A stretch of DNA of 28,826 nucleotides. It comes from Bacteroidota bacterium (GTDB lineage: Bacteria > Bacteroidota > Bacteroidia > Chitinophagales > Chitinophagaceae). Positions 1-28,826 of the stretch are shown here, one piece after another. Positions within the stretch are counted from its first letter, which is position 1; the number at the start of each line of letters is the position of its first letter. The stretch is taken from contig JAFDXS010000001.1 in NCBI GenBank assembly GCA_018267795.1, forward strand, positions 1 to 28,826, read 5' to 3'. Position numbers and translations under genes: made by a program. The notes beneath the pieces are model-generated. The model worked only from the letters and a program-made list of their open reading frames with translations, ran no database searches and was not told the origin of the DNA.

Positions 1-28
1 CTATTACTGCCTTAAAGACTATAACCTT

Positions 29-238
29 ATGAAATATAAAATCTATTATCTGCGAGATCTGTCAAGCGTATTTAATAAACAATTCAAAAAGACGGAAATT
101 GATGAATTGATTTTTGCCGACCGGCAAAACCTATTCAATTCTGCTGAAGAAGCCTACACATATATTAGGTCTATTAAGGGAACTATAGGGAATATGACAT
201 TTACGGTGCTGCCTTATATTAAACTGAATCAAGGCTAA
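29..238 (+). CDS. Small hypothetical protein (69 aa)
   Basis: ATG-started ORF with natural-looking composition; its stop overlaps the convergent ORF's stop by 4 bp; no recognisable family. Confidence 0.55.
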   Translation: MKYKIYYLRDLSSVFNKQFKKTEIDELIFADRQNLFNSAEEAYTYIRSIKGTIGNMTFTVLPYIKLNQG

Positions 239-471
239 TCTTCCAGTTCTTCTCTATGTCTTACGCAATGCGCTACTATACCCCAGCTGCTAACAGCTAT
301 TATTACAGATGCTACGATCAGAGGAATGTTGAACGGAATTTCAAAACCTATCTTCTTTTCAAAATCCCAAAAGTTGTTGATGAGTGTAGTAGTGACAGCT
401 AAAAATAGCAGAAAATATAGGCTGGAAAGGACTGCAATAAATATAATCACGTATTTGGCAAACCCTTCCAT
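235..471 (-). CDS. Small two-TM membrane protein (78 aa)
   Basis: Two hydrophobic stretches (YVIIFIAVLSSLYFLLFLAV; IPLIVASVIIAVSSWGIVA) and a charged C-terminal tail. Confidence 0.6.
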   Translation of the reverse strand: MEGFAKYVIIFIAVLSSLYFLLFLAVTTTLINNFWDFEKKIGFEIPFNIPLIVASVIIAVSSWGIVAHCVRHREELED

Positions 472-560
472 ATAGCAATAACGTTTTCCTAATGTAATAT
501 ATTGCTATTTATTCCGATTTACAATTATTTTTATCATAATCAGGATAATTTAATGCGCAC

Positions 561-582
561 AAAAAAGCTCCCCGAAGGGAGC
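561..582 (-). terminator. Intrinsic terminator with C(UUCG)G tetraloop
   Basis: Minus strand reads GCTCCC-TTCG-GGGAGC-TTTTTT: a perfect 6-bp GC-rich stem followed by a U-tract. Confidence 0.8.
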
Positions 583-761
583 CGATTCCACCCATATAAA
601 ACAAGGCACAATATTATAACAAAAAATAAATTTAAGAAAATAGAATTTATATATAATTGCTTTGCAAGAGTAAAAATGGTAATAATTTTTTTTAATCTGC
701 AGATATATTATCTGAAATATCCTTAACATTCTTTTAGTATTTTATTTATTATTTTACATAC

Positions 762-1031
762 ATGCAATTGGTAAAGCTAGGTATCGTTGCTATGGTTGCT
801 TGTTTCTGTTCCTGCCAGCAATCTGAAACGCCTGTTATTTTAAACCAGGTAGTTATACATGATACCATAAGATTACCTTCTTCTCTTTCTTCCACATTAC
901 CTACTTCTACATCTTCGAAGATTGATTCTATGTCTTTTTACAAAGAAAGGATTAATAGTGTGAGAAGACACGGCTCAGCTCTTGCTGAACTCGTGAAAAT
1001 GTACCAGAATGGTAAAAGACTTAGACAATAA
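762..1031 (+). CDS. Small putative lipoprotein (89 aa)
   Basis: Hydrophobic signal ending in CFCS-C, followed by a Ser/Thr-rich linker (PSSLSSTLPTSTSS). Confidence 0.6.
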   Translation: MQLVKLGIVAMVACFCSCQQSETPVILNQVVIHDTIRLPSSLSSTLPTSTSSKIDSMSFYKERINSVRRHGSALAELVKMYQNGKRLRQ

Positions 1032-1280
1032 TCAGTTAAGGGTTGATGGTATTTTATTAGTTTTCTTTCCAAGCGGCGTCAGCAGAATGTATTCTTTTCC
1101 TGTTGCGGCATATTGAATTAGCTTCATATGCTGTAGTATATCCAGGTACACCGTTATTAAAGACTTGCTAAGTCCTGCTTCTTTCGCCACAAAATCTATA
1201 CAATCTTGTTCTTCAAGAGCCTCAATATCCTGACAATGCTTCTTTATTGTTAGAAATACTTTATTAAGATTAGTAAGCAA
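1032..1280 (-). CDS. Small putative winged-helix DNA-binding protein (82 aa)
   Basis: AKEAGLSKSLITVYLDILQHMKLI resembles an HTH; the following YILLTPLGK resembles the MarR/ArsR-type wing (xLTxxG). Confidence 0.55.
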   Translation of the reverse strand: MLTNLNKVFLTIKKHCQDIEALEEQDCIDFVAKEAGLSKSLITVYLDILQHMKLIQYAATGKEYILLTPLGKKTNKIPSTLN

Positions 1281-1485
1281 GATTTCGGTATTGAATAGTT
1301 ACCCTACTAATATACTTACGGAATACCATTTTAAGCATAGTCGAATTAATTATTTATAAATTTCCAATAAATAATTATTATGCGTTATGAATTTTCACAA
1401 TACTATTATTGCCAAAAATATTGACTTAGTTATGTATTTTTTACAATATATAATATTGAGTGGATAAAATTTTATGTATAAAGCA

Positions 1486-3309
1486 TTAATGCAATTCAAA
1501 TTGAATTTTACTCAAGTGCTTGTAAAGCCCGCCCTCGATATTTATTAATTCGTAGTGAGTGCCGGTTTCCCTTATGGCACCCTGCTCCAGCACTACTATA
1601 AGATCTGCATTCCGGATAGTGGATAAACGATGCGCAATAACAAATGAGGTGCGGTTCTTCATTAAGTTTTGCAACGCTTCCTGCACCTGGCTCTCAGATT
1701 CAGAATCAAGAGAACTGGTAGCCTCATCAAGTATTAGTATTACAGGGTCTTTCAATATTGCACGGGCTATGGCTATTCTTTGCCTTTGTCCCCCGGAAAG
1801 CTTTATACCCCTTTCCCCTACTATTGTGTCGTATTGCTCCGGGAAGCTTACTATAAAATCATGTGCATTTGCTTTGGCTGCAGCTGCTTCTACTTCTTCT
1901 TTTGTTACCTCCGGGTTTCCGTAAGCTATATTTTCATATATGGTACCACCAAACATGAAAACATCTTGCGGCACCATAGCCATTTGCTTCCTGAGTTGCG
2001 ACAAAGGAATGCTGTTTGCTGCTTGCCCGTCAAATAGCAATTGACCGCTATCGGGCTCATAAAATCTTAAAAGTATAGATATTAAGGTGCTCTTACCGGC
2101 CCCGCTGGGGCCTATTATGGCTACTTGCTGTCCTTGTCGTGCTTCAAGATTTATATTTTTTAAGGTCTGTGTGTCCTTCCTGCCGGGATAGCTGAAGCTT
2201 ATATTTTGTAAAGAGACATTGCCTGATAGCTTGAATTTGTTTTCTAAATGCAATGGTGTAACAGATACATTTTCAATTGGTTCGTTTAGTAATTCTCTTA
2301 CTCTTTGTGTAGCACCCAGTGTTTTTTGGAGCTGGCTATATAGGTCTGCAAAACCAGCTATGCTGCCTCCTACAAATGCCGTGTAAACTACAAATGCAGT
2401 AAGATCGCCAAAGGAAAGCAACCCATGTTGCATAAGGCCGGCCCCATACCAAACTACCAATACTATGGCACCAAACACACTGAACAATAAAAATGAAACA
2501 AAAAATCCTCTAAAACGGCCATTTCTTACAGCCATGCTCACCATATTATTAATGCTATTGGTATAGCGCTTTATCTCATACCACTCATTAGAAAACGCCT
2601 TCACGTTGCTTATGCCCTGCAGGCTTTCCTGCACTATAGTGCCTGAGTCTGCCAACTGGTCTTGCGCCTGTCTTGCCAGCTTTCTTATGCGTTTGCCAAA
2701 TATTACAGCTATTACTATTATTACCGGCACTACTGACAGCATAAGAAATGTAAGCCTGGCAGATATGAAGAAAATAAGCCCAAGCCCAATGAGCAGTGTA
2801 AGCACGCCTCTTAGTATTTCCGCCAGTATGGAAGTAACAGCATCCTGTATTTGGGTTACATCTGCACTTACCCTGCTCGATAGCTCACCTACCCTGCGCT
2901 GTGCAAAAAAATCCATAGGCATCATTATCAGTCTTTGGTATATTTCTTTCCGCATATCAGCTACGGCATTTTCGCCTACGCTAGTAAACAGGTAGATGCG
3001 CAAAAATGAAAAGATCATCTGCAAGATTAGCACGCACACCATCACCAGTGCTATATTGCCCGGCGTGGCCAGGCTTTTACTATTTGTTATATCATGCGCG
3101 CTGTCTATAAGCTTTTTTAGCAAATAAGGGAACGCCATGGTTGTGCTGCTGGAAAGAGCAATGAAGATAAGGCCGGCTACAAACTGCCCCTTATAAGGCT
3201 TCAGATACCGGAAGATCAGCAGGCTTTCCTTTATACTTTGCTTGCTTATTTTTATTTTAGGCAGGCTTTCTGTAGCGTCATTACCTCTTGGTCGGGCCAT
3301 AGCTGTCAT
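1486..3309 (-). CDS. ABC transporter, fused permease/ATPase (MsbA-like half transporter)
   Basis: N-terminal TM domain; Walker A GPSGAGKST, signature LSGGQRQR, Walker B/D-loop ILILDEATSSLD, H-loop IAHRLS. Start may be 3300 (MARPRG). Confidence 0.95.
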   Translation of the reverse strand: MTAMARPRGNDATESLPKIKISKQSIKESLLIFRYLKPYKGQFVAGLIFIALSSSTTMAFPYLLKKLIDSAHDITNSKSLATPGNIALVMVCVLILQMIFSFLRIYLFTSVGENAVADMRKEIYQRLIMMPMDFFAQRRVGELSSRVSADVTQIQDAVTSILAEILRGVLTLLIGLGLIFFISARLTFLMLSVVPVIIVIAVIFGKRIRKLARQAQDQLADSGTIVQESLQGISNVKAFSNEWYEIKRYTNSINNMVSMAVRNGRFRGFFVSFLLFSVFGAIVLVVWYGAGLMQHGLLSFGDLTAFVVYTAFVGGSIAGFADLYSQLQKTLGATQRVRELLNEPIENVSVTPLHLENKFKLSGNVSLQNISFSYPGRKDTQTLKNINLEARQGQQVAIIGPSGAGKSTLISILLRFYEPDSGQLLFDGQAANSIPLSQLRKQMAMVPQDVFMFGGTIYENIAYGNPEVTKEEVEAAAAKANAHDFIVSFPEQYDTIVGERGIKLSGGQRQRIAIARAILKDPVILILDEATSSLDSESESQVQEALQNLMKNRTSFVIAHRLSTIRNADLIVVLEQGAIRETGTHYELINIEGGLYKHLSKIQFELH

Positions 3310-3325
3310 TCTATTTATATAGATG

Positions 3326-3333
3326 CAAAGCTA
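3326..3333 (-). promoter_or_regulatory. Bacteroidota -7 promoter box for the ABC transporter
   Basis: TAGCTTTG on the minus strand matches TAnnTTTG, 16 nt upstream of the ORF start. Confidence 0.6.
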
Positions 3334-3408
3334 TTTCATGCGGCAGTATGCCGATTATATTAATCGGTAAAACACATTCTTTTATCGGTAAATTATCTGT
3401 ACAAAAAG

Positions 3409-4125
3409 TTATTTGTAGTACTCATACGTGTATAGCAGCAATTGCTTAGGCATGCCAGCTTTCTTATTATCTGTGAAAAGCACTTTGCTGCGGTTACCCT
3501 TTTTATCAGCTCCTAAAGGTTTAAATTCAAAGTGGTAGTTATTCTTCGACAATGAATCAGTAATTACTTCTTTATTTGCACGTCCATTTTTGTCGTAGCT
3601 GAAATTTGTTATAATGCACGCCATCAGTTGGCCATTACTATTATATTTTTTTGTGGTGGTTACCTTATTGCGCATGTCTTTATCCAGCACATGCACTATT
3701 TCATTTTTTGACTCCTTTTCGCTAAAGCTATCTATGTAAGTATTATTATTTACCCAGTTTACAGTAGAGGCACCTATTTCCCTACCATGGTCATCATATG
3801 TCTTTGAGCCTGCTATTTTATCATCTTTATAGCTGAATTTGGTAATTGTACTGGTAACGCCTTTTCTTCCTGCCACCTGGTAGTGCAGATGTTCTATAGC
3901 TGATAGCCTCCCGCTTTCATCAAAATTGTATTTTTCTACATTATAGAACACGGTATCTACCACTATCCAGTCACCATTTACCTGCCTCGTATACGGGAAC
4001 CGTGCTTCTTCCATCATTTTTACTTTGCCTTTCAGTCCATATCGTTTTACATCATTGTCCACATTTTGCGCATTGCACTGATAGGTTAATGCAATAAGAG
4101 AAAGAAGAAAAAAAGCTTTTTTCAT
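3409..4125 (-). CDS. Secreted hypothetical protein with YD/RHS-like beta-hairpin segments
   Basis: Start refined to MKKAFFLLSLIALTYQCNA-Q (signal peptide, then Gln); recurring YxFDxxG/YDxxG-like motifs (YNFDESGRL, TYDDHGRE, SYDKNGRA). Confidence 0.8.
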   Translation of the reverse strand: MKKAFFLLSLIALTYQCNAQNVDNDVKRYGLKGKVKMMEEARFPYTRQVNGDWIVVDTVFYNVEKYNFDESGRLSAIEHLHYQVAGRKGVTSTITKFSYKDDKIAGSKTYDDHGREIGASTVNWVNNNTYIDSFSEKESKNEIVHVLDKDMRNKVTTTKKYNSNGQLMACIITNFSYDKNGRANKEVITDSLSKNNYHFEFKPLGADKKGNRSKVLFTDNKKAGMPKQLLLYTYEYYK

Positions 4126-4327
4126 TTTGTATATATTTCTGAATAGTAGGGCTATAAAATTAATGCTTCTGCACAAAGTTTGTGAAAACTATAAAGATAA
4201 TCGTCCGGATATAACATTTATTAAATAATTGGTTGAATAAGGATTAAAATGCATCTTACAGGAAATGCAGGCTATACTTACCGACAAAACAATGTATTTC
4301 GCCGATTTGTATATGCACTTAAAAAAA

Positions 4328-4346
4328 TGACAATATAGTTTTGTCA
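4328..4346 (+). promoter_or_regulatory. -7 box (TAGTTTTG, 4336-4343) overlapped by the inverted repeat TGACAA-N7-TTGTCA
   Basis: Read directly from the sequence, about 20 nt upstream of the MFS start. Confidence 0.5.
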
Positions 4347-4365
4347 GCAAACATAAATACTCACT

Positions 4366-5604
4366 ATGACTGTAAAGCGTACCAATGCCTTAGGCTTTAT
4401 ATTTATCACTATCCTTATTGATGTTATCGGTTTAGGTATCATTATCCCGGTATTCCCCAAGCTTATACAAGAGCTTACCGGTGCTTCACTCAGCAAGGCC
4501 TCTACTATTGGTGGCTGGCTCAGTGTATGCTATGCCTTTATGCAGTTTCTATGCTCTCCTATTCTTGGTGGTTTAAGCGACAGGTATGGCAGGCGGCCTA
4601 TATTATTAATTGCATTGTTAGGTTTGGGTATCGATTATGTATTCCAGGCAGTTGCACCTACTATTGGCTGGTTGTTCCTTGGCCGGGTTATAGCGGGCAT
4701 GTGCGGTGCCAGCTTCACCACAGCTACAGCATATATAGCAGATATAAGCACACCCGAGAAACGCGCACAAAACTTTGGCCTCGTGGGTGCTGCCTTCGGT
4801 TTAGGCTTTATCATCGGTCCGGCTATTGGAGGCATTTGTGGTCAGTGGGGTGCCCGTGTGCCATTTGTAGTTGCAGCATGTTTTAGTTTGCTCAATTTTC
4901 TATATGGCTACTTCATCTTACCCGAATCACTGGAGAAAGACCATCGTCGCGAATTTAGCTGGAAACGTGCAAATCCTTTGGGCGCAGTAAAGCAACTCCG
5001 GCGCTACCCTATTGTGTCCGGTTTAGTCATTTCATTTACATTGATCTATCTGTCCGGTCAGGCCGTTCAATCTACCTGGGCCTATTTTACAATGCTCAAG
5101 TTCAACTGGAGTACGCAGATGGTAGGCTATTCATTATCAGTGGTAGGTGTGCTCATCGCTTTAGTGCAGGGCGCGCTTATCAGGGTTACCATTCCCAAAT
5201 TCGGCCAGAAAAACTCTGTTTACATAGGGCTTATCCTTTACACCATAGCCCTGGTCCTTTTCGGTTTTGCATCAAAGGGCTGGATGATGTATGCTTTCCT
5301 CGTCCCCTATTGTCTTGGTGGTATCGCAGGGCCAGCCTTACAGGGCATTATTTCATCCCAGGTGCCACATAATGAGCAAGGTGAGTTGCAAGGCGCGCTT
5401 ACCAGTCTCATGAGTCTCACCACTATCATTGGCCCGCTTATGATGAACAATCTCTTTGCCTGGTTTACCAACACAAAGACAGCGCCTGTATATTTTCCAG
5501 GTGCAGCTTTCATCGCAGGGGCAGTGCTTATGTTCGTCAGCATTTTGTTTGCCATACCATCTTTAAAGAGCTATCATTTGTCTATAAAGGAAACTACATC
5601 TTAG
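4366..5604 (+). CDS. TCR/Tet-family MFS efflux transporter (DHA1, TetA-like)
   Basis: About 12 TM segments; MFS motif [12 protein letters not shown]; antiporter motif [13 protein letters not shown]. Confidence 0.93.
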
Positions 5605-5623
5605 GCAACTAATAATACTTTTT

Positions 5624-5654
5624 ATAAAGGGGTTCACAAAGCCCCTTTATTTTC
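5624..5654 (+). terminator. Intrinsic terminator after the MFS gene
   Basis: ATAAAGGGG-N9-CCCCTTTAT followed by TTTT. Confidence 0.65.
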
Positions 5655-5773
5655 TCATTTAAAGAACCTCGTCCAATATAGTTAGATATGTTATAAGTCT
5701 TATTCGATAATTTATTATTTAAACATTACAGCAAATTTCACATTATACCTAAGGGATTTTTAGACATAAGAAT

Positions 5774-5781
5774 TATCTTTG
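5774..5781 (+). promoter_or_regulatory. -7 promoter box for the acyltransferase-desaturase operon
   Basis: TATCTTTG, 19 nt upstream of the TTG start. Confidence 0.6.
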
Positions 5782-5800
5782 ACCCTATAGAAAAAAATAA

Positions 5801-6679
5801 TTGTCTGTAATCTCTTATTATATAGTATTGCCGTTTATCTATTTGTTATCGGCATTGCCATTTCGTGCATTATACATCCTGTCAAATGGTATGTATGTGT
5901 TTTTGTATCATATTACAGGCTACCGAAAAAAAGTTGTCATTACTAATTTAAAAAACTCTTTTCCTGAGAAGAATGAAGAAGAGATAAATACAATATGTAA
6001 ACAATATTATAGTTATCTCTGCGATCTTTTCCTGGAAACATTTAAAACGCTCACTATTAGCAAAAAAAGCATGCTCAAGCACTGCTACTTTCGTCCCGAA
6101 GCACAAAAGCTTTTTGATCGCCTTGCGGATGAAAATAAAAGTGTGATACTTGTCTTAGGTCATTTGGGCAATTGGGAGTGGGCTGGTAATACATTTAGCC
6201 TTTGTTGTCGGCACCAGTTATACGTTATATATCATCCTTTGCGCAATAAGCAGTTTGATGGGCTGATGTATAAAATGCGTTCGCATTTTGGCACTAAGCT
6301 TATTCCTATGAAAGACACCTTCCGCACTATGCTTGCTCAAAAAAATGAATTAAATGCTACTGCCTTTATTGCAGATCAGACACCCTTTCCTGATAATGCC
6401 TATTGGGTGAAGTTTCTTAACCAGGATACCCCGGTATTTAAGGGCACAGAAATTATTGCTAAAAAGATTAATTATCCCGTAGTCTATGTAAACGTGAGCC
6501 GCGTAAAACGAGGCTACTATGAAATGAATGCTGAAATGCTCTGCGAAAATCCCGCTGCAACCGCAGATGAGGAAATTACGCGGATGCATACCAGTCGCCT
6601 GGAGCAGGATATAATAGCTCGTCCTGAAACATGGCTATGGTCGCACAAGCGCTGGAAACACAAAAGAGTTACTAACTAA
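5801..6679 (+). CDS. Lipid A late acyltransferase family protein (LpxL/HtrB-like)
   Basis: N-terminal TM anchor; GHLGNWE catalytic motif; FIADQ motif; C-terminal PETWLWSHKRWK. Confidence 0.9.
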   Translation: MSVISYYIVLPFIYLLSALPFRALYILSNGMYVFLYHITGYRKKVVITNLKNSFPEKNEEEINTICKQYYSYLCDLFLETFKTLTISKKSMLKHCYFRPEAQKLFDRLADENKSVILVLGHLGNWEWAGNTFSLCCRHQLYVIYHPLRNKQFDGLMYKMRSHFGTKLIPMKDTFRTMLAQKNELNATAFIADQTPFPDNAYWVKFLNQDTPVFKGTEIIAKKINYPVVYVNVSRVKRGYYEMNAEMLCENPAATADEEITRMHTSRLEQDIIARPETWLWSHKRWKHKRVTN

Positions 6680-6701
6680 TATTAAAAAATAAGGAAATTG
6701 T

Positions 6702-7682
6702 ATGAAGACAGGTAAAGAGCTCATATTAGCTACTAAACCTTTCGCAAAGGAAATACGGAGTGAGAGTTGGAAACATACCATTGTGGCCTTCGTGCTTTTA
6801 TTATCTTTTTTGTTTGGTACTTTATTATTGCCTGGCTTTCTGCCTAAGCTTTTGTGCAGCATAGGTGCAGGCCTTATGGTGATACGTACGTTTATTATTT
6901 ACCACGATTATCTACATCATTCTATTCTCAATAAGTCACCGCTGGCACGTGTCATCTTTTCTATTTTTGGTGTATATACGCTGGCACCTGTGAGTATCTG
7001 GAAGCGATCTCACGACTATCATCATAAGCACAATTCCAAGCTGTTTAGCGCAAGCATAGGCTCCTACCCTATAGCTACTAAAAAGAAATTTTTGTCCATG
7101 ACAGCGCGCGAACGCCGTGCTTACCTTGCCACACGTCATCCCATTACTATGTTGTTTGGCTATATCACTATGTTCGTGATTGGTATGTGCCTTAATTCTT
7201 TTTTAAGTTCGCCACGCAAGCATTGGGACTCTTTGCTGGCTTTGTTATTGCACCTTACAGCATCCGTATTGCTTTTTTATTTTGGTGGTTGGCAGGCATG
7301 GTTTCTTACCGCTTTTCTTCCTTTCTTCCTTGCCTTTAGTGTGGGTGCATACTTGTTTTATGCGCAGCATAATTTTCCCGGTGTTACCTTTTCCTCCAAT
7401 ACAGAATGGACATACGAAAGTGCAGCGCTGGAATCTTCAAGCTTTATGGTTATGGGCCCGGTGCTCAACTGGATTACAGCAAATATTGGCTACCACCACA
7501 TACATCACATTAATGCCCGCATACCATTTTATCGCTTGCCTGAGGTAATGGCAGCGATACCTGAGCTCCAGCAAGCGAAAAGAACTTCGTTATCACCGCG
7601 CGATATGAAGAAGTGCATTAAGCTGAAAGTTTGGGATCCGGAAAGGAACCAGTTAATTCCGCTTACTTTGGTAAACCGGTAG
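6702..7682 (+). CDS. Membrane fatty-acid desaturase (Bacillus Des-like acyl-lipid desaturase)
   Basis: Three His boxes HDYLH, HDYHH, HHIHH (IGYHHIHHINARIPFYRL); TM segments; 22 bp after the acyltransferase. Confidence 0.92.
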   Translation: MKTGKELILATKPFAKEIRSESWKHTIVAFVLLLSFLFGTLLLPGFLPKLLCSIGAGLMVIRTFIIYHDYLHHSILNKSPLARVIFSIFGVYTLAPVSIWKRSHDYHHKHNSKLFSASIGSYPIATKKKFLSMTARERRAYLATRHPITMLFGYITMFVIGMCLNSFLSSPRKHWDSLLALLLHLTASVLLFYFGGWQAWFLTAFLPFFLAFSVGAYLFYAQHNFPGVTFSSNTEWTYESAALESSSFMVMGPVLNWITANIGYHHIHHINARIPFYRLPEVMAAIPELQQAKRTSLSPRDMKKCIKLKVWDPERNQLIPLTLVNR

Positions 7683-7795
7683 CGCTACCCTTTTAAAAAA
7701 ATCATGAAAGTATTTTCCTGATTTTCATTATTTTTTTGATTTATAAAATTTATAGTCATACCTTTAGGTTATTACATTTTTTTAATTTAAACACA

Positions 7796-7987
7796 ATGCA
7801 AGAAGGTACAGTAAAATTTTTCAATGAAACAAAAGGTTTTGGTTTCATTAAGCCGTCAAACGGTTCAGCAGACATTTTCGTTCACGTTTCTGGTCTTATA
7901 GATGAGATCCGCGAAAACGATGTTGTAACATTCGAAGTAGAAAACGGAAAAAAAGGCTTAAACGCCGTTAAGGTGAAAGTTAAATAA
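7796..7987 (+). CDS. Cold-shock domain protein (63 aa)
   Basis: Start refined to MQEGTVKFFN; RNP1 KGFGFI and RNP2 IFVH motifs. Confidence 0.95.
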   Translation: MQEGTVKFFNETKGFGFIKPSNGSADIFVHVSGLIDEIRENDVVTFEVENGKKGLNAVKVKVK

Positions 7988-8010
7988 TTTCATACATACG
8001 TTTTTTGTTC

Positions 8011-8038
8011 AAACACGCTCTTGTAGCGTGTTTTTTTT
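8011..8038 (+). terminator. Intrinsic terminator after the first csp
   Basis: AAACACGCT-CTTGT-AGCGTGTTT followed by a T-run. Confidence 0.8.
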
Positions 8039-8063
8039 GCACCTGACATGTCGTTCCAATTTT

Positions 8064-8095
8064 TTTGACAATGCCTGCATTCTTCAGTATCTTGC
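8064..8095 (+). promoter_or_regulatory. Promoter for DUF763 (TTTG/TTGACA ... TATCTTGC)
   Basis: TTGACA (8065-8070), a 17-nt spacer, TATCTT (8088-8093), then only 5 nt before the ATG. Confidence 0.55.
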
Positions 8096-8098
8096 AGT

Positions 8099-9310
8099 AT
8101 GTCTCGTTCCTACGCCGATATGCCCTTACACTATGGTCAGGTACCACCCTGGCTTTATCAGCGTATGAGCAAGCTGGGAGTTGCGATCATCGAGGCTATT
8201 GTCACAGAATATGGCAAAAGCGCTGTTTTAGCCCGTCTTAGCGATCCTTTTTGGTTTCAGGCGCTTGGTTGTGTATTAGGAATGGACTGGCATTCATCCG
8301 GTATCACTACATCTGTTATGGGCGCTTTAAAGCGTTCTGTAAATCCAAGGGCAAAAGAATTGGGGATTTATATCTGCGGCGGTAAAGGAAAGTATTCGAG
8401 AGAGACACCTGCGGAACTAATAAAGATAGCTGAAGAAACAGGGCTTGATGGCGATTTGCTGGTACGCAGCAGTAAGCTATCTGCCAAGGTAGATAATACT
8501 GCCATACAGGATGGCTACCAACTATATCTACACTCTTTTATTTTGAGCAATGAGGGTGAGTGGGCAGTTGTGCAGCAAGGCATGAATGATGCGAACGGTA
8601 TGGCAAGGCGTTATCATTGGCATTCCCCGTCCTTAAAGTCTTTTGTGGAAGAGCCACATACTTATATATATGGCCACAACCAAGGTTTGATATTAAATAT
8701 TACGGATAAGAAAGCAGATACTACGCGTTCCGGCATATTACAGCTCACACACGAAGAACCTGCGAGTCTGTTGCCGGAAATCAGAAAGCTGTTTATGCCC
8801 GTTCATCACGATGTAAAGGCAAAGGACGTTGACCTTAAAAGATTGGGTGCAATACTGGCTGTGGCTCATGAAAAAGAAGGTCTGGATATAGAGTCCTTGT
8901 TGCTCCTGGAAGGCTTGGGCCCACGCACTTTGCAGTCATTAACGCTCGTAAGCGAAGTAATACACGGCACACCTTCACGTTTCGAAGATCCTGCTCGTTT
9001 TTCTTTTGCCCATGGCGGTAAAGACGGCCATCCCTTCCCTGTTCCCACCAAAGTATATGATGAAACCATACATACTTTAGAGATTGCAGTGAACAGGTCT
9101 AAGCTTGGTCATACCGATAAAAGCGCAGCAATAAAAAATCTTTCGAAAGCGGCGCAGTTGCTAGAGAAGGATTTTCAACCCAATAATAATTTTGAGCAGC
9201 TCATAGAGCATGAACGAAATGAATCATGGAAGTATGGCGGTAGAACTGTGATGGGCAAGGCAGTACCGCCTAAACAAAAGCCAAAGGGCTTTCAACTAAG
9301 ACTATTTTAG
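8099..9310 (+). CDS. DUF763 (COG1415-like) protein
   Basis: Family motifs recognised from memory: DPFWFQALGCVLGMDWHSSGITT, GGKG, AKVDN, QQGMN, RRYHW, FSFAHGGKDGHPFPV; also an HhH-like LLLLEGLGPRT and C-terminal QLRLF. Confidence 0.88.
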   Translation: MSRSYADMPLHYGQVPPWLYQRMSKLGVAIIEAIVTEYGKSAVLARLSDPFWFQALGCVLGMDWHSSGITTSVMGALKRSVNPRAKELGIYICGGKGKYSRETPAELIKIAEETGLDGDLLVRSSKLSAKVDNTAIQDGYQLYLHSFILSNEGEWAVVQQGMNDANGMARRYHWHSPSLKSFVEEPHTYIYGHNQGLILNITDKKADTTRSGILQLTHEEPASLLPEIRKLFMPVHHDVKAKDVDLKRLGAILAVAHEKEGLDIESLLLLEGLGPRTLQSLTLVSEVIHGTPSRFEDPARFSFAHGGKDGHPFPVPTKVYDETIHTLEIAVNRSKLGHTDKSAAIKNLSKAAQLLEKDFQPNNNFEQLIEHERNESWKYGGRTVMGKAVPPKQKPKGFQLRLF

Positions 9311-9320
9311 GCTTGGCTAT

Positions 9321-9349
9321 AAAAGAAAAAGACCGGAATATCCGGTCTT
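9321..9349. terminator. Terminator between convergent DUF763 and the second csp
   Basis: AAGACCGGA-ATA-TCCGGTCTT; the U-tract is on the minus strand, so it is stronger for the csp. Confidence 0.75.
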
Positions 9350-9370
9350 AACTTAAGGTTTTTTCAATGA

Positions 9371-9577
9371 TTAACGTATAACTCGAACATTAACTGCGTT
9401 CATTCCTTTTCTACCTTGTTGCAATTCAAATTCAACACGGTCGTTTTCTTTCACCTGGTCTCTTAAACCGCTAACGTGAACGAATGTTTCCTGGTTTGAT
9501 TCGTCATGCTTAATGAAGCCAAAACCTTTGCCTTCATTGAAGAACTTTACAGTTCCGGTTAATTTTTGTGTTTGCAC
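9371..9577 (-). CDS. Cold-shock domain protein (68 aa)
   Basis: GTVKFFNEGKGFGFI and FVH RNP motifs; GTG start; TATCTTTG box at 9612-9619. Confidence 0.95.
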   Translation of the reverse strand: MQTQKLTGTVKFFNEGKGFGFIKHDESNQETFVHVSGLRDQVKENDRVEFELQQGRKGMNAVNVRVIR

Positions 9578-9658
9578 TGTAAAAAAATTTAAATAAATAA
9601 AAGAGTAATACCAAAGATAGCATTTAGTTTAAAAAAACAAACACTTCAGTATTATTTT

Positions 9659-10765
9659 TTAGTGCTTACCAAGCTTTCTTAACATTTTTGCATGTTGCCA
9701 AAGTGCATGCATAAACGTAGGCTCCACTTTATATGGCAGGCCATGTTCTTGTGCTGCAGATTTTACTATTACAGATAGCTCTCTGTAATGCACATGACAT
9801 ATATAGGGGAAGAGATGATGTTCTATTTGGTTATTTAATCCGCCAATGAACCATGAAAATATTCTGCTTTTTGGCGAGAAATTTATAGTGTTTAGCAACT
9901 GATGCACAGCCCAGTTATTTTCCATTTTCCTGTCTTCGTTTGGTGCAGGAAATTCAGCATCTTCCATCACATGGGCAAGCTGAAAAATACAGGAAAGCGC
10001 AAGGCCGGCAACAAAGTGCAGTATCAGGAAGCCTAATACAACGGCCTGCCATGACATACCAGAGAAAATAATAGGAAGTACAAGTATGTAACCGAAATAA
10101 ATTACTTTATAAATAGTAAGTTCAGTAAGTGCTTTACGCAGTGATATTTTTTCTTTGCGTAGCAATTCTTTTTTCTCGTAAGCGAATAGTAAACGGTAGT
10201 CTTTATAAGTTACCCATTGCAGTGTAAGCAGGCCATAAAGGAACCATGCATATATATGCTGAAAACGATGTAAAAAATAACGTTTGCTGTGTGGTGAAAA
10301 ACGAAGCAGCATACCTGCATCTATATCCTCATCCAGACCTTCAATATTTGTATAGGTATGGTGCAGGATGTTATGCTGTATTCTCCAGGTTACATCATAG
10401 CCGCCTACCAGGTTCACTATATCACCAATATATTTATTTACATTTTTGTTAGTAGAGTATGAACCGTGGTTGGAGTCGTGATGTACAGAGCAGCCTATAC
10501 CCACCATGCCAAGTCCCATCAGGAACCACAAAGAAAAAAACAGGAATGGACTTACAGCTGCAAGCCCTGATACTATGAAAGCATAAGGCCCGAAGAACAA
10601 AGCAATCATAGCAACGGTTTTCCATTTCATTGCTTTGTTACCGTAAGCTGTTAGATTATTCTCGCTGAAATATTTGTCGATATTTTTCTTTACTGTATCG
10701 TAAAAACCTTCACCGTTGCGTGGAGCAAATCGAACGATGTTTAACTTATTAACTGAAATTGACAA
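9659..10765 (-). CDS. Fatty-acid/acyl-CoA desaturase, front-end (delta-6-like) type without cytochrome b5 fusion
   Basis: His boxes HDSNH, HNILHH and QIEHH (the Gln-for-His third box is typical of front-end desaturases); TATCTTTG box at 10783-10790. Confidence 0.92.
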   Translation of the reverse strand: MSISVNKLNIVRFAPRNGEGFYDTVKKNIDKYFSENNLTAYGNKAMKWKTVAMIALFFGPYAFIVSGLAAVSPFLFFSLWFLMGLGMVGIGCSVHHDSNHGSYSTNKNVNKYIGDIVNLVGGYDVTWRIQHNILHHTYTNIEGLDEDIDAGMLLRFSPHSKRYFLHRFQHIYAWFLYGLLTLQWVTYKDYRLLFAYEKKELLRKEKISLRKALTELTIYKVIYFGYILVLPIIFSGMSWQAVVLGFLILHFVAGLALSCIFQLAHVMEDAEFPAPNEDRKMENNWAVHQLLNTINFSPKSRIFSWFIGGLNNQIEHHLFPYICHVHYRELSVIVKSAAQEHGLPYKVEPTFMHALWQHAKMLRKLGKH

Positions 10766-10909
10766 CTTAAAAAAAATTTTACCAAAGATATACTTTTAAT
10801 GCGGGTATTCACATTAATGTTACATTATTAACATTTCATGCTTGTTATACATTATAACAGCTATTCTTTGTTTAAAGAATAGCTGTTATTTGTTTAAAAG
10901 TAATTGAAA

Positions 10910-12190
10910 TTAATGACCTCTTAAAGCAGCAATTTTTTTCTTCATTTCTCCTGCTTTGTCCAGCTTGCCTTGTATAGCATATATATTCTGCAAAGCTATC
11001 ATGCTGGAGAGATAAGTGTTTTTATCATCATTGCTCAGCGCGCCTGCTTTTGCGTCAAAAGCATTGTAGGTATTTTCAAGATAAGGAATAGACTTGGTAA
11101 ACAACGCATCTCTTTTTGCTTTCAGGTCGTCATACTTTTTCTGCTCTGCAGTAGTCAGGTCTTTCATTTGTCCGTTGTACACAGTTGCTTCGTTGAAGAA
11201 CAGCGCACCAAGGTTGTAGTTGTATATCGCTTTCTGATTATTAGCAGTATTTTCAGGTGTAGCATCTATTGCTTTCTGATAAGCGGTTTCTGCTTTTGCT
11301 ATATAGTCATTGTAGTTTGCCGGCTTAGCTACATCATGTCCTGCAGCATCCTTAGGGAAAGCAAGTTGTTCATAGCCATTTCCCAATATTGCTTGCAGTT
11401 CAGCGTTGTTGGGCTCCTTTGCTACTGCATCTTCCAGTTTCTTTATCAGCACATCCTGCTGGCCTGTTTTTATATAGTAGTTTATTTCTGCTATCCTTAG
11501 TGATTTGTCTTCAGGGAAAGCTCTTCTGCCTTCTTCCAGTGCTGCTATAGATTCGGCATTCTTTTTCTGCTTTTCGTATATATCAGACAAGTTCATGTAT
11601 AGAACAGGTTCTTTTATATACGGACTTGTTTTTAGTTCGTTTATATAGGTTATAGCCTCATCGTAGCGGTTGCCGTAATAGGCAGCATTAGCCATTACAT
11701 ATTTTGCTTTTGCAGCAATAGTATCAAAAGATTTATCACTGAATCTTTTGCCACCCTGCAGATCATGTATCTCTACCACATGTTTCATTTGTTCTATTGC
11801 ATCGTCAAATTTCCTTGAGTTATAATCTTCAATACCCTCGTTGAAATAGATGTACGCACAAGACAGTAGATTCGCGTTCACTTCATTCTTCTGGTAGTCA
11901 GGCTTTATTTCTATTACTTTTATCAGAGATGCAGTTGCTTCTTTATATGGTGCGCTGCTTTTGTATTTATTACTCGACTGCATTGCAAGGTAGATACCTG
12001 CTCTCACCCACCATGTTTTTGCCTCATTTTTTGTACTTGGGTCTTGTATGGCTTTTTCTATGTAATCTTTTGCTTTCAGTGTGTCGCCATCCAGCGTTAA
12101 TGCTTCTTTAGCAGAAGCAACATTCTTATCCTGTGCTGTAGCGGACATAGCTGAAAAGCCTATTGCCGCAATCAGTAATATTTTTTTCAT
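10910..12190 (-). CDS. Secreted tetratricopeptide-repeat protein
   Basis: Signal peptide ending ATA-Q; multiple Ala/Tyr-rich helical repeats (YNYNLGALFF, AETAYQKAI); gyrA-TPR adjacency is common in Bacteroidota. Confidence 0.88.
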   Translation of the reverse strand: MKKILLIAAIGFSAMSATAQDKNVASAKEALTLDGDTLKAKDYIEKAIQDPSTKNEAKTWWVRAGIYLAMQSSNKYKSSAPYKEATASLIKVIEIKPDYQKNEVNANLLSCAYIYFNEGIEDYNSRKFDDAIEQMKHVVEIHDLQGGKRFSDKSFDTIAAKAKYVMANAAYYGNRYDEAITYINELKTSPYIKEPVLYMNLSDIYEKQKKNAESIAALEEGRRAFPEDKSLRIAEINYYIKTGQQDVLIKKLEDAVAKEPNNAELQAILGNGYEQLAFPKDAAGHDVAKPANYNDYIAKAETAYQKAIDATPENTANNQKAIYNYNLGALFFNEATVYNGQMKDLTTAEQKKYDDLKAKRDALFTKSIPYLENTYNAFDAKAGALSNDDKNTYLSSMIALQNIYAIQGKLDKAGEMKKKIAALRGH

Positions 12191-12229
12191 TACACTTTTT
12201 TTAGGTGATTCAGTTGTATTATGTGTTTA

Positions 12230-12271
12230 TTAAAGAAAATCTTCCATGCAAAAGTGGAAGATTTTCTTTAA
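12230..12271 (-). terminator. 17-bp perfect inverted repeat, probable gyrA terminator
   Basis: TTAAAGAAAATCTTCCA-N8-TGGAAGATTTTCTTTAA, 18 bp past the gyrA stop. Confidence 0.65.
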
Positions 12272-12289
12272 ACTATCAGATTAAATTAT

Positions 12290-14938
12290 TTATTGCTCCG
12301 GAGCAGGATTTATATCTATCACGCCCGCGCTTTCTTCACCACCTTCATCCTCCGCATCGGTAACTTCCTGTTCTTCTATACGTGCTATAGCCGCTATCTC
12401 GTCACCTTCATCCAGGTTTATTAGTTTCACGCCTTGCGTTGCTCTGCCCGCCTCACGAATGTTCTCTACACTCATGCGTATAGTAATACCCGAGCGGCAG
12501 GTAATAACCAAATCATCTTTTTCTTCTACCGCCAACAATCCTACCAGGCCTCCGGTTTTTTCAGTTATGTTTATGGTCTTTACACCCTTACCGCCACGGT
12601 TAGTGATACGGTAGCTCAGTTGATATTTCTGTTTGTTACCTTCAGCATCTTCTATCTCTACAGTATTCGACAGATCTTCTGTATTGTCGCTCTCCACCTT
12701 TTCAAGGAATGGCGTGCGTTTCCCCAATCCTTTTTCCGATACCACAAGTATGTTTTTAGATGTGCTGTTTTTAGATACACATATCATACCCACTACTTCA
12801 TCGTTCTTTTCGTCCAACTCTATACCAAATACGCCTATAGCGCCGCGACCTGTAGTACGCACCTTATCTTCAGGGAAGCATATCGCCCTGCCTGATTTCA
12901 CTGCCATCATTATATAGCTGTTACCATCAGTCAGCGACACATCAAGCAGCTGGTCTCCATCTTGTATGGTTATAGCATTGATACCATTTTGGCGCGGACG
13001 GCTAAAGTCTTCAAGTGAAGTTTTCTTTATTACGCCCTGTTTGGTACATAGTACTATACAGTGGTTTTCTATATATTCCTTGTCTTCCAGGTTTGGTATA
13101 TCTATTATCGTACGTATTTTATCATCTGTCGGCAGCTGTATCAGGTTCTGTATCGCACGACCCTTTGCATTTTTATCGGCTTCAGGTATTTCATACACTT
13201 TCAGCCAGTAGCAGCGGCCTCTTTCTGTAAAGAAAAGTAAGGTATGGTGGGTTGATGCTACGAACAGGTGTTCTATAAAGTCTTCATCACGTGTGCGTCC
13301 CGCCATTGCGCCTCTGCCACCACGGCGTTGTGCACGATATTCAGCCTGGGAAGTGCGTTTGATATAGCCTAAGTGAGATATCGTTATTACTACATCTTCT
13401 TCTTCTATCAGGTCTTCTATGCGCATCTCATTGGCCATATAGTGTATCTCGCTTTTGCGTTCGTCACCATACTTTTTTTGCACTTCCAGTAGCTCATCTT
13501 TTATTATCTGGTAGCGCATGTCCTCATTACCCAATATCTCTTTCAGGTGGCTTATCAGCTTCATCAGCTCGGCATGCTCTTCGCGTATCTTGTCGCGTTC
13601 CATACCTGTCAGGCGTTGCAGGCGCAGTTCCAGCACCGCCTTAGCCTGTATTTCACTCATCTCAAATTGCGTGATCAGGCCACTTTTTGCTATATCCGGG
13701 TTTGCAGAGTTTCTTATCAACGATATCACTTCATCCAGGTGGTCCAGCGCTATCAGGTAGCCTTCCAGTATATGTGCGCGTTTTTCAGCTTCCCGCAGTT
13801 CATATTGAGTACGACGCACCACCACTTCATGACGGAAGATGATGAATTCAGATATCAGATCCTTCAGATTAAGGGTCTTAGGCCTGCCGCCTACCAGTGC
13901 CACATTATTGATACCGTAAGATGTCTGCAGCTCACTGTACTTATACAGTTGGTTTATTATCACCTGTGCCACAGCATCGCGGCGTATTTCCACCACTATA
14001 CGCGTACCTTCTTTGTTCGATTCGTTGGCTATATGCGTTATGCCTTCTATTATCTTATTATTTACCAGATATCCTATCTTTTCTGCCAGCGCATCACGGC
14101 TTACCTGGTAAGGGACTTCTGTTATTACTATTTGTTCTCTGCCATTTTTGGTAGTTTCTACATTCACTTTACCGCGTATCACTACCCTGCCACGGCCTGT
14201 ATGCATCCCCTGCTTTATACCCTCTACACCGTAAATGATACCACCAGTCGGAAAATCAGGGGCCTTCACATACTTCATCAGCTCATCTATGGTTATTTCT
14301 TTGTTGTCTATGTATGCAATACAACCATTTATTACCTCTGTCAGGTTGTGCGGCATCATATTGGTTGCCATACCTACAGCTATACCCGATGAGCCATTTA
14401 TCAGCAACTGAGGCACCCGGCTTGGCAATACAGTTGGTTCCTGCAGGGAGTCATCAAAGTTTAGTGAGAAATCTACAGTTTCCTTATCAAGGTCTTCCAG
14501 CACGCTTTCTGCTATACGCTGAAGGCGCGACTCGGTATAACGCATTGCTGCCGGTCCATCACCGTCCTGGCTGCCAAAGTTACCCTGCCCGTCTATCATC
14601 ATATAGCGCATGCTCCATGGCTGGGCCATACGCACCATAGCATCATATACAGAAGTATCGCCATGCGGGTGGTATTTACCCAGTACTTCCCCCACTATAC
14701 GGGCACATTTCTTATGCGGCTTATTAAAAGTATTGCCCAGTTCATGCATCGCAAACAATACGCGGCGATGCACCGGCTTCAATCCATCACGAACATCCGG
14801 TAAAGCACGGCCCACTATTACCGACATCGAGTAGTCGATATAGGCCGTTTTCATCTGCTCTTCTATGTTAATTTGTAAAATCTTATTTGTTTGCTCAGAA
14901 GAATCCTGAGGCGTTAAATCCTGGTTGTTTTGATCCAT
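12290..14938 (-). CDS. gyrA: DNA gyrase subunit A
   Basis: [24 protein letters not shown], catalytic AAMRYTE, GyrA-box QRRGGRG (which argues against ParC), pinwheel repeats and acidic tail; TATATTTG box at 14963-14970. Confidence 0.98.
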
Positions 14939-15056
14939 ATTTGGGGATTAAAAAAAGATATGCAAATATAAGGAAAAATAGCGGCATTTCAGGCCTTTAT
15001 ACGGGCTTATTAACAGGTGTTGATAAATATCTGATAACTTTATTTCAAGCACCTTT

Positions 15057-15488
15057 CTAAGGCTTTTTCAGCACTGCTACAGTTAGTCTGCTTACGCATA
15101 TCAGTTTGTCTCTTTCATCCCTTATTTTTATGTCCCATACATGGGTTGTTTTGCCTATATGCAATGGCGTTGCCGACCCGGTCACTATCCCCTCCTTTTT
15201 ACCTCGTATATGGTTACAATTTAGCTCTATGCCCACACATATCTGTTTTTCTACATCTATACATAACCAGGATGCCACACTACCTATTGTCTCGGCAAGT
15301 GCAGCTGATGCACCTCCATGCAACAATCCATAGGGTTGATGTGTTGCATTGTTTACAGGCATTGTTGCCTGTAGTAAATTTTCTTCAATGTGAGTGAATT
15401 GAATGTTTAATACCTCGCCCATTGTATTGTGGTTAAGAGCGTTTATTGTGCTCAGACTTAAATCATTATGTCGCCAGATTTGAGCCAT
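15057..15488 (-). CDS. Hotdog-fold thioesterase (PaaI/MenI/EntH-like)
   Basis: QPYGLLHGGASAALAET; GIELNCNHIR; GKTTHVWDIKI. Confidence 0.92.
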   Translation of the reverse strand: MAQIWRHNDLSLSTINALNHNTMGEVLNIQFTHIEENLLQATMPVNNATHQPYGLLHGGASAALAETIGSVASWLCIDVEKQICVGIELNCNHIRGKKEGIVTGSATPLHIGKTTHVWDIKIRDERDKLICVSRLTVAVLKKP

Positions 15489-15607
15489 GTGGTTATACTT
15501 TTATTACATTTGCGAAAAGAAGGTACCGGGGTATGATGGTAAATGTATAAAGTGCAATAATATTGTTTATTTTGGTGTTTTGCTTTAAATAACTTTTTAA
15601 TAGAATT

Positions 15608-16936
15608 ATGCGTACAATTTTGATCGCAGGTGCCGGTAAGTCATCTATTTATTTAATCCAATACCTTCTCTCAATTGCTTCGCGCAATAAATGGAAAGTA
15701 GTGGTGGCTGACGGTAATAAAGAAAATATTGAAAGTAAAATAAACGGTAATCCATTTGCTGAAGCTGCTGTAATTGACATAACTAAAAATACTGAACGTG
15801 AAGCACTTGTGAAACGTGCAGATATGGTTGTTTCCCTCATGCCTCCTCATTTACATATCTTACTAGCCAAGGATTGTTTAAAGCATAAAAAGAATCTTAT
15901 TACGTCTTCCTACATCTCTCCCGAGATGAAGGAAATGGACAAAGCTGTAAAAGAAGCTGGTCTTATATTCATGTGCGAGATGGGCCTTGATCCCGGCATA
16001 GACCACATGACAGCCAGCCAGATCATACACAGCATCCAGCGTGTAGCATCAGTTATTACTTCGTTTAAATCTTATTGTGGCGGCCTTATTGCACCGGAAT
16101 GTGACAATAACCCATGGCATTATAAGTTTACTTGGAATCCCAAAAATATTATCACCGCAGGTGCAGACGGTGCCAGGTATCTTTCCCACGGCAAAGAAGT
16201 GGACGTGCCTTATAGCGAGATCTTTAAGAACAATAAAAAAATCAAGGTTGATGATTTAGGCTCTTTAGCCTATTATCCCAACCGCGACTCTATGCGCTAC
16301 CTGGAGCTATATGATATTCCTGAAGTTAAAACTTTCATGCGTGCCACTTTAAGGCACCCTGGTTTTTGCAAAGGCTGGGAAGCTATTGTTGCCTTAGGCC
16401 TAACTAATAATCAGGATACTTTTGATGCCGGTGGACAAACCTTAGCATCATGGTTAAAAAACAAATCCGGATATCATAATACCATTTCATTACAGGAGCA
16501 TATATCCCAAAAGCTGGAGCTGCCGGCAGATAGCAAAGTCATCTCCATGCTTGAGTGGCTGGGCCTTTTTGATGAAATACCACTAAAAAAGGGCAAAACC
16601 AATTCTGCCGATCTTTTACTTGGCCTGCTCTCAGATAAATGGAAAATGCAGCCTGCGGAAAAAGACATGGTTGTAATGCAGCATGAGGTAGAATATATCC
16701 ATAAAGAAAGGAAGATAAAGCTTACTAGCTCTATGGTATTGAAGGGCGAAAACAGCGATTATTCTGCAATGGCAAAGACTGTTGGTCTTCCTATGGCAAT
16801 ATTGGCAAAGCTACTGCTCAATAAAAAGGTCTCAGCCCCTGCTGGTGTTAATATCCCTAATATGCCATCTGTTTACAGACCTGTTTTAACCGAGCTGCAC
16901 CATCACGGCATTAACTTCAAGGAAGAAGTCGAATAA
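15608..16936 (+). CDS. Saccharopine dehydrogenase family protein
   Basis: Rossmann ILIAGAGKS; EMGLDPGIDHM; SYCGGL; YKFTWNP; YPNRDS; RATLR; AMAKTVGLP. Confidence 0.92.
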   Translation: MRTILIAGAGKSSIYLIQYLLSIASRNKWKVVVADGNKENIESKINGNPFAEAAVIDITKNTEREALVKRADMVVSLMPPHLHILLAKDCLKHKKNLITSSYISPEMKEMDKAVKEAGLIFMCEMGLDPGIDHMTASQIIHSIQRVASVITSFKSYCGGLIAPECDNNPWHYKFTWNPKNIITAGADGARYLSHGKEVDVPYSEIFKNNKKIKVDDLGSLAYYPNRDSMRYLELYDIPEVKTFMRATLRHPGFCKGWEAIVALGLTNNQDTFDAGGQTLASWLKNKSGYHNTISLQEHISQKLELPADSKVISMLEWLGLFDEIPLKKGKTNSADLLLGLLSDKWKMQPAEKDMVVMQHEVEYIHKERKIKLTSSMVLKGENSDYSAMAKTVGLPMAILAKLLLNKKVSAPAGVNIPNMPSVYRPVLTELHHHGINFKEEVE

Positions 16937-17028
16937 GCTGTAGAAGCTAGCTTGCAGTACAATAATATAAATATTTAGTTTTCAGATGCTTGTCTTTACT
17001 TTTGCATCCTGAAATCTCTATAGTTGTT

Positions 17029-17865
17029 ATGAATAAATGCCTGACCTTCTTACTGCTTGGTCTTTTACCTATAGCATCTCAAGCCCAATCAGCTAATACT
17101 GTGACTGCTACTCAACAGGAGCAGCCTCACTCAAAAAAGAAAGGTTCTTTTTACTTTTCCTGGGGCTACAATACTGAATGGTACACCCATAGCGATATAA
17201 AGGTGAAGCAATCAGCGCTTGGCAATGACTACACTATGGTCGATATGATAGGCCATGACCATAAAGGCTGGGATAATGGTATATTCAACAAGGCTATTAG
17301 CATTCCGCAGTATAACTATAGGTTGGGTTATTTCTTCAATGAAGAAAAAGGCTGGGCTATTGAGCTCAATTTCGATCATACTAAGTTTGTTGCACAAGAG
17401 CCGCAAAATGCGCATATAAAGGGTACTTTAGGCAACCGAAAAGTGGATACCACAGTCAATTTTCAGGAATCTAACGGCTTTTATTATTACCTGAACAATG
17501 GCGCCAACTTCTTTCTCATCAACCTTGTAAAGCGCCTGAATATTGTTCAGACTAAAGATGAAAAATTCAGGTTAGACTTTTTGGGTAAGGTAGGCGTAGG
17601 CCCGGTAGTACCGCACGTCGAAAACAGCTTTTTCGGTCATGCTAATGATCCTCACTTCCAGGTGGGCGGTTGGAATACAGGTGTAGAAGCTACTATCAAG
17701 GCTACTTTCTTTAAGATCGTGTACCTGGAGTATTGCAACAAGCTCGACTATGCACGCTATTCTAACCTTAAGATATACGAAGGCACTGCTAAGCAGGCAT
17801 TTGGTACTTACGAAATGATATTAAACCTTGGTGTTATGATTCCGCGCAATTTGTGGAGGAAATAG
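17029..17865 (+). CDS. Secreted, probable outer-membrane beta-barrel hypothetical protein
   Basis: Start refined to MNKCLTF (TACTTTTG box at about 16998); signal peptide ending SQA-Q; alternating aromatic/Gly beta-strand pattern. Confidence 0.75.
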   Translation: MNKCLTFLLLGLLPIASQAQSANTVTATQQEQPHSKKKGSFYFSWGYNTEWYTHSDIKVKQSALGNDYTMVDMIGHDHKGWDNGIFNKAISIPQYNYRLGYFFNEEKGWAIELNFDHTKFVAQEPQNAHIKGTLGNRKVDTTVNFQESNGFYYYLNNGANFFLINLVKRLNIVQTKDEKFRLDFLGKVGVGPVVPHVENSFFGHANDPHFQVGGWNTGVEATIKATFFKIVYLEYCNKLDYARYSNLKIYEGTAKQAFGTYEMILNLGVMIPRNLWRK

Positions 17866-17874
17866 TAGGAAAGT

Positions 17875-18321
17875 TTATTTCAGAAATCTTCTCATTTCTC
17901 TTTCAGCTTCGCGGTTTTTCGTTGTTTCGCGCTTGTCATGTACCTTCTTACCTCTGCCTAATCCTATGTCCAGCTTGGCAAAGCCCTTTTCATTTATGTA
18001 CATACTTAGGGGTACTATGGTCAGGCCTTTCTCTTTTATTTTCTGGGCCCACTTGTTCAGCTCTTTTTTTGTTAGCAGCAGTTTACGTTCTCTTGTTGGT
18101 AAATGTCCTGCGTAGCCCGCATTTACATACTCAGCTATATGCAGGCTTTTTATCCATAGCTCACCATTGCTGAAGAAACAATAGCTGTCATTAAAGCTCA
18201 CCTTACCATTGCGCACAGACTTTATTTCCGATCCCGTTAGCATTATACCTGCAGTCAGTTTATCCTCTATTGCATATTCAAATGTAGCAGGACGGTTTTT
18301 TATGTAAACGTTTTCAGCCAA
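17875..18321 (-). CDS. smpB: SsrA-binding protein SmpB
   Basis: AGIMLTGSEIKSVR, SLHIAEY, RERKLLL, IVPLSMY, GLGRGKKVHDKRE. Confidence 0.97.
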   Translation of the reverse strand: MAENVYIKNRPATFEYAIEDKLTAGIMLTGSEIKSVRNGKVSFNDSYCFFSNGELWIKSLHIAEYVNAGYAGHLPTRERKLLLTKKELNKWAQKIKEKGLTIVPLSMYINEKGFAKLDIGLGRGKKVHDKRETTKNREAEREMRRFLK

Positions 18322-18342
18322 AGTTTATAGAAAGAGTAATAT

Positions 18343-19224
18343 TTACTTATCGCTTACAGCAGGCTCAGCTTTATGGTTCATAAACCAGCTTATTGTCTGC
18401 GATAATTTGTATTTAAGATTAGTGCGGTCCACTATAAAGTCCAGGAAGCCATGCTCCAGCAAAAACTCTGAACGCTGGAAGCCGGCAGGCAGGTCTTTCT
18501 TTATAGTTTCCTTTATCACGCGTGGCCCGGCAAAGCCTATCAATGCCTTCGGCTCGGCAATGTTTATATCCCCCAGCATGGCATAAGAAGCAGTTACGCC
18601 CCCGGTAGTCGGGTCTGTCATCAGCGATATATATGGAAGTTGTGCTTTAGCCAATTGGGTCAGCTTAGCCGATGTCTTTGCCATTTGCATTAGCGAAAAA
18701 GCACTTTCCATCATGCGTGCACCACCCGATTTTGAGATGATCATAAACGGCATTTTATGTGCTATAGCATAGTCTATGCCCCTGCTTATCTTTTCACCCA
18801 CCACAGAGCCCATTGAGCCGCCAATGAAGTTGAAGTTCATACAGGCTATCACCAGGTTTTGTCCATTTATCTTCCCTACTCCCACGCTCATAGCATCCTT
18901 CAGATGCGTGGTTTTCTGGGCCTCCTTTAGACGGGCATTATAGGGCTTCATATCCACAAAGCCCAGGAAGTCTTTAGGAACTATATTTTCAAAAAGTAAT
19001 TCGTATTTGTGGCCGTCGAAAAGGATGTCGAAATATTCAACAGCATTTATGCGGTTATGATAATTACACTTTTGGCATACGTATAGATTATCATGAAGTT
19101 CTTTTACCGTAGTAGTGGTTTTGCATTCAGGGCACTTGTGCCACAATCCATCCGGTGCTTCCTTCTTTTCCTGTGTGGTAGTTACAATGCCTTTCTTTAT
19201 ACGACGAAACCAGGTTGACGACAT
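18343..19224 (-). CDS. accD: Acetyl-CoA carboxylase carboxyltransferase beta subunit
   Basis: Zn finger CPEC...CQKC; [13 protein letters not shown]; SGGARMMES; [10 protein letters not shown]; IGFAGPRVI; TATCTTTG box at 19272-19279. Confidence 0.97.
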
Positions 19225-19366
19225 ATTCAGTTAATTAGTTAACAAATCATCTCTTTTTTGCAGACGGACTGCAAAGATACAACTTGAAAATTACTCTACC
19301 ACTCCACATTATTCCATACAGGTTACCCATTATAACCTTAAAATGTGGATTCAATTGCTTTGTTTG

Positions 19367-19807
19367 CTAACTATTAAACTGTCTGAGGTGGTGGTCAATA
19401 TGTTTATAGGCCATCCGCCCTGCCTGGTCGGCAGTTAAAGGCCCGAAAAATGGATGAATAAACCCTGAGTTTTCCTGCAGGTCATGTTGCTTAATGAGTT
19501 TGATCCATTCCGCTTTTGCCGCTGTTACATCCCCATTGTCCTTTATTTTAAAAGATGGGACTGTGGGCATATTTCGTGCCGCCGGCTCATCTTTTAGCAT
19601 GTTTTTCAGTGCCATTTTGCCAACTATGCGCCCGAGAAGAGATTGTTTGTATTTCCTTTTCCCCAATAGCATTTCCTCCCACATAGTACAGTGCTTCACC
19701 ATCTGGTACACGTTCATCTTGCCCCATTGCGGTTTGCTATTCTCGCTAAGCGTATTAATTCTATTTATTACCTCTTCTCTTGTCCTTTTGTCAAATATTG
19801 TTTTCAT
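19367..19807 (-). CDS. DUF1569 / DinB-like protein
   Basis: Start refined to MKTIFD; RINTLSENSKPQWGKMNVYQMVKHC, HPFFGPLT and KHIDHHLRQF motifs. Confidence 0.85.
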   Translation of the reverse strand: MKTIFDKRTREEVINRINTLSENSKPQWGKMNVYQMVKHCTMWEEMLLGKRKYKQSLLGRIVGKMALKNMLKDEPAARNMPTVPSFKIKDNGDVTAAKAEWIKLIKQHDLQENSGFIHPFFGPLTADQAGRMAYKHIDHHLRQFNS

Positions 19808-19812
19808 ATTTA

Positions 19813-20220
19813 TTATTGTTGGTATAGTGAAAACCAATTACCGCTATCATCTTTAAATAAGGCTTCCGTACCGTAAAATTCCTTTGTTGGTGGTTTCACG
19901 AATTCAACCCCTTTACTTTTCAGTTCTTCATAAGTTGCATAAATATCTGTGCAGGAAAAGACACCGGGTCCAAATGTGCCTTTGCTAATGAGCTCCGTCA
20001 TTAATTTTACAGTTTCTTCACTGAACATTCTTCCAACGGCTACAGGGAACAATGTGATTTCCAGTTCAGGCTGTTCAGGTGGCGTTACGGTTAGCCAGCG
20101 GGCATTTGCTCCCATTGGTACGTCCATTTTTACTTTAAACCCAAGTTTATTGGTATAAAAATCAAAGGCGCTATCCTGGTTTAGAACATAGACGCACATG
20201 TTTGTCATTTTACTGATCAT
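19813..20220 (-). CDS. VOC (glyoxalase/bleomycin-resistance) family protein
   Basis: VYVLNQDSAFDFYTNKLGF; YEELKSKGVEF; ALFKDDSGNWFSL. Confidence 0.92.
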   Translation of the reverse strand: MISKMTNMCVYVLNQDSAFDFYTNKLGFKVKMDVPMGANARWLTVTPPEQPELEITLFPVAVGRMFSEETVKLMTELISKGTFGPGVFSCTDIYATYEELKSKGVEFVKPPTKEFYGTEALFKDDSGNWFSLYQQ

Positions 20221-20268
20221 TGCCTTTATTTTATTACTTACAATGACGTAAAGGTCAGTAATGAATGA

Positions 20269-20724
20269 TTAAGGAACTATCTCAAAATTGCTATTTTCGC
20301 TCCATCCGTGCTGATAAGCAAAACAACCCGGAACAAACATCAACGGGGTGTTCATGATTTGCACTTTCATTTTTTGCTGCTCCTCCAGGAAGGCAGACGG
20401 CGTTACGCCCACAGTACGTTTAAACAAACTGCCAAACGAGCTTAAACTTTCAAAACCAACAGCATAGCAGGCTTCAGAGACCGTTTGGCCTGCCCTTAAT
20501 AGCTGTATCGCTTTTTCAATTCTTACCGCAGTAAGGTATTGATGTGGTGTTTTGCCGTATATATTTTTAAATAAACGGATAAAATGGAATTTTGAAAAAT
20601 ACGCTTCATCCGCAATATTGTTAAGCTCTATATTTTCTGCATAATGACTGTCAATGAAAAGTTTGGCCTGAACAACCCGTTTATATAAATAAACCTTTGG
20701 ATATTGCTCTATGGTCCTCTTCAC
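20269..20724 (-). CDS. Short AraC-family regulator (DNA-binding domain only)
   Basis: FSKFHFIRLFKNIYGKTPHQYL; VGFESLSSFGSLFKRTVGVTPS double HTH. Confidence 0.92.
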   Translation of the reverse strand: MKRTIEQYPKVYLYKRVVQAKLFIDSHYAENIELNNIADEAYFSKFHFIRLFKNIYGKTPHQYLTAVRIEKAIQLLRAGQTVSEACYAVGFESLSSFGSLFKRTVGVTPSAFLEEQQKMKVQIMNTPLMFVPGCFAYQHGWSENSNFEIVP

Positions 20725-20842
20725 TTGTTAATTGCTTATCGTATGTGGCTGGGATAGTTGTGAATATCTATAAAGATAGTGTACGAAAAACATTTTCATC
20801 ATAGTTCTCACATAAATAACAATGACAGTTTAAAAGCAACTC

Positions 20843-22453
20843 TTACGGCCTATACACTATCTTCCTGCTTACTACTACACTACCCTGTGTCCGTATCTGC
20901 AGCACCAGCATGCCCGCGGCAGTACCTTGTGGTATGTATAATGTGCGTTCCTTTCCTGTTCCGCCTATACTGGTCGTTATTATCTTGCCATTAATGTCCG
21001 TCACCTTCATACTTACTTCGCTCATGCCATCCGGCAGGCGTACATTTACCACTCCATTAGTTATGGTTGGGTATACCACTATCTCATTACTGGTACTCAC
21101 GTTTATAATACCGGTTGTTGTATCTGTTTCTTTTAGCTGCACTACCCAGTAGTCATTAGGTCCATAGCAGCTGTCCATATCTCCGTCTTTTGAACAGCCA
21201 TTACCGGTTGTTACATATACACTGTCTGTTACCTGTAGTATTTCATATCCAGCTTCCTGACTGCTGCCACCCAGGCATTTTTGCCATAGTAGCTTGCCTT
21301 TTGCATCCGTACGCACTACCCATTCGTCACTGTACATAATGCTGCTTCTATGCAGCCCTGTTACATCGCCATCGTGAGAAGTTGTGAGGCCTGTCATTAT
21401 ATAACCGCCATCATAGGTTTGTATAATGTCAAATAGTTGTTCACCTCCACTACCGCCATATGTCTTTTGCCAGTTTAGAGTACCATCGGCATCCAGTTTC
21501 ACCACCCAATAGTCCTCCAATCCATGGTTATAGGTTACATCACCATCAGAAGAGCGTGTTGTTCCTCCTACTATATAACCACCATCACTTGTTTGTCGTA
21601 TGGAAAATGAGCCTTCCATTCTATTGCCACCCAGGCATTTTTGCCATTTCATACTACCGTGTACATCTAATTTCACTACCCATATGTCTGTGCTGTCATG
21701 ATAGCCGCTTACATCTCCGTCAGCAGATTGAGTACTCCCCACCATTATATATCCGCTGTCACTTGTTTGTTGTATATAGCTGCCGGCATCCTGATTGCTG
21801 CCCCCCAGGCTTTTTTGCCAGGCTATATTGCCGCTGGCATCTAGTTTTACTACCCATGCATCAACAGTTCGGGCGGCAGTATGTATGCCACTCAGGTCGC
21901 CATCGATAGAGCCGGTTTCACCACAAAAAATGTATCCGCCATCATTGGTAGGCCTTATGCATTGTATCAGATCAAAGTTACTGCCTCCATAATTTTTTTC
22001 CCAGATTATGCTGCCGGTGGAAGATAAGTGCACCACCCAACCGTCAGCGCTGCCGTTATTATGCGCTACATCTCCATCTGTACTTTGTGTGAAGCCGGCA
22101 GCTATATACCCGCTGCCTGCCTTAATAATACTTTGTATATCATCCGCATCGGTTCCACCCAGGCATTTTTGCCATTGCAGTTTTCCCGTGGCATCTATAC
22201 TTATGACCCAACCGTCAGCAGAACCATGATTGCCGGTTATCTCATCATTTGTTGATCCTGTAAAGCCGCATATAATATAGCCTCCATTTATTCCATTGCA
22301 TATGCCAAGTGAATTATCATTGCCGCTCCCACCATAGTTCTTTTGCCATTCAATCACAGCGCTCTTTTGCGCTAACACATCTATCGGTATGTTCAGTTGT
22401 AGAAAAAGAAAAGAAAATACCAGCAGAACGCTATGTACTTGGGTTTTTCTCAT
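20843..22453 (-). CDS. T9SS type-A sorting-domain protein with a 7-repeat beta-propeller
   Basis: Signal peptide ending VLA-Q; seven W(Q/E)Kx(Y/L)GG repeats; C-terminal IVVYPT...VTDINGK...RKIV CTD. Confidence 0.9.
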   Translation of the reverse strand: MRKTQVHSVLLVFSFLFLQLNIPIDVLAQKSAVIEWQKNYGGSGNDNSLGICNGINGGYIICGFTGSTNDEITGNHGSADGWVISIDATGKLQWQKCLGGTDADDIQSIIKAGSGYIAAGFTQSTDGDVAHNNGSADGWVVHLSSTGSIIWEKNYGGSNFDLIQCIRPTNDGGYIFCGETGSIDGDLSGIHTAARTVDAWVVKLDASGNIAWQKSLGGSNQDAGSYIQQTSDSGYIMVGSTQSADGDVSGYHDSTDIWVVKLDVHGSMKWQKCLGGNRMEGSFSIRQTSDGGYIVGGTTRSSDGDVTYNHGLEDYWVVKLDADGTLNWQKTYGGSGGEQLFDIIQTYDGGYIMTGLTTSHDGDVTGLHRSSIMYSDEWVVRTDAKGKLLWQKCLGGSSQEAGYEILQVTDSVYVTTGNGCSKDGDMDSCYGPNDYWVVQLKETDTTTGIINVSTSNEIVVYPTITNGVVNVRLPDGMSEVSMKVTDINGKIITTSIGGTGKERTLYIPQGTAAGMLVLQIRTQGSVVVSRKIVYRP

Positions 22454-22881
22454 AAACAGGTGTTTAGGTTAAAGTTCAAAAGGTTTATAAATATAATAAA
22501 TTCATTGGCAAATGAAATATTCATGACTACCCTTACTTTTTAATTCCTTGTGGATATGTTTATTTGGAAACGCCTGTACTGCAATGCTAACTTGCATCAT
22601 AGGGTATATTACCCTTGAAGTTCTTTGAAATCCTGTAAACCTTTTTTGATGCGCGACAAAGCATGTGTACAAACTTGCCTTATTTGCAGGGAAATATAGC
22701 TGAAAGGTATAAACCAATACGTTTATACCCATTTATACCCTCGCCCAATTCGCTAAGAACATTTACCACAAAGCCTTCCAGACAAAAATCGTCAAAACAC
22801 TAATTTTTTTCGGAATTATACCTAAGCAACAAAATCAGCAAAACGCTATCCACATTTCCGTTAGTGCAGATGATAAAACTA

Positions 22882-22917
22882 AACACTTCCCCTCTTGAGA
22901 GGGGTGAGGGGTGTGTT
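22882..22917. repeat. REP-like GC-rich palindromic element
   Basis: AACACTTCCCCTCTTGAGAGGGGTGAGGGGTGTGTT: one CCCCTC arm facing two GAGGGG copies; single copy in this window. Confidence 0.55.
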
Positions 22918-22944
22918 AATACATAACATGGTAGCTGGGAAGGG

Positions 22945-23877
22945 CTATTCGCCCAAGGCTGTTTTTCCAGAAAGTAAGTAGATAACAGCCATGCGTATTG
23001 CCACCCCATTTTCTACCTGGTCCAGTATTATGGAGTTGGCACTATCTGCTACGTCGGAGTTTAGTTCTACCCCTCTGTTTATGGGGCCGGGGTGCATTAT
23101 TAGAATTTCCTTTTGCAGGCTATCCAGCATGTCCTTGTTTATGCCGTAGTAAAGGGAGTATTCGCGTAGCGTGGAGAATAGCGGTTTGTGCTGGCGCTCG
23201 AGTTGAATACGCAACACATTAGCCACATCGCAGTTTTGTAAGGCTTTTTTTACGTCATATTCTACCTTTACCCCCAGGTCCTGTATATACTTAGGTATCA
23301 GCGTTGGCGGGCCAGAAACTGTCACTTCAGCGCCTAGCTTGTTCAGGCAAAAGATATTGCTAAGTGCCACGCGGCTGTGCATTATATCACCAATTATCGT
23401 TACACGCTTGCCTTTCAGGTCGCCAAGCTTTTCTCTTATAGAGTAGGCATCAAGCAGTGCCTGTGTTGGGTGTTCATTTGTGCCATCGCCTGCATTTATT
23501 ATGCTTGCATCAACATGCTGTGCCAGGAACCATGGCGCACCGCTGGCAGAATGGCGCATCACTATCATGTCCACCTTCATGGCCAGTATATTGTTCACAG
23601 TATCTATCAGCGTTTCCCCTTTAGATACTGAAGAGCCTGAAGCGGAGAAATTAACCGTATCTGCGCTCAGGCGTTTTTCTGCCAGTTCAAACGAAATGCG
23701 GGTACGTGTAGAATTTTCGAAGAATAGATTTACAACAGTCGTATCGCGTAGCGCCGGCACCTTCTTTATTTGCCTTTGCAGCACTTGCTTAAAGTTATCA
23801 GCCGTCTGGAATATCTGTTCTATATCCTGTGTTTGCAGTTCTTTGATACCTAACAGATGTTTTACGGATAGCGACAT
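22945..23877 (-). CDS. pyrB: Aspartate carbamoyltransferase catalytic subunit
   Basis: FFENSTRTRISF; NAGDGTNEHPTQALLD; GDIMHSRVA; MHPGPINRGVE. Confidence 0.98.
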   Translation of the reverse strand: MSLSVKHLLGIKELQTQDIEQIFQTADNFKQVLQRQIKKVPALRDTTVVNLFFENSTRTRISFELAEKRLSADTVNFSASGSSVSKGETLIDTVNNILAMKVDMIVMRHSASGAPWFLAQHVDASIINAGDGTNEHPTQALLDAYSIREKLGDLKGKRVTIIGDIMHSRVALSNIFCLNKLGAEVTVSGPPTLIPKYIQDLGVKVEYDVKKALQNCDVANVLRIQLERQHKPLFSTLREYSLYYGINKDMLDSLQKEILIMHPGPINRGVELNSDVADSANSIILDQVENGVAIRMAVIYLLSGKTALGE

Positions 23878-23901
23878 GTATGTTGTTTGTTATTTTATGT
23901 A

Positions 23902-24429
23902 TTAATCAATGAGCACTACTTCGTCTTTCTGATCTTTCTCAGCCCAGTATACTTTTACCTTTTGGGTTATTATAGTATCTACTATACGTCCGGCATAGTC
24001 TGGCTGTATAGGCAGTTCCCTGCTAAAGCGTCGGTCTATTAGCACCATCAGCTCCACTTTCTTAGGTCGCCCAAAGTCTATCAGGGCATCCATAGCGGAG
24101 CGTATGGTACGGCCGGTGTGCAGCACATCGTCTATCAGCACCACGTTCCTGTTCTCTATGCTAAAGTTGATATCGGTAAGTGAAGGTACATGTATATCGC
24201 CCTGGTGCACATCATCACGATAAAAGGTAATATCCAGCATTCCATAGTCTATGTTTTGCTGTCCGGTTATTTTCCGCACCAGTTCTGCTATACGGCCCGA
24301 CATCCATATACCCCTTGGCTGGATGCCTATAATAGCTGTATCCTGAAAAGTGAGATGGTTTTCAACCAGTTGATGTGCCAGCCGCTGCAGCGTTATATCG
24401 AGTTGTTTATGATCCAGCAGGGTCTTCAA
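23902..24429 (-). CDS. pyrR: PyrR / uracil phosphoribosyltransferase
   Basis: LDITFYRDD; PRPP loop VVLIDDVLHTGRTIRSAMDAL; RELPIQPDY; TATTTTTG box at 24447-24454. Confidence 0.95.
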   Translation of the reverse strand: MKTLLDHKQLDITLQRLAHQLVENHLTFQDTAIIGIQPRGIWMSGRIAELVRKITGQQNIDYGMLDITFYRDDVHQGDIHVPSLTDINFSIENRNVVLIDDVLHTGRTIRSAMDALIDFGRPKKVELMVLIDRRFSRELPIQPDYAGRIVDTIITQKVKVYWAEKDQKDEVVLID

Positions 24430-24558
24430 ACTATGTAGATTTAGCTCAAAAATAAAAAAGCCCGCGCTTATTTACGAATTAGTTCAGGAAAAATGTTTTT
24501 CGGCAGATTTCCCGCTTGTCGGAAAGCCTTACATTCGCCCCCTGAAAAATTGTGTGTT

Positions 24559-24993
24559 ATGCCAGTTTCTATATTGAATCGTGTTAATGATTTTTTCGAG
24601 TCCTATGCCAAAGCTTATGAGCACTTCGATACCAAGCTCATGGCCTTTTTGCATAATATACCCTGCACCCTGCTCGATGATGAGTCCACAAGCATTTACC
24701 AGGAAGCCAGTAAACTGGAGGGCTTATTTAACCAAGGAATACACTTCTACAAGCAACACGGCATAGTACATGCCCGTGCAGAAGTCTGGAATATGCATGC
24801 CCTTACAGATAAAATAACCAAAGTAAAGGTGAACTGGAAGTACTACAATGCAGAAAAGCAACCCGTTTACAACTGTGACTACCACTATATACTAAAGCTG
24901 GACAAGCACGACCAGCCTAAAATAGTACTCTCAGTATCTGTAAACGAAAAGGAAAGAATGGAGGCCTGGCTGCAACAGCAAACGAATAAATAA
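24559..24993 (+). CDS. Hypothetical protein, probable NTF2/SnoaL-like fold
   Basis: Start refined to MPVSIL (TACATTCG just upstream); DFFESYAKAY N-terminal helix followed by beta strands (VKVNWKY...YHYIL...IVLSV). Confidence 0.7.
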   Translation: MPVSILNRVNDFFESYAKAYEHFDTKLMAFLHNIPCTLLDDESTSIYQEASKLEGLFNQGIHFYKQHGIVHARAEVWNMHALTDKITKVKVNWKYYNAEKQPVYNCDYHYILKLDKHDQPKIVLSVSVNEKERMEAWLQQQTNK

Positions 24994-25005
24994 TACCTTT
25001 ATTTC

Positions 25006-25404
25006 ATGAAGTTAATCAAAGCTTTTCAGCAAACTTTTGGCAAAATATATGGCGTTTTGGTCTTTGCTGCATTCCTCTATTTCATTGTGGTTGGTATATT
25101 CTGGTCTTATGAATCTTTTAAAGGAGGTCAGTTCAATATTGTAGCACTTATATTTACGCTGGTGTTCATTGCCCTTATGTATTTCAGGCATAGGTTGGCA
25201 ACCCTTATTGTTGGTATTATCGGGCTCTTCTTCTCTATTATCAGTTTCCTGGGCGTAATTGCCTCCTATAACAAATATAAAGCGACTATTGCCGCTGCAG
25301 ACCAGCATATAGGTATCATCATTACATTTTCTGTATTGAATCTTGTTATGTTCTTCCTACTCATATTCAGCTACCTGCGCGCATTCATCCAAAATCCAGA
25401 TTAA
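25006..25404 (+). CDS. Four-TM membrane hypothetical protein
   Basis: Four hydrophobic segments; 12 bp after the previous gene. Confidence 0.75.
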   Translation: MKLIKAFQQTFGKIYGVLVFAAFLYFIVVGIFWSYESFKGGQFNIVALIFTLVFIALMYFRHRLATLIVGIIGLFFSIISFLGVIASYNKYKATIAAADQHIGIIITFSVLNLVMFFLLIFSYLRAFIQNPD

Positions 25405-25406
25405 AT

Positions 25407-25431
25407 AAAAAGACCGGCTATTGACCGGTCT
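25407..25431. terminator. Terminator between convergent genes
   Basis: AAAA-AGACCGG-CTATTGA-CCGGTCT; U-tract on the minus strand. Confidence 0.6.
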
Positions 25432-25458
25432 GTTATATTAGGTAAATATTATAGTCTT

Positions 25459-26637
25459 TTATTTAAAGGCATTGATACCTGTTACATCCATACCTGTTAT
25501 CAGCAGGTGTATATCATGGGTGCCCTCATAGGTAACTACAGATTCAAGGTTCATCATGTGGCGCATGATGCTGAATTCGCCGGTTATGCCCATGCCGCCG
25601 AGTATCTGGCGAGCTTCGCGGGCTATCTTCAGGGCTACATCACAGCTATTGCGCTTGGCCATAGATATCTGTGCTGGCGTTGCCCGGTCTTCGTTGCGCA
25701 ATACGCCAAGTCTCCAGTTAAGCAACTGGCTTTTGGTGATCTCAGTAATCATTTCTGCCAGTTTCTTCTGTGTGAGCTGGAAGCCAGCTATAGGCTTGCC
25801 AAACTGTACGCGCTGCAAAGAATAGCGAAGTGCTGTATCGTAGCAGTCCATAGCGCAACCCAGGGCGCCCCAGGCTATACCATAGCGTGCGCTGGAAAGG
25901 CAGCTTAAAGGCCCTTTCAGTCCTTTTACGCCAGGAAGTATATTTTCTTTAGGCACTTTTACATTATCAAACACCAGCTCCCCGGTAGCAGAAGCACGAA
26001 GCGACCATTTGCCATGGGTTTCAGGTGTAGAAAAACCTTCCATGCCTCTTTCTACAATTAGTCCATGAATTTCCCCTTTTTCATTCTTTGCCCACACCAC
26101 AGCTATATCAGCAAAAGGTGCGTTAGAAATCCACATTTTGGAGCCATTCAGTACCACATGATCACCAGCATCAGTAAAGTTGCTAAGCATGCCAGCCGGG
26201 TCAGAACCATGGTTAGGCTCAGTAAGGCCAAAACATCCCATCATTTCGCCTGTAGCCAGCTTAGGCAGATACTTATGCTTTTGCTCTTCACTGCCAAACT
26301 TATAAATTGGGAACATAACCAACGAACCCTGTACCGATGCCGTAGAACGGATGCCAGAGTCACCTCGTTCCAGTTCCTGCATCATAATGCCATAGGTAGT
26401 ATAATCAAGCCCTGCACCGCCATATTCCTGGGGAACAAATGGACCGAAGCAACCCAGCTCGCCCAGGCCCTTTATTATCTGCTTTGGGAAAGCTGCTTTT
26501 TGGGCATAATCTTCAATAATAGGGGAAATCTCTTTCTTAACATAAGCCCTTACAGTATCGCGTATTAATTTTTGTTCGTCTGTAAGCAGTTCGTCAACGA
26601 GGTAATAGTCAGGATGTTGGTATTGGTCTTTTTGCAT
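25459..26637 (-). CDS. Acyl-CoA dehydrogenase, glutaryl-CoA dehydrogenase-like
   Basis: ELERGDSGIRS; GCFGLTEPNHGSDP; KWSLRASATGEL; TYEGTHDIH; TACCTTTG box at 26669-26676. Confidence 0.92.
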   Translation of the reverse strand: MQKDQYQHPDYYLVDELLTDEQKLIRDTVRAYVKKEISPIIEDYAQKAAFPKQIIKGLGELGCFGPFVPQEYGGAGLDYTTYGIMMQELERGDSGIRSTASVQGSLVMFPIYKFGSEEQKHKYLPKLATGEMMGCFGLTEPNHGSDPAGMLSNFTDAGDHVVLNGSKMWISNAPFADIAVVWAKNEKGEIHGLIVERGMEGFSTPETHGKWSLRASATGELVFDNVKVPKENILPGVKGLKGPLSCLSSARYGIAWGALGCAMDCYDTALRYSLQRVQFGKPIAGFQLTQKKLAEMITEITKSQLLNWRLGVLRNEDRATPAQISMAKRNSCDVALKIAREARQILGGMGITGEFSIMRHMMNLESVVTYEGTHDIHLLITGMDVTGINAFK

Positions 26638-26967
26638 AAATATGTTAAAATTGGCACAATTGGTGGCGCAAAGGTAGCATTTTTGACAGACACGATATAT
26701 TTTTACGTGATTTCTGCCAAGGATTTCTATAAATTTTACGTCTTATATCCCTATAGTCGAAATCCATAATGCTTGAAAGACAATACAGATATAGCTTGTC
26801 CGTTTATCGAACAGTAAATACGGAAAAATATTGAAAAATCTGCTTATTTGTGGAACATGTTTTGTGGGTATATTATTTAAGGAATCATTAAGAACCTGGT
26901 TCAAACCAATTCAAAATTATTCCTGTCTAAGTTAAGTATTGTATAGTTAATTAAATTTTATTAGTTT

Positions 26968-27825
26968 ATGAGGCAGTTAAAGATTGCCACCCAGATTACA
27001 AACCGTGATTCCCAGGCTGTAGAAAAATACCTCCAGGAAATCAGCAAGATCTCTATGATCACACCGGAAGAAGAAACCACGCTTGCCCAGAAGATACACA
27101 TGGGCGATCAGCGTGCGTTGGAAAAATTGGTGAAGGCCAATCTTCGTTTCGTGGTTTCGGTGGCAAAACAGTATCAGCACCAGGGTTTATCTCTGAGTGA
27201 CCTGATAAATGAAGGTAATTTAGGTCTTATCAAAGCTGCACAGCGCTTTGATGAAACCAAAGGTTTTAAATTCATCTCTTACGCTGTATGGTGGATTCGC
27301 CAGTCAATATTGCAGGCCTTGGCCGAGCAAGGTCGTCTTGTGCGCTTACCGCAGAACAAAATAGGTACCTATAATAAGGCTAACAAGGCTTTTATAGCAT
27401 TTGAACAGGAAAACGAACGTGAACCATCTACTGAAGAATTGGCAGATATCCTCGATATGAGCGAAACTGAAGTGACCAATATCTTCACCAGCAATTCACG
27501 CCACACATCATTGGATGCTCCTGTGCATGAAGCTGAAGATGTAGCTATGGGTGACCTGCTTGAAGGTAGTAGCGATACAGATGATGATGTAATGAAAGAT
27601 TCACTTCGTGCTGAGATCCGCCGTATCCTTAAGTCACTTAGCGTTCGTGAAGCTGAAATTTTAGCAGCTTATTTCGGACTGGAAGGCGATAACGGACCGA
27701 GCATTGAAGAAATAGGTGAAAAATACGATCTGACAAAAGAACGTATTCGCCAGATAAAAGAACGCGCTATCAAGCGTCTGCAAAAGGCACGCTACAGCAA
27801 TGCGCTGAAAGTATATTTAGGTTAG
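26968..27825 (+). CDS. RpoD/SigA-family RNA polymerase sigma factor (short Bacteroidota type, lacking region 1.1)
   Basis: ANLRFVVSVAKQY; DLINEGNLGLIKAAQRFD; FKFISYAVWWIRQ; region 4 LTKERIRQIKE. Confidence 0.95.
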   Translation: MRQLKIATQITNRDSQAVEKYLQEISKISMITPEEETTLAQKIHMGDQRALEKLVKANLRFVVSVAKQYQHQGLSLSDLINEGNLGLIKAAQRFDETKGFKFISYAVWWIRQSILQALAEQGRLVRLPQNKIGTYNKANKAFIAFEQENEREPSTEELADILDMSETEVTNIFTSNSRHTSLDAPVHEAEDVAMGDLLEGSSDTDDDVMKDSLRAEIRRILKSLSVREAEILAAYFGLEGDNGPSIEEIGEKYDLTKERIRQIKERAIKRLQKARYSNALKVYLG

Positions 27826-27846
27826 TAGTATATCGCTTCCTTTAGT

Positions 27847-27882
27847 AAAAGATCCGCAGTTTTTATCTGCGGATCTTTTTTT
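27847..27882. terminator. Bidirectional intrinsic terminator
   Basis: AAAA-GATCCGCAG-N7-CTGCGGATC-TTTTTTT between convergent genes. Confidence 0.85.
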
Positions 27883-28825
27883 ATCTCTTCTGCAAGCGGA
27901 ATATGATATTAGAGGTGAATTTAGTATTGTCTAGCATTTCTAACGACATATCATGCTTCTTTGCAAAATGCTCTACAAATGCCTTGCTTATAAAGTGCAG
28001 TTCATTTTGTGTCTTATTAAAGCTAAATACCTGTGTTGACAATACTTCGGTGAGCTTTGTGCCCTTGTGTCTCTCTTTAAGTTCTGTTAGCCCATCCCTT
28101 ATTATTATTATGCCCTTCCCCTTCAATACAGAATAACATTTTTCGAGTAAGGCTTCCTGCTGTTGGGGCAATAAGTAATGTAATACATCACTTATTATAA
28201 TACCATCACAGCCTCCCAATTCATATTGGGTAATATCGGCTTGTTCGAAACGGAGCTGTTCGTCTCTAAGAAAGTTATGCGCTGCTGTTTCTATTTTGTC
28301 TTCGTCATAATCTATGCCTGTAAAGCTTCTACCCGGCGCAGCCCAATGTAGCATATAGGACATAAAGCCATAGCCGCAGCCCAAATCATAAAAAGTACCC
28401 TCGCGAGGTATGAGCGAATGGAATTGTTCATAATAGTTTTCAGATTTAGTTTTAATCCTGCAATACCATTCTAATACTGGTCCTTTGTACAAATATGATT
28501 TAATCAACTGCTCTTTGAAATAGGATGGTGTTTCATTTTTTTCTTTAATAAGAGCATATTCATTGCGCATCCAGCGGCCTATTAATTTAGCGCGTTCGCT
28601 ATAATTAGTTCCCAGAGAAACATCACCATACTTTATTCGTGGATATATATATACTGAGCAACTACCGTTCTTAAGCAGCCAGTCTTTCTTCTGCATGGTA
28701 TAATGCAAACCATGAAGTATGAGTGGCACAATATCCAGCTTTAATTCCTCTGCAATAAAAAACGCCCCTTTATGAAAGCGCTTGATATTGCCATCATATG
28801 AGCGTGTGCCTTCAGGAAATACTAC
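27881..28825 (-). CDS. 5'-truncated fusion: lysophospholipid (PlsC-type) acyltransferase plus class I SAM methyltransferase
   Basis: The frame stays open to the window edge and reads VVFPEGTRSYDGNIKRFHKGAF (LPLAT motif III) before the listed ORF; SAM motif FYDLGCGYG and IIISDVLHY follow. Confidence 0.88.
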   Translation of the reverse strand, partial: VVFPEGTRSYDGNIKRFHKGAFFIAEELKLDIVPLILHGLHYTMQKKDWLLKNGSCSVYIYPRIKYGDVSLGTNYSERAKLIGRWMRNEYALIKEKNETPSYFKEQLIKSYLYKGPVLEWYCRIKTKSENYYEQFHSLIPREGTFYDLGCGYGFMSYMLHWAAPGRSFTGIDYDEDKIETAAHNFLRDEQLRFEQADITQYELGGCDGIIISDVLHYLLPQQQEALLEKCYSVLKGKGIIIIRDGLTELKERHKGTKLTEVLSTQVFSFNKTQNELHFISKAFVEHFAKKHDMSLEMLDNTKFTSNIIFRLQKR

Positions 28826-28826
28826 T

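What the first reader, a model, noticed from the sequence alone, without database searches (positions are those of the whole stretch)
8099..9310. DUF763 protein with an HhH motif and a C-terminal beta-clamp-type motif (QLRLF): candidate uncharacterised DNA-repair or replisome-associated enzyme
Seen: LLLLEGLGPRTLQSL (about 8897-8943) fits the helix-hairpin-helix consensus (hxxhxGhGxxxA/L). The protein ends in a Lys/Pro-rich flexible tail KAVPPKQKPKGF-QLRLF-stop (9293-9310). It also has polar motif residues (DWHSSG, KVDN, QQG, RRYHW, HGGKDGHP) suggestive of an active site. Established: QL[S/D]LF-like pentapeptides, often at the extreme C-terminus, dock proteins on the DnaN clamp, and HhH binds DNA non-specifically as in glycosylases, ligases and nucleases. 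To my knowledge DUF763 has no assigned function. Inference: a clamp-recruited DNA-processing enzyme; this is the best candidate for new biology in the window.
Basis: partly seen in the sequence, partly recalled or inferred. Interest (0 to 1): 0.75.

Follow-up and report, generated by a model that had tools for sequence, protein, structure and literature searches.

The report
Clamp-docking DNA-damage protein of unknown fold
This gene encodes a member of a large orphan protein family (DUF763) with no recognisable structural relative; its conserved tail peptide matches the one repair polymerases use to dock on the DNA sliding clamp, and its relatives sit behind DNA-damage (SOS) switches in two phyla, giving the family a first testable role in DNA repair or damage tolerance.

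Summary

- **Clamp motif.** The C-terminal QLRLF behaves like a true short linear motif. In 78 Bacteroidota orthologues Q, L, L and F/W are 88-100% conserved, while position 3 and the Lys/Pro linker vary freely. An Acidobacteria-like clade keeps it in 118/120. In this genome only 3 of 4090 ORFs end in QLxLF, and one is Pol IV.
- **Not family-wide.** Rhizobial and short-form members lack the motif, and no PIP box was found.
- **HhH.** The model shows a helix-hairpin-helix. The only profile hit to a solved structure is RuvA's HhH, at a non-significant E-value.
- **Fold.** The conserved N-terminal core matches no solved or predicted fold outside the family.
- **New here.** The published Bacteroidetes SOS operator CTAA-N5-TTAG lies 14-18 bp before the DUF763 start in 27/81 loci. 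Two Rhizobiaceae loci carry the alphaproteobacterial LexA box. Four Cytophagales loci have an SOS-boxed dnaE2-DUF763 operon.
- **Limits.** The window's own gene lacks that operator. Clamp binding and catalysis are untested.

The scan has flagged DUF763 beside repair genes in other genomes before.

The parts
8099..9310 (+). DUF763 coding sequence (403 aa + stop), single copy in the genome
8099..8698 (+). N-terminal alpha/beta core domain (residues 1-200). It carries most invariant polar residues: DWHSSG, GGKGK, AKVDN, QDGY, QQGMN, ARRYHW. No structural relative was found.
   Evidence: Alignments. Domain model pLDDT 89.4, pTM 0.87. Best VIA Z 4.3 and best Foldseek E 0.13.
8708..8968 (+). Helical domain (residues 204-290) containing the helix-hairpin-helix
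   Evidence: Model secondary structure. Weak best PDB match is the TEFM tandem-HhH domain, Z 5.2.
8897..8941 (+). HhH motif LLLLEGLGPRTLQSL (residues 267-281): helix 264-268, hairpin GLGP, helix 275-289
   Evidence: The only hit of the family profile against PDB sequences is the RuvA HhH aligned on this stretch (E 0.87, not significant). No Pfam HhH hit.
8981..9043 (+). Highly conserved Gly/Pro-rich loop RFEDPARFSFAHGGKDGHPFPVP (residues 295-315; D297, P298, G306, G307, K308, D309, P312 at >=90%). Modelled with low confidence. Candidate active-site or DNA-contact loop.
9047..9250 (+). C-terminal helices (residues 317-379) plus the GGRTV strand (380-384). Residues from about 360 onward form the extension that defines the long form of the family.
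9257..9292 (+). Lys/Pro-rich flexible linker KAVPPKQKPKGF. Variable in sequence and length among orthologues (column entropy 2.1-3.6 bits).
   Evidence: Low pLDDT.
9293..9307 (+). C-terminal QLRLF, putative beta-clamp (DnaN) binding motif
8054..8070 (+). TTCCAATTTTTTTGACA. Its left arm and spacer are shared with the perfect palindrome TTCCA-N7-TGGAA in the promoter of the genome's only LexA-like (HTH+S24) gene, and with the promoter of a Y-family polymerase/radical-SAM operon. Candidate variant SOS operator. A lead only.
8065..8093 (+). Promoter-like site of the gene's own (TTGACA-17-TATCTT), leaving almost no leader
8011..8033 (+). Terminator hairpin of the upstream csp gene. It separates that gene from DUF763.
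9329..9349 (-). Terminator-like hairpin between the convergent DUF763 and csp genes

Best explanation
The gene encodes a DNA-damage-response protein that works on DNA at the sliding clamp.

Shown or strongly indicated:
- It belongs to DUF763.
- Its tail is a conserved QLxLF peptide on a disordered basic linker, the format used by Pol IV in the same genome.
- It has a helix-hairpin-helix.
- Orthologues are placed behind SOS operators of two unrelated LexA systems, and in some Cytophagales are co-operonic with the error-prone polymerase DnaE2.

Inferred mechanism:
- After DNA damage the protein is made. In this genome expression may be constitutive, or controlled by a variant operator.
- The tail docks in the hydrophobic cleft of DnaN at stalled forks or gaps.
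- The HhH domain holds the DNA backbone.
- The conserved N-terminal pocket (D63, D132, D138, H145, Q159, Q160, R170, R171, H173), together with the GGKDG loop, processes a damaged DNA structure. Alternatively it assists DnaE2 or Y-family translesion synthesis much as ImuB tethers DnaE2 to the clamp.

The chemistry is unknown.
For: **Motif conservation**
- 116/120 close homologues end in QLxLF.
- All 78 Bacteroidota genome orthologues carry a variant: 67 QLxLF, 8 QLxLW, the rest other variants. Anchored conservation is Q 100%, L 97%, L 99%, F 88%, against 2.1-3.6 bits of entropy in the linker.
- 118/120 sequences of an Acidobacteria-like clade at about 44% identity keep it behind an Arg-rich linker.

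**Specificity**
- Only 3/4090 ORFs in this genome end in QLxLF. The other two are Pol IV and a PA0069/SplB-type radical SAM.

**Tail and HhH**
- The tail is modelled as disordered.
- The HhH is supported by the model, the RuvA alignment and the TEFM match.

**SOS link**
- CTAA-N5-TTAG (operator published in PMC8565304) lies at -14 to -18 of DUF763 in 27/81 loci.
- 28 of all 38 sites in 1.0 Mb fall in the 1.6% of sequence upstream of DUF763, and the flanks are not conserved between genera.
- GAAC-N7-GAAC lies at -57 to -43 in Sinorhizobium and Neorhizobium, and is the only site in each 9.3-kb locus.
- A dnaE2-DUF763 operon with SOS boxes occurs in 4 Cytophagales loci, where DnaE2 has no clamp motif of its own.

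**Other**
- DUF72, radical SAM and UDG repair genes stand next to DUF763 in one Acidobacteria-like genome.
- 8 of 13 DUF763-positive Bacteroidota genomes also have Ku, against 22/201 overall.
Against: - No binding or activity data exist.
- The clamp motif is missing from Rhizobiaceae-type and all short-form members, so the core function cannot depend on the clamp.
- The window's own promoter lacks CTAA-N5-TTAG, as do those of its closest relatives.
- The candidate variant operator rests on three promoters, and DUF763 was part of its discovery.
- Gene neighbourhood is not conserved in most lineages.
- No Pfam HhH model matches, and all structural matches are below noise thresholds.
- The Ku co-occurrence may only reflect shared soil ecology and kinship.
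Confidence: 0.62

Rival explanations
1. DUF763 is a non-catalytic adaptor of translesion synthesis. It bridges DnaE2 or Y-family polymerases to the beta clamp, as a functional analogue of ImuB, and its conserved pocket binds a partner or DNA rather than catalysing a reaction.
For: In 4 Cytophagales loci DUF763, which carries a clamp motif, directly follows a dnaE2-like gene that has none, behind SOS boxes. In mycobacteria ImuB supplies the clamp motif for DnaE2 (PMC10421592, listed).
Against: - Only 4 of 81 Bacteroidota loci show the pairing.
- Most DUF763 genes are solitary.
- Short forms without a tail are widespread, including in archaeal contexts.
- The pattern of invariant Asp, His, Arg, Gln and Lys residues in loops looks more like an active site.
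Confidence: 0.15
2. The QLxLF tail binds a partner other than DnaN, or acts as a degradation or localisation tag. DUF763 would then be a nucleic-acid enzyme not connected to the replisome, for example acting on RNA.
For: No direct binding evidence exists. Many family members lack the tail. HhH motifs bind nucleic acid non-specifically.
Against: - The conservation pattern (positions 1, 2, 4 and 5 fixed, position 3 free, at the extreme C-terminus on a disordered linker) is that of the established clamp motif.
- It equals that of Pol IV in the same genome.
- The variants seen (QLxLW, QLxIxF, QLxLPG[LF], QxxLF) resemble clamp-motif forms seen in known clients: the Pol IV tails of the same Bacteroidales genomes read QLxIxF/QLxLxF, and hexapeptide forms such as E. 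coli Hda QLSLPL and Pol IV QLVLGL are recalled from the literature, not checked here.
- The SOS operators and the dnaE2 operon point to DNA.
Confidence: 0.1
3. It belongs to a cold-adaptation module together with the flanking cold-shock proteins and fatty-acid desaturases.
For: In the window it lies between two csp genes and two desaturase genes in mirror symmetry.
Against: - Among 80 other Bacteroidota loci, a csp-like ORF turns up within two genes of DUF763 in only one (L049), and no desaturase neighbour is conserved.
- The gene has its own promoter-like site and is separated from the upstream csp by a terminator.
Confidence: 0.03

Closest known systems
Pfam PF05559 (DUF763; COG1415), uncharacterised family of Archaea and Bacteria
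   Same: Full-length match above the gathering threshold. All family-wide invariant residues are present.
   Different: This protein is the long form, with an extra helix, a GGRTV strand and a clamp-motif tail. Most 50%-identity clusters of the family lack these.
C-terminal beta-clamp-binding motifs of SOS polymerases (Pol IV/DinB, UmuC, Pol II; consensus QL[S/D]LF)
   Same: Pentapeptide at the extreme C-terminus, on a flexible linker, with the same conserved positions. Pol IV of this genome ends in EQLKLF.
   Different: The attached protein is not a polymerase and has no known fold. Binding has not been shown.
ImuB of the ImuA'-ImuB-DnaE2 mutasome
   Same: A clamp-motif-bearing protein encoded with an SOS-controlled DnaE2 that lacks a clamp motif. 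This resembles the dnaE2-DUF763 operons of four Cytophagales loci.
   Different: No sequence or fold similarity: ImuB is a Y-family polymerase homologue. The pairing is seen in few lineages, and DUF763 is mostly solitary.
NucS/EndoMS
   Same: A repair protein shared by Archaea and some Bacteria, whose bacterial members carry a C-terminal beta-clamp motif acquired in particular lineages.
   Different: No homology. NucS is a PD-(D/E)xK nuclease with known mismatch specificity. In archaea NucS has a PIP box, whereas no PIP-like box was found in any of the 69 short-form DUF763 representatives.
Bacteroidetes non-canonical LexA regulon (CTAA-N5-TTAG; Sanchez-Osuna et al. 2021, PMC8565304)
   Same: Orthologues in Sphingobacteriaceae, Chitinophagaceae and Cyclobacteriaceae carry the operator over the -7 promoter box.
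   Different: DUF763/COG1415 is not named in that paper or in its held supplements. The window's own gene lacks the canonical box.

Membership tests
Pfam DUF763 (PF05559) | HMM score above the curated gathering threshold over the whole model | tested here: met
   451.4 bits against a cut-off of 35.5, profile positions 2-319 of 319
Beta-clamp (DnaN) client with a clamp-binding motif | Peptide matching QL[x]LF / Qxx[LM]F | tested here: met
   QLRLF at residues 399-403
Beta-clamp (DnaN) client with a clamp-binding motif | Motif lies in an extended or disordered region, typically a terminus | tested here: met
   Extreme C-terminus. pLDDT falls to 42-66 over residues 384-403. The linker is Lys/Pro-rich.
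Beta-clamp (DnaN) client with a clamp-binding motif | Motif positions conserved among orthologues while flanks drift | tested here: met
   Q 100%, L 97%, L 99%, F/W 100% against linker entropy of 2.1-3.6 bits in 78 Bacteroidota. 118/120 in an Acidobacteria-like clade.
Beta-clamp (DnaN) client with a clamp-binding motif | Physical docking in the DnaN hydrophobic cleft | not testable with these tools
   No multimer prediction or binding assay was available.
Helix-hairpin-helix DNA-binding motif | Sequence pattern hxxhxGhGxxxAxxh and a helix-hairpin-helix in the structure | tested here: met
   LLLLEGLGPRTLQSL. Model helices 264-268 and 275-289 flank the GLGP hairpin. G274 and L281 are >=90% conserved.
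Helix-hairpin-helix DNA-binding motif | Significant match to an HhH profile or an HhH domain structure | tested here: inconclusive
   No Pfam HhH hit at E<=10. RuvA HhH is the only hit of the family profile against PDB sequences, but at E 0.87. TEFM tandem-HhH is the best VIA match, but at Z 5.2.
SOS regulon of Bacteroidetes non-canonical LexA | CTAA-N5-TTAG or GGA-N5-TCC operator in the promoter | tested here: not met
   Absent upstream of the window's gene, and at background level in this genome. Met for 27/81 orthologous loci.
SOS regulon of Bacteroidetes non-canonical LexA | Genome encodes an HTH+S24 LexA-like repressor | tested here: met
   Single HTH_3 + Peptidase_S24 gene, C30:1535-2353
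HhH-GPD DNA glycosylases (considered because HhH is followed by a Gly/Pro loop with a conserved Asp) | Two-domain helical HhH-GPD fold | tested here: not met
   No glycosylase appears among Foldseek or VIA matches for the whole protein or the N-domain.
Archaeal PCNA clients (PIP box), for homologues | Qxx[LIMV]xx[FYW][FYWL] near the C-terminus | tested here: not met
   0 of 69 short-form cluster representatives. Taxon labels were available for only a few.

The most novel reading that the evidence does not exclude
DUF763 is a new class of DNA-damage-processing enzyme with a fold of its own. It is induced by SOS and rides the beta clamp. In Bacteroidota it acts as the clamp-docking partner of DnaE2 or Y-family translesion synthesis, processing the lesion or the blocked primer end so that synthesis can resume. 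This role has not been described for any known family.
Probability: 0.3. Interest if true: 0.85.

Novelty: new variant of a known kind. Interest (0 to 1): 0.72.

Why it matters
DUF763 is a large family: more than 3,000 clusters at 50% identity, found in many archaea and in soil and plant-associated bacteria. No function has been published for it and no structural relative was found.

Three independent lines of sequence evidence now point the same way:
- a conserved clamp-docking peptide;
- SOS operators of two unrelated repressor systems;
- an operon with DnaE2.

Together they turn "unknown" into a specific hypothesis that can be tested at the bench, and they add a candidate member to the bacterial clamp interactome and to the Bacteroidetes SOS regulon. 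If the N-terminal domain is catalytic, it would be a repair chemistry housed in an undescribed fold.

Tried and rejected
- **Fold searches.** I searched PDB by Foldseek and by VIA-align wide, for both the whole protein and the N-domain, plus AFDB clusters, Swiss-Prot models and the ESM Atlas by fold and by features. Only DUF763 proteins matched.
- **Sequence and profile searches of PDB.** Nothing significant.
- **NCBIfam.** No model.
- **Conserved gene neighbourhood.** None across 80 Bacteroidota loci or 80 metagenome loci.
- **DUF72 adjacency.** It looked promising in L097 and L100, and directly downstream in L009 and L076. It was directly downstream in 0/56 of the Acidobacteria-like set; one locus (L185) has a DUF72 ORF upstream.
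- **Cold-adaptation link.** Rejected.
- **Known LexA boxes and de novo dyads upstream of Acidobacteria-like DUF763 genes.** None.
- **Xanthomonadaceae MAG locus.** No clear LexA box.
- **PIP boxes in short forms.** None.
- **HhH-GPD glycosylase idea.** No fold support.
- **Reaching genomes of other phyla through the genome search.** Not possible from an ENA locus.

Full report
**1. Observation**

Window 8099-9310 (+) is an ATG-started ORF of 403 codons. It matches Pfam DUF763 (PF05559) end to end, E 2.2e-135. It has no NCBIfam model and no relative by sequence in the PDB. They fall on invariant or >=90% conserved columns of a 69-sequence family alignment: Q160, R170 and R171 invariant; D63, W64, S66, S67, G68, D132, Q159, G161, Y172, H173, W174, G306, G307, K308, D309, P312.

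The gene is single-copy in this 3.3-Mb draft genome. Its closest named relatives are Flavipsychrobacter and Taibaiella (Chitinophagaceae) MAGs.

A terminator follows the upstream csp gene. A promoter-like site precedes the ATG, and a hairpin separates the gene from the convergent csp. It is therefore probably monocistronic.

**2. The tail is a genuine short linear motif of the clamp-binding type**

- Among 120 close homologues (79-97% identity), 116 end in QLxLF, while the three residues before the motif vary freely.
- In 80 genomes spanning Chitinophagales, Sphingobacteriales, Cytophagales, Flavobacteriales and Bacteroidales (62-84% identity), every complete orthologue carries QLxLF (67), QLxLW[DE] (8, all Bacteroidales-type) or a close variant.
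- Anchored on the motif, conservation is Q 100%, L 97%, position 3 free (2.4 bits), L 99%, F 88% (W otherwise). The 14 preceding columns have 2.1-3.6 bits of entropy.
- A separate clade at about 44% identity, with one member named Vicinamibacterales (Acidobacteriota), keeps QLxLF in 118/120 sequences behind a quite different, Arg-rich linker.
- In a soil-metagenome sample of the same clade, 54/77 complete tails match strictly. Most of the others read Q[GPR]xLF, so Q, L4 and F5 persist.
- Specificity control: only three of the 4090 ORFs of >=100 aa in this genome end in QLxLF. They are this protein, DNA polymerase IV (a textbook clamp client, ending EQLKLF) and a PA0069/SplB-type radical SAM protein.
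- The tail is modelled as disordered.
- In Bacteroidales, where DUF763 switches to QLxLW, Pol IV of the same genomes uses a hexapeptide QLxIxF/QLxLxF. One DUF763 there reads QLNIRF. This is consistent with lineage drift of a shared docking site, but it is not proof.

**3. The motif is not family-wide**

The top 150 cluster representatives at 50% identity are mostly a short form (about 340-390 aa). It stops after a conserved K..ALKRL helix and lacks the C-terminal extension. Some of these are bacterial: Omnitrophota, Syntrophorhabdales, and a MinC/Maf context. One lies in an archaeal context. None of 69 has a PIP-like box.

In a Proteobacteria/Myxococcota-like clade (names given: Sinorhizobium, Neorhizobium, Ensifer, Xanthomonadaceae, Myxococcales), 94/119 have no motif. 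Rhizobial proteins end GGRSVFGWEPP... A further 17 carry QLxLPG[LF], reminiscent of hexapeptide clamp motifs.

Clamp tethering is therefore a derived property of some bacterial lineages. The core activity must work without it.

**4. Structure**

The AlphaFold model (pLDDT 79.9, pTM 0.79) shows:
- an N-terminal alpha/beta domain, residues 1-200;
- a helical domain, residues 204-290, with helix 264-268, the GLGP hairpin and helix 275-289, which is the HhH;
- a very conserved but poorly modelled Gly/Pro loop, residues 295-315 (GGKDGxPxP);
- three helices;
- the tail.

The HhH reading is supported by the model. It is also supported by the only hit of the family profile against PDB sequences, the two HhH motifs of RuvA (E 0.87, not significant), and by the best VIA match, the tandem-HhH domain of TEFM (Z 5.2, below the noise level quoted by the tool). 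No Pfam HhH model matches.

The N-domain was folded alone with high confidence (pLDDT 89.4, pTM 0.87). It has no match in the PDB: best Z 4.3, best Foldseek E 0.13. AFDB clusters, Swiss-Prot models and the ESM Atlas return only DUF763 proteins. As far as these searches can see, the fold is not represented among characterised proteins.

**5. Link to the DNA-damage response (found here)**

Each contains exactly one GTTC-N7-GTTC/GAAC-N7-GAAC site in 9.3 kb. In both it lies 43-57 bp upstream of the DUF763 start.

I then took the two operators published for the non-canonical LexA of Bacteroidetes (CTAA-N5-TTAG and GGA-N5-TCC; PMC8565304).
- CTAA-N5-TTAG occurs 38 times in the 1.0 Mb of the 81 Bacteroidota loci.
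- 28 of these lie within 200 bp upstream of DUF763, which is 1.6% of the sequence.
- They are in 27 loci, nearly all at -14 to -18, as CTAAnTTTGTTAG overlapping the -7 promoter box.
- The loci belong to Pedobacter, Mucilaginibacter, Arcticibacter, Niastella, Chitinophaga, Cyclobacteriaceae and others. The surrounding upstream sequence is not conserved between genera.
- These are the families in which that paper found large CTAA-type regulons. The paper and its held supplements do not mention DUF763 or COG1415.

In four Cytophagales-type loci (L022, L027, L033, L046) DUF763 instead directly follows a 1000-aa dnaE2-like Pol III alpha gene. The junction is a 1-nt gap or a 4-nt overlap in two loci, and a 76-aa membrane ORF intervenes in the other two. 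Three of the four loci have one or two exact CTAA-N5-TTAG boxes 30-50 bp before dnaE2; L022 has only a degenerate copy with two mismatches. That polymerase has no clamp motif of its own.

One Acidobacteria-like genome has DUF763-DUF72-radical SAM-UDG in a row. The last two are a known SOS-regulated pair according to PMC8565304. DUF72 is a UvdE-like TIM barrel suspected of repair (PMC11791011).

No operator could be found for the Acidobacteria-like metagenome set or for a Xanthomonadaceae MAG.

**6. The window's own gene**

It lacks CTAA-N5-TTAG, and the genome carries that motif only at background level.

The genome has a single LexA-like gene (HTH_3 + S24). Its promoter contains a perfect TTCCA-N7-TGGAA palindrome. 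A 12-mer of it (AATTCCAATTTT) recurs before a Y-family polymerase/PA0069 radical-SAM operon, and TTCCAATTTTT recurs 45 bp before DUF763 with a degenerate right arm.

The 10-mer occurs 15 times in the genome. Only four of those lie within 150 bp upstream of an ORF: these three, plus one in the wrong orientation.

This is a lead for a variant operator, not a result. DUF763 was part of its discovery, and the nearest relatives (L002, L003) do not share it.

**7. Distribution**

DUF763 was found in 13 of 201 sampled Bacteroidota genomes of >=90% completeness (10 of 109 genera; 1 of 12 in the window's own family). Yet it is 62-85% identical across orders. That is the profile of an accessory gene under strong constraint.

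Eight of the 13 also have Ku, against 22/201 overall. Kinship and soil ecology could explain this.

Gene neighbourhood is otherwise not conserved. The csp/desaturase flanks are local.

**8. Interpretation**

The best reading is an SOS-linked DNA-damage protein that binds DNA through an HhH and, in this lineage, docks on DnaN through its tail. It acts on damaged DNA or supports DnaE2 or Y-family translesion synthesis.

Catalysis is inferred only from the pattern of invariant polar residues. The HhH followed by a Gly/Pro loop with conserved Asp and Lys recalls lyase/glycosylase layouts, but no fold similarity supports membership.

Rivals:
- a non-catalytic ImuB-like adaptor;
- a tail that binds another partner;
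- a cold-adaptation role, which is rejected.

**9. Novelty**

The family is catalogued but uncharacterised. The searchable literature holds one paper that merely lists it and none that links it to the clamp.

Within this scan, DUF763 has been noted many times, with 410 notes naming it. These include notes beside PolX-Nth, EndoQ and an EndoV-like gene, behind an alphaproteobacterial SOS box, and one first-stage note of a QLSLF end in another genome. I verified only the SOS-box claim myself.

The CTAA-box placement, the dnaE2 operon and the quantitative motif analysis appear to be new here.

Noticed in passing
G000:C577:3054-4127 (= L083:105-1178); homologues L189-L218: The PA0069/SplB-type radical SAM protein (COG1533, a published SOS gene) ends in QLPLF. 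In 30 Bacteroidota homologues, 21 end in a strict QLxLF-type motif and most of the others in QG[RK]LF. This is a second putative repair enzyme with an apparently undescribed clamp-docking tail.
   Followed up: partly
G000:C30:1496-1512 (promoter of C30:1535-2353) and G000:C577:1621-1632: The genome's only HTH+S24 LexA-like gene has a perfect TTCCA-N7-TGGAA palindrome in its promoter. A 12-mer of it recurs before the Y-family polymerase/radical-SAM operon. This is a candidate variant SOS operator that differs from the published CTAA-N5-TTAG and GGA-N5-TCC.
   Followed up: partly
L022, L027, L033, L046 (about 2700-7200 in each): SOS-boxed dnaE2-like gene directly followed by DUF763 in Cytophagales-type genomes. 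There is no imuB next to it. In two loci a 76-aa membrane-anchored ORF lies between the two genes.
   Followed up: partly
L084-L089 (Bacteroidales Pol IV genes): Pol IV of Bacteroidales ends in a hexapeptide QLxIxF/QLxLxF followed by a few acidic residues, not the pentapeptide QLxLF of Chitinophagaceae Pol IV. DUF763 in the same genomes ends in QLxLW[DE].
   Followed up: no
L097:8001-12911: In one Acidobacteria-like genome DUF763 is followed by DUF72 (a UvdE-like TIM barrel), a radical SAM gene and a DUF4130-UDG gene. DUF72 also directly follows DUF763 in L100, L009 and L076, but this is not general.
   Followed up: yes
window 5801-10765: Mirror arrangement: acyltransferase-desaturase > csp > DUF763 < csp < desaturase. 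Among 80 other Bacteroidota DUF763 loci a csp-like ORF lies nearby in only one (L049), so DUF763 is probably an unrelated insert in a cold-adaptation neighbourhood.
   Followed up: partly
G000:C87:1846-2382: The genome encodes Ku. In a 201-genome Bacteroidota sample, 8 of 13 DUF763 carriers also carry Ku, against 22/201 overall. This is uncorrected for kinship.
   Followed up: partly

What the first reader, a model, noticed from the sequence alone, without database searches (positions are those of the whole stretch)
8099..9310. DUF763 protein with an HhH motif and a C-terminal beta-clamp-type motif (QLRLF): candidate uncharacterised DNA-repair or replisome-associated enzyme
Seen: LLLLEGLGPRTLQSL (about 8897-8943) fits the helix-hairpin-helix consensus (hxxhxGhGxxxA/L). 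The protein ends in a Lys/Pro-rich flexible tail KAVPPKQKPKGF-QLRLF-stop (9293-9310). It also has polar motif residues (DWHSSG, KVDN, QQG, RRYHW, HGGKDGHP) suggestive of an active site. Established: QL[S/D]LF-like pentapeptides, often at the extreme C-terminus, dock proteins on the DnaN clamp, and HhH binds DNA non-specifically as in glycosylases, ligases and nucleases. To my knowledge DUF763 has no assigned function. Inference: a clamp-recruited DNA-processing enzyme; this is the best candidate for new biology in the window.
Basis: partly seen in the sequence, partly recalled or inferred. Interest (0 to 1): 0.75.

Follow-up and report, generated by a model that had tools for sequence, protein, structure and literature searches.

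The report
DUF763 protein with a sliding-clamp tail
This gene encodes a protein of unknown function whose flexible tail ends in a strongly conserved motif of the kind that docks proteins on the bacterial DNA sliding clamp. That gives the first concrete, testable clue that this widespread protein family works on DNA.

Summary
ORF 8099-9310 (+) encodes a 403-aa DUF763 protein (Pfam E 2e-135) that ends in a Lys/Pro-rich linker plus QLRLF.

- **Tail motif.** It is not chance. Only 3 of 5258 ORFs in this genome end in QLxLF; the other two are DNA polymerase IV and a PA0069-family radical-SAM protein. 116 of 121 close homologs and 75 of 80 species-level orthologs (Bacteroidota, Acidobacteriota, Leptospirales) keep it, while the linker and position 3 vary.
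- **Clamp docking.** A controlled complex prediction places residues 396-403 in the canonical peptide pocket of this genome's DnaN. Score 0.64, best control 0.00. Solved clamp-peptide complexes exist, so this shows likeness, not binding.
- **HhH motif.** It is real: HHH hits in 22 of 84 family members, and hhalign 82% against the endonuclease III HhH.
- **Core.** Residues 1-200 have no confident structural relative and no literature, so the chemistry is unknown.
- **Limits.** The clamp motif is confined to one bacterial long-form clade. Proteobacterial homologs lack it, and 0 of 120 archaeal-type homologs have a terminal PIP box. Archaeal copies often follow CoA or NAD biosynthesis genes. Only two loci pair DUF763 with alkylation-repair genes.

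Verdict: a credible new clamp client with unproven activity.

The parts
8065..8093 (+). Promoter-like site (TTGACA, 17-nt spacer, TATCTT) just upstream of the ATG. With the terminator of the upstream csp gene at 8011-8033, it indicates a monocistronic gene.
   Evidence: Consensus scan, 10 of 12 matches; sequence read. This is a consensus match only and is not evidence of function.
8099..9310 (+). DUF763 gene, 403 aa plus stop.
   Evidence: ORF list and translation. PF05559 E 2.2e-135. It is the single copy in the genome.
8099..8704 (+). N-terminal conserved alpha/beta core, residues 1-202. It holds most invariant residues: D63-W-H-S-S-G68, G94-G-K-G97, D132, Q159-Q160-G161 and R170-R171-Y-H-W174. 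It is the presumed ligand-binding or catalytic pocket.
   Evidence: Conservation in 84- and 79-sequence alignments. The AlphaFold2 domain model has pLDDT 89.8. The best structural match is only Z 4.3 (rmsd 3.7, 85 residues aligned, RsbW) and Foldseek finds nothing at E<=0.001.
8708..8968 (+). Helical DNA-binding-type domain, residues 204-290. It ends in the helix-hairpin-helix (helices 264-268 and 275-289, hairpin G272/G274, nt 8888-8965).
   Evidence: AF2 secondary structure. VIA-align best match Z 5.0 (rmsd 3.3, 79 aligned) to the TEFM N-terminal HhH domain, plus other small HhH-like domains at Z 3-4. Pfam HHH hits in 22 of 84 members. hhalign 82% against the Nth HhH. Weak PDB profile hits to RuvA and EndoIII HhH, E about 0.6.
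8969..9046 (+). Conserved loop, residues 291-316, with invariant D297-P298 and G306-G-K-D-G310-x-P312.
   Evidence: Conservation. pLDDT falls below 50 at residues 303-308, which suggests a mobile glycine-rich loop.
9047..9256 (+). C-terminal helices (317-358, 365-379) and the long-form extension motif E372-R-x-x-S-W-K-Y-G-G-R-T-V-M-G386. This motif is shared by bacterial long forms and absent from archaeal-type short forms.
   Evidence: Its function is unknown.
9257..9292 (+). Lys/Pro-rich flexible linker, residues 387-398. Its length and sequence vary among orthologs.
   Evidence: Alignment A3. Linker length ranges from 9 to 21 residues. AF2 confidence is low.
9293..9307 (+). Clamp-binding-type motif QLRLF at the extreme C-terminus, residues 399-403.
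   Evidence: Q, L, L and F are invariant in 33 diverse orthologs. It is predicted to occupy the canonical DnaN pocket. It matches the consensus Q-phi-x-[L/M]-[F/L], with QLxLF the highest-affinity form (review PMC11139829).
9329..9349 (.). GC-rich hairpin between the DUF763 gene and the convergent csp gene. It is a likely shared terminator.
   Evidence: Terminator scan; sequence read.

Best explanation
The gene encodes a soluble, stand-alone DUF763 protein built from four parts:

1. A strongly conserved N-terminal alpha/beta core with no recognisable structural relative. It carries glycine-rich, Ser/Thr/Lys/Arg-rich loops typical of phosphate or nucleotide binding.
2. A helical domain that ends in a genuine helix-hairpin-helix. 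This should hold duplex DNA through backbone contacts.
3. A second invariant Gly-Gly-Lys-Asp-Gly loop.
4. In this bacterial clade only, a disordered Lys/Pro-rich linker that ends in QLRLF.

The most likely mode of action is as follows. The terminal pentapeptide plugs into the hydrophobic pocket between domains II and III of the DnaN sliding clamp. This concentrates the protein on clamp-loaded DNA, that is primer termini, nicks and newly replicated or repaired duplex. The HhH domain then positions the DNA, and the conserved pocket carries out a phosphate-directed reaction on a DNA end or lesion.

How firm each step is:
- Shown here: the motif, its selection and the HhH.
- Predicted: docking to DnaN.
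- Inferred: that DNA is the substrate.
- Not known: the chemistry. My best guess is a nucleotide- or cofactor-assisted end- or lesion-processing activity rather than a polymerase.
For: **Motif selection.**
- 116 of 121 close homologs end exactly in QLxLF. 75 of 80 orthologs from different species in three phyla keep the motif, while the linker and position 3 drift.
- All 17 hits in a 301-genome Bacteroidota sample keep a QLxL[F/W] motif at or within two residues of the end; one of them has Trp for the last Phe.

**Specificity within the genome.** Only three ORFs end in QLxLF. One is DNA polymerase IV, a textbook clamp client (NF002677).

**Complex prediction** with own-genome DnaN and a tail alignment.
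- Score 0.64 (runs 0.64, 0.61, 0.67); best of 3 controls 0.00.
- The mark was reached by 58 of 80 solved complexes and 2 of 110 mismatched pairs. These counts hold only roughly here, because my own alignments were used.
- The runs agree in at least 71% of contacts. Partner pLDDT is at least 48.
- The interface is tail residues 396-403. The DnaN residues involved map onto 10 of 12 subsite I and 7 of 8 subsite II positions of the E. coli clamp (residue list from PMC11139829).

**HhH.**

**Single-gene unit.** It has its own promoter-like site and terminators.

**Weak links to DNA lesion repair in other clades.** AlkB overlaps the DUF763 start on a Rhodopseudomonas plasmid. A 3-methyladenine glycosylase overlaps the start in one archaeal contig, preceded by a macro-domain gene.
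Against: - No binding or activity has been measured. Clamp-peptide complexes are solved, so the complex score may reflect memory of the motif rather than this protein.
- The clamp motif is absent from the proteobacterial long-form subclade and from every short or archaeal form examined, and no PIP box replaces it. The core activity therefore does not need a clamp.
- There is no conserved repair-gene neighbourhood in 97 Bacteroidota and Acidobacteriota loci.
- In archaeal-type loci the recurrent same-strand upstream neighbours are CoA and NAD biosynthesis genes: PPAT in 11 loci (10 within 70 bp), CoaBC in 3, a pantoate-kinase-like gene in 4 and NadA in 4. This hints at cofactor metabolism rather than DNA repair.
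- The two alkylation-repair adjacencies are single cases. A few such cases are expected by chance among about 200 loci.
- The gene is patchy, present in 18 of 301 Bacteroidota genomes. It is therefore not a core replisome part.
Confidence: 0.5

Rival explanations
1. The DUF763 core is primarily a cofactor-related protein. It would be an enzyme or sensor that binds an ADP-containing molecule such as CoA, dephospho-CoA or NAD. The HhH and clamp tail of this bacterial clade would then be a secondary adaptation. One possibility is a cofactor-using DNA modification or a clamp-linked regulatory role, rather than classical repair.
For: - Among 76 archaeal-type loci with upstream sequence, pantetheine-phosphate adenylyltransferase (NF001985, 171-189 bits against a cut-off of 104) lies upstream on the same strand in 11 loci, and within 10-70 bp in 10 of them.
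- CoaBC lies upstream in 3 loci, a pantoate-kinase-like GHMP gene in 4 and NadA in 4.
- The linked loci are not one clade. The tree needs at least 5 changes, and their DUF763 identities range from 55 to 98%.
- The invariant residues are glycine-rich loops at helix N-termini plus Ser/Thr, Lys, Arg-Arg and aromatics, with few acidic residues. This pattern fits phosphate or nucleotide binding. That reading is my inference.
- A macro (ADP-ribose-binding) gene lies in the same gene string in one locus.
Against: - Archaeal operons often mix unrelated housekeeping genes. Only about one fifth of loci show the link.
- To my knowledge the CoA and NAD pathways of archaea have no missing step that needs a 350-aa HhH protein.
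- The family-wide HhH and the selected clamp motif are hard to explain for a purely metabolic enzyme.
- No cofactor-gene linkage is seen in the bacterial long-form loci.
Confidence: 0.2
2. The protein binds the clamp but is not an enzyme. It would be a clamp-associated adaptor or regulator, comparable in logic to Hda, YabA or CrfC, that occupies or marks clamps on DNA.
For: A conserved clamp motif with predicted docking. No catalytic family membership can be shown.
Against: About 45 positions are >=90% conserved across bacteria and archaea. They include polar and glycine clusters in loops. This is typical of an active site and unusual for an adaptor. Most family members also lack any clamp motif.
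Confidence: 0.1
3. The terminal QLxLF is not a clamp ligand in vivo. It would bind another partner or fold back on the protein. In that case DUF763 acts on RNA or another substrate, unrelated to replication.
For: Binding is only predicted. HhH motifs can also contact RNA or proteins. One archaeal locus lies among tRNA-modification and translation genes.
Against: - The motif is at the extreme C-terminus after a variable disordered linker.
- It matches the highest-affinity consensus.
- In the same genome it shares that position with Pol IV.
- It docks onto the canonical pocket residues with zero-score controls.
Confidence: 0.1
4. It is a divergent HhH-GPD DNA glycosylase or AP lyase. The HhH would be followed about 23 residues later by an invariant Asp (D297), with a conserved Lys (K308) as nucleophile.
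For: - hhalign aligns the HhH with that of endonuclease III (82%).
- A PDB profile search gives a weak EndoIII hit spanning profile positions 199-292 (E 0.65).
- The spacing between the end of the HhH helix and D297 resembles the HhH-GPD signature (read from the sequence; the comparison with Nth, MutY and OGG1 is from memory).
- AAG and AlkB neighbours occur in two loci.
Against: - The hhalign match covers only 34 columns and stops before the Asp.
- PF00730 does not appear for this protein, nor among the 25 families shown for the 84 members scanned at E<=5.
- The AF2 model shows an alpha/beta N-domain and no helix after D297. That differs from the all-alpha two-domain HhH-GPD fold.
- Structure searches did not return glycosylases, although that result is inconclusive.
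Confidence: 0.1

Closest known systems
DNA polymerase IV (DinB) and other clients with a C-terminal clamp-binding motif (Pol II, the Pol III alpha C-terminus)
   Same: A disordered C-terminal tail ends in a Q-L-x-L-F-type pentapeptide. It is predicted to sit in subsites I and II of DnaN. The Pol IV of this same genome ends in QLKLF (PMC11139829).
   Different: The body of the protein is unrelated. It has no polymerase or any other known catalytic domain. Binding is not measured.
Archaeal XPF/Hef-type nucleases (catalytic domain, then an (HhH)2 domain, then a C-terminal PCNA-binding motif)
   Same: The same architectural logic applies: catalytic module, HhH DNA-binding module, then a terminal sliding-clamp peptide. 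This comparison comes from my general knowledge and was not tested here.
   Different: There is no sequence or detectable fold similarity of the core to ERCC4 nucleases (inconclusive). The clamp here is bacterial beta, not PCNA. Archaeal DUF763 proteins themselves lack a terminal PIP box.
Endonuclease III / HhH-GPD superfamily and RuvA domain II
   Same: They share the helix-hairpin-helix motif (hhalign 82% over 34 columns; weak PDB profile hits).
   Different: Only the motif is shared. There is no PF00730 match, the predicted fold around it differs, and the second helix carries a 3-residue insertion.
NAD+-dependent DNA ligase LigA
   Same: It is an HhH-containing protein that works on clamp-loaded DNA and is listed as a beta-clamp partner (PMC11139829). 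It uses an ADP-containing cofactor, which echoes the NAD and CoA gene context of archaeal DUF763.
   Different: There is no nucleotidyltransferase, OB or BRCT domain. The GGKDG loop is not the KxDG ligase motif. This is an analogy only.

Membership tests
DUF763 (Pfam PF05559) | Match to the family HMM above the gathering score | tested here: met
   451.4 bits against a cut-off of 35.5, E 2.2e-135, covering profile positions 2-319 of 319.
Beta-clamp clients with a canonical clamp-binding motif | Motif Q-phi-x-[L/M]-[F/L], optimally QLxLF | tested here: met
   QLRLF at residues 399-403. The consensus is from PMC11139829.
Beta-clamp clients with a canonical clamp-binding motif | Motif lies in a disordered or terminal segment and is conserved among orthologs while its flanks vary | tested here: met
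   It is at the extreme C-terminus, where the AF2 pLDDT block means are 52-67. Q, L, L and F are invariant in alignment A3 with a variable linker. 75 of 80 species-level orthologs keep it. This holds only within the long-form clade.
Beta-clamp clients with a canonical clamp-binding motif | Motif binds the hydrophobic pocket between DnaN domains II and III | tested here: inconclusive
   This is a prediction only. Score 0.64 against a best control of 0.00; the mark was reached by 58 of 80 solved complexes and 2 of 110 mismatched pairs. The runs share at least 71% of contacts and partner pLDDT is at least 48. Contacts cover 10 of 12 subsite I and 7 of 8 subsite II residues. Similar complexes are solved, so the pass shows likeness. 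Physical binding cannot be tested with these tools.
Beta-clamp clients with a canonical clamp-binding motif | Function depends on the motif | not testable with these tools
   This needs tail-deletion genetics or biochemistry.
HhH-GPD DNA glycosylase superfamily (PF00730) | Helix-hairpin-helix motif | tested here: met
   hhalign 82% against the Nth HhH. HHH hits in 22 of 84 members.
HhH-GPD DNA glycosylase superfamily (PF00730) | Whole-domain sequence match, including the Gly/Pro-rich loop and the catalytic Asp | tested here: not met
   There is no PF00730 hit for this protein at E<=5, and it is not among the 25 families shown for the 84 members. The hhalign alignment ends at residue 293, before D297.
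HhH-GPD DNA glycosylase superfamily (PF00730) | Two-domain all-alpha fold | tested here: inconclusive
   The AF2 model has an alpha/beta N-domain. Structure searches listed no glycosylase, but a missing match does not exclude a relationship.
PCNA-binding (PIP-box) proteins, for archaeal DUF763 homologs | Qxx[LIMV]xx[FYW][FYW]-type motif at a terminus | tested here: not met
   0 of 120 archaeal-type proteins carry it in the last 20 residues; the named ones are Altiarchaeota, Bathyarchaeia, Thermoplasmatota and methanogens. 0 of 72 short-form representatives carry it at either end, apart from one hit on the conserved N-terminal motif of a clamp-motif-bearing row that my filter mislabelled as short. 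Only canonical motifs were sought.

The most novel reading that the evidence does not exclude
DUF763 is a previously unrecognised enzyme fold that uses an ADP-containing cofactor (NAD-, CoA- or ATP-derived) to process a DNA lesion or DNA end. In Bacteroidota and Acidobacteriota it is delivered to its substrate by the beta sliding clamp. That would define a new class of clamp-dependent DNA-repair or DNA-modification enzyme, with relatives across archaea and bacteria.
Probability: 0.12. Interest if true: 0.85.

Novelty: new member of a known kind. Interest (0 to 1): 0.6.

Why it matters
- **Size of the family.** DUF763 is large and old. The search found 3237 clusters at 50% identity with E<=0.001. 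It spans many archaeal phyla and several bacterial phyla, yet has no function, no solved structure and essentially no literature.
- **The clue.** A selected clamp-binding tail in one clade says the protein meets DNA at the replisome or at repair patches. This turns an anonymous family into one with cheap, decisive experiments: peptide-clamp binding, tail deletion, DNA binding and cofactor screens.
- **Wider value if confirmed.** It would add a structurally novel client to the beta-clamp interaction network. That network is of interest both for the coordination of replication and repair and as an antibacterial target.
- **The method.** The same logic, a genome-wide census of terminal QLxLF motifs, also flagged the PA0069 radical-SAM family. 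The approach may therefore find further clients.

Tried and rejected
**Annotation and literature**
- NCBIfam, PADLOC and PHROGs gave nothing useful.
- The PDB sequence search gave only chance hits, an SH2 domain at E 0.57.
- Literature searches for DUF763, PF05559, COG1415, IPR008482, XCC1094 and XAC1190 found only a 2005 domain census.

**Structure comparisons**
- Foldseek against the PDB and BFVD found nothing at E<=0.001, for both the full-length and the N-domain models.
- VIA-align wide gave a best Z of 5.0 for the full model and 4.3 for the N-domain. Both lie within the stated noise range, so I treat the GHKL-like RsbW, ThermoDBP and aminotransferase N-domain rows as uninformative.
- The ESM Atlas gave no usable hit once DUF763 clusters were excluded.

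**Gene context**
- Bacteroidota and Acidobacteriota loci show no conserved neighbour beyond within-genus synteny.
- The two cold-shock genes that flank the gene here are not conserved neighbours. I dropped a cold-specific role as unsupported.
- tblastn on plasmids found 230 records, mostly rhizobial chromids, with no informative common neighbour. No phage carries the gene.
- AlkB adjacency was found in only one locus when I searched every locus then held, plus the own genome.

**Other checks**
- Domain fusions: four singleton long proteins (metallo-beta-lactamase, CysRS, RecJ-type DHH, and one with an unannotated extension). They look like merged gene calls and were not used as evidence.
- Walker A, ligase KxDG and PD-(D/E)xK readings of the conserved loops were considered by eye. 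I rejected them because spacing or topology does not fit.
- Horizontal-transfer signal: GC is 45% in the gene against roughly 33-45% across the window, which is not distinctive.
Full report
**What is there.**
- The window carries an ATG-initiated ORF at 8099-9310 on the + strand, 403 codons long.
- It has a promoter-like site at 8065-8093. The terminator of the upstream cold-shock gene lies at 8011-8033. A GC-rich hairpin at 9329-9349 is shared with the convergent downstream cold-shock gene. It is therefore a single-gene unit.
- Pfam places it in DUF763 (PF05559, E 2.2e-135, residues 5-315). NCBIfam, PADLOC and PHROGs add nothing. It is the only copy in a 3.3-Mb draft genome that is 90% complete.
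- The closest named homologs come from Flavipsychrobacter and other Chitinophagaceae.
- The rest of the window is ordinary chromosome: gyrA, smpB, accD, pyrB, a sigma-70 gene, transporters.

**The observation.**
LLLLEGLGPRTLQSL is residues 267-281 (nt 8897-8941). The protein ends ...GKAVPPKQKPKGF-QLRLF (QLRLF = nt 9293-9307).

**Is the tail motif more than chance?**
- In the whole genome only three of 5258 ORFs of at least 100 codons end in QLxLF. They are this gene, DNA polymerase IV (a known clamp client; NF002677) and a PA0069-family radical-SAM protein.
- 116 of 121 proteins at >=79% identity end exactly in QLxLF.
- All 17 other DUF763 genes in a 301-genome Bacteroidota sample carry a QLxL[F/W] motif at or within two residues of the end; one has Trp for the last Phe.
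- 75 of 80 orthologs from different species (Bacteroidota, Terriglobia, one Leptospirales MAG) have Q[LMIV]x[LM][FWL] in the last ten residues.
- Position 3 is free (S, K, Q, R, N, E, T). The preceding linker varies from 9 to 21 residues and in sequence. Bacteroidales use QLxLW.
- This is the signature of a selected short linear motif. It matches the published consensus, with QLxLF the highest-affinity form (PMC11139829).

**Does it fit the clamp?**
- I took DnaN from the same genome, aligned it with 29 Bacteroidia orthologs, and aligned residues 340-403 with 32 orthologous tails.
- The controlled complex prediction supports binding. The score is 0.64 (three runs: 0.64, 0.61, 0.67) and the best of three controls is 0.00. 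The mark was reached by 58 of 80 solved complexes and 2 of 110 mismatched pairs. Those counts hold only roughly, because my own alignments were used. The runs share at least 71% of contacts and the partner's pLDDT is at least 48.
- The confident interface is tail residues 396-403. After alignment to E. coli DnaN, the clamp residues touched include 10 of the 12 subsite I residues and 7 of the 8 subsite II residues listed in the review.
- Many clamp-peptide complexes are solved. This result therefore shows that the tail looks like a clamp ligand to the model, not that it binds.

**The HhH.**
- This protein alone does not reach any Pfam HhH model. However, 22 of 84 family members hit PF00633 (best E 1.1e-4) and 9 hit HHH_5.
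- A family profile gives weak PDB hits only to RuvA and endonuclease III, both on their HhH (E about 0.6).
- The AlphaFold2 model (mean pLDDT 83.8) has helices 264-268 and 275-289 around G272/G274. The best structural matches of residues 204-292 are small HhH-type domains, although at Z values (5.0 and below) that are not significant on their own.
- The match to endonuclease III stops before the invariant D297 and no PF00730 hit exists. I therefore do not file the protein in the HhH-GPD superfamily.

**The core.**
- Residues 1-202 fold confidently (pLDDT 89.8) into helices packed on a five-stranded sheet.
- Foldseek finds nothing at E<=0.001. Exhaustive alignment against 48,161 PDB representatives gives a best Z of 4.3, within the tool's stated background.
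- The invariant residues form glycine-rich loops at helix N-termini (DWHSSGxTT; GGKG), an Arg-Arg-Tyr-His-Trp strand, a Gln-Gln-Gly strand end and a second GGKDG loop. I read this pattern, by inference only, as a phosphate- or nucleotide-binding pocket.
- The library holds no paper on the family's function.

**How far does the clamp link extend?**
- A tree of 106 family members (quick IQ-TREE) has a long-form clade with SH-aLRT 99. Its members share a C-terminal extension (ERxxSxxYGGRTVxG) and it contains every clamp-motif sequence.
- Inside that clade a proteobacterial subclade (support 100) has the extension but no motif.
- The remaining 66 short forms have neither. One haloarchaeal plasmid copy is among them.
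- A profile search with short forms returned 120 proteins. All the named ones are archaeal, and none has a canonical PIP box or clamp motif in its last 20 residues.
- The clamp tether is therefore a clade-specific addition to an older protein. The gene itself is patchy, present in 18 of 301 Bacteroidota genomes.

**Context.**
- In 97 Bacteroidota and Acidobacteriota loci no neighbour is conserved beyond genus-level synteny. The two cold-shock genes and two desaturases around the gene here are local features.
- No phage carries the gene. About 230 plasmids or chromids do, mostly rhizobial.
- Two loci pair it tightly with alkylation-repair genes. AlkB overlaps its start on a Rhodopseudomonas plasmid. 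A 3-methyladenine glycosylase overlaps its start in an archaeal contig, preceded by macro and PIN genes. These are single cases.
- A more frequent signal appeared in the archaeal-type loci from metagenomes (80 from the scan plus a few fetched earlier; 76 with upstream sequence). Pantetheine-phosphate adenylyltransferase lies upstream on the same strand in 11 loci, within 10-70 bp in 10 of them. CoaBC, a pantoate-kinase-like gene or NadA lies upstream in others.
- The linked loci are spread over several branches.
- This does not fit a simple repair story. It is the main reason I keep a cofactor-related reading as the first rival.

**Verdict.**
The protein is a credible, apparently unreported beta-clamp client with a real HhH. 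That it is a DNA-repair enzyme, or what it catalyses, is not shown.
- I rate it as a new member of a known kind (clamp-tethered DNA-binding proteins), with a core that may prove to be a new enzyme fold.

Noticed in passing
own genome contig C577:3054-4124 (loci L192, L279); orthologs L280-L303: A PA0069-family radical-SAM protein (NF033668, 481.6 bits) ends in QLPLF. 18 of 24 Bacteroidota orthologs keep a Q[LMIV]x[LM][FWL] motif in their last 12 residues. It is a second candidate sliding-clamp client of unknown function.
   Followed up: partly
metagenome loci L200, L201, L203, L208, L209, L215, L219, L221, L224, L233, L254 (and L222, L196, L204, L238, L247): Archaeal-type DUF763 genes sit directly downstream of CoA biosynthesis genes (pantoate-kinase-like, CoaBC, PPAT). 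In other lineages they sit downstream of NadA. The linkage recurs on several branches. Its meaning is unexplained.
   Followed up: partly
L198:3203-6146 (archaeal metagenome contig) and L123:6372-8242 (Rhodopseudomonas plasmid pBAL398.3): In the archaeal contig, a same-strand gene string of macro domain, unknown gene, PIN and 3-methyladenine DNA glycosylase runs into DUF763 with overlapping ends. On the plasmid, AlkB overlaps the DUF763 start. That AlkB ORF begins with ...DQLALF..., a clamp-motif-like pentapeptide at its N-terminus.
   Followed up: partly
window 5801-10765: The DUF763 gene is flanked by two paralogous cold-shock genes (7796-7987 +, 9371-9577 -). Outside those lie two fatty-acid desaturases (6702-7682 +, 9659-10765 -) and an LpxL-like lipid A acyltransferase (5801-6679 +). 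This looks like a cold or membrane-fluidity gene cluster. The cold-shock genes are not conserved next to DUF763 elsewhere, but a same-family genome keeps the acyltransferase and desaturase.
   Followed up: partly
window 20843-22453 (-), 24493-25404 (+), 3409-4176 (-), 16990-17865 (+): Several sizeable ORFs have no Pfam family or only a sub-threshold hit. One is a 536-aa ORF with a weak PqqD-like stretch.
   Followed up: no
loci L052, L053, L060, L069, L072, L074, L101: Bacteroidales and Rikenellaceae-type DUF763 orthologs end in QLxLW, often followed by D or E, instead of QLxLF. The beta-clamp review reports that Trp at the last motif position weakened binding in the Pol III alpha internal motif. 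This lineage-specific variant may therefore reflect a co-adapted clamp pocket.
   Followed up: no
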